Of a stretch of 64,000 bases of DNA, positions 1 to 64,000 are shown in pieces. Origin of the DNA: Rebecca billardiae RCC1528 (taxonomy: Eukaryota; Protista; Haptophyta); contig OZ251227.1 in the NCBI GenBank assembly GCA_965240325.2, positions 3,410,001-3,474,000 on the forward strand, written 5' to 3'. The translations under genes were made by a program, and so were the position numbers. How positions within the stretch are numbered: the first letter of the stretch is position 1; the number at the start of each line of letters is the position of its first letter. Under the pieces are notes generated by a model, which was not told the origin of the DNA, did not search any database, and saw nothing but the letters and a program-made list of their open reading frames with translations.

Positions 1-1455
1 CGCGCGCTCTTCGTGCCCATCTCGCCCGACCTGAGGCGTCCGCGCGAGCCCGCCTCCGATCCGGGCCGCGCGGCGGCGGCGCACGGCGCGGACGGCGGCG
101 AGGCGGGTCCGTTCAGCGACCCGCCGCGCCGCACGGCGGGCGAGGCGGCGGGCGCGGCCTTCTCGGCGGCGGCGGCGGCGCTCTCGGCGGCGGCCGAGCC
201 GGTGACCAAGTCGATCCTCGGCGCGACGTTGGACGCGCCCGCGGCCGCGGAGGCCGAGGCGGCGGGCGAAGCGCGCAACGGCGGCGCGCGCGCGGCGCCG
301 CCCGCCGCGGCCGCCGCGCCGCACGCGGACGAGGCGGCGCGCGGCGGCGCGGGGACGATGCAGCTCAGCAGCCGCAAGGGCGGGGCGATGTCGCGCCTCA
401 CGCCCGCCGTGCGCTGCGCCGTGCTCGTCTTCGTCCTGCTCCTCGCCGTGGGCACGTGGGCGGTGTGCGCGCTCGCCGCGAGCCATGGGCGCGGCGACGC
501 GGCCGGCGGCGGCGCGGCCGGCGGCGGCGACGTGGACGTGGGCGGGGCCGAGGGCGCCGACGGCGGCGCGCCGCCGCACGGCGCCGACTTCTTCGCCGGC
601 GTGGACGCCGACGCCGCCGCCGCCGGCCGGCCGCACCGCCTGGGCGCGCGGCTCGGCAGCCACGGCGGCGGCGGCGGCGGCGGCGGTGCGGAGGCGCATC
701 ACTACGCATACACGACGCTCGCGCGCTCTGGGGAGTCGCTGGGCCACTCGGACCTGATCGGCTGCCAGCCGCCGGCGCACGGCGACCTGCGGCTGACGAC
801 GTACCCGGAGGGCCTGCTGCTCGTCTTCGAGAAGGCGTCCGAGCGCAAGAAGAGCGCTGCCGCGGCGCGGGGCGGCGGCAGGCGGCAGCCGGTGGCGACG
901 TCGCTCGTGCCGTCCGGCATGCAGCCGGCGGCGGGCGGCGGCAACGGCACCTGGGGCACGGTGTGCGCGCACGGCTTCGTGAACAACGACCACGGCGCGC
1001 AGGTGGCGTGCAGGCAGCTCGGGTACGCCGACGGCGCGTACACCGTCGCCGACGGCGAGCGCGTCCGCCTCGCGCGCGACGGCGTCGTCGCCGGCCCGGC
1101 GCCGCTGCACGGCACCGGCCACGGCGCGCGATACGTGGCGCCCTACGTGCCGCACGCGACGCGCGCGGTGGCGGCGACGCTGCCCATCAACGCGCAGTGG
1201 CTGGCGTGCTCGGGGAAGGAGAGCAGGCTGGAGCAGTGCGCGGTGCGGCCGTACGCCACCAACTGGGTCGTGCCCGCCTGCGCGCACGGCGCGCACGACA
1301 TCGTGCTGCACTGCGCGGGCGAGCGAGACCCAGCCGCTGCGGCGCGCGAGGAGAGCCTCTGCCCCGTGGCACTGCCGGAGGACGCGGCCGTGCCGGCCGA
1401 CGCGGCGGGCGCGGTCGTGGTCGACGCGGACCTGTCCGGCGTGGGCGCGGCGTGA
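1..1455 (+). CDS. Membrane-anchored scavenger receptor cysteine-rich (SRCR) domain protein, probably 5'-partial
   Basis: Frame open from base 1. Hydrophobic segment AVLVFVLLLAVGTWAVCALAA, then SRCR motifs WGTVC, AQVACRQLGY, CSGKESRLEQC, C.H..D..L.C. Stop TGA at 1453-1455. Confidence 0.7.
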   Translation, partial: RALFVPISPDLRRPREPASDPGRAAAAHGADGGEAGPFSDPPRRTAGEAAGAAFSAAAAALSAAAEPVTKSILGATLDAPAAAEAEAAGEARNGGARAAPPAAAAAPHADEAARGGAGTMQLSSRKGGAMSRLTPAVRCAVLVFVLLLAVGTWAVCALAASHGRGDAAGGGAAGGGDVDVGGAEGADGGAPPHGADFFAGVDADAAAAGRPHRLGARLGSHGGGGGGGGAEAHHYAYTTLARSGESLGHSDLIGCQPPAHGDLRLTTYPEGLLLVFEKASERKKSAAAARGGGRRQPVATSLVPSGMQPAAGGGNGTWGTVCAHGFVNNDHGAQVACRQLGYADGAYTVADGERVRLARDGVVAGPAPLHGTGHGARYVAPYVPHATRAVAATLPINAQWLACSGKESRLEQCAVRPYATNWVVPACAHGAHDIVLHCAGERDPAAAAREESLCPVALPEDAAVPADAAGAVVVDADLSGVGAA

Positions 1456-1712
1456 GCGCACGCGCGCGCCGGGGGGGGGGACGCCGCCGGCGAGCGCGCG
1501 ACGGGGCCGCCGCGGCGGTGTGGCGTGATTGATGACGGCTGGGCCGCCGCTGGGCGCGTGGCCGGAGTTGACTGATGAGAGAGAGTCCGCGCGGGGCCGC
1601 GCTGGCACCTGGCTGGCTGGCAGCGCCTCGCTCGGACACGGGCAGGAGTGTCGTCATTATGATCCGAATGTTCTGACGAAGCCTCGATCCGACGACGAAG
1701 CCGTCCGCGAGC

Positions 1713-1743
<31 letters not shown>

Positions 1744-2075
1744 ATAATCGCGATATATGCTGACGCTGATTAATTATCATACACATACACACACATATAT
1801 ATATGACCGCGTTCCGCGGTCCTTTTCTGCATAGAATCAACGCAGTTGGGGGCCCGCGGTGGCCGTGCAATCGCGGCTCTCCGCCGTAGTGGCAGTTCGC
1901 CAGTTGAAGTCGGTTCTGAGATGACTGAAGCTATATTAGTCCGACCGTCGCCCTGCCTGCGCGACCGCGAGACTCATTCACACTTCACACAATCACAGCA
2001 GCGGACCTGAGACCGCACCCGGCACCGGTCGTCAAATCGGACGTCCGTCTGACAACTAGCTGCCAAATGTCCAAC

Positions 2076-2202
2076 TGGCTGATCAGCTCGGATCCGACCC
2101 GTCCGCGATCGTGCCATCGGCATCGGAATTACTACTAGTAGCTGCCAAACTGTGTCCAACTCTGGCTGATCAGCTCGGATCCGACCCGTCCGCGATCGTG
2201 CC
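2076..2202. repeat. Short direct repeat, 2 copies of about 40 bp (ctggctgatcagctcggatccgacccgtccgcgatcgtgcc)
   Basis: Identical copies start near 2075 and 2162. Confidence 0.8.
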
Positions 2203-3097
2203 GAGTGAGTCGTGCCGCGGAGCTCGGAGTACTGAAGGAGTCGGGTGTGACAGCAGGGTGCTTTAGCGCTGCGGCCCGTGCCAGCCAACGACCAGACGTA
2301 CTCTGGCCACTTGACCCGTTGCACGGGTGAGTGTCAGAGTGACCGTACGCCCTGCCTAGTGCCTACCGCGCGCGCCGCGCGACCGGCGACTCGGGGTGAT
2401 GGAGAGCGGATGGCGACAGCAGCAGCAGTCCTCATGAAGACGATGAAACTGGCGGCACGGGTGCACGAGGTGGCAGGCGAAAGCGCGCCGACGAGACCGC
2501 ATTTGACACACCTGAGCCGCACGCGCGTGCCGTCGCCGAGCCGGGCGAGCGCTGCAAACGCGCAACCGTACCGCGCGCGCCACGACGGCGCGGCACTAGC
2601 TGATGCAGGCCGTACTGCCGGCACTGCTTCTGCGATCATGCGCCACGGTCGCAGCTGACTGCGTGAGCAGCAAGCGGGAGGCGGGTCCGGAGGCACGTGC
2701 AGGCGCCGTCCCGCATATGATCCGCCATCGCCCATCGTGCCGGGGCACGTCACCTCCGACGATCCGGATGTGGCCCAGTCCGGACGTCACGCGATCCGGG
2801 AAGACGAGTACGATTCGCTCGTAACGAACCGTTACACTAATGTCACGTCCAGCTGACGTCCAGATCGCACTTTACTTAAGGGAATCAGCTGGGCGCGGTT
2901 TTTTTTGGCCTGATAGACCTCTCAATGCGATCTCAAAAACTCGAAACTCGGTCTCCGCCAGCCCTAAAAATCGCCCCCCGTCCCTTTTTTTCCGCCGCCC
3001 CCCGTCCCTTTTTTCTTGATCAAAGATCTTTTTGAAACGTGGTTCGGGCCCGCTGGTGCGGGCTCCACGCTGCGCGCTCCGCCCTGCACCGCGGGCC

Positions 3098-3151
3098 ATA
3101 AGTATCGTCAGCATATATATTATATATAATATATATGCTGACGATACTTAT
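3098..3151. repeat. Perfect 54-bp palindrome in an AT-rich island
   Basis: ataagtatcgtcagcatatatattata is followed directly by its exact reverse complement. Confidence 0.9.
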
Positions 3152-3509
3152 ATTATTTGTATAACATCATCGATCTGCTGATATAGTATATATATGTTTT
3201 TAACAATAATAACTATTATATAAGACTGTAGTAGTAGTGTTTGATTAGCAGGGGCCGGGGGCGGGCCGGGCCCGCCCGGGGGGGGGGGGGGTCGCCCGCA
3301 GCGCGTCGGCCCGAGCCCGAGCCCGAGCCCGAGTCCGAGGGACGGACGACGACGGTCCCAGCAGGTCACTGGCTGCCGCGCCAATTATACCGTTAACCGT
3401 ATGTCGCCTAAGGTCGAGTCTCAGTCTCACTCATCATCAATCGTCGTCGTACTGATCAGCATGATGGCTGCCATGATCGTGGCGCCTCGCGCTCCAGCCC
3501 GCCGCGCTG

Positions 3510-4358
3510 TCACATGTACTTGTCCAGCCCCGTGCCCGCCTCCACCGGCAGGCCAAAGGTGTCCCGTATCGCCTCGACCAGCGCTGCCTCGGTGCGGAGC
3601 TCGCGCCTGTCGACGAGCTCCCCTCCTAGGCTCCTGCGCACAAGCTCGTCATTGAGGAGGTGGCACTTCTCGTCTCGGCCGGACGCGCTATCCCGCACGA
3701 GCCGCGCGAGAAAGAGCTGGTTGGTGAAGCGCGCCGTGGGCGCGGTGCACGAGAACCAGTTGGACAGGTCGAGGTCGGGCGCCGTCTCCCACCGGTCGGT
3801 CTTCCACTCGTAGAGCGCGCGCCACCGCGACGGGTCCTTGCGATCCTGCACCTCGAGCACGGTGTCCCGTCCGGCGAGGCGCGTGCGGAATGTGCCGTCT
3901 GCCAGGGTCTGGGGCACCCCGTCCGCGACACGCACCGGCGAGATGCTATTCGTGCCTGCGAAGCCCACGTCTGCAATGTACACGCCGTCGTCGAGGGTCA
4001 CGTGGAGCATCATGTGCGTGAAGGGTGTCCGCTGCTCCGGCGCCTTGCCCCAGCGCACGCGGCAGAGGACGGGCTCGACCTGGAAGCCGATGTCGGAGAG
4101 CGCGTGCTGTAGCAGCGTGTTCTGCTCGAAGCAGTAGCCGCCGCGCCCCTCGACGACGAGCTTGTGGAACACGTCGCCGGCGTCCATGGACACGGTCCCG
4201 CCCCGGACCACGTCGAGGTTCTCAAAGGGCACGGCGCGGGACTGCGCCTCCATGAGCGTGGACAGCAGCGCGAGCGTCGGCGCGAGACCGCTCGGGTCCG
4301 GACGCGGCACGTTGACGCGCCGCAGGTAGTCGCCAAGCCTGAAGGCCGCGGCGACCAT
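3510..4358 (-). CDS. NAT: Arylamine N-acetyltransferase
   Basis: Motifs VPFENLD, GRGGYCFEQN (catalytic Cys), THM (His), YIADVGF (Asp). Intronless. ATG at 4358 gives MVAAAFRL. Confidence 0.92.
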   Translation of the reverse strand: MVAAAFRLGDYLRRVNVPRPDPSGLAPTLALLSTLMEAQSRAVPFENLDVVRGGTVSMDAGDVFHKLVVEGRGGYCFEQNTLLQHALSDIGFQVEPVLCRVRWGKAPEQRTPFTHMMLHVTLDDGVYIADVGFAGTNSISPVRVADGVPQTLADGTFRTRLAGRDTVLEVQDRKDPSRWRALYEWKTDRWETAPDLDLSNWFSCTAPTARFTNQLFLARLVRDSASGRDEKCHLLNDELVRRSLGGELVDRRELRTEAALVEAIRDTFGLPVEAGTGLDKYM

Positions 4359-5165
4359 GCTGATGATGATTGATTTGACGACTACGAGCGCAGCATCAGT
4401 CGTGATCCAGTTCTTCAGCATCGACGACCGCGGCTCGACCGACCAAGGGGGTTCAATGACCGACTACCTGTACAACACAGTAGTAAAGGGCCGAGCCACT
4501 ATAAAAAAACCCATCGTTTTGGTCAAAACTGGGCGCAAAGTCTGGTCTTTCTGCCGGCGGATCGCGTGATGGCAGAGGAGCACTGCAGCTGCGCCTTCTC
4601 CCCCGGGGGACCCGGCGCCAGCGGCGCGGCGCGCGCGCGGCTGCGACTCGGCGCTCGCGCTCGACCCGTACGACAGCCGCACCGGACTCGCTGCGCCCCT
4701 TGGCTCGCTTGCCCACAGAGCGCCGCGCGGACCTGGCATGCGTGTCGCGGCCTGCACGCGCGAGGTGCCAATCTCAAATTTGTGCGACGTTCAGGGCGGC
4801 GAGGTCGGCACCGTCGACGAGTAGGATGGGTTCTTGACCTCCGCACGTCCCACGCGGAAGTCAAGAGCGCGTCGGAGCGGCCGGGGACCGCGACCTCGTC
4901 GCTGTGAACGTAGCACAAATTCGCGCACGTGGGCCGTGGGCACGTCGGCACGATGCAGCGCTGCCTGACAGTTACAGTGGCTTAACCGCTTACATGCGGA
5001 CTACTGTTTACTATAAGAATAAGAGACGCACACAGCTCAGGCGGGCGGGATACGACGGACCGTAGTACTTTACTTTACCTGAGTACGGTACTACAGTGCT
5101 GACGTACTGAATGTCGTCGAGTCGCCCTGTCATGCATCAGCTCACATCAGTGGACGAGACCAGGA

Positions 5166-6530
5166 TTATGCATACGGGCGGGCCACCCACTTCAGGAAGA
5201 GAGCAGGGTCCAACTTGCCCAGTGCCTTGCGGACAACGTGCAGGACCGCCACTATCACCCTCCGTTCAGATGCAGCAGAGTTGCCATACACCCTCAAGAT
5301 GTGAGACCTCGCATTGCGCGTGATGTTTTCGGCCTGTTCCAAGTGCTCTTCACACCAAGCCAGCTTGTCCCCAAGGTCTGCCCAGCTAGGCTGGACTGGC
5401 ACATAGTGCACCCAGGGCACTAGCGCTCCCTGCAGCGCCCACGTCTCTTTCGTGGGTGGTGGCATCAGCACCACGCTCCCACTCAGCAGCATCCATGAAA
5501 GCCCTGTGGCCACATCATTGCCCTCTGCAGACAGCAGGTACCTGCACTGGCGCATCTCCTCCACAGAGAGCTTGCCCTTGCCAAAGTCGGCCACTCCCAC
5601 TGCATCAACTAATTTGCCAACGTAGCCCACATCAATGCGGACCCCACCTGTCCCCTGCGCCCTGCTCACTCCTCCCCATGTGCGCACCAGGGCAAGTCTG
5701 TCCGATCTGGGCAGGCTTGGGCAGGTAGAGGCGGTTCCACGTTCTTTCGCACGACTGGCCATCTTGCTGCACTTCACTTCAGCACGGAGTCTTTTAGCAG
5801 TACGCCCAGTGGGGGCGCCTCTCCAGGGGGCACACCGCTTGCGTTGGAGGAAGGGCAGCGGATGGCCTTTCTGCAGATCCAGCACAGCTTGCAGCCCAGA
5901 TGTGTGGCGGCCTTGAGTGAGAGGTAGTAGCACACCAGGGCCGCCTCCAACCAGGCGTGCCTTTGTCAGAACAGGCATGCCTGCCACATCGAGGCCAGGG
6001 AATGTGTCACCAAGGAGGAACCACCATAGCCAATCACGCTCTGCTGCAACGTGCACGCCTGCCCTGCTGTCACTGCTCAGTGCCGCCAAGTACGCTTCCA
6101 GTGAGCAGACTAGCTCAGTAACGGCGACTCGAGTATAGCCGGCTGCCAGGCATGCCTTCATCTCTGCGAGCGTGAGAGCCCTGTGCCAGTGTAACTTCAG
6201 GGCCTCCGGGCAGTTGGTCACGTTCACCGCGTTGAGGCGTTCCTCACCCAGCCGTTGCACTGTCATCGCGTTGGAGTGGTCACCGTCCCCCGTGGCAGAT
6301 TCACGCTCTGCGATCGCGAGTGCAGCGGCGCCATCGACTGTGGCCGCCAGTGATGGGCCGACGTAATGCTTGACTCGCCACAGCTCGTTCTCGCTGAGCC
6401 CCGTCAGAGGGAACGCTGGCATGCCCTCGGCCCAGCGCGCCGAGCAAGCTGGCCAGAGGCTGTCCACACGATGCCCCCCATCATCTGCATCGGCTGCGAG
6501 CAGCAGGACGAACACGAGGTGAGCCGCCAT
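5166..6530 (-). CDS. Glycosyltransferase family 90 (CAP10/KDELC-like) protein
   Basis: Signal-like MAAHLVFVLLLAA. WRGAPTG, then RYLLSAEGNDVATGLSWMLLSGSVVL...LVPWVHYVPV..DL.DKLAWC, typical of Glyco_transf_90. Confidence 0.85.
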   Translation of the reverse strand: MAAHLVFVLLLAADADDGGHRVDSLWPACSARWAEGMPAFPLTGLSENELWRVKHYVGPSLAATVDGAAALAIAERESATGDGDHSNAMTVQRLGEERLNAVNVTNCPEALKLHWHRALTLAEMKACLAAGYTRVAVTELVCSLEAYLAALSSDSRAGVHVAAERDWLWWFLLGDTFPGLDVAGMPVLTKARLVGGGPGVLLPLTQGRHTSGLQAVLDLQKGHPLPFLQRKRCAPWRGAPTGRTAKRLRAEVKCSKMASRAKERGTASTCPSLPRSDRLALVRTWGGVSRAQGTGGVRIDVGYVGKLVDAVGVADFGKGKLSVEEMRQCRYLLSAEGNDVATGLSWMLLSGSVVLMPPPTKETWALQGALVPWVHYVPVQPSWADLGDKLAWCEEHLEQAENITRNARSHILRVYGNSAASERRVIVAVLHVVRKALGKLDPALFLKWVARPYA

Positions 6531-6876
6531 AAGGTGTGGGTGCGGGGGTCGCGCACGGGCGTCGGCCGCGCCAAAAATTAATACGGAAAATTGCCTCGCG
6601 TTCGGGGCTTCAAGGGCTGGCGTTCCCGGGCCCCGGCCCTGTGTAGTGTCCGAGTGTCTGGTAATCTCTCTCCTCCGGACTGCCGCCATCGTACCTGGGC
6701 GGGCCCACGCCTTCGTGCGCCCGCTCGTGCGTACCGGTGCCGGTGGACGAATGCCCAAAGCTCAGGTGCCTTGCCACCCTCTCCAACATGCGGTTCATGG
6801 TTTACTAGGTGAACCTGCTGATGGCTTTATTGACCCACTGTCGACACTCGTCGGCGTCATCGGATCATTGTCTGTG

Positions 6877-8052
6877 TCAGTCCATCGGCGGCGTCGGCGT
6901 CTGGTCGTTCAGCACGGTGCGGTGCTGCCGCAGATCGGCGCGGCCCTGGTCGCGGTACACGGCGTTGGCCGCGACGGCGAGCACACCCACCACGACCAGC
7001 AGGAGCGCGGCGACGCCGGCGACTCTGGGCAGCGTCGCGGCCGGGTCGGCGCGCGCCGCGGACGCGACGAGAGCGGGCGCGCCGTCCGCTGCCATGCCGC
7101 TGCTGCCGCCCTCGGCCGGCGGGCAGAGCTCGTTGACGCGGTCGAGCGCGGCCTGCGCCTTGTACCGCGCGCCCGACGGCGAGGTGAGGTCCTGGTGCGC
7201 GTCGATGTACGCCTGGTACACCGCGCGCAGGTGCCGGTTCGTCCGGCCGCAGTCGAGCTCGATCCCCTCGAGGCCGTGCGGGTCGCGCGAGACGGCCGAG
7301 GCGAACGCCCACGCGCAGATGCACCAGTGACCGCCCGGATGGACGACGCGCGAGAGGTCGTTGGCGTCGTGCGCGGCGCTGGTGCGCAGGAACTCGTCCG
7401 ACATCGTCACGCACACCTCGTGGTACCTGCGCCACCAGGCGAGGCGCGGCGCGGTGGGCGGGCGAGGGAAGCGGGGGGGGGGCGCTCAGCTCGGCGCGCA
7501 TCGCATGCACGGAATGCGCGCTCGGCCGCCGCGGCAGCGCGCGCACCCGCCGTCGGACGGCGACCACGCGCACGAGCCGGTGCGCGTCCAGCCGGTCGTG
7601 GTGCCATCGTTCGCCTGCGTGCACGACTTGAGCGGCGTCTCGGCCAGGCTCATGTCGAAGCCCGTGCGGTCGCACGTGAGGCGCGCGCTCGCGCCGCGCA
7701 GCATCGCGTCCAAGCGCTCGGCGCTCATGCGGTTCTCGGCGAAGCGGAAGCCGTCGCCGACGAAGTCGCCGCCGGCGAAGATGAACGAGTGGTGCTGATC
7801 GCCGTACGCGCACTGGAAGTACCTCATCAGCTCGTCGTCGTACTCCGCCCACGTGTTCTGCGCGAAGCAGAGACCGACCGATGCAAACCGCGTGAGCGCG
7901 ATGCCGGTGCACGGGCAGCCCTTCCAGCCGAAGAGCGCGACGGGCGAGTCGTGGATGGCCCGCTGCACCTCCTCCAGCCGGCGCGGCGGGAGCAGCGCGT
8001 CGCACCCCGAGCGCGCGCCCAGGCCGCCGAGCACGACCAGCCCCAGCAGCAT
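6877..8052 (-). CDS. Secreted/membrane-anchored glutaredoxin-like + DUF2237 fusion (2 exons; intron 7427-7546)
   Basis: Signal peptide. SPVALFGWKGCPCT...SFIFAGGDFVGDG (glutaredoxin-like). TTGWTRTGSC...D.GYHEVC...FL...NDLS....PGGHWCICA (DUF2237). C-terminal TM. A GT..AG intron restores GGYHEVC. Confidence 0.75.
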
Positions 8053-9509
8053 GCTCGCTGGACGGGCGCGCGGTGCTGCGTTGCTGGCGAGATTCGAGCA
8101 GTCGCGCGAGGGACGGAGTGGCGGCTTCTCGACACGGAGCGTTGCGCCAGCTGGACAAACGCGAAGGGACCCACCGTCCACTCGTCCAGGATCCTTGGAC
8201 TTGTGGAGGGCCCCGGCGAGACCTGCACTCGGATCGGGGCCCTCTCCCGCTGTGCCGCTTGCGGCGCACGCCTGACCGGTGCGGCGGGCGACGTGTGCGC
8301 ACGCCGTGCAGCTCGCGGCGCGTGCGCGTTGGCTAGATGGCACACGTCTCCCGACGCACAAGTCGAATGACCGCAGCTGGGATGCCCTTTCGCGCCGCAA
8401 GGACGCTTGCGAGGCCGGTCGCGCGGCCGAGCGGCGTGGCCGTGCCGCCTGCACGCAGTGCGCCCATGGACTTGGCTTCGCCGCGCGCGCTGAGGCTGGC
8501 GAGCGTCACGGCCGGATTCTACGACGCGCGCGACGCGCCATCTGCCTGCTTCCTTGCCTCCGACGCACGTTTTCTGCGGGCAGCGGCGACTCGCCCGCCC
8601 ATGCGGCGGCGAGCCGCCATCCACCGCGCTTCGCCCTAAACAGAGCGCGGAACATTTCGTTTTGAAAAGCGCAGATCTGAAAAGACCGGAGGGCGTTTGT
8701 CCAGCTGGCGCAACGCCCCTGAAGGGTCTCGACACGTGCACGGGGCCGCGAACTACTTGGCAACCTTGGGCGTCCGGTGCTCACCAACTTGGCAACTTGG
8801 GCGCTTTCGGCCCCGGACCCATCGATTCGAGAGCGGAGCCGTCCGATCCGACGCCGACCCGGCTGGCGGCTGCCGACTGGCGAAGGACTGCCAGCTGCTC
8901 CGGTCAAGCTGTCCGACTGACTCAGTCCACACTCACCGTACGTGAAACCAGCATCGCAGATCATCAATATGTTATGGCGGCGGCCTGGCCGGGCTGGCCG
9001 GATGGTCTGCCGGCAGGGACAAAGGACACACGCAGCCGCCCCGCCAGGCCGGAGGCCCCAGGCCCCAGGCCCGCCCTGGCGACGACCCGCCAGCTGAGAG
9101 GCGTGCGCCCGAGTACGGGTTGGCACCAGAATGGCAGCGGCAGGCCTCCGAAGCCCGAGCCGCGGCCGCGCACCGCCGGCGGGCGCCTGTCCGCCCATTC
9201 GGCCCAACCGCCCAACCGGCACTCCGGCGGCGGCAGATATGATAATGAGTGCCGCAGGACGACGACGTCAGCGCGATCGATCGACGCTCGGCGCCTGCCG
9301 CGGCCGAGGCCGCGGCTGCGCCGACCGCCCGCCGTCGCCGAGCGGCAGCCCCGCTCTGAGCAACACTCGCCCGGCCCGGGCTCGGTGCGGGTAGCAGCGG
9401 CGGCACCGCCGGCAGCGGCGGCGCCGCCCGGCGGCTCCGCCGGTGCGTCGCGCGCGCCGCGTCCGTCGCGCCACGCTGCGCGGCCCCAGCGCTGGGAGCG
9501 CGCGGCCGC

Positions 9510-11226
9510 TCATGCGAGCGGCGAGGCGGCACGCGCGCGCGCGCGCGACAGCGCGACGGCCGCTGCCGCGGCGAGGGTCGCGCCGAGCGCCAGTCCGGCG
9601 CCAAAGGCCAGCGCCGCGACGGGCGCGGCGGCGGCGCGCCCGTCGTAGGCGCGGCGCGCCGCCGCGCCGAGCTGCCAGCGCGCGGCGGGGTCGGCGCGCG
9701 CGGCGTCCGGCGAGCCCGCCGAGGCGCGCCACGCCGCCACGTCCTCCGCGACCCAGCTCAGCCGCACGCCGCCGTGCCCGCTCGCCCCGTCGTGCTTGTG
9801 CGGCCCGTGCAGCGAGAAGGTGCCGTTGCCCGAGCCCGCGCGGCCGAGCGGCACGAGCGCGTGTCCGAGCAGCGCGTCGCGCCCGCCGTCCTCGTCAATC
9901 AGCTCGACCAGAACGACCGGGTGGTGGGGCTCGACGTCGACGAGGAGCGTCTCGCCGACCCAGGTGACGTTGCCCACGTTGCGCGCGACGCTCGTCGACG
10001 CGTGCGCGCCGCCCGTGCCCGAGATCCGGACGAACGGGTCCGAGAGGTCCGGGCGCTCCGCGTGCCGCCTGTCCCGGTCCGAGTCAGCGAGTCCAAACGC
10101 CGAGATGCGCGAAAATGCCACGCGCTGGGGGCCGCCGTCGGGCGGCGGCACGCCGCCGCCGGCCGTGCCCGCGGCGGCGGCGGCGGCGCCGCCGCCGCCC
10201 AGCGTGTCGGGCACCTCCGGCGTGGGCTCGCCCGCGCACAGCGCGCGCACGCGGCCGCCGCCCTTGTCTCCGCCCACAAACGTGAGCGAGCCCGTCTGCA
10301 CGAAGAGAGGCGCGTCCGCAGCGGCAGCGGCCTTGACCGCGTTGCCGGTGAACGTGTTGGAGGCGCCGATGGCGATGAAGCCGGCGTCGTTCAGCGCGAT
10401 CGCGCCGCCGTCCTGCTCCGCCGAGTTCCCCGCGAACGCGCAGCCCGACACCGACGAGCCCTCGCCCTCGCCGCCGCGCGCCGCGAGCGCGCCGCCGACC
10501 GACGCCGAGTTGCCGGTGAAGCTCGAGTCGACGACGACGAGCCGCGTGGCCTCGAGCGCGGCGATCGCGCCGCCCGCGTTGGTCGCGCGGTTGCCCGTGA
10601 AGGCGCACGCCTCGACGCGCACGCCCGTCGAGTCGAACACCACGAGGCCGCCGCCGGACAGCTCGGCGGCGCTCGTGCTCACGTGCACGGACTCCATGCT
10701 GACTGAGGTGCACGTGTCGAGCAGCAGCGCGCCGCCCGAGCCGCCCGAGGTGGAGGAGGACTGCGGGTGCGCGCGCGTGCGCGCGGCGTGGGCGCGTCGG
10801 CGTGGGCGCGGTGCTCTCGAGCGCGCGCGCTCTCCCTCTCTCTCTCTCTCTCTCGCGCGCGCGGGCGCGCTCGGGCGCGGGGCGGGCGCGGCGCGGCGCG
10901 CGTACGTCGCTCTTGCCGTTCTTGAGGACGAGGTTCTCGAGCAGCGCGTCCTGCACCTGGGAGAGCTCGATCAGCCGCGTCGCGCCGCCCCCGTCGATCA
11001 CCGCGTCCATCTGGCTCCGCCCGCTGATCTTCACGCTGTGCAGATTGGCGAGCCGCAGCGGCTTGTCGATACTGTACGTGCCCGCGCTCTTGATGCTAAT
11101 GGAGTCGCCGGAGAGGAGCTGCTCGAAGGCGGCGACGAGGTCGGTGGTGGAGTGCACGTTGTACGTCTTGGCGCGCGCGCTCGCGAGCGCGCACGCGCCG
11201 AGGAGGAGGAGCGGCAGCCGCGCCAT
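9510..11226 (-). CDS. Type I membrane protein with right-handed beta-helix (GGAI/FxGN POMP-like repeats) and C2-like domain (intron 10761-10905)
   Basis: Signal peptide MARLPLLLLGACALASARA. Repeated FTGN..GGAI motifs. AFGLADSD...SDPFVRI...VELIDEDGGRDALLG (C2-like). C-terminal hydrophobic helix. Confidence 0.75.
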
Positions 11227-11382
11227 CGTCGCCGCCGCCGAGCGCGGAGTGGTCGGTCTCAGCTTCGGGCGTGGGCAGCCGCGCGTGCCGCCGCCGCTCA
11301 GAAATCAGAAAGGCGTTCGAGCGCCGAGCCCGAGTTTTCGGCGTGTGGCCGTGCGTTTCGTCAAGAGCCTTGGACCGACGCG

Positions 11383-13566
11383 ATGGCGTCGCTCGCGCGC
11401 ATGCTGAGCGCGGCGGAGCGCGAGGCGGCGGAGGCGGAGGCGGAGGCGGAGCGCCGGCGCGCGGCGCTGCGCGCGCTGCGCCTCGCCGACGCGCCGCCAT
11501 CCGCCGGCCTCTCGCGCCGCGCCTCCTTCACCACCGCCGAGCGGCGCGCGGCCGCGCTCAGCGTCGCGCGCGTCGGCTCCGCATCGGCCGTCGGCGGCGG
11601 CGGCGCGGTCGCGCCCGACGGCTCGCCGCCGCGCTCGCCCGCGGGGGCGCGCTCGCCCCGCCGCGCGCCGCGTGCCTCGCGCTCCGCCTCGCCCGCCCTG
11701 CGCGCCGAGCGCGCCGCCGCGCCGCCGCCGCCCCCGGCCGAGTGGGGCGCTCAAAGGCCGGCGGCGGCGCGCTCCGCGTCCGAGCCGCACCCTAACCCTA
11801 ACCCTAAGCCTAACCTAGAGCCGCCCTTCTCGGCGCTCAAGATGCTGCGCGGGCTGACGCGCGACCCGTCGACGTTCGTGCACCTGCCCGACGACGCCGA
11901 CGTCGAGGTGGGCGCCGCCGCGCGCGCGAGCGCGGGCGGCGGCGCGCGCGGCGGCGCCGACGGCGGCGCCGGCGCCGGCGCCGACGACGACGACGGCGCG
12001 GGCGGCGCCTACGACGGCGCGTGGTGGGCGCGCGGCGCGGCGCACGGCGCGGCGCGCGGGCGCGAGCCGTGCGCGGGGCTCGACTTTGACGAGGTCGAGA
12101 ACGAGGTCTCCGAGCGCGCGCTCGGCCGCGGCGGCGCCGAGCGCGACGTCGGCGCCGGGCTGCAGCTCGGGCTGACGCTCGGAATTGCGGCGGGCACCGC
12201 GCTGGTCGCCATCGCGCTCTCTCGCGCGATCGAGGCGCTGTTCGGCGCGAAGCTGCGCGCGGTGGGCGCGGCGCGGCGCGGGGGCGGGCCGGCGCGCGGG
12301 TACGCGTGCCTGCTCCTCCTCAACCTCGCCTTCGTCGCCGTCGCCGCGCTGCTCGTTGTCGGCGTGGAGCAGCGCGCAAAGGGCTCGGGCATTCCCGAAG
12401 TCAAGTCGTATTTGAACGGCCGGCGCGTGCCCAACGTGATCGGCGCGCGCACGCTGCTGAGCAAGGGGGCGGGCGTGGTCTTCTCGGTGTGCGCGAACCT
12501 GTGCGTGGGCAAGGAGGGCCCGATGATCCACTCCGGCGCCATCCTCGGCTCGATTCTCCCCGCTGCCCTCGGGCACGCGCTGCCGGCTTCCCGGTCGCTT
12601 TACGCGCTGCGCACGGCGCGCGCCGAGCGCGACTTTGTAAGCATCGGCTGCGCGTGCGGCGTGGCGGGCGCGTTCGCCGCGCCGATCGGCGGCGTGCTCT
12701 TCGTGCTCGAGGAGGCCGCGACCGTGCAGCACTGGCGCGCGCGCCTCACCTCGGCCGCCTTCTTCGGCGCGTGCGTCACGGCGCTCCTCGTGTCAGGCGC
12801 CGCGTCGCTGCGCACGTCAGACTGGGGCAATCTCGCGCAATCTGCGCTCGTCTCGTTCGGCTCGTTCGAGGGCGCGTCCAAGCCGGCGGCGTACGCGCCC
12901 GAGCGGCCGTGGGGCGTGCAGGAGCTCCCCGCCTTCGTCGGCCTCGGCGTGCTCGGCGGGCTCGGCGGCGCCGCCTTCAACGCAGCCAACGTCGCGCTCA
13001 CGCGCTGGCGGATGCGGCACGTGCGCTCGCGCGCCGCCAAGCTCGCCGACGCGCTGGCGGTCTGCGCGCTCTCGTCGACGGTGCTCTGGTACGCGCCGTC
13101 GCTCTGGCCGTGCGTCGACGCGTCGGCGCTGCCGCACGTGCCCGCCTCGACCGACGAGCCGCCGGACCGCCTCTCGCCCCTCTGCCCCGCCGGCGAGGTC
13201 TCTGTGCTCGGCGCCATGTCGATGCAGCAGCTCGACTCGACGGTGCGCGGGCTGTTCCACGCGCCAGGATGGCTGCCGCCCAGCGGGCTGCTGGGCGCGT
13301 GCGCCCTCTACTTTGGGCTCGCGCTGCTCACGTACGGCATCTCGATCCCGTCGGGCCTCTTCGTCCCCGCCATCCTCGTCGGCGCGCTCGGCGGCCGGCT
13401 CGTCGGCCAGGCCCTGTCCGCGCTCGTCGGCGACGGCGTGGTCGACCCGGGAGCGATGGCGCTGGTCGGCGCCGCGTCCTTCCTGGCGGGCGTGACGCGC
13501 GTCACGATCTCCGCGGCGGTGATCATCATCGAGGTGCGGCGCGGTGCGGTGGCGGTGGATGCTGCG

Positions 13567-13604
<38 letters not shown>

Positions 13605-13622
13605 GACTGCTGCTGCGGCTGC

Positions 13623-13679
<57 letters not shown>

Positions 13680-13680
13680 G

Positions 13681-13716
<36 letters not shown>

Positions 13717-15012
13717 GACTGCTGCTGCTGCTGCTGCTGTGCCCGCCCCCGCGCGCGCGCGGGGCTCGAGAGCGCGCGCTCGCGCGGCCGCCGGCCGGCC
13801 GAGCGGCGGAGCGGCAGCCCACACGCACTCCACCGCCGCCGCGCTCGCCGCGTGCCGCCCCAACCCCGCTCCCTCCCTCGTGACGCCCGCTCGCCCTCGC
13901 CCTCGGCCGTGTGCGTGTGCGTGTGCGTGTGCGCGCGCCACCAGACGACCAATAATATTACGTACGCCGTGCCCGTCGCCATCGCGATCCTCGTGTCCAA
14001 GCACGTGGGGGACCTGTTCAACAGCGGGCTGTACGACGAGCACATCGCGCTGCAGGGGATCGCGTACCTGCACGACTCGCTGCCGGACAACCTGCGCTAC
14101 CTGCGCGCGTCGGACGTGGCCTCCGCTCCGGTCGTGTGCCTGCCGGAGCTCGTGCGCGTGCGCCAGCTGCTACTCGCGCTGGGCTGCACAGAACACAACG
14201 GCTTCCCGGTCACCTACGGCGTGCGCGGCGAGCGCGGGCGCAAGTTCTGCGGGCTGGTGCTGCGCGAGCAGCTGCTCGTGCTGCTGGCCGAGCGAAGGTT
14301 CTCGGAAGCGTCCGCGAGCGCGGCGCGCGGCGCGCGCGACGCGGACGCGCTGCTGACGCGCGGCGGCCTGCCACACCCGGACGCGGCGGACGCGGTCGCC
14401 GCGCTCGGCGGCGGCGCGGGCGGCACGGCGGAGGGCGCGGCCGGCGCCGAGCGCCCCGCCGCGGGCGAGGCGCGCGCGGCGGCGGCGGAGGAGGCGGTGG
14501 AGGGCGGCGGCCGCCGCGCGCTCGCCCTGCCGGCCGGCGCGCCGCCGGCTGCGCCGCCGGACGGCGATCGCGCGCGCGGCGCGTCCGCGCCCGCGCCGCC
14601 GGACGCCGACGCGGCGGCGCCGAGCGCCGAGCTGCCGCCGCCGCTTGCCGAGCCGCGCGCCGAGCCGCCCGAGGTGCTGGGCTGGGGCGCGTTCGCGCGC
14701 CGCTTCAACGCGCCGCTCTCCCTCGAGGCGGCGGCGTCCGGGCTGCGGCCGGCCGATCTCGAGCGCTGGCTCGACCTGACGCCCTACATGAACGTAGGCG
14801 CGTGCACGGTGCACCACTCCACCTATCTGGGCCGGGTGCACCTCTACTTCTCGCAGCTCGGGCTGCGGCACCTGACGCTCGTCGACTCGCGCAACTCGGT
14901 CGTCGGGATCATCACGCGCCGCGACGTGACCGAGCTCATCCGCAGCGCGGCCGCCGGCCCCGGCGCCGGCGAGAAGCACACGCTCTTATGGAATAAGGGC
15001 GGCGGGCTCTGA
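11383..15012 (+). CDS. CLC: CLC chloride channel/Cl-/H+ antiporter (ClC-6/7, CLC-d-like) with CBS domains; intron 13534-13944
   Basis: Signatures GSGIPEVK, GKEGPMIH, FAAPIGGVLFVLEE, GLFVP, GLYD; CBS motifs HNGFPV and GLRHL..VD..N.VVGIITRRD. Confidence 0.95.
11790..11817 (+). repeat. Interstitial telomere-like (CCCTAA)n tract
   Basis: ccctaa x3, gcctaa, ccta; reads PNPNPKPN in the CLC frame. Confidence 0.7.
13560..13740. repeat. (CTG)n microsatellite in CLC intron
   Basis: About 180 bp of CTG with gcga and gtgt interruptions. Confidence 0.95.
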
Positions 15013-15535
15013 CTACGACTTAAGGCTGACTAGTGACGACTGCTGATGACTTGACGGCCTCTGCTCATCTCGCTGTTATTCTCGCCCGCAGCAGGCCTCT
15101 CCGGGTCTCCGGCTCGATCCGCCGCTGCCCAGGACTGGGCACTGGCAGCGCTGTCTCCGTAGTGGCAGCATGTGTCACTGAATGCCATCCGACGCGGCTA
15201 TATGCTGATCGAATAATTGTCAGCATATCATATCATCATCATCAACTACGGCGGTAGTGTGCCTACGACTACTGACGATTGGTCGTCTCATCATTATCGC
15301 TCGATGACATCCGGATCGGTCATATGACGTACTATATCCGCGATCGCCGATCCGGCGGGCCGAGCGGCTCGGGCCCGACAGTCCGGTCCGCGTACGGCGT
15401 AGCAGACCTCGGCCCGACGGCGAAGGGGCGTTATTCGGCGGGATGGGCATGGCGCCGGCGCGGGCGAGGCGACTGACGACGACGGGCTGGCACAATCAGC
15501 CGGCTCTGCTCGCTGCTGGGTCCACCGGCCGCGAG

Positions 15536-15955
15536 TCACGTTCGGGCGCCGTCGGCAGCGCCGCAGCCTGCGGTCGTGGCGTCCTGTGCATGATCGCTGG
15601 CCCACAGGAGGGTGGTGCTCTCCGCGGCGAGGCCGTCCAGCCGTCGCTGCCAGTCGTCCATCCGCGAGCCACTCGCGCCAGCGAGCCGCCGCTTCTCCGC
15701 CAGCAGCGCCTCGAGCTGCGCGACGTCGCGCTCGAGCTCGCGCGCCGTGCGGCGGGACGGATCGGCCACGGACGCGGCGGCGCTCGCCGCGAAGCGGGCG
15801 TCCAGCCGCGACGCGGCCGCCCGCACGGCCGCTGCGCTCGCGCGTCTTGCCTGCGCGTGCGCTGCCGCGTCGCCCGCCGCCGGCTCGCCGGCGCATGCCT
15901 GCACGCAGCCCTCCAGGGCGCGCCGCAGCGCGTCGACGTCGGCCGTGGCCGCCAT
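15536..15955 (-). CDS. MED28: Mediator subunit 28-like
   Basis: 139 aa. VDALRRALEGCVQAC and ELERDVAQLEALLAEKRRL....MDDWQRRL resemble the Med28 helices (recalled pattern, not searched). Confidence 0.55.
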   Translation of the reverse strand: MAATADVDALRRALEGCVQACAGEPAAGDAAAHAQARRASAAAVRAAASRLDARFAASAAASVADPSRRTARELERDVAQLEALLAEKRRLAGASGSRMDDWQRRLDGLAAESTTLLWASDHAQDATTAGCGAADGART

Positions 15956-16096
15956 TGCGCCGCGCTCTCTGCTTTGCTTGTGCCGCGAGAGCCGAGATCG
16001 CGATCCAGGGCGCTGCCCCGCGGCGCGGCGCCGCCGCGCCCAACCAGGCGGGGCGAGCGACCGTTTGGAACCCCACGTCTTCACTGCACGGGAGCG

Positions 16097-16348
16097 ATGG
16101 CGGCCCTCAGGCCGAGCGCGGAGGATGACCCGTTCCTGGCGCGGCTGGTGATGCCGGGTGAGTTCGAGCGGGGCCTCGAGGTGGCCGGCGAGGAGGACAT
16201 TGAGCAGTGGCAACGCCAAATGGACGCCGAGTTCGAGGCGGAGAAGGCGCGCCTCCTCGCCGAGCGCGGAGGCGTATCCGCAGGCGCGGCCGGCGCGCTA
16301 ACTGCCGACACCGAGCCGGGCCCGAGCTCTGGCGGGCCGCGGGCGTGA
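16097..16348 (+). CDS. Small acidic hypothetical protein (83 aa), divergent from the Med28-like gene
   Basis: ATG at 16097; coding-like GC3-rich codons; DDPFLARLVMPGEFERGLEVAGEEDIEQWQRQMDAEFEAEK. Confidence 0.55.
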   Translation: MAALRPSAEDDPFLARLVMPGEFERGLEVAGEEDIEQWQRQMDAEFEAEKARLLAERGGVSAGAAGALTADTEPGPSSGGPRA

Positions 16349-17053
16349 TGCGGCGCGTCAGAGCGGCGATCGCTCTGCGCTCGGATCAGAGGCACTGACC
16401 GCACGCTCAGGGCGAGGCGGCGACGCTCGGCTGCGATCGGGCCGCTGACTGCTGTCGGATTCGGCACCGGTCTGTATTAATTACATGTCACGCTGACCTC
16501 TCCCGTCCGGGCGTCTCCGTACTAGCGCGCGGCCCGACTGCGCCGACGGGACGGCGGCGGCCACCACCAGTCAGCGGCTCAGGCCGATGACCGAAGACTG
16601 AGTTGCTGCGCGAGAATGTGTCGTCAGTAGAGTGTCGATCCCGCGTTGCCAGTCACTGACTACGGTCACTGAGTCACTCAGACCCAGTCAGACTCAGACT
16701 CCGAGTGGCTGCATGACGGTCACTCGGCCTGAGCCGCCGCTGGCGGACCGCGGCAGGGCGGCGGCCGGCCACGCCCAAGGGCCGCACGGCAGACCGCGCC
16801 GAGACGTGAGTCGTCGTGCGCGGAGGCGCCGGCAGACAGGCGGCGACTGAGCACCAGGCCAGCAGAGTGGGTGAGCAGCTGAGCGGCACAAGTTTGCCAT
16901 CCTGACTATATGATGGAATCTTCGCCAAGCACCTAGCTAGTGAATGAATAACTGAATAATGATTGACGACAGGCGGACAGTCCGACGCAGACCGACGCGC
17001 CACGCGGACCCGGCGACCGACGGAGCGGTCCAGGTCCTGAGCGTCCTCAGGTC

Positions 17054-17467
17054 CTGCTCATTGACCATGCGGCGCGAGCTGGGCATGCGCTGCCTGCGTG
17101 GCCAGGCCAAGATGCTCATCGCCCCGCGCGCCGCATGGCGCACGTGCGCGGCCCGGGGGCACGCGCCCGCGGGGGCGCTGCATATACGACGACTATACTT
17201 CGAGACGACGGCTGACGACGCGTGGCACCGCGACCACCGCGGTGGCGCGCGCGCGTCGAGTGTCGACGCCAGACGGTGCGTCTCAGAGCTTCCGCTCGGC
17301 GATGGAGTAGTCGGCTAGGGGCGACTACAAGGCCGGGGAGGGGACGACGGCGAGGACTGAGGAGCGCTGATCCGCTGGTGTTTAACTTTATCTCTGCCGT
17401 GCTCGATCTGCTGCTACAGCTTGCTGACTCTGACGCCTGCCCGTTGCATTATGCATACCACGTCGTT
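17054..17467 (+). mobile_element. Degenerate 3' fragment of the RLE non-LTR retrotransposon family seen at 44861-48887
   Basis: Aligns by eye to 48531-48887 with many short insertions; same end ..ataccacgtcgtt followed by an AT-rich tract. Confidence 0.85.
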
Positions 17468-17792
17468 ATTTAATATATAATAGCCGGGTCGTTATTAATT
17501 ATTATTATTATATTATAAATATAATAATCATATATCAGCATTATAATTCGTTACCGTGGGCGGAGACTCCGTTGCCGCAAGTCGTTGCCCGCGTTGCCGT
17601 TGCGGAATGACTACTCAATGAGTAGCTGAGTGTCGCGACGAGCCTCCGTGGGCCTGAATCCGAGGCGCGGGCCGCCAATGCGCTCGGACGCGGCGCGTTG
17701 AATTGTGCTGACACCGTGACACGACGCACGCCAGTCCACGTCCGAGAGGAGTTGCCAGTCAGAATCATCGACATCGTCCTGTTACCAGTGAG

Positions 17793-18773
17793 TCACTCGA
17801 TCGGCGGCAGGTGCTCGCGCAGGAAGGACGCGGCCTCGCGCATGGCGCGCTGCACCTCGGCCATCACGGCGGGGTCGTCCGCGGGGCCGCGCGTCATGAA
17901 GCCGTGGCGCATGCTCGGGAACTCCACCGCCTTCACCGGCACGCCGCCGTTCTGCCGCACGATCCGGGCGTAGCTGCCGTCGCGGTAGCCGTCGGCGTCG
18001 TCCGCGGCCGGCAGCAGCAGCGTGGGCACGCGGATGCGCGCGGCCATCGACTCGACGGGCTCGTCGAACAGCGAGGCGGAGATCTTCCAGGAGGGGTGGG
18101 CGTGCACCGCGCACGCGACCCGCCCCGTGCCGCTCGCCTTCGCCGCCACCCAGCCGCCCCAGCAGAACCCGACCATCCCGATGCGGTTCACGTTGTGCGG
18201 CGGCCGGAGCCGCGAGTCCTGGCCGGGCACGCCCTCGGCCATGAGCCAGCCGTAGCACGCGTCGAGCTTGTGCCGCACGTCGCCCCACGCGTGCGACTTC
18301 ATCCAGCCGATCGCCTCCTCCGAGCCCGCGCGCAGCCCCGCCACGCCGCCGTGCGCGCCGATGTTGTCGCCGCCGCCAAACAGGTCGGGCAGCAGCACGA
18401 GGAAGCCGCTCGCGGCGAGCGCGTCGCACAGGCTGCGCACGCGGCCGCCGGGGGCGAGGCCGTAGACGTCGTGCACGACGACGACGGCGGTGCCCGTGGG
18501 CAGCTTGGGCCGGCAGACGTACGCGCGCACGCCGCCGGGCAGGTCGATCTCCTCGCCCGCCAGCGCGGCGCCCTCGTCCGACTCGAGCCGCGGCCACGCG
18601 CTCGGCGGGCAGCAGCCGGCGGCGTCGGGCTTGGCGGCGCCGAGCAGGCTGGGGAAGAGGCGGTTGACGAGGCTGCTCAGCGGCGGCCCGACGACGGGCA
18701 GCGCGCACAGCAGCCGCACCAGCGCGGGCAGGAAGGGCAGCACCCAGCACAGCGAGAAGGGGCAGCACACCAT
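17793..18773 (-). CDS. Dienelactone hydrolase family alpha/beta hydrolase
   Basis: VVVHDVYG, LCDALAASGFLVLLPDLF, nucleophile elbow GFCWGG, F.SMRHGFMTRG. Confidence 0.92.
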   Translation of the reverse strand: MVCCPFSLCWVLPFLPALVRLLCALPVVGPPLSSLVNRLFPSLLGAAKPDAAGCCPPSAWPRLESDEGAALAGEEIDLPGGVRAYVCRPKLPTGTAVVVVHDVYGLAPGGRVRSLCDALAASGFLVLLPDLFGGGDNIGAHGGVAGLRAGSEEAIGWMKSHAWGDVRHKLDACYGWLMAEGVPGQDSRLRPPHNVNRIGMVGFCWGGWVAAKASGTGRVACAVHAHPSWKISASLFDEPVESMAARIRVPTLLLPAADDADGYRDGSYARIVRQNGGVPVKAVEFPSMRHGFMTRGPADDPAVMAEVQRAMREAASFLREHLPPIE

Positions 18774-19259
18774 CGTGCGCGCGTGCGGCGGGCTGCCAGT
18801 TTCGTCGCATGCCGGGTCCCGCAGCCCGGACGCGCGCAGAAAAGCGGCTCCGGAGGAAATGGACTCGTCCGCAAAAGGACGTTACGGTGCGCGCGGCGTC
18901 GAGGGGTGCTGGGCGCGGCCGCGCGGCTTCCGCGCGCGCAGAAGCGGCCCAGAAGCGGCCCTTTCCGCGGCGAGTCGCGCTGCGCGCGCGGTGGATCTCG
19001 CACAATGGCCTTGCTGGGCGGCGCGGTGCGTGCTCCGCAGCCGGGGCTGGGCTGCACGCCTGGCGCCCAGCGCAAGGGCGGGAAGGGCGCATCCGAAAGG
19101 GCGCAGCATCAACCGCTTTTGCGCTCGGGCCGCTGGGTGGGGGGCGTCCGCACGAGGGCGTTGGCCGTCTGTTCTCCCCGGCACCGAGCCACGGCGCCGA
19201 CGCGCCTCTCCGCCTCCCGGCGCGCCGGCCCGGCGCTCCGGGCAGAGGCGCGCCGGCCG

Positions 19260-20354
19260 ATGGCGCGTCGCGCGTGGCGCGAGCCGCGCGCCGCGCTCCT
19301 CGCCGCGCTCGCGCTCGCCGCGCGCGTGCCGGGCGCGCTCGGCGGCAGCGGCGGCGGCGCGCCCGCGCCCTCGCCCACGCCGGCCGGCCCGCCGTTGGCG
19401 GCGTCGGGCGGCGGCGGCGGCGGCGGCGGCGGGCTGGCCAATCTCGCGCTGTCCGCCGGCTGCTCCCAGTCCTCCACGCCCGACGGCGCCAACTGCTCGC
19501 TCGCGCTCAACAACGACACGCTCACGCACGCGCGCACGGCCGTCGAGCGCGCGCCGTGGTTTGCGCTCGACCTGGGCGGCGTGGCGTACGTCGAGAGCAT
19601 CCAGATCGAGCAGCCGAGCGCCGCGTCTCTCGGCCCCAACGCCACCGCGCGCCTCGAGGCCTTCCGCGTGCGCCTCTCCAACGGCACGGCGCCGCGCGCG
19701 CCGCCGGCGGGCGGCGGCGCGCCGGCCGCCGCCGCCTTTGACGTGGCGGTGCGCGCGGTGTTCGAGCGCTCGCTCGACCTGCAGGTGGGCGCGGTCGGGC
19801 GGTACGTCTCGCTCGAGGGCACCGGCGCGGAGCAGGCCCTCGCCCTCGGCGAGGTCAAGGTCTTTGGCGAGCTGCTCGAGCGCGCGGCCGCGCCGCCGCC
19901 GCCGCCGCCGCCCGCGCCGCCGCGGCTCGGGCGGCGGATCGCGCTGCCGCCGCCGCCGCCGCCGCCGGCGACGCGGTTCAAGCCGCTGGGCGGCGACGTG
20001 CCGCGGTGCCACGGCACGCAGTGGTGGTGGTGCGAGGCCTCCGACTGGGTCATGATGCTCTCCGTCGGCCTCTCGTGCGCGACGGTCGCCGCGGCCGCGC
20101 GCTGCGTCGTGCTCGCGACGGCGGCCGCCGACGCGGACGCGGACGCGGACGCGTGCGGCGAGCGCGCGGCCGGCGGCGGCGGCGAGAGCGCGTGCGAGCT
20201 GCGCGTGGGCGAGCACACCTGCCGCCTCGCGCTGCCACCGCCGCCCGACTGCGCCGCCGCGCTCCTCGCCTGGGCGCTCGCGCCGGTGGCGCGAGCGCTT
20301 GCGCCGTTCGGCGGCGGCGGCGGCGGCCGCCGCCGCCGCGGCGGCGGCGGCCGG

Positions 20355-20392
<38 letters not shown>

Positions 20393-23300
20393 GCCGCCCG
20401 ACGCAGACGGCTCGGAGGAGGGCGCGGACAGCGAGTACGGCGGCGGCGGCTCGTCGACGGAGGCGTCGAGCAGCTGCGGCGACGGTGACGAGGAGACGGA
20501 GCACGCGCCCGTCGGCGCGCTCGCGCGCGCCGCCGCCGCCGCGCTGCGCTCCGGGCCGCGTGGCGCGTGGCACCGCTTGATCGCGCGGCGCGGCGGCGCG
20601 GCGCGCGCGCTCCCGCCGCTGGGCGGCGGCGGCGGCGGCGCGCCGGCGGGCGCGGTGGCGCGGCTGCTCGAGGCGTGGCGCGCGGGCGAGGTGGTGTGCG
20701 CGTACGACGCGTGCCTCGACGCCGGCCGCGGCCCCACGCTCGCCGACGGCGCGCTCGCGCTCGGCGGCGCGCCGCCGCGGCGCGCGCCGATGCGGCGGCC
20801 GCCGCCGCCGCCGCCGCCGCCGCAGCCGCAGCCGCCGCCATATCCGGCGGCGCCCGGCGCGGGCGCGGAGCAGCGCGCGCAGCAGCGCGCGCAGCAGCAC
20901 CCCGCGCACGCCGCCACGCCCGCGCCGCACCACCCGCACCACGCGCCGCTCGCGCCGCCGCCGGCCCCGACGGTCGCCGCGCCGCCGCCGCCGCCCGCAA
21001 CCGGCGCCGGCGCCGGCGCCGCGGCCGCGCACGGCGCTGCGGCGGCGGCGGCGGTGGCGGCCGCGGCGGGCCCGCACGGGCTGACCGTCTTCTTCGCGTC
21101 GCCGCTGTCGATCGTGGACGCGCAGCGCGTGGAGCGGCCGCTTGAGCTGCTCGACACCGAGCGCGAGTGCCGCCACCTGCAGGCCGCGCTCGCCGCGAGC
21201 GGGCGCGAAGTTTCCGTGAACTTTCGCGTCGGCACGCAGGAGTCCATCCGGCAGGCGCTCACCCTCGGGCCGCACTCGTCGGTGGTCCACTTCTCGGGGC
21301 ACGGGCTGCAGGCGCCGGCGGGTCTGGTGCTCGAGGACGGGGCGGGCGGCGCGCACCTGCTCTCGCCCGACCGCGTGCGCGCGCTCTTCGCCGCCGGCGG
21401 CGACGCCGCCGCCCTCCGCCTCCTCGTCGTCAACTGCTGCCACTCCGCCGCCGTCGCGTCCGAGTTTGTGGCAGCGGGCGTGCCGCACGTCGTGGCGTCG
21501 CCTCTCCAGGTGCACGACGCGGCGGCGGCGGTGTTCACGGGGGCGTTCTACCTGGCGCTCGCGGTGGGCCGGAGCATCGCCGCCGCCTTCGAGATCGCGC
21601 GCGAGCAGGTGCGCACGCACCCGCGCCTCGGCGCGCGCGAGGCCGCGGCATTCCACCTGCTGCCGCCCGGCTCCGATCACTCAGAGGCCGTCTGGCCTGG
21701 GGGCGCGCGCAGCCGCGCGCTCGGCGGCGCGCCGCGCGGCGGGGGCGGCGTGGGCGCGGGTGCGTGGGCGGCGGCGGCGCCGGCAGTACCGCCCGCCGCG
21801 CCGTTCGGCAGCGCGCAGCTCCGCGCGCTCCCGTGCCTCCCCGAGGACTACTGCGGCCGGCAGCTCGAGAGCGCAGCGCTGCTTCGATCGCTCGCGCGCC
21901 GCCGGCTCGTCGTCGTCACGGACGGCGCGCCGCCGCCGCCGCCGCTGCTGGCGCGCGCGGGCTGCTCGGGGACGGGGCGCAGCGGCGGCGGCGGCGGCGG
22001 CGCGGGCGTGTGCGCGTCGGCGTCCGGCGAGCACGGCGGCGGCTGGGGCAAGTCCGCCCTCGCCCTCGCCACCGCGCGCTACGCCGCCGTGCGCGGCGTG
22101 TTCGCTGACGGCGCCGCGCTTGTGCGCTGCGACGATTTGGACGGCAGCGCGGCGCAGCTCGCGGCCGCGCTCCGGGCGGCGCTGCTCGGGGGCGGCGGGG
22201 AGGAGGGGCTGCTCGGCGGGGTGCGCGAGGGTGCCGAGCTCGCCGACGCGCCGCCCACGCCCGGCACACCCGCCGGCACACCCGCCGCCGCCGCCCTCGA
22301 CCTGGGCTGGCTGCGCGCGGCGCGCGGCGCGCGCTGCTTGCTCATTCTTGACGGCGCCGACTGTTACGTCGACGACTGTTACGCCGGCGACGGTTACGCC
22401 GGCGGCGGTTACGCCGGCGGCGGTGACGCCGGCGGCGGGGGCGCCGAGGGCGACGAGGCGGCGGAGGGCGGCGGCGGGTGCCTCGGCCGCGCCGCCCGCC
22501 GCGCGCGCGCCCCCCCGCCGCCGCCGCTGCTGCAGCTGCTGCGACCACTCTTTGAGCGCGCCCCCGGCCTGCACCTCGTGCTCACCGCGCGCCGACCGCT
22601 GCCGCCGCGCGCGACGGTGCGTGCGTCCGCAGCCAGCGCGCGCGCCGCGCCGTGTGTCATGCATCGCGCGCGGCGTGTGATGGCGTGTGCGTGGGGTGTG
22701 CATGGCGCCGCCGCCGCCGCTGCCGCGTCGGCGCTCACCGCGTCGCCCCCACCCACGCCCTCTCCCGCGCGCCTCGCGCCCGACCGGTCCATCACTGGCC
22801 GTCCTCTTTTTTTTTATTCTTCTTTTTCCTTCATTTCCCTTTTCGATGTATTTTATTCGGTGTTTGCCCATCGCGTTCTTTTGCTCTGCTGCTGCTGCAG
22901 CTGGGCCTGCCGGTCAAGGCGTGCGTGCTGCCCGTGGGGCCTCTGCGCGACGAGCTCGACGCCGCGCGCCTCTTTCTGCGGTGCGCGCGCCAGCGCCGCA
23001 CGCGCCGAGGCGACGCGCCGCCCCGCCGCCGCGCGCGCTGACCGGCTGACCGGACCGCCCGCCTTTGCTCCCGCCGCGCGCGCCGCGCTCGCGCGCGCCA
23101 CCGCAGGCGGTGCGGCCGCCAGCTGAGCGCCGCCGAGCTCGACGCCTTCCTGGAGGGCGCGGCGGAGGCTCGGCCGGGCGGCGGCGCCGGGGAGGGCGCG
23201 GCGGACGAGGTGGCCGCCGCGCAGCGCGCGCCCGCGGCCGACATGCTCGACGGCGGCGGCGCGGCGGCGGGCGGCGCGGCGGCGGCGGCGGCCGTCGCGC

Positions 23301-23455
23301 CGCCGCCGGCCTTCGGCGCGGCGGACGGCGCGCGCGGCCGGCTCGCGCGGCTCGGCGCGCACCCGCTGCTCCGGCGGTGCGGCGGGCACCCGCTGCGGCT
23401 GCTCGAGCTCGCCGCCGCCGTCACGCCCGACACCGAGCTGCGCGCCCTCTTGTGA
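19260..23455 (+). CDS. Predicted receptor: signal peptide, F-type lectin/F5-8-like domain, TM, CHAT protease, STAND (NB-ARC-like) NTPase. Exons 19260-22616, 22901-22980, 23107-23455
   Basis: NLAL...CSQSST...ALNND....ART.....PWFALDLG....VESIQI...GRYVSL......LALGEVKVFG (lectin-like); TM near 20050-20125; FFASPL...VVHFSGHG...LVLEDG...LLVVNCCHS (CHAT); GRQLE, GGWGKSALA (Walker A), LLILDGAD (Walker B), LVLTARRPL, AARLFL, CGGHPL (GxP). GT-AG introns keep frame. Confidence 0.8.
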
Positions 23456-23670
23456 TCGGCCGCCGCTCCACCGTCCACCGTCCGAGACGGTCCGAAAGTG
23501 CATGACGAGGGTGCCGTGGCAAGTGTGCGACAGTGAGGGTGCGACAGTGAGTGTGAGTGATCCAGTGCATGTGGAACAATGAGTGTGAGCGTCCAACGGT
23601 CCAACTGAGAATTCGGACTACGAATAAAGGCGGCTCCGCCGCTGCGCTGCGCGCCACGAAGTATAGGGAC

Positions 23671-24450
23671 CCACAAATTTAGTTGCCGGCTGCAGCAGGC
23701 ACGACTTTGTCTCAGCCCGCACGCCCGCTACGCGCCGACCCGGGCAGAGCCCATCCGCCCGCGCATGCACCAGGCCCAGCCGCGTCAGTACATACCCACC
23801 CGGCCGCGGCACCCGCGCTCTGTGCGCCACGGTGTCGATGCGCCCGGCAGTCGGTGCGCATGCACGAGCCAGCCGGCGGGCAGCTACGGGCTGGTTTTCG
23901 GCGTGGAGCGCGGTCGTGTGAGCTGCATTAATTCAGCTGACCCCCGGCTTTTGTGCATTCGGGAGTCGTGCTGCTACGGTGGGCGTGCCACGCGCCAACT
24001 CGACGCTGGCAAAATTAGGCGACGAAAGTGCACGCGCAGCCACACGCAGCCCATATTGATGCTCTCGGAGCAGGCTCGGGCATGCACTCGATCGGCTCTG
24101 GCTGACGGCAGCGCCAAGCTGGCGGCGCGGCGCGAGGGTGCATGCGTGGCGTGGGCGGAGCTACGTCGCACACGCACCGCGCGGCGCGCGGCTCAGCGCA
24201 CGGAGGCTGCCGACAGCCGGCGGCACGCAGGCAGGTCTGCTCGCCGCCAGTCGAGCTCGCCGGCCGCCGGGTACCAAACGTCAACCCAGGATGCACAGCC
24301 ACGCCTATTTGCGAGGACTCGAGCAATCGGGTCCGGGCGCACCTCATGTGCACGGCAGTGGAGTGGGCCAAGTACGCCCCTGGTATGGTGGCGCGCCGCT
24401 GCTTTGCTGCGCTGATATGGCGAACAATGTCGGGAGGCTTAAACTTGTGA
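23671..24450. mobile_element. 780-bp non-coding module U, copy 1, with imperfect 11-bp terminal inverted arms
   Basis: Appears identical to 28461-29240. Ends CCACAAATTTA...TAAACTTGTGA. Flanked by GGGAC on both sides. Confidence 0.85.
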
Positions 24451-24469
24451 GGGACTAAGTGAGCAGCCT

Positions 24470-26558
24470 CGGCTGAGGCCGTGAGCTGCCGTAGGCTGAT
24501 CTGACCCGACAAAAGTCGGCGCGCGAGCGCGCGCGCGCGCGGCGCGGCGCCGCCCCGCTGGCACGTGGGCTCGGTGTGCCTGGGCCGCGCCGAGTGCCCC
24601 GCACCCCGATCTCGCCCAGCTAGCTCGTCCTCGCCGCGCTCTGAGGCCCCCGTAGCAGTCGTAGCTGCTCGCCGCCGCCGCAGATCGTGAAGACCAGCTG
24701 CTGTCAGCTGCTCGCTCTGAGCCGGGACATGGGGCCGCGTGGAGGAGGCGCCGTGCGGCCGGGCGCGCGCGTGCGCGTCGAGCGGCCCCTGGGCGCACTG
24801 CTCACGCGTCGGCGCGCCCGCCCGGCGCGCGCATCATCGCTCAGTCGCGCCGCTCTGCTGAGCTAGCCGCCGCTGGTCGCAGCCGTCGGCTGAGGCCGTG
24901 AGCTGCCGTCAGCTGATCTGACCCGACAAAAGTCGGCGCGAGCGCGCGCGCGCGCGCGGCGCCGCGCCGCCCCGCTGGCACGTGGGCTCGGTGTGCCCGG
25001 GCCGCGCCGAGTGCCCCGCACCCGGATCTCGCCCAGCTAGCTCGTCCTCGCCGCGCTCTGAGGCCCCCGTAGCAGTCGTAGCTGCTCGCCGCCGCCGCAG
25101 ATCGTGAAGACCAGCTGCTGTCAGCTGCTCGCTCTGAGCCGGGACATGGGGCCGCGTGGAGGAGACGCCGTGCGGCCGGGCGCGCGCGTGCGCGTCGAGC
25201 GGCCCCTGGGCGCACTGCTCACGCGTCGGCGCGCCCGCCCGGCGCGCGCATCATCGCTCAGTCGCGCCGCTCTGCTGAGCTAGCCGCCGCTGGTCGCAGC
25301 CGTCGGCTGAGGCCGTGAGCTGCCGTCAGCTGATCTGACCCGACAAAAGTCGGCGCGCGAGCGCGCGCGCGCGGCGCGCCGCGCCACCTCGCTGGCACGT
25401 GGGCTCGGTGCGCCTGGGCCACGCAGAGCACCCCGCACCCGGATCTCGCCCAGCTAGCTCGTCCTCGCCGCGCTCTGAGGCCCCCGTAGCAGTCGTAGCT
25501 GCTCGCCGCCGCCGCAGATCGTGAAGACCAGCTGCTGTCAGCTGCTCGCTCTGAGCCGGGACATGGGGCCGCGTGGAGGAGGCGCCGTGCGGCCGGGCGC
25601 GCGCGTGCGCGTCGAGCGGCCCCTGGGCGCACTGCTCACGCGTCGGCGCGCCCGCCCGGCGCGCGCATCATCGCTCAGTCGCGCCGCTCTGCTGAGCTAG
25701 CCGCCGCTGGTCGCAGCCGTCGGCTGAGGCCGTGAGCTGCCGTCAGCTGATCTGACCCGACAAAAGTCGGCGCGCGAGCGCGCGCGCGCGGCGCGCCGCG
25801 CCACCTCGCTGGCACGTGGGCTCGGTGCGCCTGGGCCGCGCAGAGCACCCCGCACCCGGATCTCGCCCAGCTAGCTCGTCCTCGCCGCGCTCTGAGGCCC
25901 CCGTAGCAGTCGTAGCTGCTCGCCGCCGCCGCAGATCGTGAAGACCAGCTGCTGTCAGCTGCTCGCTCTGAGCCGGGACATGGGGCCGCGTGGAGGAGAC
26001 GCCGTGCGGCCGGGCGCGCGCGTGCGCGTCGAGCGGCCCCTGGGCGCACTGCTCACGTGTCGGCGCGCCCGCCCGGCGCGCGCATCATCGCTCAGTCGCG
26101 CCGCTCTGCTGAGCTAGCCGCCGCTGGTCGCAGCCGTCGGCTGAGGCCGTGAGCTGCCGTAAGAGCTGATCTGACCCGACAAAAGTCGGCGCGCGAGCGC
26201 GCGCGCGCGGCGCGCCGCGCCACCTCGCTGGCACGTGGGCTCGGTGCGCCTGGGCCGCGCCGAGCGTCCCGCACCCCGATCGCGCCCAGCCCGCGCGTCC
26301 TCGCCGCGCTCTGAGGCCCCCGTAGCAGTCGTAGCTGCTCGCCGCCGCCGCAGATCGTGAAGACCAGTTGCTGTCAGCTGCTCGCTCTGAGCCGGGACAT
26401 GGGGCCGCGTGGAGGAGGCGCCGTGCGGCCGGGCGCGCGCGCGCGCGTCGAGCGGCCCCGGGGCGCACTGCTCACGCGTCGGCGTGCCCGCCCGGCGCGC
26501 ACATCATCGCTCAGTCGCGCCGCTCTGCTGAGCTAGCCGCCGCTCGTCGCAGCCGTCG
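24470..26558. repeat. Tandem array, 5 units of 417 bp (last about 419 bp)
   Basis: Units start at 24470, 24887, 25304, 25721 and 26138 (cggctgaggccgtgagctgccgt). Confidence 0.95.
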
Positions 26559-26676
26559 TGAGACGTGACGTTAGACGTAGAGTAAGCTATAGCCTATAGG
26601 CTGATATGATATGACTCGAGATCTACTATACTGAGCAGCTAATAAACTATATACCATCATTGTCCGACACTGCTCT

Positions 26677-27978
26677 TCAGCGCACGCGCTGCTCACCCTT
26701 GGTCTCGACGCAGTCCTGCAGCCGACGCCGATAGGATTTGAACAGCGCCTGGATGAACTTCTTGTCGTTCCGTACCTCCTCGAACTTAGCCTTCACCACC
26801 TCCTCGAACTCCTTGAAGGTTGGCCGCTGCTTGCTCGGGTTGTCGGTGCACCACTTGTGCTTCCATGCGTTGAGAAGCTGCTCCACGCGCGCCCAGACAT
26901 GCTCAATGAGCGACAAGTCGGCGCTGTTCGGCGGCCAGCTACGGCCCGGCTGACCCTCGGTGGACTTGGGGCCAAGGTGTCCCTCGGGGCCAAACCGCTC
27001 GTCGAGCCATTGGCGCACAGCCAGCGCCGTGTGGGGTGAGGCACTGTCCTGCTGGAAGATCATCTGTCTGATGAAGTCGCCGAAGAGCGCCTGGGCCTCC
27101 TTGTCCAGGAAAGGCAGCACGTCGTTCAGGTACTCCTTCCAGCACACGCCACGGCACTGCTTGCCGCGACCATTCTCATGCGTGCGGCCGTGAGTGCCCG
27201 TGGCAAAATAGAGCGGCGTGATGCCGCGAGAGCAGGCGCCGGCGTAGCCATGGATCACGCAGTCACCTGCCTGGACCTGGTTCAGCTTGCGCTTGGGCTC
27301 GTCACGCAGCGTCCACGACATCACCGTGCTCCGGTTCGTGACGTCGAACTTGAAGTACTTCGAGTCGGTGAAGAACAGCCCGTCAACCATCGCCTTGACT
27401 CTCTGCAGCCACCGTGCGAACGCCACCCGCTTCTTCGCCTGCTGAGCCGTGATCTGCTTCCTCACCTTGAGCGGCTCCCAATCCATCTTCTTCCGCGCCG
27501 CGCGGCGTAGCGTCTCGTCGGAGACGTCGAGCGCGGACGCATCGAGCGATCCAGCACCGACGGCGCGGCACGCAGCCTTCCGCACACTCTGACCAGCCGG
27601 CCCGGCGCTGAGCTCGGACGTAAGCGCCGCCTGCGCCTCGGCACTGAGGCGTGGGCGTGGACCGCGCTTCGGCTTCCCGTCAGCATCAATGTGCCAGCCC
27701 TCCGTGTGCCAGTCCATGAACCACTTCTTCATCGTCTTCTCGGTGACCTCGGCCGACCGCGCCGCCCTCTGGAAAGCTGAGGCCAACGGAGAGCCTTCAT
27801 TGAGGCACAGCACGCACGCGCCGATCGCATGGTGAAACCTCTCCTCAGGGCCCAGGGCCTTCGGGTTGTAATCCAGAGCAATACACTCCCGCGATACCCG
27901 CCTGTTCGGAGCGTAGCCGACGCGGTGGGCGCCTTTGCGCCCGCGCCGATCTTTGGGCGCGGTCGGCGCGCGGCCCAT
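26677..27978 (-). CDS. IS630/Tc1-mariner DDE transposase, intact 433-aa ORF, DD47E spacing
   Basis: HTH-like N-terminus, RVAFARW, LFFTDSKYF (D1), IFQQDSASPH (D2), WPPNSADLSLIEHVW (E), terminal SYRRRLQDCVETKG. Confidence 0.92.
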   Translation of the reverse strand: MGRAPTAPKDRRGRKGAHRVGYAPNRRVSRECIALDYNPKALGPEERFHHAIGACVLCLNEGSPLASAFQRAARSAEVTEKTMKKWFMDWHTEGWHIDADGKPKRGPRPRLSAEAQAALTSELSAGPAGQSVRKAACRAVGAGSLDASALDVSDETLRRAARKKMDWEPLKVRKQITAQQAKKRVAFARWLQRVKAMVDGLFFTDSKYFKFDVTNRSTVMSWTLRDEPKRKLNQVQAGDCVIHGYAGACSRGITPLYFATGTHGRTHENGRGKQCRGVCWKEYLNDVLPFLDKEAQALFGDFIRQMIFQQDSASPHTALAVRQWLDERFGPEGHLGPKSTEGQPGRSWPPNSADLSLIEHVWARVEQLLNAWKHKWCTDNPSKQRPTFKEFEEVVKAKFEEVRNDKKFIQALFKSYRRRLQDCVETKGEQRVR

Positions 27979-28460
27979 CAGCCGCCGCCGGCTGCTTGGC
28001 CACCAAAGATGACTGCACGTTACGTCCCGAGCCGCCCAAAGTTGATCTTACAGCTGACGAAGCGGTGTGGCCTCTATTCGAACTCGTTCCGTCCATGGCG
28101 AGCGCCCCAGCGACGCAGCCGCCGCGTGCGCTGGGGCCGCACGCCCTCGCGGATGTGCGCTGGGCACGAGCTCGGCGCCACGGGTTGAGCTCGTCGAGCT
28201 ATGACAAGCGGCGTGGCGCAAGTCCAACCCAGTGGAGGCCCCAACTGCCGGCCCCGCCGCCGCGCGGGAGCGTCCGATTAACCTCAGCTGCTCTGCGCAA
28301 GATGTGGGCTCCTGTGCCCCACCAACTCGCCGGAGGCGGACGACGCGCTGGGATCGCTGCACGGCGGGAATATCCCCGACCCATGTGGACCGACGCCGGC
28401 CTCGCTCGCCGTCGCCCTCGCCCTCGTTCCGACTTTTCTACTACCTGCTCACTTAGGGAC

Positions 28461-29240
28461 CCACAAATTTAGTTGCCGGCTGCAGCAGGCACGACTTTGT
28501 CTCAGCCCGCACGCCCGCTACGCGCCGACCCGGGCAGAGCCCATCCGCCCGCGCATGCACCAGGCCCAGCCGCGTCAGTACATACCCACCCGGCCGCGGC
28601 ACCCGCGCTCTGTGCGCCACGGTGTCGATGCGCCCGGCAGTCGGTGCGCATGCACGAGCCAGCCGGCGGGCAGCTACGGGCTGGTTTTCGGCGTGGAGCG
28701 CGGTCGTGTGAGCTGCATTAATTCAGCTGACCCCCGGCTTTTGTGCATTCGGGAGTCGTGCTGCTACGGTGGGCGTGCCACGCGCCAACTCGACGCTGGC
28801 AAAATTAGGCGACGAAAGTGCACGCGCAGCCACACGCAGCCCATATTGATGCTCTCGGAGCAGGCTCGGGCATGCACTCGATCGGCTCTGGCTGACGGCA
28901 GCGCCAAGCTGGCGGCGCGGCGCGAGGGTGCATGCGTGGCGTGGGCGGAGCTACGTCGCACACGCACCGCGCGGCGCGCGGCTCAGCGCACGGAGGCTGC
29001 CGACAGCCGGCGGCACGCAGGCAGGTCTGCTCGCCGCCAGTCGAGCTCGCCGGCCGCCGGGTACCAAACGTCAACCCAGGATGCACAGCCACGCCTATTT
29101 GCGAGGACTCGAGCAATCGGGTCCGGGCGCACCTCATGTGCACGGCAGTGGAGTGGGCCAAGTACGCCCCTGGTATGGTGGCGCGCCGCTGCTTTGCTGC
29201 GCTGATATGGCGAACAATGTCGGGAGGCTTAAACTTGTGA
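28461..29240. mobile_element. 780-bp module U, copy 2 (direct repeat of 23671-24450)
   Basis: Offset 4790 bp; identical ORF translations in the track. Confidence 0.85.
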
Positions 29241-29537
29241 GGGACTATAGAATAAAACCGCGGTGGTCGCTCGCCCTTGGCTTTTTGCCTTTTTCCGACG
29301 ACGCGCATCGTCGGATTTCTGCCGCGCCGGGCACGAGATTGGAGATAATTTTCTGCCGCGGGCACGCGCGTCCGGTGCAGCGCGGTCCGGCGGCACGGGC
29401 CTCATCGCCGCGCGCGCCCAAGCGGCGTCGCTGCGCGCACAGGCTGAGAGGGAGGGAGGCTTCCCAGCTGCGACCCCCGCCCCTGCGTGTGAGCGAGCGA
29501 CCCACGCACCCGCGGCGGCGAGGCCGGCAGGACTGGG

Positions 29538-30623
29538 ATGGCGCGGCGTGAGCACGGCTCGCCGGTGGGCCGGCAGCGCGGCGGCCTCGACGCCGCGCCG
29601 CCGCCCGACCCGCGCCGCGGCCCGCACCACGACCGCGCCGCGCCGCACCCGTGGGACGTGTCGCCGCGCGCGCCCGACCGCCACGAGCGCGACGGCGAGC
29701 GCCACCGGCCGACGGGCTCGCGCGAGGGCTCGTTCGGGCGCAGCGGCGGTGGCGGCGGCTTGAGCGGCGCCGCCCACGCCGCCGAGCGCGCCGACTCGCG
29801 CCGCCACTCCGCCGCCTCGGAGCGCGAAGGCGCGGGCGCGGCCGGCGAGGCGGGCGCGCGGCCGCCGCCGCGCGACGCGCATGAGGGCGGCGGCGGCGGC
29901 GCGGTGGAGGGCGGCACGGCGGGCGGCGCGGCCAACGGCTCGACCGACGCGCCCGCCGAGCCGGCCGACGGCGGCGCCGCCGCCGCCGCCGCGGAGGGCG
30001 GCGGCGGCGGCTCGGCGGGCACGCCTGCGGCCGCCGGCGCGGCCGGCGCGGCGGGTGAGGAGGCGTCGGCGGCCGCGGCCGACTCGGCGTCGTGCGCGGC
30101 GACGCCGGGCCCGACGCCCTCGCGCTCCGCCTCGATGCCGAGCGAGGGCGCCTCCGCCTCGCGCGCCACGCCCGGCGGCGGCGGCACGCCTGGCGGCGGC
30201 GGCGGCGGCACGGACGGCGGCCGACCGGGCGCGGTCTCGACGCCGACGGACGGCGGCTCCAACTCGGCGCTGCGTCGGATGTCGTCGGGCCCGTCGTCCG
30301 CGCTCGGCCCCACCTCGTCGCGCGGCTCCGCGCGCGCCTGGTTCCGCGCGCAGGGCTTCGCCTCGCAGCTCAAGAAGGAGCGGATCCGGGAGTTTCTCGT
30401 GGACGGCTGCAAGCTCTCCGGTTTCGTCAACTCGGCGACCAAGGACCGGCACCCGAGCCTCGGCGGCATCCTGGAGGTGTGCGCGCGTGCGTGCGCGTGC
30501 GCTGTGCGTGCGGGGGCTGCGCGCTCTGCGCCGCCCGCGCCTCACGCCCTCCCCGCGTGCTGCTGCTGTGTGCTGCTGTGTGCTGCTGCTGCTGCTGCTG
30601 CTGCCGCTGCTGCCGCTGCTGCG

Positions 30624-30673
<50 letters not shown>

Positions 30674-30850
30674 GACTGCTGCTGCTGCTGCTGCTGCTGC
30701 GCGCGCAGCTGCAGTGGGAGAGCCCGGAGGACGCGCTCGCGGCGGCGGAGGCGCTGCACGGCCGCACCTTCGAGGGCTTCATGCACTCGGAGCGCATCCC
30801 GCTCACCGTGCTGCCCGCGGGCACGACGGGCAGCGCCTTCTTAGAAGCGC

Positions 30851-30884
<34 letters not shown>

Positions 30885-31495
30885 GGGGCACCGCGGCACG
30901 CCGGGCGGCGGCGGCGGGTTTGGCGAGCGTGAGGCGCGCGGCGGCGGCGGCGGCACGCCGCTCAGCGGCGGCGGCGGCAGCACGGGCCACCTCGCCGAGC
31001 GCACCGAGCGCGAGCGCGAGCGCCTCGACCGCGAGCGCGAGCGCGAGCGCGAGCGCAACGAGCGCGAGAGAGACGCGCGCGAGCGCGAGCGCGCGGCGGA
31101 GCGCGCGGCGGAGCGCGGGTGCGGCGGCTCCGAGCGCGGCGGCGGGTCGGAGCGCGGGCTGCTCGGGCTGGACGGGCGCGGCGGCGGCGGCGGCGGCGCG
31201 GAGGGGCGCGCCGCCGACGCGCGCGAGCGCATCGCCGCGCTGCGCGAGCGCGAGCGCGCCGAGCGCGGCGCCGACGGCGGGCCGGCCGAGCGCGGCGGCG
31301 GCAGCGGGCCGGGCGGCGCGGCGGCGGGCGGCGGCGGCGGCGGCGGCGCCGAGCGGCGGCGCAACGGCGCCGACGGCGGCGCCGACGCGGACGGCGGCGG
31401 CGGGCTCGAGCTCGGCGCCGCCGAGCGCGGCGGCGGCGCGCCGCCCGGCGCCAAGGGCGGCGGCGCGCCGCCGCCGCCCGGCGGCGGCGCCGAGC

Positions 31496-31529
<34 letters not shown>

Positions 31530-32921
31530 GCTCGGCGCGCCGGTGCCGAGCGGCGGCGGCAGCAGCAGCGGCGGCGGCGGCTCGTCGCTCTCCTCGCGCT
31601 TCGCCGCGATCGCCGCCGACCCGCCGCCGTCCGAGCTCGCCGGCGGCGTCGACCTCGGCATCGGGCTCGACGCGCCGAGCGCCGCCGCGGCCGCGGCCGC
31701 GGCCGCCGCGGCCGCGGCCGCCGCCGCGGCGGGCGGCGCGGGCGCGGACGGTGCGGCGCTCGCCGCGGCCGCGGCCGCGCTGATGGCCGGCCCGGCCGGC
31801 TCGACCGTCGAGCGCCCGCCCAAGGAGGACGGCTCGCTCGAGCAGTACGAGTGCGTTCTCAACCCGGCCGACGGCGCGTCGCGCTGGCTCAACGTGCTGG
31901 ACGGCCTGCGGCTGCACTCGGAGGTGGTGCCGCCCGCGCTGGAGGAGGCGCTGTGCGAGATGGCGGACGCGCTGCTGGTGGACGGCGTGGAGGGGCGGCT
32001 GCTCGCGGGCACGTGCGCGGACACGCGCTCGTGGGCGCTCGCCGCCGGCCGGCCGCTCCTCATGTTCGGCGCGTGCGTCGAGCCCGCCGCCACGACCGAC
32101 GGCGGCGCCGCCCTCACCCCGACCGTCGCGCCGCACGTGCGCGCGGACCCGCTGCCGCCCTTCCTCGTGCAGCTCATCGACATCTTCGTCGACAAGGGGT
32201 GCGCGCCGTGCCGTGCGCGCCGTGCCGTGCCGGGGGCGCGCGAGCACACGCCGGGGCGGCCCGTGGCGCGGCGCTCCGCCGGCCCTCCGCCGGCCCGAGC
32301 GCGCGGGACAGGCAGCCCGGCACACCGCGCGCACACCGCGCGCGCACCGCGCACATATCGCGCTTGCGCTCACTCGCGCACTCGCCGCCCGCCCGCCCTC
32401 CGCGCCCGCCCGCCCTCCGCGCGGCCAGCCTGGTGAGCGAGGAGACGCGGCCGGACTCGGTGATCGTCTCCCGGTACGAGCTCGGCGACTACGACCCGCC
32501 GACAAAGGAGCAGGCAGCAGCGTTCGAACGGCCCGCGCTCGTGCTCACGCTCGGCGGCTCGCGCACGCTGCTGCTGGGGCAGGTGATCAGCACGCTGGCG
32601 GACGGCGCGTACCGCGGCGGCGCGCGGCTCACGCTGCCCAGGCGCTCGGTGCTCGTCGCCGACGCGCCCGCCGCCAGCGTGATGCTCGCCGCCAGCCCGC
32701 GCGCCACCGAGACATGCGTTGGGCTCACCTTCCGCCGCGTCGCCGAGCGGATGCACTCGGCCATGCTGCAGCTGCACGAGGCCGCGGTCGACGAGCCGCC
32801 CGGCCGGCCGCTGCTGCCCGCGCCGCTCGGCGCGGCGGGCGGCGCCGCGCCGCCGCCGGGCGGGTGGCTCGGCGCCGCCGCGCCGCCGCCCTTCAGCGTC
32901 GCGCCGCCGCCGTGGCCGTAG
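29538..32921 (+). CDS. Low-complexity RRM-like + ALKBH5/9-like (2OG-Fe(II) fold) protein; introns 30477-30708 and 32199-32428
   Basis: RRM-like LQWESPEDALAAAEALHGRTF; RE-rich tract; NVLDGLRLHSEV...DPLPPFLVQLID...PDSVIVSRYELGD...FERP...LPRRSVLV...LTFRRV resembles plant ALKBH9. Confidence 0.72.
30558..30700. repeat. (CTG)n microsatellite in intron
   Basis: About 140 bp of CTG with gcga and gtgt interruptions. Confidence 0.95.
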
Positions 32922-34035
32922 CAGTAGCGCCCGCGGCCCGCCGCCGTTCAGTAGCGGCGAGCGCGCGGCTATGACTAGGCTCGACTAGGGCAGCGGATGA
33001 TGAGGCTGACGACTACCGGCGGCGCGCCGGCGGGCCGGGCCGCAGGACAGATGACTGATGATATGCTGACGATCGATATGTAGTATATATATATATGTAT
33101 ACGCCGGCGGCCTGCGGCGGCCCGGCAGGACCGAGTAATCGACAGCATTCGATCTGCTGCTATTCTGCTGCAGTGATACTGACGGACGACCGGACTATAG
33201 TCATCGTCATATATCACTAGACCGAGCGAGCGGGAGAGATCATCGTCGACTATCGTCATCGCGCGAGACTATACGACGTATACTCACTATACGCGGTCGC
33301 CGAGAGGCGAGAGACTCTCCGCCCTGACACTCTCCGAGAGAGTAGAGAGACAGTAGAGTGAGACCGCGGAGCACGCCACCCGCGGTCGTGAAGCGGAGTG
33401 ACCGGAGTAGCAGACGCGAGTCACGATCGACGGCGAGAGAGAGACGCGACGAGCGGCCAGCTGCTACGGACCGTTATAGTACAGAGAGCAGAGCCGAGCT
33501 ACATAGATCGACTAGGCTACAGCTGCGCCTGCAGTCTGCTGCGCCGCTGCGCTACTCATCGATATGAGCCAGTACTGCTAGCAGTATCAGACTCGCAGTA
33601 CGGCGCCGGCACTTCAGATCATCACGTCCGGCGGACTCGAGCTATAGTTGCGTAGAGAGTGATGAGTAGAGCGCGCGCAGCGCTAGATCGAATATCGCGT
33701 CGACGCCGACGGACCGGACGGAACTCACCGGAGACGATCGTCAGCACTGTAGTACTCGCGACTGAGACGATATACTGCTACATGCAACCCTCGTCACATA
33801 TCATCGTCATCGTAATCGTCGTATTATTATTCGGGCGACGACGCGTTGCGCGCCGGACTAGTAGATCGATCGGTCCGTATCATATCCGACGGTACTCGGG
33901 CGACGGTACTCCGCGGCGGGTACTCGGTAGTCATCGTTATTTAATTAATTATATTTATTAATATAATATAATATAATTATATTATATTATTCCGACGTCA
34001 TCTCGGACCGTCGTCGATGTCTGAGCCCGCGCGGA

Positions 34036-35726
34036 TCACGACGAAGCGGTATTCGTCGTCGTCACGGCCATGGCGCCTGCGCGCCGTCGCCGTCGCCGCC
34101 GCGGTCGTCCCCGCCGGGCGGCCGGGGAGACGACTGCTGCTGGTCCGCGGTCGTCCGCATGCTGGGCCGCGTCGCGTCCGCGTGCGGGCGATGATACGCG
34201 CGCGGTCACGGCGCTGTGCCGGTCACGCCCCGGGGCCTCCACGGCCAGCGGCGGCAGCCCGCCCACGCGCTCGGGAGGCAGCGTGGTCTGAAAGAGAGGA
34301 CAGTTTCGGCAGCCAAGCGTTGACCCAGGCGGGACACGCGCCGCCGTGCTGGTGCCGAGCGCGGCCGAGACCAAGCCGCACGAGTGCACGCCGCCGTCCG
34401 CCTCGACAAACAGCGAGTGCCTGCCGCCGACCGCGCACTCGACCACGCACCCGTGCGCGAGAGGCCCCTGCGCACGCGCGGCCACCCAGTCCGTAGGCTG
34501 CGACGGCGCCTCGAGCAGGCAAAGGTGCGAGCGCACGGCGCGTCCGAGCGCGTGCACGTCGCCGTCCGCGCCCAGCACGGCGCCCAGGCATGCACGGCCA
34601 GCGACGCCGCGCACGGCGCGCACGCCCGCGAGCGCCTCGATGCGCCTCGGGGCGTGCGTCACTTGGCCGAGGCCGTCCCACGCCGCGGCGTCCCCGCAAA
34701 AGTGCACGGCTCCCGCCGTGTCCACCACCAGGCTGTGGTAGCTGCCTGCGCTCACGTGCACGGCGTGCACGGCCGCGAGCGCCTCGATGCGCCTCGGCGT
34801 GTGCTGGTCCTCCTCGCCGCCGTGGCCGAGCCTGCCATACAGGCCGTCGCCGCACGAGTAGACGGCGCCGTCGGCAGACAGCAGCAGCGTGTGCGCAACG
34901 CCTGCCGCGACGCCGCCCGCGCGCACGCCGCCCAGCGCATCGATGCGCGTCGGCTTCCACCGCTCCTCCGTGTCGCCGTGGCCGAGCTGGCCGTCGGAGT
35001 TGGAGCCCCAGCTGTACGCACGGCCCGCGGCGCTGAGCGCGAGGCTGCCGCAACGCACACGGCGGGCTCACCGCGCAGCGTATGGGCGCGCGCAAAGTGG
35101 CGCCGTGGCCGATCGTTGCCCAGGCCTAGCTGGCCGCGCTCGTTCTCGCCGCAGCCGTACACGGCGCCGGCGTCGCTCAGCGCGAGCAGGTGGGCCGCAC
35201 CCGCAGCCACCGCGCGCACGCGCACCGCCGAGAGCGAGCCGACGCGCTCGGGCAAGTCCACAGCGTCCCGGTTCCCACGGCCTAGCGCCATGTGCGCCCG
35301 GCGGGTCCCCGTCTGCATCCACGTAGACTCCTCGCCGCACGTGTGCAGCCCGCCCTCCGCATCCACAAACGCGCTGAACCCCTCCCCGCACGCGACGACG
35401 GCCGAGTGCGCGCGCGCGCGCGCGTGCACGCGCTCGCGTGCGAAGAGCTCCTCCGTCCAGGTGCGCACGTCGCGGGGCAGCGCCGCCGGAAGTGCGCGAG
35501 CGTGCCCGCGCGCGCGAGCGCGCGCGCGCAGCGCGTGCTCGACCGGAGAGCGCTCGCCCGGCGCGCCGCGGAAGAGGCGCGCCGCGGCGTTGGCGGCGGA
35601 GAGGTCACGTGGCCGGTCGAGCATCGAGACGATGCGCTCGACGACCTCCACGGGCAGCTCGGCCAGCGCGCAGCCGGACGACGAGGGCGCAGGCGCCGTC
35701 GGGGCGAGCGGCTCGGAGAGCGCCAT
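34036..35726 (-). pseudogene. F-box + RCC1-repeat (UVR8/HERC-like) gene with a frameshift near 35050
   Basis: LAELPVEVVERIVSML (F-box). RCC1 blades (GAVYGCGENERGQLGLG; GRAYSWGSNSDGQLGHG; GAVYSCGDGLYGRLGHG) lie in two frames. The expected VAAGxxH motif is truncated at the junction and no intron is evident. Confidence 0.65.
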
Positions 35727-37645
35727 CGGCGTGGCGAGAGGTGTGGCGGAGCGACGACGGTTGGCCACCGCAAGGGAGTCGGCACCGCGCGCTGCCGCGC
35801 TCCGCCGACAGCCGTCGCAAGGGAGGGTGCTTCCGCCACCGGCCGACCGCATTGAGAATGTCCGGGCCGCGAGTATGGCCGAGGATGCCCGGGCTGAGCA
35901 CGGGCGCGACACGAGCGCGACGCGAGATGGCACCTCCGCGCGTCTCCTCACGCGGAGAAGCACGCATACGTATTGCAGCCCATCGCCACGCACCTCCTGC
36001 GATGCCTCGTGCGTGTCGTGCCGCGCATCGCCCGCGTGGGCGCAGCACAGTCGGAGCGCGTGCGCGGGCCGCGACCAGTCCACCGATCAGATGCGCTGGT
36101 GAGGGCGCACGCACGGGCCAGGTATGCGTCACGCGCGGGCAGCCGGCGCTCGCGCGCCAAGCGGTCTCCCAGTTGCGCGCACGCGCCGCGCGAAGCGATC
36201 CGAGTCGTCGCCCATGCGCGCGCATCGGCATCTCGGCTGATTGCGCGTGTGGGCGCTCACGGCGATGCGCGCGGACACAGGCGCCGTCGGGCAGTACGCG
36301 ACGGCTCTCGCGCGCACCCTACGCGAGCATAACACGCCGTGCACGCCGGCCGCTCGGGTGGACCGCGCAGCGCCGCGCAAGCGGAGAGCGGTGCGGCCGC
36401 GCGGGAGGCGAATCGGCAGGGCGCGCGGCGGACGGCTCGTCGGGTGCGCGCGCGCGCTCGCGACGACAAGGGCGAGCGCGCCTAGCCCTGCGCCGATGGC
36501 GGGCTGGCGGGATGAGCGCCGCCGCACGGCGGCGCGGTCTCGGCGCGAGGCATCTTGGCGGGGTAGCGCGAGCCGCCAGGAGCGGATGGCGCCATTCGCG
36601 GATTCCGCGCCCCGAGCCGCGGGGTATGTACTGATGTTCGGCCTGAACGGGAAATACGTTGATTATCAGGCCGGCCGAGGAATCCGAAGTCATTCAGAAG
36701 CCAGACGCCACGAGTGGCGGTCTAGGTGGTTCACCGTGGTTGCGCCTCTCGTGCGGATGCGCGCGCGCCGATTGGGCGCTTTGATTGTCCGCTTACCGCC
36801 GGCGCATCTGGAAGAGCCTCGGATTCCGCCGCGCCCGCTGTGCGAAGGGGAGCCAAAGGCACCGGCCCACGCTCGCGCGAATTCGCGAGAAGTCGTCGGA
36901 TTTCGCTTTTTTTTGCGGCCTCGGGCCGCGCGGAATTCACGCCGACGGCGCGCTCGCGCCCGGGGCGCCTCGCCGCCCGGCCGTACAGCATCGCGCCGGC
37001 CGTGGGCTGGCGCACGGCGCTCGCTCGCGCGCAAGCGGCGCGCGGGCGGGGCCGAGGGGCGCTCGCGGGCGCGGCCAGCCGTGCGGGTCCGCGCCTCGCC
37101 GCGCGAGCGCCGCCGCTCGAGTAGCGCTTTCTCCGCGCCGCCGCGCGCCGGAGCCATCACTCACACCCAGTGTCCGACCGATGCGAATCGCTCGCGGCGC
37201 GCGACGAGCACGCGTGGCCGCACGCGCGCGGCCGTCGGGCTGGCGCGAGCGAGGGCGCGACGATGTGCGCGGCGGTGGGCTCGAGCCGCGCGGGCCGCGC
37301 CGCTGCGCCCGCGGCGCTCGCCACGGCGCCGCCAGCGTACTTGCGCCGCCCCGCCGCCGGGCCGGACCGATTGTGCTGGCCGCCGAGGCCCCCCGCGCGG
37401 AGTCTTTCGGGCGAGGGCCGCCCCGCTCTCCGGATAAGAAATTGCAATTCCTCGCGCGCGCATCATCCGTTTCGGCGCGAAGATGAGGGCGAACGTGCGG
37501 TGTGCGGTGCAAAGCCATCAAGCGGCGGCGGCCGGTCCCTCGCGACCAACGACCGTCTCGTCAGCACCGCACGGCACGGCAAAACATCGCGTCTCGGTCG
37601 CGCGCCGCCGCATCTCCGCACGACTCGCCGTCCCCGCGCGCGACG

Positions 37646-40600
37646 ATGACGGACTCGTACGCCGACCTCTCGCCGCTGCGCGTGCTCTACTCGGAGGCGC
37701 AGCTCGCGCACCTCACCGCGCTGATGGGCCTGCCGCCGCCCGCCCCCTCCAGCCCGCGCGACGCGTACCTCGCCGCGCTCGGCGCGCTCGACCTGCACGC
37801 GCACATCAAGCCGCTCGCCGCCGCGCGCTTCCAGATCGAGTCGGAGTCGGACGTGGACGGCGACGCGGCGTACGCCGCGGCGTGGCTCGCGGAGATCTAC
37901 AAGCGCGACGCGAAGGCGAAGGACAACCAGCGCTTCCAGCTCGCGCTGCTCAAGGTGCGCCAGGCCGTGGGCGGGCTGGCGATGCAAGTGCGCGAGGTCG
38001 CGGGCAACGGCCTCTACCCGGACGTGGCGGCGGCGGCGCTCGGCGCGGCGGCGCCGCCGGCGGTGGCGCGCAAGCCGAGCGGCGCGCAGGCCACCAACGC
38101 CGACGCCGGCTCGGCGCCCGACTCGCCGCGCTCGCTCGCCGACACGTGCGAGCAGCCGCGCACGCCCGCGCCGCCCGCGCGCGCCTTGCCGCTCGGCAAG
38201 GCCGCCGACGAGGCGGCGGAGGAGGAGGAGGAGGAGGAGGAGGAGGAGGAGGGCGCCGCGGAGTCGGAGGGGTACGAGTCGGCGGAGCAGCCGCCGCGCG
38301 CCGCCGAGGGCGCGCGCTCCGACGAGGACGAGGACGAGGAGGCCGCCGCCGCGGTCGCGGAGGCGGAGGCGGCGGCCGCGGCGGCGCCGACCCAGCCGGC
38401 CGTGGCGGAGGGCGCGGCGGCGGAGGCGTTCGAGGAGGCCCTGTCCGAGGCGGAGGGCTCGGCCTCGTCGGGCCCGGCCTCGCCGCGCTCGCCGCACCAC
38501 CACGCCGCCGCCGTCCACCACCACCACCACCCGCCGCTCGCGCGCGGCCCGTCGCGGCCGGAGTCGGTCGGCTCGGCGGAGGCGGAGGCGGAGGCGGAGG
38601 CGGAGGCGGAGGCGGAGGAGCTGAGCGCGGCGTCGTCGTCGCCGCGCCTCAGCTCGCGCTCGGCCACGCCAGAGTCGGTGGGCGCGGCGGAGGAGGCGGC
38701 GGCGGCCGTCGCACACGGCGAGTACGCGCACGAAGTGCACGAGGAGGAGGAGGAGGAGGAGGAGGAGGAGGGCGAGGAGCGCGCCTCGTCCGTCGGCGAG
38801 GACGAGGCGGCGTCGGTGCGCTCGGCCTCGTCGGGCGCGCGCAGCTCGACGCGCAGCGCGTCGGCCGCGCCGTCGGTGGCGGGCGAGGTGGGCGCCGCCG
38901 CCCAGCTGCCGCTGCCGCGCAGCGCCGCGTCGTCGCACCGCGGCTCTCGCGCGCCGTCCGAGGCGGCGGCGCCGCCGTCGGCGCCGGCGTCGCACCGCAG
39001 CTCGCGCGCGCCGTCGGCTGCGCCGTCGGTACCGCCCTCGCCCAAGCCGCAGTCGAGCGCGGCGCACTCGCACCGCAGCTCGCGCGCGCCCTCCGAGGCG
39101 GCGCGCTCGGTGCCGCCCTCGCCGCAGCCGCGCTCGGCGGCCAGCTCGGCGCTCGGCTCGCGCCAGCCATCGCGCGCCCCGTCGGAGGCGGCGCCGTCCG
39201 TGCCGGCGTCGCACCTCAGCTCGCGCTCAGCCACGCTCCAGCCTGAGGAGCCCGCCGCCGCCGACGGCGCCGCGTCGGTGCGCTCGGCCGCGTCGGCCGC
39301 GGCGGCGGCGCGCTCGGCCGCGGGCTCGCACCGCTCGTCGGCCGCGCCGTCGCGCGCGTCGCCCGCCGCGTCGGCGGCGCCGTCCAAGCTGAGCTCGCGC
39401 TCGGCGACGCCGGCGGCGGAGGGCCTCTCGGTGCCGGCGTCGCCGCGCACGCCGATGCACGCGCCCGCGCTCGGCGGCCCGTCCGCGCCGCCCTCCGAGT
39501 TTGAGTTCGACGCGGACGCGCACGCCAAGCCGGCGCACTCGCACTCGGCGCACCCGTCCGCGCCGCCCTCCGCGCCGCGCTCGGCGCACAGCTCGGCCTC
39601 GCCCTCGTCCTTTGACGGCGACATGAGCCACCTCGCGCCGCCCGTCTCGGGGATGCACACGGCGGCGGGCACGCCCGCGCCGAGCGCGGCGCACACGCCC
39701 GCGTCGCGCGCGGCGGCCGACGTGCCGCGCGACGTCTCGCAGCTGCAGCTGCCGTCCGCGGCGGCGGCCTCATCCAAGCCCAGCTCGCGCGCGCCGTCCG
39801 AGGCGGCGGCGGCGCGCTCGCACCGCAGCTCGCGCTCGGCGACGCCGCGCGCCACGCCCGCGCCGTCGGAGGCGGGCGAGCTGCAGCCGCCGTCGGTGCC
39901 GCCCTCGCCGCAGCCGCAGTCGAGCGCGGCGCACTCGCACCGCAGCTCGCGCGCGCCCTCCGAGGCGGCGCACTCGGTGCCGCCCTCGCCGCAGCCGCGC
40001 TCGGCGGCGAGCTCGGCGCTCGGCTCGCGCCAGCCATCGCACGCGCTGTCGGCGCGCGGCGCGGACGACGGCGCGTCGGAGGCGGGCTCGGAGGCGTCGT
40101 CGCACGCACCGTCGTCGCGCGGCTCGTCGCAGAGCTACGCCTCGGCCGACTCGGCCGGCGCCGCGTCCGTGCCCTCCCGCTCCAAGCTCGTGCCGCCGGC
40201 CGTGCGCGTGACGGTGTCCGTGCCGAGCTCGCGAGGCTCCTCCGGCGCGCCGTCCGCGCGCTCGTCGCGCGCCGCGTCCGTCGCGGACGGCTCGGCGCCG
40301 GGCTCGCCCGCGCACGCGGGGGGCTCCGGCGCGGGCTCAAGGCTCAGCTCGCGCACGCTCACGCCCGCGCCGTCTGAGGCGGGCGACGCGGCCGCACCGC
40401 GCTGGCCGGCGGACGGCTCGGCGGCGGCCTCGTCCAAGCCCAGCTCGCGCGCGCCGTCCGAGGCGGCGGCGGCGCGCTCGCACCGCAGCTCGCGCTCGGC
40501 CACGCCGCGCGCCACGCCCGCGCCATCCGAGGCGGGCGACGCGGAGGCGCCGCGCTCGCCCTCGGTCGCGCGCTCGCACCGCAGCTCGCGCGCGCCCTCC

Positions 40601-41212
40601 GAGGCGGCGCACTCGAAGCGCAGCTCGCGCTCGGCCACGCCGCGTGCCACGCCCGCGCCGTCCGAGGCGGGCGAGCTGCAGCCGCCGTCGATGCCGCCCT
40701 CGCCCAAGCCGCAGTCGAGCGCGGCGCACTCGCACCGCAGCTCGCGCGCGCCCTCCGAGGCGGCGCACTCGGTGCCGCCCTCGCCGCAGCCGCGCTCGGC
40801 GGCCAGCTCGGCGCTCGGCTCGCGCCAGCCATCGCGCGCGCCGTCGGAGGCGGCGCCGTCCGTGCCGGCGTCGCACCGCAGCTCCCGTGCCCCGTCCGAG
40901 GCTGCGGCACCGCCGTCGGTGCCCGCGTCGCACCGCAGCTCGCGCGCGCCGTCCGAGGCGGCGCACTCGACGCCGCCCTCGGCCGCGGGCTCGCGGCTCG
41001 GCTCGCGCGCGCCCACGCCCGCTGCGTCGGAGGCGGCGGCGCCCGCCTCGCCCAAGCCGGCGCCGCCGCCGCCGAGGCGGATGTCGCTCACCGTGCCGCC
41101 GCCCGCGCTCACGCCTCGCTCGCTCACGCCGCCGGCGGGCGTGTCCGCGCGCCGCGCCACCGGCGAGTCAACCGCGCCGCCGTCGCCGCGGTCGGTGGCG
41201 ACAGTCGGCTGA
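37646..41212 (+). CDS. Large Ser/Ala/Pro/Arg-rich repetitive hypothetical protein with small globular N-terminus
   Basis: About 1190 aa open frame; ordered N-terminal ~130 aa, poly-E tracts, recurrent SHRSSRAPSEAA and VPPSPQPRSAASSALGSRQPS modules. Confidence 0.7.
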   Translation: MTDSYADLSPLRVLYSEAQLAHLTALMGLPPPAPSSPRDAYLAALGALDLHAHIKPLAAARFQIESESDVDGDAAYAAAWLAEIYKRDAKAKDNQRFQLALLKVRQAVGGLAMQVREVAGNGLYPDVAAAALGAAAPPAVARKPSGAQATNADAGSAPDSPRSLADTCEQPRTPAPPARALPLGKAADEAAEEEEEEEEEEEGAAESEGYESAEQPPRAAEGARSDEDEDEEAAAAVAEAEAAAAAAPTQPAVAEGAAAEAFEEALSEAEGSASSGPASPRSPHHHAAAVHHHHHPPLARGPSRPESVGSAEAEAEAEAEAEAEELSAASSSPRLSSRSATPESVGAAEEAAAAVAHGEYAHEVHEEEEEEEEEEGEERASSVGEDEAASVRSASSGARSSTRSASAAPSVAGEVGAAAQLPLPRSAASSHRGSRAPSEAAAPPSAPASHRSSRAPSAAPSVPPSPKPQSSAAHSHRSSRAPSEAARSVPPSPQPRSAASSALGSRQPSRAPSEAAPSVPASHLSSRSATLQPEEPAAADGAASVRSAASAAAAARSAAGSHRSSAAPSRASPAASAAPSKLSSRSATPAAEGLSVPASPRTPMHAPALGGPSAPPSEFEFDADAHAKPAHSHSAHPSAPPSAPRSAHSSASPSSFDGDMSHLAPPVSGMHTAAGTPAPSAAHTPASRAAADVPRDVSQLQLPSAAAASSKPSSRAPSEAAAARSHRSSRSATPRATPAPSEAGELQPPSVPPSPQPQSSAAHSHRSSRAPSEAAHSVPPSPQPRSAASSALGSRQPSHALSARGADDGASEAGSEASSHAPSSRGSSQSYASADSAGAASVPSRSKLVPPAVRVTVSVPSSRGSSGAPSARSSRAASVADGSAPGSPAHAGGSGAGSRLSSRTLTPAPSEAGDAAAPRWPADGSAAASSKPSSRAPSEAAAARSHRSSRSATPRATPAPSEAGDAEAPRSPSVARSHRSSRAPSEAAHSKRSSRSATPRATPAPSEAGELQPPSMPPSPKPQSSAAHSHRSSRAPSEAAHSVPPSPQPRSAASSALGSRQPSRAPSEAAPSVPASHRSSRAPSEAAAPPSVPASHRSSRAPSEAAHSTPPSAAGSRLGSRAPTPAASEAAAPASPKPAPPPPRRMSLTVPPPALTPRSLTPPAGVSARRATGESTAPPSPRSVATVG

Positions 41213-42750
41213 GCGCGCGCCCGCCGAGCGCGCGACGGCAGCGCCCCCCCGTGCAACCGCATCGGCATCCGCCCTAGCCCCCTCTCCGCGCACTCGACCT
41301 GCACTCGCATGTTCTCCCCCACGTTCCAGCCCTCGCCGTGCGCACAGCCGTGATGGTCTCGCCTATTCGCGGCGGCGCGCCTCGCCACCTCGCCGCCCCG
41401 GCCGTTGTCGTCGCTCGTGCAGTGCGGCTGCCACCGGCGCGCGCAGTGACGCACCCGCGGCAGCCGCAGCCGAGCAGCACACCACGGCACCCAGGATGCA
41501 CGGCACTCTACTCCGCGCACACCCAGCAGCAGCAGCAGCAGCAGCATAGCAGCGCTCGGCGTGTACATCACCCGACGGCGACTAGGCCCCGCAAGCCGCA
41601 GCCACCGACGGCTGCGCTCTTCGCATGACAGTACGCGCGATGTTATTGCTCGCGTCACTATGCGCCTTCCGATCGATCGATATAATATACGACATGCCGC
41701 GCCTCGAGTTCCGCCGGTTCACTCACGCCGCGTGAGCGACGTGATGACGACGTGAGGCGGGCGCTCGTCGCGCCTTCGCGGCCTTGTCGCCAGTGTCCCG
41801 CCCGCCGGCCCGGGCGCCGCCGCCAGTATAATCGCGGTATATATCGTAGTCGCGTCGCGTACTCGCGTCATATATATGTGGCGCGTTATATAGCGCAGCT
41901 ATAATAACCGACGACTACTAACCGAGTGTGTCCGGAGGCTAGAAGGTGAGGCGATGCAGTAGGCGTGCTGCCGCTTGCGACCAAGGGCTTATAATAATCC
42001 GCCATCATCTGCTGCGAGTGCGCGTGATCCTGCAGGTCAAGGTGGTGACTGCTGCTGATACCCGATGGTGCCGGCGGCTCACGTTTCCGAGTACTTGCTG
42101 CTGGCCACCCATGACTCGGCCGACCCTTCACGCGGCAACAGACAACACCAGGGAGTATATGTTTGCTGACAAGATCTTTTATTACTATATCATCAGCATG
42201 ATGTGCTATTATTATACGTTCTTCATCACCACTCATGGCAGCACCTCCTTTATTTATGGCCTGGCCTGTCCAACTCTTCTATACGGCGCTCGCTCGTGTC
42301 TATTTATTTGGCGGCTCTCGAGATAGCATGTGCTGAGATTGATGATCTCTTTAGGGAGCTGTTCTCCATGATCTCCATCAGCATCCAGGCAGCTTCTCAT
42401 TCGCCAAGCAAGCGGCCAGCCCCAAGCTCATTATCGTTGTGGCCGCTTCTAGTAACTACGACCTGCTATCGAGCCGAACCACTTGGGCATCCTCGGGCCC
42501 CCTGCTCATCCGCGCAGCAAAGCACAAAGAGGATCCATCGCCTCCAGTCGTGCTTCTTTGCGCGAAACGCGCACCATCCGCCCCTGCAGCCTCCGTATCT
42601 CAGTTGTCTGCGCTTGTCAGGGACCTGCAGTCTGTGCGGCGCGTTCAGCCCGGAACATAATCCCAACCAATCGAGTATACATCATCGGCGGCATATCTAT
42701 AGGCGATGCTACTTGGATTACAGCTTCGCTCTTCATGCATTGGAGGACAC

Positions 42751-42798
42751 TACATATATATATATATATATATCTATATCTATATCTATATCTATATC

Positions 42799-42845
<47 letters not shown>

Positions 42846-42850
42846 ATATT
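42751..42850. repeat. Compound microsatellite (TA)n-(TATATC)n-(TG)n-(TATG)n
   Basis: Seen directly. Confidence 0.9.
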
Positions 42851-43114
42851 CGATTGCGTCGTAGTATAGACTAACTACGACGGCGCAGCAGTAGCAGTAG
42901 AGTCGTCGTATACGATATCGATGATGATGACTACGATATATATATTGACTGCTATATACGCATATATATATATATATAGTGACTTCGCGACGACGCGATG
43001 ACCGGCGGATCGCGCGTATATATATATATATTGTCGTCGTCGACTGACCGGACGCGCGATGATATGATCGATATATATCGATATATATGTATATTATAAA
43101 TATACTAGCAGTTA

Positions 43115-44632
43115 CCAGGTCGTTCCCCCTGCACTGGGAATCCGCGGTTTCGCACTATTCAGAGCGCGAGGCCGCGGCATAGCAACGCAGATTTAGTCTT
43201 CCGATTGCTCTATCAGACCACTTGAACGATCTAATCGAGCTTTCCAATTAAAAATGACGAAACCAGATCCATCCATTCGAGAAGCCAAATCCCGAGCGCG
43301 GCAAAGCCGTGGAACAGCAGTAATCAGCCTCGTCAGCGATAGTCCGCTCACGAAATCGATGCTCTAGGAATGAGTTCTTCGCGTGCGACCGGAGGCGGGA
43401 GCCCTCGCGGGTGCGAGCACCGATTTCTGACCCGCCGGCCTGCGGCCGGGCGGCGGCGAGTGCGATGCGGGCCAGGGCGCTGCGGGCGCGGATGTGCTCG
43501 CGGAGCCGGCGTGCGTGGACGGGCTGTTGCGGGAGAGTATCTGCCGCCATCCTGCCCCGCGCGTCTTGCGCCACGCCTCTTTCGCCTCGGCTCAGGGCAG
43601 CGCGCACGGCGCGCGCCGCCTCAACTGGCCAGCCTTGCCTGCGCCGCAGCCGACCGCGCGCGCGCCGTGCGCGGCGTGGTCGGGAAGGAACGGGCGCGGC
43701 TGCCGGGCGAGATGACGACATCATGTGCGCACGCCATGCCGCCCCGCCACGCCTTGCCGAGCGTGTCGCCGGTCCGTTTGCACGCCTCTTCGAGTTGTCA
43801 CAAATGGTGTGCGGCACGGCCTCGCGGTCGTGACCCTTGTCGGGACGATCATTGAGACACAGAACAGTGCCAGACGGGCAAGCGGGATACTCTTCCATGA
43901 ATGTTCATCACCGCGTGGTCATGTAGAAGTGCTGGGTGCGACGCTTCCTCGCGCGGATGCACTTTCATCATCTTCTTCGAGCTCAGGTCTGGCTTCAGGC
44001 ACGACTGAAGAAATCAGCACTCGTCAACAGCTGTGCGGATCCGTTATCGTGCCCTTTCGCGGCGCCGCGGGGCGGCATAGCGTGCGCACATGATGTCGTC
44101 ATCTCGCCCGGCAGCACCCCCCGTTCCTTTCCGACCACGCCGCGCACGGCGCGCGCGCGGTTGGCTGCCGGCGCGGCTGTGCTGGCCTCGAGGCGGCGCG
44201 CGCGTGCGCGCTGCCCTGAGCCGCGGCGAAAAGAGGCGTGGCGCGAGACGCGCGGCACAGGAGGGCACCAGATACTCTCCCGCGACAGCCTGTCCACGCA
44301 AGCCGGCTCCGCGAGCACATCCGCGCCCGCAGCGCCGTGCCCCGGGCGCGCCCCGCCAACGGCGCTCGGCCGCCTTCGCCGCTGCCGCCTGCCGCCGAGG
44401 GCAAAAGGTCAAGATTTGGTCGGCCCTCGCCTGCCGAGCCGCCACCGGGGGCTCCCTGCCCTCTATCTCGTTGCGGCTCAATTTTGGGATTGCGAGACCA
44501 GCTCATCGATTGACGCACATCCGCACCCGCGAGACCTGAAAATCTTATTCGCGGGTAGCGACGGGTGCGTCCTCCGGCTGTTTTTCTTGTATGTCCAAAC
44601 CGCGGATTCCCAGTGCAGGGGGAACGACCTGG
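43115..44632. mobile_element. Non-autonomous TIR element (Tc1/mariner-like): perfect 36-bp TIR, TA target duplication, long internal inverted arms
   Basis: ta|CCAGGTCGTTCCCCCTGCACTGGGAATCCGCGGTTT ... exact reverse complement|ta. Internal imperfect inverted repeat ~43475-43747 vs ~44067-44336. Confidence 0.88.
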
Positions 44633-44684
44633 TAAGCACTGCTACTTGGTCGTCAGGCGCGCGGCGCGCGAAATCATCATATCA

Positions 44685-45421
<737 letters not shown>

Positions 45422-45444
45422 AATATATATATATATATATATAT

Positions 45445-47417
45445 ATGATTAAACTTTTCTGAGGATAGCGCACCAGCAAAATCCCTTGACCGCCATCCGG
45501 ATTTTACGGAGGCCGCGTTTGGACGCAGAAACGCGCGATGGCGAGGCCCGCCCTCGCACCACCGCTCTCGCGAGATCGCGACCGTGCGACCTGCGGCGTT
45601 GCGCTCGACGCGCTCTTTCTGCTCGGAGGCCGCGAGGACTCCCAGGTGCGCCAGCTCGCGAGCGTGCACCTTCCTCCTCGCCGCGCTCGCCGAGCACAAG
45701 CCGATCTGCAGCAGATGTGCAAGGAGCCGCATGTGGCCTTCCTCGCGCGCGCGGCACGGCTGCACACGAAAATCGTTAGAGGGCACTTCTCCGCGCATTC
45801 TACATTTTGGGGAAAGAACGCCTGAACTGCACAGAAAGTGCCCTCTAACGCTTCCGCTCCTCGCCGTTGCGTGCACGCGCAAAGGAGCACTGCAAAGGGT
45901 GCGACTGGGAGCATTCCTTCTCCCGGGCGGCCACCACGGCCTCGGAGGTGGTGAGGAACGCGTCGGCGACCACGGCATGGACCACCTCCGTCGCGCCGGA
46001 CACTCCGGTCGCCCCTCGCCGGACTCCATCCTCGCTGCGCGCTGACCGTTTGCCGAGCGGGCTGCCCCCGCCGCCTGCCCGGCGTGTGCCCGCGTGGTGA
46101 CACAAGATGGTCGAAGGCGTGGCAGCGCGGTGGTGCGTGCGATCGGGGGACCCCACCTGAGCTACGACACGGGCGCGCGCGCTCATCCGTGCTCATCACG
46201 GTGGTGCACGCGCGCGTCGCGCGCTCGTCGGCTGTCGCGCGCTGACGGCTGGGCTGCTTTGGGGTGTCGGCGGCGGCCACAGCTCGCTGGTACGGGCGCG
46301 ATGGTGGCTGCGAGTGGTACGCGGCGTTGCACCAGGTCCATGTGCGTCACGCACGACGCTCGGCCGGCTCGCCCTCGGACCATTGGCTGAGTTCTACTCG
46401 CTGCGCGCGCCGCGCGCGGGAGCCGCTCGGCAGCTGCTCGAGGCGCAAAGTGCGCCCCGCGCGCTGAACGTGGGCACGACGAGGTGGTGCGGCGAGCGTG
46501 CGCGGGTGTGTGTGCGTGATGGGCACCCCCATTGCGCTACTTGCCATGCACATCTGCCTCTCGCCAAGCCTTCGACACGATTGCTGCAAGCGCTGCTCGG
46601 AGGCGCGCTCGCGGGCTCGCGCGCGTTTGAATCTGGGCTCGGCGGCGATCGCGTGGACGAGGAGCAGCGCGGTGCACGGTGGCGGAGCGCGTGCGGAGCG
46701 CAGCCTACACCTCCTACACGCTCAATCCAGACACATCGCGCATGCTCGCGCGACCTCCTCGGTCCATCACGTGCGCGTGCGCGCGCGAGCAGGTGTGCAT
46801 TCGCCGGGCGCGTTCACGGCGCGCCGCGTTGGCGCGCGCGCACCGATACCCGTGCGCAGCTCGACGAGCGAGCGCGGTGTGTTTCGATGCGTATGGGGAG
46901 GCTCGAATTTACGCGCGCGCACGCGCCGGCCCTCGCCGCCCCTTCGCTCGCCCACGCCTCATCTGCGCGCTCGGCGTTTGCACGCAGCTGCTCATCCTTT
47001 CCAACACGTGCACAAACGAGCAGATAGCGCTGGGCGAGGTCGATTGGTGCGTCAGATATTCGGCAACGACCAGCCCCGCTCGTGTGCCGCCGCTCGTGCT
47101 ACTCTTGACGACCACCTCTGGCTCGGTCGCGCGCACGAGGCTGCTCGCGGGCCCAATCGTGCCGTGTACCGTCAAGCTGTACCGTGCGCAGCGAGGCGCA
47201 CTCAGACGTCCGCATGGGCTCGCATGCGAGGGCCCGGCAGTGCGACGCGTCGATGGAGCATGCTCCGGATACGCTTCGGCGCACTTTCCGACGCGCACGA
47301 GCCGCTCGAAGGCGCGGAAGGGCGCCCAAACGGGGCAACCGCCATTTTGCGCCACTTCGGCCCGGATGGCGGTCAAGGGAAATTGCTGGTGCGCTATCCT
47401 CAGAAAAGTTTAATCAT
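45445..47417 (+). mobile_element. About 1.97-kb DNA transposon derivative with 56-bp TIR; decayed hAT-like transposase traces
   Basis: TIR atgattaaacttttctgaggatagcgcaccagcaa..tcccttgaccgccatccgg (2 mismatches). Fragmented motifs HCKGC, VGTTRW and FQHVHKR...LVRQIFGN are reminiscent of hAT BED, catalytic and dimerisation regions. Confidence 0.75.
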
Positions 47418-47427
47418 TATATATAGG

Positions 47428-47995
47428 GACCGCGAGGTCTACGGCACGCTTGAGGGCCAGGTGGGCCCATACGAGGCGCGGCTCGACACCTTCCCCGCGA
47501 TCGTCCCGATTGTCGTGGGGGCGTTCGGCGAGTGGAGCGCGGAGGTGGACCTCACCCTCAAGAAGATCGCCAAGATGGGGCGGGACACGTGGCGCGCGCG
47601 CCTCAGCGCGCCCTCGCGCCCCGCCGCCGAGCGCGCGCTGCTCGGCACCATGCGGCGCGAGCTGGGCATGCGCTGCCTGCGTGGCCAGGCCAAGATGCTC
47701 ATCGCCCGCGCGCGCATGGCGCACGTGCGCCCGGGGGCACGCGCCCGCGGGGGCGCTGCATACGACGACTACTTCGAGACGACGGCTGACGACGCGTGGC
47801 ACCGCGACCACCGCGGTGGCGCGTGCGCGTCGACGCCAGACGGTGCGTCGAGCTTCCGCTCGGCGATGGAGTGATGGGCGACTATGAGGGGGGGGACGAC
47901 GGCGAGGAGCGCTGATCCTGGTGTTTGTCTCTGCTGCTCGATCTGCTGCTACAGCTTGCTGACTCTGACGCCTGCCCGTTGCATACCACGTCGTT
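47428..47995 (+). mobile_element. 5'-truncated RLE non-LTR retrotransposon, copy B
   Basis: Same 3' end ..gcataccacgtcgtt|aatatatat. Confidence 0.85.
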
Positions 47996-48004
47996 AATAT
48001 ATAT

Positions 48005-49053
<1,049 letters not shown>

Positions 49054-49269
49054 CGTCGTCAGCATCGCGTCTATCTGACATATGCAGCATCGCGGCGTAT
49101 AGCAGCAGCTGCATCATCGGCATCAGGCGCCGCGGCGCGCGCACTATACGTACTTCGCGGCGCTGCTCATGCAGCGACATCGTCGTCAGCAGCGCGAGCG
49201 CAGCAGCAGGCCTCGTACAGGCCTGGCCGGCAGTAGCGACGAGCTGCGCTCGCGGCGGCGCCGTCGTCG

Positions 49270-49288
49270 TCAGCGCGGCGGGCGCGCC

Positions 49289-49319
<31 letters not shown>

Positions 49320-49962
49320 GCAGCACAGTCGGCGAGGAGGCGGCGGAAGCGCTGCCGCCGCACGACGAGGCGCTCGGGGCGAGGCGCAGCGAGGGCGGCG
49401 CGGTGAGCGAGGACGCGCGGCTGCGCGGCCCCGCGCCACCCGCCCCGCCCTCCTCCGCCCCGCCCCCGGACTGCGGCCCCTCCGAGTCCGGCTCGACCAG
49501 CACGCGCAGCAGCGCAAACGCTGGGCAGCACAGCGGCGGCGCGCACGGCGGGTCGGGCGGCGGCGCGTGCGGCGCGCCGCGACGAGGGGCGTGCGCCGAG
49601 GGCTCGGCGGCGTCGGGCGGCGGCGAGGGGCGGCGCGGGTGCACGCGCGCGGCGAGCTCGTACTCGCCCGGCGCGAGGAAGCACGCGCCGAGCTCGAGGC
49701 ACGCGCCCTCGCCCGCGGGCGCGCCCAGCCGCGCGCCGCGCGCCACGCCGCGCCACGCGACGAGCGCAGGCGAGTCGGCGCCGCCGCGCACGCGGCGCGC
49801 GCACACGCTCACGGCGACGCCGAGCGTGGCGGTGGGGTCGGCGGCGCGGACGACGACGCGCAGCGCGCACACCGCCGCCACCGCCGCGCGCGCCGGCGGC
49901 TCGGCGCACCCCGGCGCCGCCGGCGGCTGCGCGCCGCCGCCGCCGCCGCCCGCGACGAGCGT

Positions 49963-50013
<51 letters not shown>

Positions 50014-51486
50014 CCGCCGGCCGCCGAGCGGCGGCGTGCCGTGTGACAGGCGGCGGGCGCCCGGCGGCAGCGGCGCGGGCGGCGCGGCGGCGGGCGCGGC
50101 GGCGGAGGCGCCCGCCGCCTCCTCGCCGCCCGCCGGCGCGCCCTCCGCGCGCCCGCCGCCCGGCGCGCGCGGCGGCGGCGGCGGCGGCGGCAGCAGGCAA
50201 AGGCTCACGAGCGCGGCGGCGGGCTCGAGCGCTGCGAGCGCGGCGCCGCCGATGCGGACGCACGCGGCGCGCAGCTCGCCCGCGCGCGGCTCGGCGCGGT
50301 GGCGGTGGCGTGCGCCGCGGGGCGGCTGCGCCCACGCGAGGCGCAGCGTCGCGCGCAGCGCGCACGCCAGCGCGTGCGACGCCTCCACGCGCGCGCACGC
50401 CGCCGCGCGCGCGCGCGCGCCCGCGCGCGCGCCGCCGAGCGCCGCGCCGCACGCTGGCAGCCATTCGGCGAGGAGCGCGGCCGAGCGCGGCGCGAGCGTG
50501 GGGCCGGCGGTGCGCGCCTCGTCGGCCCAGCCGGGCGGGAGCGGGAGGAGGAGCTCGCAGGAGGAGCGCGGGCGGAGCAGCGCGCTCCGCGCGCGCGCGC
50601 GCCCGCCGCCCGGCCGCGCGGCCGCGAGCGGCGGCGGCGCGGCGGCGGCCGCCGCGGCGGCGGCCGCGTCGGCGCGCGCCGCGTCCGCCGCGCGCGCGCC
50701 CGGCGCGAGCGGCGCGAGCGCGGCGGCGACGCCGAGCGGCTCGGCGGCGTCGTTGGCCACGCGCACGAGCAGCGCGCGGCACACTTCGCCGCGCAGCGGG
50801 CACCCGTCCGTGCACAGCGCGCGCACGCCCGCGACACGCACACCCGGCTGCAGCGCCAGCCGCGCGCGCAGCTCGAGGCGGCGCCACCAGCGACCGAGCG
50901 CGCCGCCGGCGCCGTCGGCGGCGCCGGTCGGGCCGGGCGCGAGCGCGCCGGCGTAGACGAGGGCGAGGGTCTCCTCGCACGAGGACACGCACGGCTCGCC
51001 CCCGCCCTCGCCCTCGCCCTCGCCCTCGCCCTCGCTCGCCGAGTGCTCGCTGCCGCTGCCGCTGCCGCCGCCGCCCTCGCCGCCGCTGCCGCTGCCGCTG
51101 CCGCCGCCGCTGCCGCTGCCGCTGCCGTAGCCGCGGGCGGCGGCGGCGCGCCAGCGCGGCGCGCCGACGGGCGCGGGCTGCGCGCCCGCGCCCGCGAGCG
51201 GCGCGCGGAGCTCGGCGCGGAGGGCGAGCTCGGCGCCGGGCTCGAGCGGCTCGGGCAGCGCGCCGCCGCCCTCGGCGCGCGCGCGCTCCAGCCTCGGGCG
51301 CGCGAGCACGCGCTGCGCGCTCGCGCCGGCCCTCGGGCCGCCGCCGCATCCGGCGTCGGCGTCAGCCGCTCCGCCGCACCCGGCGGCAGCTTCGGCCGAC
51401 GCGTCGGCGTCGTCAAAGTCGGCGGCGTGGCAGAGCTGCAGCGCCGCGTCGGCGTCGGCGGCGGCGCGGAGCGCGCGGTCGCGCGC

Positions 51487-51521
<35 letters not shown>

Positions 51522-51902
51522 GCCACTGCTCGACCGCCGCGCGGTGCGCCGACGCCGCGCCCACGTTGCCCGCGCCGACGCTGAGCGCGCGCCGCTCGCC
51601 CGGCGCGGCGCGGAGCGAGCGCAGCGCCGCCGCGCCGCCGGGGCGCAGCTCGAGGCGCGGCAGCGGCGGCGTGACGTGGATGCGCACGCCGGCGCCGCCC
51701 GGCTCGCACCCGCCGTCCGAGCCGAGCGGCGCGCGCATCCGCGCGCCGCCGAGCGCGCGCCAGCGGACCGCGGTGAGTCGCAGCTCGCCCGCGGCGAGCG
51801 GCACGCAGCGCACGCGCAGCCGCAAGCGCCCGCGCGCGCCGACGAGCGCGGGCGGCGCGGCGGCGCGCGCGCCGAGCGCGGCGGCGGCGTCGTCGGCGTC
51901 CA

Positions 51903-51947
<45 letters not shown>

Positions 51948-54036
51948 GCAGCTCGAGCGCCAGGCCTTCGACGCGCACGGCGGCGGCGGTGGGGTTGGCC
52001 AGCGAGATCTCAATCTCCGCCGCCTCGCCCGCGCACCACACCCACGGCGGCGGCGAGGGCGGCGGCGCGGGCGCGGCGGCGGGCGCGGCGGGCGCGGGCG
52101 CGGCGGCGGGCCCCGCAGCGTGCGCCGCCGCGCAGCCCGCGTGGCCGCTGCGGCTGCGAGCGCGCCGCGCCGCGCCGCCGCCGCCGCCGCCCGCCGCCAA
52201 CGCGCTGTGGAGCCACACCGCGCCGCCGGCCGCGCCGGGCGCGTGGGCGGAGCGCGCGCGCGAGCGCGCCGCGCCGGCAAAGGCGGGCGGCGAGGGCGCG
52301 CGCCCATCCGCCGCCGCCGGCGCGCCGCCGCCGCCGCCGCCGCCGCCCGCCGCCGCGCCGCGCGCCGCCGCCTCCGGCCGCCACTGCGGCGCGCCGCCGC
52401 GCGGCGGCACGCAGCGCGCGCGCAGCAGCCGCGGCAGCGCGCACGCGGGCGGCGCGGGCGGCGCGCGCGCGCGCACCACCGCAGCGGCGCCCGCGAGCTC
52501 GGCGAGCGCGGCGCGCGCGTCCGCGGCCGACGCGCCGGGCTCGGCCGCGCCGAGCTCGGCGAGCGCAAGCTCGAGCGCGCGGCGCGCGGCGCGCGGCTCG
52601 GCGGCGCGCGCGAGCGCGGCCGCGCGCCGCGCCGCGTCCGCGGTGGCGCGCCCGCGCAGCGCGCGCCACGCGCGCGGCACGCCGAGCGCGAGCCGCCCGC
52701 CCGCCTCCGCCGCGGGCGCGCCCAGCAGCGCCGCGCCGAGCGCCGCCGCCGCGCGCAGCTCGCCCGCGCCCTCCGCCGCGGCCGCCGCGCGCTGCAGCAG
52801 CAGCGCGGCGCGGCGCGCGCCGCCGAGCCGCGCGCACGCGAGCGCGGCGCACAGCGCGCAGCGTGCGGCCTCGAGCTCGGCGGGCGCCCAGCCGCCGCCG
52901 GGGCGCGGCGCCGCGCTGCTGGGCGCGGCGGGCTGCGGCGCGGCGGGCGGCGACACGAGCGCGCCGCAGCCCGGCGGCGCGCCCGCCGCGCCCGCCGCCG
53001 CCGCCGTCGCGTCGGGCGGCGGCGCGGGCAGCGCCCACGCGGCGGCGAGCGCGCGGGCGCGGCGCTCGGCGTGCCGCGCGCCGCCGCCGGCGCCGCCGCC
53101 GCCGCCGAGCAGCGCGCCGAGGCGCAGCGCGCACTCGGCGCGCAGCTGCGCGACCGAGCCCGCGCCCGCGCCCGCGTCCGCGCCCGCGGCCGCGCCGCGC
53201 GCGCGCGCCGCCGCCGCCGCCTCGTCCGGCGCGCCGCCGGCGGCCGCGAGCGGCGGCGGCGGCGCGCCCGCGGGCCGCGGCGCGTCGGCGGCGGCGGGCG
53301 GCGGCGCGTGCGGCAGCCGCGCGTACGCGCCGAGCGCCTCGAGCAGCCGCTCCGCCGCCGCCTCCTCCGCGCGGCCGCGCGCGTCCGCGCCGCCCTCCGC
53401 CGCCGCCTCGCGCAGCGCCGCCGCTGCGACCAGCTCGAGCGCGGCGCCGAGCGCGCCCGCGTCCGCGGCGGCGCGGCACGCGTCGGCCGCGCCGAGCGCG
53501 CGCGCGCGCAGGTCGCGCGCGCGCGCGGCGGCGGGCGAGGGCGCGGGTGCCGCGCCGCCGGCCGGCGGCGAGCAGCCGGGCGCGGGCGACGCGCGGCCCG
53601 AGCCGCGCGGCGTGACGGGCGCGGACGCGCCGCCGGCCGCGCCGAGCGCGGCGAGCTGCGCGGCGGCGAGCGCGCGGCGCGCGCCGAGCGCGCGGCGCGC
53701 GGCGGTGGCGGAGAGCGCGCCGCGCGTCGCGCGCGGCCAGAGCAGCGCGCCCGCGCCCCGCCCCGTCGGCGCGCCGATCGCCGCGGCGAGCGCCTCATCG
53801 CGCGCCTCCGCGTCCGCGCACAGCTGCGCGCGCAGCCTGCCGAGCAGCGAGCGCGCGTGCAGCGGCAGCGGCGCGCGCGACGCGGCGGTGCGCACGGACG
53901 CGGGCGGCTGCGCGGACGCGGCGCGCGCGGCGAGCCAGCCCGCGGGCGAGCCGGCGTGCTGCCGCGGCGGCGGCGACGCCGCCGCCGACGACGGCGACGG
54001 CGACGGCGCGCGCGGCTCGGCGGCGCGCGCGGGCGT

Positions 54037-54071
<35 letters not shown>

Positions 54072-54753
54072 CGCCGCCGTCCGGCTCGGGCGCGGCGTCG
54101 AGCTCGGCGCCGGGCGCGCGCCAGAGGCAGAGCACCGCGTCCTCCGCCGGCGGGAGCGCCTCCTCCGCCCCGTCGAACACGAGCAGGCACACCGCCACCG
54201 CGCACCCCTCCTCGTCCGCGCCCGCGGCCGCGCCGCCGCCGCCGGCCGCGGCCGCGCGCGCGGCGAGCTCGGCAAAGAGCGCGCGCGCGCCCGCGGAGGC
54301 GGCGGCGGCGTCGGCGTGCGCGGCGTCGGGCGCGGGCGGTGCGGAGGCGGCGGCGGAGCCGGCGCACGCCGACGGGCCGGGCGCGGCGAGCGCCGCCGCG
54401 TGCCGCGTGCACACGCCCACGAGCGCGCGCAGCCGGCGGTGCGGCTGCAGCACGTCCCAGCGCGCGCGGCCCTCGCGCGCGCCGGGCTCGAGGGCGCGCT
54501 CGCCGACGAGGCGCACGCGCAGCGGCAGCGCGAACGCGGCGCTCCCCGCCGCCGGCTCGGCGCCGGCGGCGGGGAGCGCCTCCTCCGCGCGCAGCGCCGC
54601 GCGCACGCGGCCGCGCAGCCGCGCAAACGCGAGGTCGCCCGTCGCGCCGGCGCGCGCGACGCAGGCGCAGACGGAGAGCGGGTCGAGCGGGTCGGCGTCG
54701 AGGTCCCACGCGAGCAGCGCGCTGTCCTCCGCGCCGCCGAGCAGCAGCGCCAT
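49270..54753 (-). CDS. TRAPPC9: TRAPP II subunit TRAPPC9/Trs120-like, Ala-rich
   Basis: N-terminal [17 protein letters not shown] and [16 protein letters not shown]...[15 protein letters not shown]...[10 protein letters not shown] match the Trs120 pattern; about 1830 aa open frame. Confidence 0.7.
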
Positions 54754-55036
54754 CCGCTCAGCAGCAGCCCGGCGCGCGGCGCGCGCGCGCGCTTGATGGC
54801 GTCGGCCTGCTGTGCATTCCGCGACGGTCGGCGGCTGCCCAGCTGGTGGCCGCTGGCTCCGGGAGGCCTCCAGAACACGAGTCCGGGGCGGACCAGGGCA
54901 GAGTCCGGCCTCGGGCGCCATCCATCCGAATGATTGGCCTCGGCGCCTGCACTGGGGAGAGGCACGACTCGGAGGCCGAGAGCAGCTGCGCCCCCAGCGC
55001 GCAGTCGGTCGTCGCGCTCGCTCGGGAGGGAGAGAG

Positions 55037-55886
55037 ATGCTCGCCCGGAGGCTTCTCGCGCCCGCGCGCGCGCTCGGCGCGCTCTCGGCGGCCCGGCGAC
55101 CCCTCGCCACCGCCGCGCCGCACGCCGCCAAGCTCGAGCAGCTCAACGCGTGGATCCTCGCCGAGGAGGCGGACTACCTCGCGTCCAAGGGCGAGACCAA
55201 GTCGCTCGACGACATCGGCGGGAAGGCGCCGCTCAAGCTGTACGGCGTGAGCGGGCGGTACGCGACGGGGCTGTTCAACGCCGCCGCCGCCGCCAAGGAG
55301 GCGGGCAAGGTCGACGCCGACCTCAAGCGGCTCGTCGCCGCCGCGCACGCGTCGGCGACGCTGCTCGGCTTCATCGAGTCGCCGACGCTCTCGCGCGCGG
55401 AGCGGGCGAAGGGGACGAAGGAGGTGTGCGCGACGATCGGCGCGTGCGCGACGACGACCAACTTCCTCGCCGTCCTCGCCGAGTCCGGCCGCACAAAGTT
55501 CCTCCTCAACATCGCCGCCGACTACCACAAGCTCACCGCGGCCGCGGCGGGCGAGCTCGCCGTCACGCTCACCACGCCGCACGTGCGCGCGCGGCGCGTG
55601 CGCGCGCGCGCGCGCGCGTCCGCGCGCGCGCGGCGCCCGCGGGCCGAGCGCCGCCGCGCCCTCCCCGCCGCCACCCCCGCAGGTGCTGCCCGACCTCGTC
55701 GAGAAGGGCATCCTCGACGAGATCAAGGCCGAGTTCTTCCCGTGGGAGCGCGTCAAGATCGTGCGCCAGTACGACCCCGAGATCGTATCTGGGTACGTCG
55801 TCGACTTTGGGGACAAGATCCTGGACAAGTCGTACGGCTCGAAGCTCAAGAAGATCAAGAACGCGCTCGCCGGGATCGACGGCTAG
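55037..55886 (+). CDS. ATP5PO: Mitochondrial ATP synthase OSCP (delta family) subunit; intron 55583-55682
   Basis: Arg-rich presequence MLARRLLAPAR; PLKLYGVSGRYATGLF; TTNFLAVLAESGR; exon 2 DPEIVSGYVVDFGDKILDKS. Confidence 0.92.
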
Positions 55887-56715
55887 GCGCGCGGCGGCGC
55901 GCCCGCACCCGACCCGCCCGTCACGCCGCGCTCGCACGCAGCAGCCGCGCGGGCCGTGAGCCGTGAGCCGCGAGCCGCGCCGGGCGGTGACCTCTCTCTC
56001 TCCTCTGCTGAGCGGTGCTCTGGGCCTCTGGCCGTCCGCGGTCGGGCGACGAGGCGGAGGGCGGCGTGGCGCAGCTGGCGCGCGTGCACCCGCGCGAGCT
56101 CCCCGTGCTCGCGTGTCGAGCCGCGAGCAGCCGGCTCACTTCCAGCGTTGTGACTTTGCCGCAGCTGCAATCCGCAGATTCCGACTTGGATTCTTTGGCA
56201 TCGAGCGCGACTTCAAGTTCAGAGTTCATCCGAAGACGATCGACGATGCCGCTGACGATATAAGAATAATACGTGACGCGACGCGACGGCGGCGGCGAGC
56301 TAGCTACATATAGATATACACGAGGACGCGCCACACTGCTAGCTGCGCGTTATAAAGTAGTGACGCGTCGTAGCATCGTCGTGTGACACGACGGCCGTCG
56401 CCCGCTGCCCGTGCCGCCGCCGCGTCACGGGCCCGTGCAAGCTTCGCCGTGCCAGGCCGCCCAGGGCACACTGACTGGCACGGTGATGAGTCATCGTCAC
56501 GCGGTTACTGACCACACGCCCGACCGGGCCCCGGGCCCGCGACGCTGAGGCCCGCTCGCCGCAGCAGCGCGGCCGGGCGCCGCAGCCGGCCGCGCACCGC
56601 GGAGAACGCCGCTGCGCGATGGCTGGGTCCGAGCTGCCGCGCGCGCCGGAGCCGTGTGTGTGCCCGGTTGGGCCTGGCGGAGTGACTGCCTGAGCGGTCG
56701 GTGGCAGGCGGCCGG

Positions 56716-57208
56716 TCAGCTCGGCCCCTTGCCGCCGAATTTGAAGAACCAGATGAGGAGGAGCACGGCGGCGGCGGTGAGCGCGGCGATCGCGAGGATC
56801 CACTTGCAGTCCTTCGTGCGCCTGAGCAGCGCCGCCATCCTCGCCTGCGCGCTGCGCATGCCGCTGGACGTGCTGTCGACGCCGTGCTCGATCTCGTCGA
56901 GCAGAGAGTTCTGCGCGCACGCGGGGGGCGCGGGCGGGCGGCGGGGTCGGTCGGGGGCGGCGGGCGGTGCGCGGCGCGCGGCGCGCGCGCACCTGCATGT
57001 CGAGCTCGCCCTTGATCTGCAGCCCCATGTGCTTGATCGTGCCGAGCGACCTCGAGATGCCGTCGAGCGCGTGGTCCTGCTGCGCCATCACCTGCTCCTG
57101 CGCGGCGATGATGGCGTGCGTGTCGGAGCGGTCGGCGACGAGCGGGCGGACGGACGAGGCGAACGGGTTGGACTCGGCCGACGCGCCGCCGGCGGCGGAC
57201 GACGACAT
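56716..57208 (-). CDS. Qc-SNARE (syntaxin-6/8-like); intron 56911-56992
   Basis: QDHALDGISRSLGTIKHMGLQIKGELDMQ|NSLLDEIEHGVD..., with C-terminal TM WILAIAALTAAAVLLLIWFF. Confidence 0.88.
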
Positions 57209-57422
57209 GGCGGCCCGCCTTTGCTGCGGGCGGCGGGCGGAGGGCGCCAAAGAGCAGCTCACTCCACGATGGCGGCCGCTTGCACGCCTGCGGATTCGGC
57301 GGCTTTCATTTCGCGTCGCGAAACTCGAAAAGCTCATCTTCGGTTGATGCGATCATCAGCAGCGATGGCGGCGCGAATGCGATTGATCAGCCTCAGCCTC
57401 AGACACAGTAAGACGACTTGTC

Positions 57423-59243
57423 TCACGACCGGTCGACGCCGGCCGCGCCCGCGCGCGACGACGAGCGCCCGCCGGCATCGGGCGAGGAGGGCGCACCCAC
57501 CGTGCCCGCGACGAGCTTGGTCTTGCGCGGGTTGAGCACCTTGGCGCCCGTCTCGCCCTGCGCGGCGGCGCGGCAGGTCCGGCGCGGGCCGCAGCCATCG
57601 ATCGGGCGCGGGTCGGGGGCGGGGCGCGCGGCTCGGTCAGTGCGGCATCACCGCTCCGCCGGGCGCGCTCGGCGCGGGCCGCGCGCGCACCTCGAGCTGA
57701 AGCACCTGCGCCTTGAGGCGGCGCTGCCGCTCGCGCAGGCCGAGCGCGCCCTCCGCCGCCGGCGCGCCCGCCGCGCCGCCGCCTCCCTGCGGCAGCGCCG
57801 CGCCCGGCGGCGGCGGCGGCTGCTGCTGCTGCGGCTCGCCGCCGCCGCTCGCGCCGCCGGCGCTGGCGCCGTACTCGCCCTCGAGGGCGGCGATGGCCGC
57901 CTTGCGCGCCGCGATCTCCTGGCGCAGGCCGGGGCGTCCCGCCGCGCCGGGCTCGGCGTCGCGCCGGCGGTACGCGTCGAGCAGCGCCTGGCGCTCCGCC
58001 GAGAGCGCGGCGGCGCGCGCGTCGGCGCGCGCGGCGCGGCCGCGCGCCGCGTCGCGCCGCGCGGCCGCGCCGCGCCAGCGCGCGGCGAGGAGCGTCGCCG
58101 CCGCGGCCTGCCGCCGCTGCGCGGCGCGGCGGCGGCGCGCGGCGGCGGCGTCGGCGTCGAGCCCGGGCTTGCGCCACGCCGCGAGCAGCGGCTTGTCCAG
58201 CTCGGCGCCCAGCGCGTCCGCGCGCGCCGCCGCCTCGTCCGCGTCCGCCTCGGCCGCGGCCAGCGCCGCGGCCAGCCGGCGCTGCTGCTGCTGCGCGGCC
58301 GCCGCCTCGGCCTCGGCGGCGGCGGCGCGCGCGCCCGCCGAAGCGCCCGCCGCGGCAAGCAGCCCGTCGAGCGTCGCCGCGCCGCCGCGCGCCCGCCCGC
58401 GCGGCGGCAGCCCCTCCGCCGCCTCCGCCTCCGCCTCGGCGCCGAGCGGCGGCGGCGGCGGCGGCGGCAGTCCGACAAAGCGGCCGAGGTGCGCGAGCTG
58501 CGAGCGCAGCGCGGCGGCGGCGTCGTCGAGCGAGCCGAGCGCCGCGTCGCGCTCGGCGGCGGCGAGCGCGGCGGCCTCGGCCGCGTCGCGCTCGGCCGCG
58601 TCGCGCGCGGCGAGCTCCGCCCGCGCGCCCGCCAGCTCGGCGGCCAGGCGCCGCGCGCCGCGCGCGGCGTCGTGCGCAGCCGCGAGCTCGGCCTGCAGCC
58701 GCACGCACTCGCGGTAGTACATGCGCGCCTCGTGCGCGAGGTGGAGCGGCGAGGCGTGCGCGCCGACGAGGCGCGACTCGGCCTCCGCCGCGTCGCGCGC
58801 GCCCAGCGCCGCGCTCAGCTCGCGCACGCGCGCGCGCAGCGAGGCCACGTCGGGCGGGCCCTCGGCGCCGTCCGCCCGCGCGGTCGCCGCGACCGCCGCG
58901 CGCGCGAGCTCGAGCTCGCGCGTGCGCGCGCCGAGCGCGGCCTCGAGCGAGGCGATGCGCTGCTGCTGCGCCACGCCCTCCGCCTCCATGCGCACCAGCC
59001 GCGCGCGCAGCGCCTTCGCCTGCCGCGCGAGCGGCGCGTCCGCGCGCGGCGGCGGCGGCGCGGCGCGCGCGCGCGCGCGCCGGGCAGCGGCGCGTCGGCA
59101 AAGGCAAAGTCGGCCGGCTTGAGCGGCGGCGGGTCGGCGGCGTCGGCGTCGGCCCACGCGAGCGCGCGCGTGCCGCGCAGCGACGCGGCGGAGCCCGCGC
59201 TCGCGCCGCGCCGGCCCGCGCTCTGCGCGCGCGCCGAGCGCAT
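57423..59243 (-). CDS. Coiled-coil protein with IQ-like motif; intron 57558-57690, first intron and start uncertain
   Basis: Heptad-rich ORF 57637-59157; AAATLLAARWRGAAARR (IQ-like); last exon GETGAKVLNPRKTK...* after GT-AG splicing. Confidence 0.55.
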
Positions 59244-59440
59244 CGTCGTCCTTGATGCCGCCGCGGTGGCTGGACTACAGCTGGACGTGGGCGGAGGAGT
59301 TCAAATCGGCCGGGCGCGCACGCACGATGGCGGCGTTCGTTACGCTGTATCATACTGATTGATCGCGGTAGTTACTAGTCTCGGTCGTGATGACAACTAT
59401 GGCAGTAACGACTGCTGCGCGACGGCTCGAGTCAGGTGAC

Positions 59441-60526
59441 TCAGTCGTCGTCGTCCGAGTCGGCCCCGCCTCGCAGCAGCGCGTCGAGCGGGTCGCCCGC
59501 CGCCGCGCGCAGCCGCCGCGCCGCCGCCGCTGCCGAGAGCCCGGGCGCCTGCCGCCGCAGCAGCGCCAGCGCGCGCGGCTCGAGGTCCGAGTCGTCGGGC
59601 GGCGCCGCGCCGAGCACGCGCAGCGGCACGCGCGGCGGCGGCGCGGCGGCGGCGGCGCGCGCGGCGAGGCGCGCCGCCTCTGCGCGCACCACCTCGCCCG
59701 CCCCCGCGCCGCGCAGCACCCGCCCGGCGCACACCGCGCGCAGCCGCGCGCGCGGCACGTGCGTGAGCTCGCTGAGCGCGCCGAGCAGCACGCCGCCGTC
59801 GAGGCCGGCGACGAGGAGCTCGGCGTCGAGCGGCGCGCCGGGCGGGGGCGGGCGGATGGTCACGCGCACCGCCGCCGGCGCCGCCGCCTCCTCGCCGCCC
59901 TCCGCGCCGCGCGCCGCCTCCGCCGCCGCGCGCGCGCCGAGCGCGCGCAGCTGCTCGAGCTGAGCGCCCGACGCGGACGCGGCGCACACGCGCGCGCCGC
60001 GCTCGGCGACGAGGGCGGCGAGCGCGGGGCGGCGCAGCGCGAGCGCGGCGCACGCGAGCCGGTAGTGCGGCTTGATCGCGCGCGGCGCGAGCACCGCCGC
60101 CGCCTGCGCGTCCGCGGCGGCGAGCTCGGGCTGGCCCCACGCGGCGTATGCGGCCGAGCGGTTGCACAGCAGCGCGACGCGCGGCGGCGCGGGCTCGCGC
60201 GGGAGCACGCGCAGGCCGGCGGAGAAGCACGCCGCGCCGCGCGCCGGCTCGCCCCGCGCGACGAGCGCGTTGCCCTCCGCCTTGTGCGCGAGCGCGAGCG
60301 CCGCGCGCGCCGCGCGCGCCGCCGCGGCCGCGCCGCCGCCGCCCGGCGGCGGCGGCGGAGGCGTCGGCGGCGGCGGCGCGGCGGCGCCCGCGGCGGGCGG
60401 CGGCGAGGCGGCGGCGGGCGCACCGTCCTCGTCGGGCGCGCCGCGCGCCGCGCCGCCGCCCGGACGCCGCGCCTCCGCCGCGGCGTCGCCGCGCCGGCCG
60501 GTGGTGACCACGTTGACCTTGGCCAT
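59441..60526 (-). CDS. TPR + ubiquitin-like + UBA-like protein
   Basis: KAEGNAL, LLCNRSAAY, KPHYRLACA (TPRs); LSELTHVPRARLRAVCAGRVL (Ubl); [22 protein letters not shown] (UBA-like). Confidence 0.7.
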   Translation of the reverse strand: MAKVNVVTTGRRGDAAAEARRPGGGAARGAPDEDGAPAAASPPPAAGAAAPPPPTPPPPPPGGGGAAAAARAARAALALAHKAEGNALVARGEPARGAACFSAGLRVLPREPAPPRVALLCNRSAAYAAWGQPELAAADAQAAAVLAPRAIKPHYRLACAALALRRPALAALVAERGARVCAASASGAQLEQLRALGARAAAEAARGAEGGEEAAAPAAVRVTIRPPPPGAPLDAELLVAGLDGGVLLGALSELTHVPRARLRAVCAGRVLRGAGAGEVVRAEAARLAARAAAAAPPPRVPLRVLGAAPPDDSDLEPRALALLRRQAPGLSAAAAARRLRAAAGDPLDALLRGGADSDDDD

Positions 60527-61454
60527 CGCGTCGTGGTGCGGTACCTGTGGCCGGCCGGCGGCGACGGTTGATGCATGGGACTTTGGCGCACGATGGACGG
60601 ACGGGGCACGAGGTCATGCGGTACGGTACTGTCGGTACGGCATCGGACCAGCTTCGAGCGTTCGCGGCTGCACCGACGGTGCACCCGGAGCCGCTCGCGC
60701 CGCGCGACCGCGGTGGCGCGCAACGCGCAGGGCGGTGTGCAGCGCCGGCCGAGTGTCGCGCTTGGCGGCGCGTCGCCGGCCAGCCCGTCGCGGCCACGTC
60801 AGCCCGCCGCGCATCGGCCCAGCTGCCCCAGCCCCCACGCCCCCATCTCACACCTCGGCCGACCTACAACGAGAGACCCCCGCAGCCCCCGTACTGCCCG
60901 CGCCGTCGCTGTAGACCCCACGGCCGACCGCACCCACTGACGGAATGACGGATCACGGAACGCCGCTGGGTGCGCGCGACGCGTCTCACGTCAACAGTCG
61001 ACAGTCGACAGTCGACACTGTCGAGACGAGCGCACTGCAGCGCGATCTGCGCGGGTCGGCGGTGGCGCCAGCAGTCGCGCAGGCACCGCCCTCTCCCAGC
61101 GCGCAGGTCGCTCTCTCGTGGCGCCTCGCTCGGCGAGCTCGGGTGCCGCGCGCGCGCCGCCGAGGGGAGCCCACTCTCCGCACGGGCTAGTGCACTCGTT
61201 CGCGGTGCAGACAGGCGCGCGTCCGCACCCGCAGCGTCGGGTGGGGCGGCCGTGCGCCAGGAGCTACGTACGTAGGGCGCCGCAGCCGCCTCAGCGCCTC
61301 CTGCTGCTAGCGAGCGCGCGCGTGCCGGTCGCCCCGGTGCGCGGTTGCGTGCTCGTACCCGCATCGGATCAAGTTAGATTCACGACTCATACAGTACTGT
61401 ACAGTCGTACATTCGTATTCGAAGCAACCACTCAGAAACAGAATATATATATAT

Positions 61455-63224
61455 GTCTAGCCGTCCTCGTGAACGCCGACGCCAACTGCTGGCCGAAGGT
61501 GGGCACGCCGCCTGGCATGTCGATGCCGAGGCGGCTGCGTGTGTTCCTACTCAGTGGGATTTACGTGTCCTCATGCCTTGGCGAGCGGCAGCAGATGCGG
61601 TGGGCGTCCTCATGCCTTGGCGAGCGGCAGCAGATGCGGTGGGCATGCCGCTCGCCGTCGACGAGACGCGGTGCGTGAGTGATCCCGCGCGGACGTCCGC
61701 TGACGGAAGGCTGAGCGCCTGCGGACTCGTCGACTGAACCTCCACCTGACCGCCCGGGAGCAGCACTGCTGGGGACCTAACCTGAAAAACCCAATCGTGT
61801 TGGGAGGCAGGGGGTCACATGAGCCCTAAGTGCAGCGCCGCAGGACCGGGCGGTCGGACGGCGGGTGTTGTGGTCCCGCCGCCCGAGCACCAGACCAACG
61901 GGCCCTGGGTGGGCGGGTTGCCGAAAGATGTTGGTCGGTGCACGCGACGCGCCACCCGCGTGCGAGCCGCCGCCGCCGGCGACGCAGGGCCACGAGCCCG
62001 GCTGCAGCCATCTCGCGCGCCCGCGCCTGGCGAAGCAGCCAGGGGGCGCCGGAAACAGCAGATCTCCGCGGCGACAAACCCGGACAGACTGTTTGTCCGG
62101 GAGCAGCGCTTTGAGGCGATGGTCTGGTAGAGGGCGATGTGGCTGATGAGCGGCGCTGGCGCCCGGCGTTCTTGTCGTCCTCTTAGACAATCAGTTATTG
62201 TACCAATAACCCCACGTCTAGCCGTCCTCGTGAACGCCGACGCCAACTGCTGGCCGAAGGTGGGCACGCCGCCTGGCATGTCGATGCCGAGGCGGCTGCG
62301 TGTGTTCCTACTCAGTGGGATTTACGTGTCCTCATGCCTTGGCGAGCGGCAGCAGATGCGGTGGGCATGCCGCTCGCCGTCGACGAGACGCGGTGCGTGA
62401 GTGATCCCGTTTCATGGTGTGTTGGGGAGCACCGCGTGGAGGAGAAATCCCATTGAGTGATGGGAAGGAAAGGGGCAAGGCACGTGTGAGTCGCGCACGC
62501 ACGAGGGCCGGCCAGCGGGGGCTGGGCAGGTGGGGCAGTGCGAGTGAGATGGAACCCGAAGAGGAGAGATAGCAGGCAGCCCGCCCCGCGGGCGCGGCGC
62601 TGCGGAAGCAGGAGAAGGCTAGACGGCCTTTGCGGATGCTGTGAATGGCCCGCGGGTGCGCACGGGGCCCGGCGCGCGGTGTGCCGCCAGCGGTCCTTGT
62701 GTAGGAGCCGGCTGGCGTTGGCACCGGGGCGATCCCGAGGCAGGGCGGGAGAGATGGAGCAGCGATCCGCGTGGGGGCGCACCCACGGAGGAGGAGGCAT
62801 GTGGCGAAGAGGGAACGGTGGCGATCGGGGGTGCGGAAGAGACAAAGTGCGCACGCACGCAGAGAGAGAAGAGGCGGTGGCCCGAAGCGCGAGGGGGCGC
62901 GATGCGGAGCGTTGCTTACCGCTGAGTTGCCGAAAGATGTTGGTCGGTGCACGCGACGCGCCACCCGCGTGCGAGCCGCCGCCGCCGGCGACGCAGGGCC
63001 ACGAGCCCGGCTGCAGCCATCTCGCGCGCCCGCGCCTGGCGAAGCAGCCAGGGGGCGCCGGAAACAGCAGATCTCCGCGGCGACAAACCCGGACAGACTG
63101 TTTGTCCGGGAGCAGCGCTTTGAGGCGATGGTCTGGTAGAGGGCGATGTGGCTGATGAGCGGCGCTGGCGCCCGGCGTTCTTGTCGTCCTCTTAGACAAT
63201 CAGTTATTGTACCAATAACCCCAC
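61455..63224. mobile_element. Non-autonomous element with split direct repeats A1-x-B1A2-y-B2 (PAT/Ngaro/TOC1-like, DIRS order)
   Basis: A1 61455-61687 (with an internal 39-bp duplication) = A2 62216-62409. B1 61917-62215 = B2 62926-63224. B1 and A2 abut. Inserted in an AT tract. Confidence 0.7.
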
Positions 63225-63668
63225 ATATTCACGTCTGTTCGGCCGTCTGATGAGTGATGACTGTCTTGATTCAACAAGAGGTACCCCTTGATTGCGCGCG
63301 GCGAATGCCGGATGATTCATGATTCATAATCATACGCACGAATTACGCGTATCTAGTAGTAGCCGATTATTCGAGATTGGGGCGCGCGGGGGAGTCCTTT
63401 CCGTGCCTGTGTCTTTAAATCATAGAATTAGTCCTTTCCGATGGGCAAGATTGATGACTCCATCGACCACTGCTCACCAAGCCGGAACTTGAGCCAATCC
63501 GAGGCGTCCGCGAGCACTTTACAAGTGACTCCGAAGGTACTAGTATCGGACAGGTATCTCCGCACGCGCGCCAAAAGCGCCTGGACCGTCACGGGCCGCT
63601 CCGCAAACGCGCTCGCCCTGCGTGCCGCCCCGCGCTCGCTCCTGCAGCCTCGCGCCCCCGCACACACC

Positions 63669-64000
63669 ATGGCGCCGTGCGCCCACCTGCCGCTGCGCAT
63701 GGCGACGTTGGGCGTCTCGCCCGCCGTCGTCCCCGCCGCCGACGCCGCCGCCGCCGACGCCGCGCCCGACCTCGAGCGCGCCGCCGCGGCCGCGAGCGGC
63801 GCCGACGAGAGCGCGGACGGCGGCGACGGCGGCGAGGCGGCGCCGGCTGCGGCGCCGGCGCCGGACGAGGCGGCGGACGTGGCGCTGTACCCGCGGCTGC
63901 ACCGGCTCACCTGCGTCTTCCGCGACCCCGCCACCGAGGCCGCGTACGTCGAGCAGTGCCTCCGGCCGCAGCTCGAGCTCGCGATCTGGCGCATGGGCCT
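63669..64000 (+). CDS. 5' part of a gene running off the window (possibly a membrane signalling protein)
   Basis: ATG at 63669, frame open to the end: ...LYPRLHRLTCVFRDPATEAAYVEQCLRPQLELAIWRMG. Confidence 0.55.
   Translation, partial: MAPCAHLPLRMATLGVSPAVVPAADAAAADAAPDLERAAAAASGADESADGGDGGEAAPAAAPAPDEAADVALYPRLHRLTCVFRDPATEAAYVEQCLRPQLELAIWRMG

Follow-up and report, generated by a model that had tools for sequence, protein, structure and literature searches.

The 64,000-nt window of DNA from Rebecca billardiae RCC1528 (the whole stretch that was analysed) contains a three-exon gene on the forward strand that encodes a predicted receptor-like protein of 1261 amino acids, in which a lectin-fold ectodomain, a CHAT caspase-like protease and a NACHT-like NTPase are carried on one chain. 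That the locus is an intact gene, encoding what its sequence indicates to be a type I single-pass membrane protein with putative topology, is strongly supported, as is the membership of the protein in a conserved protist family with the order N-terminal sensor, CHAT, NTPase; the architecture and family assignment as described below are taken to be very probably correct. Overall the protein is best explained as a membrane receptor in which oligomerisation would switch on the CHAT protease to give a cellular response, a reading to which a probability of roughly 0.55 is attached. Little is understood in molecular terms about regulated death and innate immunity in single-celled eukaryotes, among them protists that form blooms or dominate their ecosystems. 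The family offers a testable candidate, one polypeptide that combines recognition at the cell surface with a switch of the NLR type and an executioner resembling a caspase, and that may couple surface recognition straight to proteolytic signalling or cell death.

Gene structure

The exon model (Table 1) is supported by codon-position GC, by GT-AG introns and by the orthologous contig L002. Along exon 1, GC3 is 0.92-1.00 against a GC2 of 0.52-0.84. Third-position GC is 0.92-1.00 over the exons as a whole but falls to 0.67 within intron 1 and to 0.55 in the 3′ flank; intron 1 has a GC content of ~0.65 with codon periodicity absent. Exon 1 ends at a splice donor (ACG/GTGCGT at 22617) with an intron at the matching place in L002, the position of intron 1 being common to L002 and the orthologue P0001. 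The borders of exon 2 are the sole splice combination yielding the family motif GL..DAARLFLRR, and its join to exon 3 is confirmed by L002, in which the two exons are contiguous and intron-free. The start codon was placed by inference from the rise in GC3 and the first ATG.

A reading made from the sequence alone (the sequence-only reading) had proposed one uninterrupted frame over exon 1, two further exons adding a GxP motif and then a stop. This was borne out in each part, with the frame open and exon-like in GC3 throughout, the borders GT-AG and the tail of exon 3 aligning with the family C-terminus GNPRxLIELASxVxPxLxSL. Openness of the frame is by itself weak evidence at a local GC of 75-83%, and since ~80% GC gives long ORFs in all six frames, two genes or a pseudogene could have been fused by a chance open frame. 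Such an artefact is largely refuted and is given very little weight, with codon-position GC unbroken along the entire exon, the catalytic residues intact and the module order repeated in L002, in the relatives P0002 and P0023, in Hondaea GBG33794.1 and in Mucochytrium and Scrippsiella transcripts. The single chain joining lectin, CHAT and NTPase parts, as originally proposed, recurs in many relatives, complete transcript ORFs among them.

Table 1. Features of the receptor-like gene and its predicted product (nucleotide positions in the window; aa, amino acids)
Feature	Position	Strand	Remarks
Exon 1	19260..22616	+	Open frame of 1119 codons; signal-peptide-like start through most of the NTPase
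Signal-peptide-like N-terminus	19260..19343	+	aa 1-28; four Arg, AALLAALALAA, small residues; read from sequence
Ectodomain, predicted F-type-lectin/galactose-binding-like jelly-roll fold	19434..19874	+	aa 59-205; predicted structure, Foldseek
Pro-rich stalk	19875..20045	+	Conserved juxtamembrane Cys pair (PRCHGTQWWWCEASDW); near-exact conservation in L002
Predicted transmembrane helix	20046..20129	+	aa 263-290; single internal Kyte-Doolittle peak of at least 1.6
Predicted cytosolic linker	20130..21074	+	aa 291-605; Gly/Ala/Pro-rich low complexity, G+A+P fraction 0.59
CHAT caspase-like protease	21075..21674	+	aa 606-805; Pfam match aa 610-789
Catalytic His681	21300-21302	+	HFSGHG, aa 677-682
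Catalytic Cys727	21438-21440	+	VNCCHS, aa 724-729
NTPase, first part	21825..22616	+	aa 856-1119; PEDYCGR lead-in, P-loop, Walker B, LVLTARRP strand
P-loop	22038-22055	+	GGWGKS, aa 927; sequence motif
Walker B, NACHT-like	22338-22361	+	LLILDGAD, aa 1027; sequence motif
Intron 1	22617..22900	+	GT..AG, T-rich tract
Exon 2	22901..22980	+	Encodes VLPVGPLRDELDAARLFLR; GC3 0.92
Intron 2	22981..23106	+	GT..AG; absent from L002
Exon 3	23107..23455	+	Helical lid with GxP motif GGHPL (23381-23395); stop TGA 23453-23455; GC3 0.99

Ectodomain and membrane topology

The assignment of signal peptide and topology is based on hydropathy and sequon distribution. Relatives likewise begin with a hydrophobic segment, and the one transmembrane helix that had been placed between the lectin and CHAT parts corresponds to the lone strong internal hydrophobic segment of the protein (aa 264-290 by hydropathy), with a helix at the equivalent position in L002, P0002 and all nine lectin-type relatives (9/9). 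All four N-x-S/T sequons of the protein and six of its eight Asn residues fall inside the ectodomain, which also holds a conserved Cys pair (C68, C79). With a predicted signal peptide and one transmembrane helix, the location of this N-glycosylatable, disulfide-containing lectin-fold domain on the extracytoplasmic side is a strongly supported prediction.

The same topology would fit a lectin-fold domain facing the lumen of the ER, Golgi or vacuole in an organelle protease-NTPase for quality control or trafficking, as plasma membrane and endomembrane are indistinguishable by topology prediction and the acidic stretch behind the helix (DADADAD, where relatives have mostly basic residues) is atypical. 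This is considered improbable, with the Pro-rich stalk, the sequons and the juxtamembrane Cys pair being typical of surface type I proteins and no retention motif noticed in an unsystematic look.

Against Pfam the ectodomain gave sub-threshold matches to F5_F8_type_C_2 (E 1.9e-4) and F5_F8_type_C. Its AlphaFold (AF2) model (pLDDT 82) was closest in a Foldseek search of the PDB to F-type lectins, namely striped bass MsFTL1 (3cqo), lectinolysin (3lei), S. pneumoniae SpX (2j22) and eel agglutinin (1k12), with E values of 2.6e-9 to 1e-7, a probability of 1.0, TM scores of 0.67-0.80 (the value of 0.80 by target) and 19-22% identity, such that the ectodomain is modelled as an F-type jelly roll. F-type lectins carry a fucose-binding motif HX24RXDX4(R/K) and a Ca-binding motif hhDGx (PMC12221842). 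Regular-expression searches for the fucose motif gave no match in the window protein or any of 11 relatives. The Ca motif is missing from the window protein and from L002 but occurs in four relatives. The earlier description of the domain as lectin-like therefore stands for the fold but not for the motifs, and because both canonical motifs are absent the binding of a glycan or other ligand remains putative; the proposal of glycan sensing is not upheld as far as the canonical fucose motif is concerned. Homologous ectodomains are present in 10 relatives, the lectin-type and dinoflagellate-type ectodomains being homologous to each other (hhalign 95.9%, E 5e-9).

The CHAT protease

No Pfam match was obtained in the linker, which places the helix further from CHAT than the family norm of 230-280 amino acids. 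The region behind it matched Pfam CHAT (PF12770; E 1.7e-16, score 61 bits, cutoff 24), as did 31 of 32 relatives. The dyad that had been read as intact is so, neither His681 (in an xHG motif) nor Cys727 (in a NAC-type motif) varying among the 32 relatives of alignment A3, and a CHAT (clan CD, caspase-like) protease with this dyad on the predicted cytosolic side is strongly supported. The region also matched the solved CHAT protein 8tl0 (E 3.1e-8, His/Cys dyad aligned) and PADLOC SAVED_CHAT (E 4.8e-5), in keeping with homology to the bacterial CHAT proteases (SAVED-CHAT 8tl0; TPR-CHAT/Csx29; gasdermin-associated). While SAVED-CHAT and TPR-CHAT use SAVED or TPR domains, in the window protein the NTPase would be the oligomeriser, and the gene differs further in its intron-containing eukaryotic structure and in a jelly-roll sensor across the membrane.

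The NTPase domain

The C-terminal domain is, with strong support, a NACHT-like P-loop NTPase made up of the nucleotide-binding domain (NBD) and helical lid only. Across the family the P-loop G-x-GK[ST] hardly varies, and in the window protein it is followed by LVLTAR at aa 1106 and the GxP motif GGHPL at aa 1238. The P-loop and Walker B agree with the NACHT-type pattern (GxxGxGK[ST]; hhhhDGxD[DE]) except at the last acid of DGxDE, which is Cys in the window protein. Walker B reads DGAD in the window protein, with Gly in place of the second acid; the orthologue has DAVD, with Ala at that position. Pfam returned AAA_16 only for the window NTPase piece (E 0.0049), with NACHT not called, whereas the orthologue P0001 matched NACHT with an E value of 4.4e-6, its 27.1 bits lying just above the cutoff of 26.7. 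Within the family NACHT was matched by 9 of 32 members of the transmembrane branch and 11 of 17 of the soluble branch, with NACHT, nSTAND1, AAA_16 and NB-ARC matches scattered over it.

A sequence-profile search of the PDB with the NTPase gave weak P-loop matches only. A structure model made from the relative P0005, not from the window protein (pLDDT 83), aligned with a Z score of ~13 to the NBD and HD1 of NRC4, NRC3, ZAR1, Roq1, Apaf-1, CED-4, Avs3 and MalT, and equally well to ORC/Cdc6, TnsC and archaeal ATPases; its ESM Atlas neighbours were bacterial AfsR/SARP, NB-ARC and AAA_16 STANDs. The helical lid (HD1/ARC1) with its GxP (family motif GNPRxLIELAS) follows the NBD, and the window protein ends ~14 amino acids past the GxP helix. 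The relatives, without exception, stop 20-110 amino acids beyond GxP in low-complexity sequence, so that the early stop is a family trait. Judged from C-terminal lengths, no winged-helix domain follows the lid in the window protein or its relatives, nor is there one in the P0005 model. C-terminal LRR, WD40 or TPR repeats were found in neither the window protein nor any relative, in agreement with the sequence-only reading, which had noted the lack of a C-terminal repeat sensor. Its assignment of a STAND NTPase holds for the P-loop, Walker B and GxP lid but not for a full STAND, as the domain consists of NBD and lid only. Lacking a winged helix, the protein may not undergo autoinhibition or ring assembly of the NLR type.

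The domain could then be a degenerate scaffold that serves only for nucleotide binding, dimerisation or docking, with the protease regulated otherwise, perhaps through autocleavage or by means of an inhibitor. The loss of the second acid of Walker B in this lineage, the long low-complexity Gly/Tyr/Pro insertions that interrupt the NTPase, the missing winged helix and the lack of a NACHT call on the window piece would be consistent with this. Such a scaffold is nevertheless thought improbable, as the P-loop is nearly invariant family-wide, DGxD is the usual Walker B pattern of NACHT domains and the C-terminal NTPase has been kept over large evolutionary distances. The family shows that a STAND-type module cut down to NBD and lid has persisted over such distances.

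A protist family with an N-terminal sensor

The search for the same architecture in other proteomes, suggested with the original proposal, revealed a widespread protist family that is not unique to the window genome. A profile search returned 336 cluster representatives at E<1e-30, and among the best ~35 of these a transmembrane helix lies nearly always ~230-280 amino acids upstream of the CHAT His. Dinoflagellates and heterotrophic labyrinthulomycetes, the groups to which the named relatives belong, contribute many of the relatives as complete transcript ORFs (MMETSP, EukProt), with names limited to "CHAT domain-containing" or "hypothetical". No published description of the architecture was found in the literature. 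The same CHAT-NTPase module is preceded by SPRY, ARM or LRR domains in a soluble sister branch, and the transmembrane relatives together with this branch indicate a family order of sensor-protease-NTPase. The idea that the sensor had moved outside the cell fits this pattern, the soluble sensors occupying the equivalent N-terminal place.

From its sequences the family reads as an inverted NLR without winged helix or C-terminal repeats. With NLR/STAND receptors (Apaf-1, CED-4, plant NLRs, bacterial Avs/bNACHT, fungal CHAT-effector NLRs) it shares a P-loop NBD with GxP lid that is joined, on a single chain, to a variable sensor and to an effector of the protease or death type. The order in those receptors is effector-NTPase-sensor whereas here it is sensor-effector-NTPase, the second helical domain is missing from the window protein together with the winged helix and repeats, and the branch to which it belongs spans the membrane with its sensor outside. 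The canonical effector-NOD-sensor order of NLRs is thereby shown to be non-obligatory.

Proposed mechanism and function

In the favoured reading a multivalent ligand outside the cell, either a glycan or another surface pattern, would cluster the ectodomains and so lead to nucleotide-dependent oligomerisation of the cytosolic NTPase domains, bringing the CHAT domains together to be switched on by proximity. The active CHAT would then cleave downstream substrates or itself, giving a defence, death or signalling response. The apoptosome and inflammasome are precedents for the proximity activation of caspases. A bacterial SAVED-CHAT protease is reported to be activated by ligand-induced oligomerisation in cA3-induced filaments (10.1101/2023.06.23.546230). 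Activation of the window protein's protease through oligomerisation is given a chance just under even. If correct, the mechanism would provide an independent case of proximity-activated caspase-like proteolysis at the membrane and open a way into protist-virus and protist-bacterium interactions.

An immune or cell-death output is put forward more tentatively. The same protein could act in adhesion, self-recognition or wall/matrix sensing, for example in mating, colony, ectoplasmic-net or prey contact, with CHAT making a limited signalling cleavage like regulated intramembrane or juxtamembrane proteolysis and the NTPase as regulatory switch. The ectodomain fold is common to the CBM32, discoidin and SUN adhesion or carbohydrate-binding modules, the ectodomain is conserved between lineages where a pathogen sensor would be expected to be hypervariable, there is one copy of the gene within the window, and in metazoans TPR-CHAT proteins, TTC28 for instance, are tied to cytokinesis, not immunity (PMC12314368). 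Set against this, CHAT with a NACHT-type NTPase and LRR/SPRY sensors is a hallmark of bacterial and fungal conflict and cell death (PMC8195603; PMC10907252) and the family is large with diverse N-terminal modules, making the adhesion role unlikely, if the most credible of the alternatives. Within the receptor reading it is possible, at well below even odds, that dinoflagellates, labyrinthulomycetes and the lineage of the window genome possess unrecognised sensor-CHAT-NACHT "inverted NLR" receptors, in which the lectin-fold domain of the transmembrane branch would directly drive NTPase assembly and protease activation. Such a protein would do the work of receptor, apoptosome and caspase by itself, linking the recognition of microbes or viruses at the surface to regulated proteolysis or death in single-celled eukaryotes. 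The role of pathogen- or virus-triggered death receptor suggested earlier for this protein is purely speculative.

Comparison with membrane receptors

The logic, in which recognition outside the cell is linked by one transmembrane helix to a death or immune module in the cytosol, is shared with TNFR/Fas, TLRs and plant RLK/RLP. Death receptors recruit their protease via adaptors, and other single-pass receptors have a kinase or TIR cytosolic part; unlike all of these, the window protein has a caspase-like protease and NTPase built into the receptor chain. Some algal NLR-like proteins have been claimed to be membrane-associated (Andolfo et al. 2019, PMC7145615), these being NB-LRR, NB-TPR or KAP proteins with helices predicted in or beside the NTPase, and neither CHAT nor lectin is mentioned in that study. 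In oyster, transmembrane proteins with a Cys-rich ectodomain and intracellular DED/TRADD-N have variable C-terminal domains that include STAND NTPases (Kaur et al. 2021, PMC8195603), indicating that a transmembrane receptor can carry a STAND NTPase.

Gene model and coding evidence

The GC content around the locus lies at 0.75-0.83 in the composition profile, and such extreme GC-richness produces long ORFs in all six frames, such that an open frame alone is no proof of a gene. Codon positions differ over 19260-22616, with GC of 0.92-1.00 at position 3 and 0.52-0.84 at position 2; this periodicity is lost in the proposed introns, where every position has GC ~0.65, and in the gene's 3′ flank (GC3 0.55). 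Judged by its codon composition this frame behaves as coding sequence. Combinations of GT-AG borders that kept the frame open as far as the stop were enumerated, and one model among them reproduced the conserved family motifs, with donors GTGCGT and GTGCGC, both acceptors ending in CAG and a predicted product of 1261 aa. The start codon was taken as the first ATG once GC3 has risen to 0.96; an in-frame upstream ATG near 19005 was considered less likely, as GC3 there is only 0.84-0.86 versus at least 0.96 from ~19200.

In the orthologous contig L002 (JGI sample 3300017257), both the ectodomain and the CHAT-NTPase region are ~54-57% identical to those of the window protein, and an intron lies at the position of window intron 1. 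L002 lacks intron 2, so that its sequence runs straight across the exon 2/3 join, reading LFVRRTTRSISAGELDRL versus LFLR followed across the join by RCGRQLSAAELDAFL in the window. The uninterrupted frame and two further exons proposed in the sequence-only reading are supported by GC3, the GT-AG model and the L002 join, and an annotation artefact, the concern raised by open frames in such GC-rich DNA, is very unlikely. Intron 1 of L002 (3626-4248) holds a run of ~35 T and then a long AAC/CAA-rich microsatellite-like tract; window intron 1 has neither of these, only a shorter T-rich tract.

Positions of the receptor gene and other features in the window, with the giant soluble relatives
Feature	Position	Strand	Evidence or remark
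Exon 1	19260-22616	+	Open frame, GC3
Exon 2	22901-22980	+	GT-AG enumeration, family motifs
Exon 3	23107-23455	+	Ends at stop 23453-23455
Dienelactone hydrolase family gene, 326 aa	17793-18773	-	Pfam DLH E 3e-21; divergent upstream neighbour
ORFs of 119-124 aa, near-identical	24439-24798, 24841-25215, 25258-25632, 25675-26049	-	Period ~417 bp
Giant soluble relatives (P0038, P0051, P0062 and others)			SPRY/ARM/RNI-type LRR, then C-terminal CHAT-NACHT

The CHAT protease and the NTPase

The caspase-like CHAT domain occupies aa 606-805 of the window protein (Pfam E 1.7e-16). It also aligns with 8tl0, a CHAT protein of solved structure, at E 3.1e-8, HFSGHG falling on HFIGHG and VNCC on LNAC, which bears out the earlier claim of a CHAT domain with intact His and Cys. 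PADLOC gave a weak SAVED_CHAT match for the window protein only and no match for the three relatives submitted. The NTPase motifs comprise the lead-in PEDYCGR, the P-loop GGWGKS, Walker B LLILDGAD, of the NACHT pattern hhhhDGxD, and LVLTARRP, with DAARLFLR supplied by exon 2 and GGHPL, the GxP motif, by exon 3. The stop follows ~14 aa past the GxP helix, in agreement with the claim that the protein ends after this motif with no C-terminal sensor.

The NTPase was modelled on the compact relative P0005, standing in for the window protein; the model (pLDDT 83) contains only an alpha/beta NBD, interrupted by a long stretch of inserted helix, and a helical lid. In VIA-align this model reached Z ~13 over ~200-230 residues against the NBD and HD1 of NLR/STAND proteins (NRC4, NRC3, ZAR1, Roq1, Sr35, Apaf-1, CED-4, Avs3 and MalT), tying with archaeal ATPases (2fna, 2qen), ORC/Cdc6 and TnsC, from which this alignment did not separate STAND. 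Foldseek matches were weak (E ~3e-4, TM-score ~0.4) and the NTPase profile against PDB sequences found only weak P-loop matches, e.g. to ABC transporters and Sr35. The nearest ESM Atlas clusters were bacterial AfsR/SARP, NB-ARC and AAA_16 STANDs, with the ESM Atlas feature search giving no usable match. Dinoflagellate-type members carry a ~100-aa helical insertion after the P-loop helix and ahead of Walker B (P0005:625-978, residues ~91-199), which includes a disordered loop and the conserved motif GFHPLSDP; neither the window protein nor its orthologue has this insertion.

Ectodomain and predicted membrane topology

At the N-terminus of the window protein, four Arg precede AALLAALALAA and a stretch of small residues, an arrangement resembling a signal peptide. 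For the ectodomain (aa 59-205), Pfam gives F5_F8_type_C_2 and F5_F8_type_C only below threshold, in L002 as in the window protein. An AlphaFold2 model from a 12-sequence alignment (pLDDT 82) had as its best PDB matches the F-type lectins 3cqo, 3lei, 2j22 and 1k12 (E 2.6e-9 to 1e-7, TM-score up to 0.80, identity 19-22%), with CBM32 and discoidin-type modules ranking lower. Neither the window protein nor any of the 11 relatives examined contains the F-type-lectin sugar motif HX24RXDX4(R/K), defined together with the Ca motif hhDGx in PMC12221842; hhDGx is likewise missing from the window protein. On the model the fold is lectin-like, with carbohydrate binding putative; of the lectin-like, glycan-sensing ectodomain initially proposed, the fold was upheld and the sugar-binding motif was missing.

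All four N-x-S/T sequons and six of the eight Asn of the whole protein lie in the ectodomain, and L002 retains two Cys pairs, C68/C79 and a juxtamembrane one (PRCHGTQWWWCEASDW); these features are signs of probable secretory-pathway exposure of the ectodomain. The sole internal hydrophobic segment above the Kyte-Doolittle threshold is aa 264-290, in accord with the claimed single TM between the lectin-like domain and CHAT, and it is followed by a Gly/Ala/Pro-rich linker of ~315 aa. Residence of the protein in the endomembrane is considered improbable.

A protist family with N-terminal sensors

When the cytosolic region was used as query, a word-indexed protein search returned only two relatives. 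One of them, P0002, is encoded by a complete ORF of 1490 aa on a Logan contig of 4.6 kb and follows the order of the window protein (signal, ectodomain, TM, CHAT, P-loop, GxP, end). Searching exhaustively with a profile of the CHAT-NTPase alignment gave 20,232 matches at E<=1e-3, of which 336 reached E<=1e-30. In nearly all of the best ~35, a strong hydrophobic helix precedes the CHAT His by ~230-280 aa; many also have an N-terminal hydrophobic segment, and the ectodomains measure 70-560 aa. The architecture is not confined to the window protein. The dyad His681 and Cys727 is invariant in a 32-member alignment, of which Pfam detected CHAT in 31, NACHT in nine, AAA_16 in seven, nSTAND1/3/6 in a few and F5_F8_type_C(_2) in 4-6.

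The window's ectodomain type is directly common to ten relatives; in one of the relatives, P0023, the ectodomain is 29% identical to that of the window (E 4e-13) and CHAT 40% (E 4.5e-37). A TM helix lies between ectodomain and CHAT in 9/9 lectin-type relatives checked, mostly followed by basic residues. Dinoflagellate-type ectodomains are homologous to the lectin-type domain (hhalign 95.9%, E 5e-9, for profiles without shared sequences). Going by source names, members occur in Scrippsiella acuminata (MMETSP0271), a dinoflagellate, and in two labyrinthulomycetes, Mucochytrium quahogii and Hondaea fermentalgiana (GBG33794.1); their annotation goes no further than "CHAT domain-containing protein" or "hypothetical". 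For several members the sequence is a transcript ORF labelled "type:complete", which supports the single-chain architecture of relatives at the transcript level. The window gene is fairly diverged from the members found, its L002 orthologue excepted.

Every member ends 20-110 aa beyond a conserved tail, GNPRxLIELASxVxPxLxSL, which GGHPLRLLELAAAVTPDTELRALL of the window fits, and since all end near this tail the absent C-terminal sensor is a family trait. Loss of such a sensor through a downstream insertion was rejected, as the end point is shared by all relatives and no additional coding sequence resembling the family was found in the 64-kb window.

A second, soluble branch of 1500-3300 aa carries SPRY, ARM and RNI-type LRR N-terminal to the same CHAT-NTPase module. 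Pfam detection of the NTPase is clearer here than in the TM branch, with NACHT in 11/17 (best E 2.6e-9), nSTAND1 in 11/17 and NB-ARC in 4/17. The two branches give a family grammar of variable N-terminal sensor, CHAT, then NACHT-like NBD and lid. By predicted domain order the family is an inverted, C-terminally truncated NLR, with the sensor of the TM branch, including that of the window gene, predicted to lie across the membrane.

Fusions of CHAT and STAND are known from bacterial and fungal conflict systems (PMC8195603; PMC10907252). Some algal NB proteins are claimed to bear TM signatures (PMC7145615), and oyster TM receptors have intracellular DED/TRADD-N and sometimes STAND modules (PMC8195603). 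A full-text search of a limited literature collection found no description of a lectin-ectodomain/TM/CHAT/NACHT-like family, and no published description was found of the inverted-NLR architecture of the giant soluble protist relatives.

Proposed mechanism

Induced proximity is the typical mode of activation for clan CD proteases. For a CHAT protease there is direct evidence from SAVED-CHAT, which is activated by cA3-driven filament formation (10.1101/2023.06.23.546230), and STAND NTPases are nucleotide-dependent oligomerisation switches (PMC8195603). By analogy, the most economical reading would be one in which ligand clusters the ectodomains, leading to NTPase-mediated assembly of the cytosolic parts; this assembly would activate CHAT, which may then cleave substrates or the receptor itself.

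Several features weigh against this clustering mechanism. The lectin sugar-binding residues are missing from the ectodomain and acidic residues follow the TM helix in the window copy. A non-immune adhesion or self-recognition sensor is a rival reading, considered unlikely. Within the NTPase the second Walker B acid is Gly in the window protein, there are low-complexity insertions and there is no WHD. These would suit an NTPase reduced to a degenerate scaffold, a reading given a low probability; the P-loop G-x-GK is nearly invariant across the 32 aligned members.

Other features of the window

The ~490 bp between the dienelactone hydrolase gene and the receptor start suggest a shared bidirectional promoter region. 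Downstream of the receptor gene, the recurring near-identical ORFs indicate a tandem repeat array. At 50001-54000, GC in the composition profile peaks at an extreme 0.865-0.897, and AT skew there is strongly positive (0.11-0.27). AT skew is strongly negative (-0.34) at 12001-14000, where GC is 75%; this stretch may be a low-complexity coding sequence or a repeat with strand bias.
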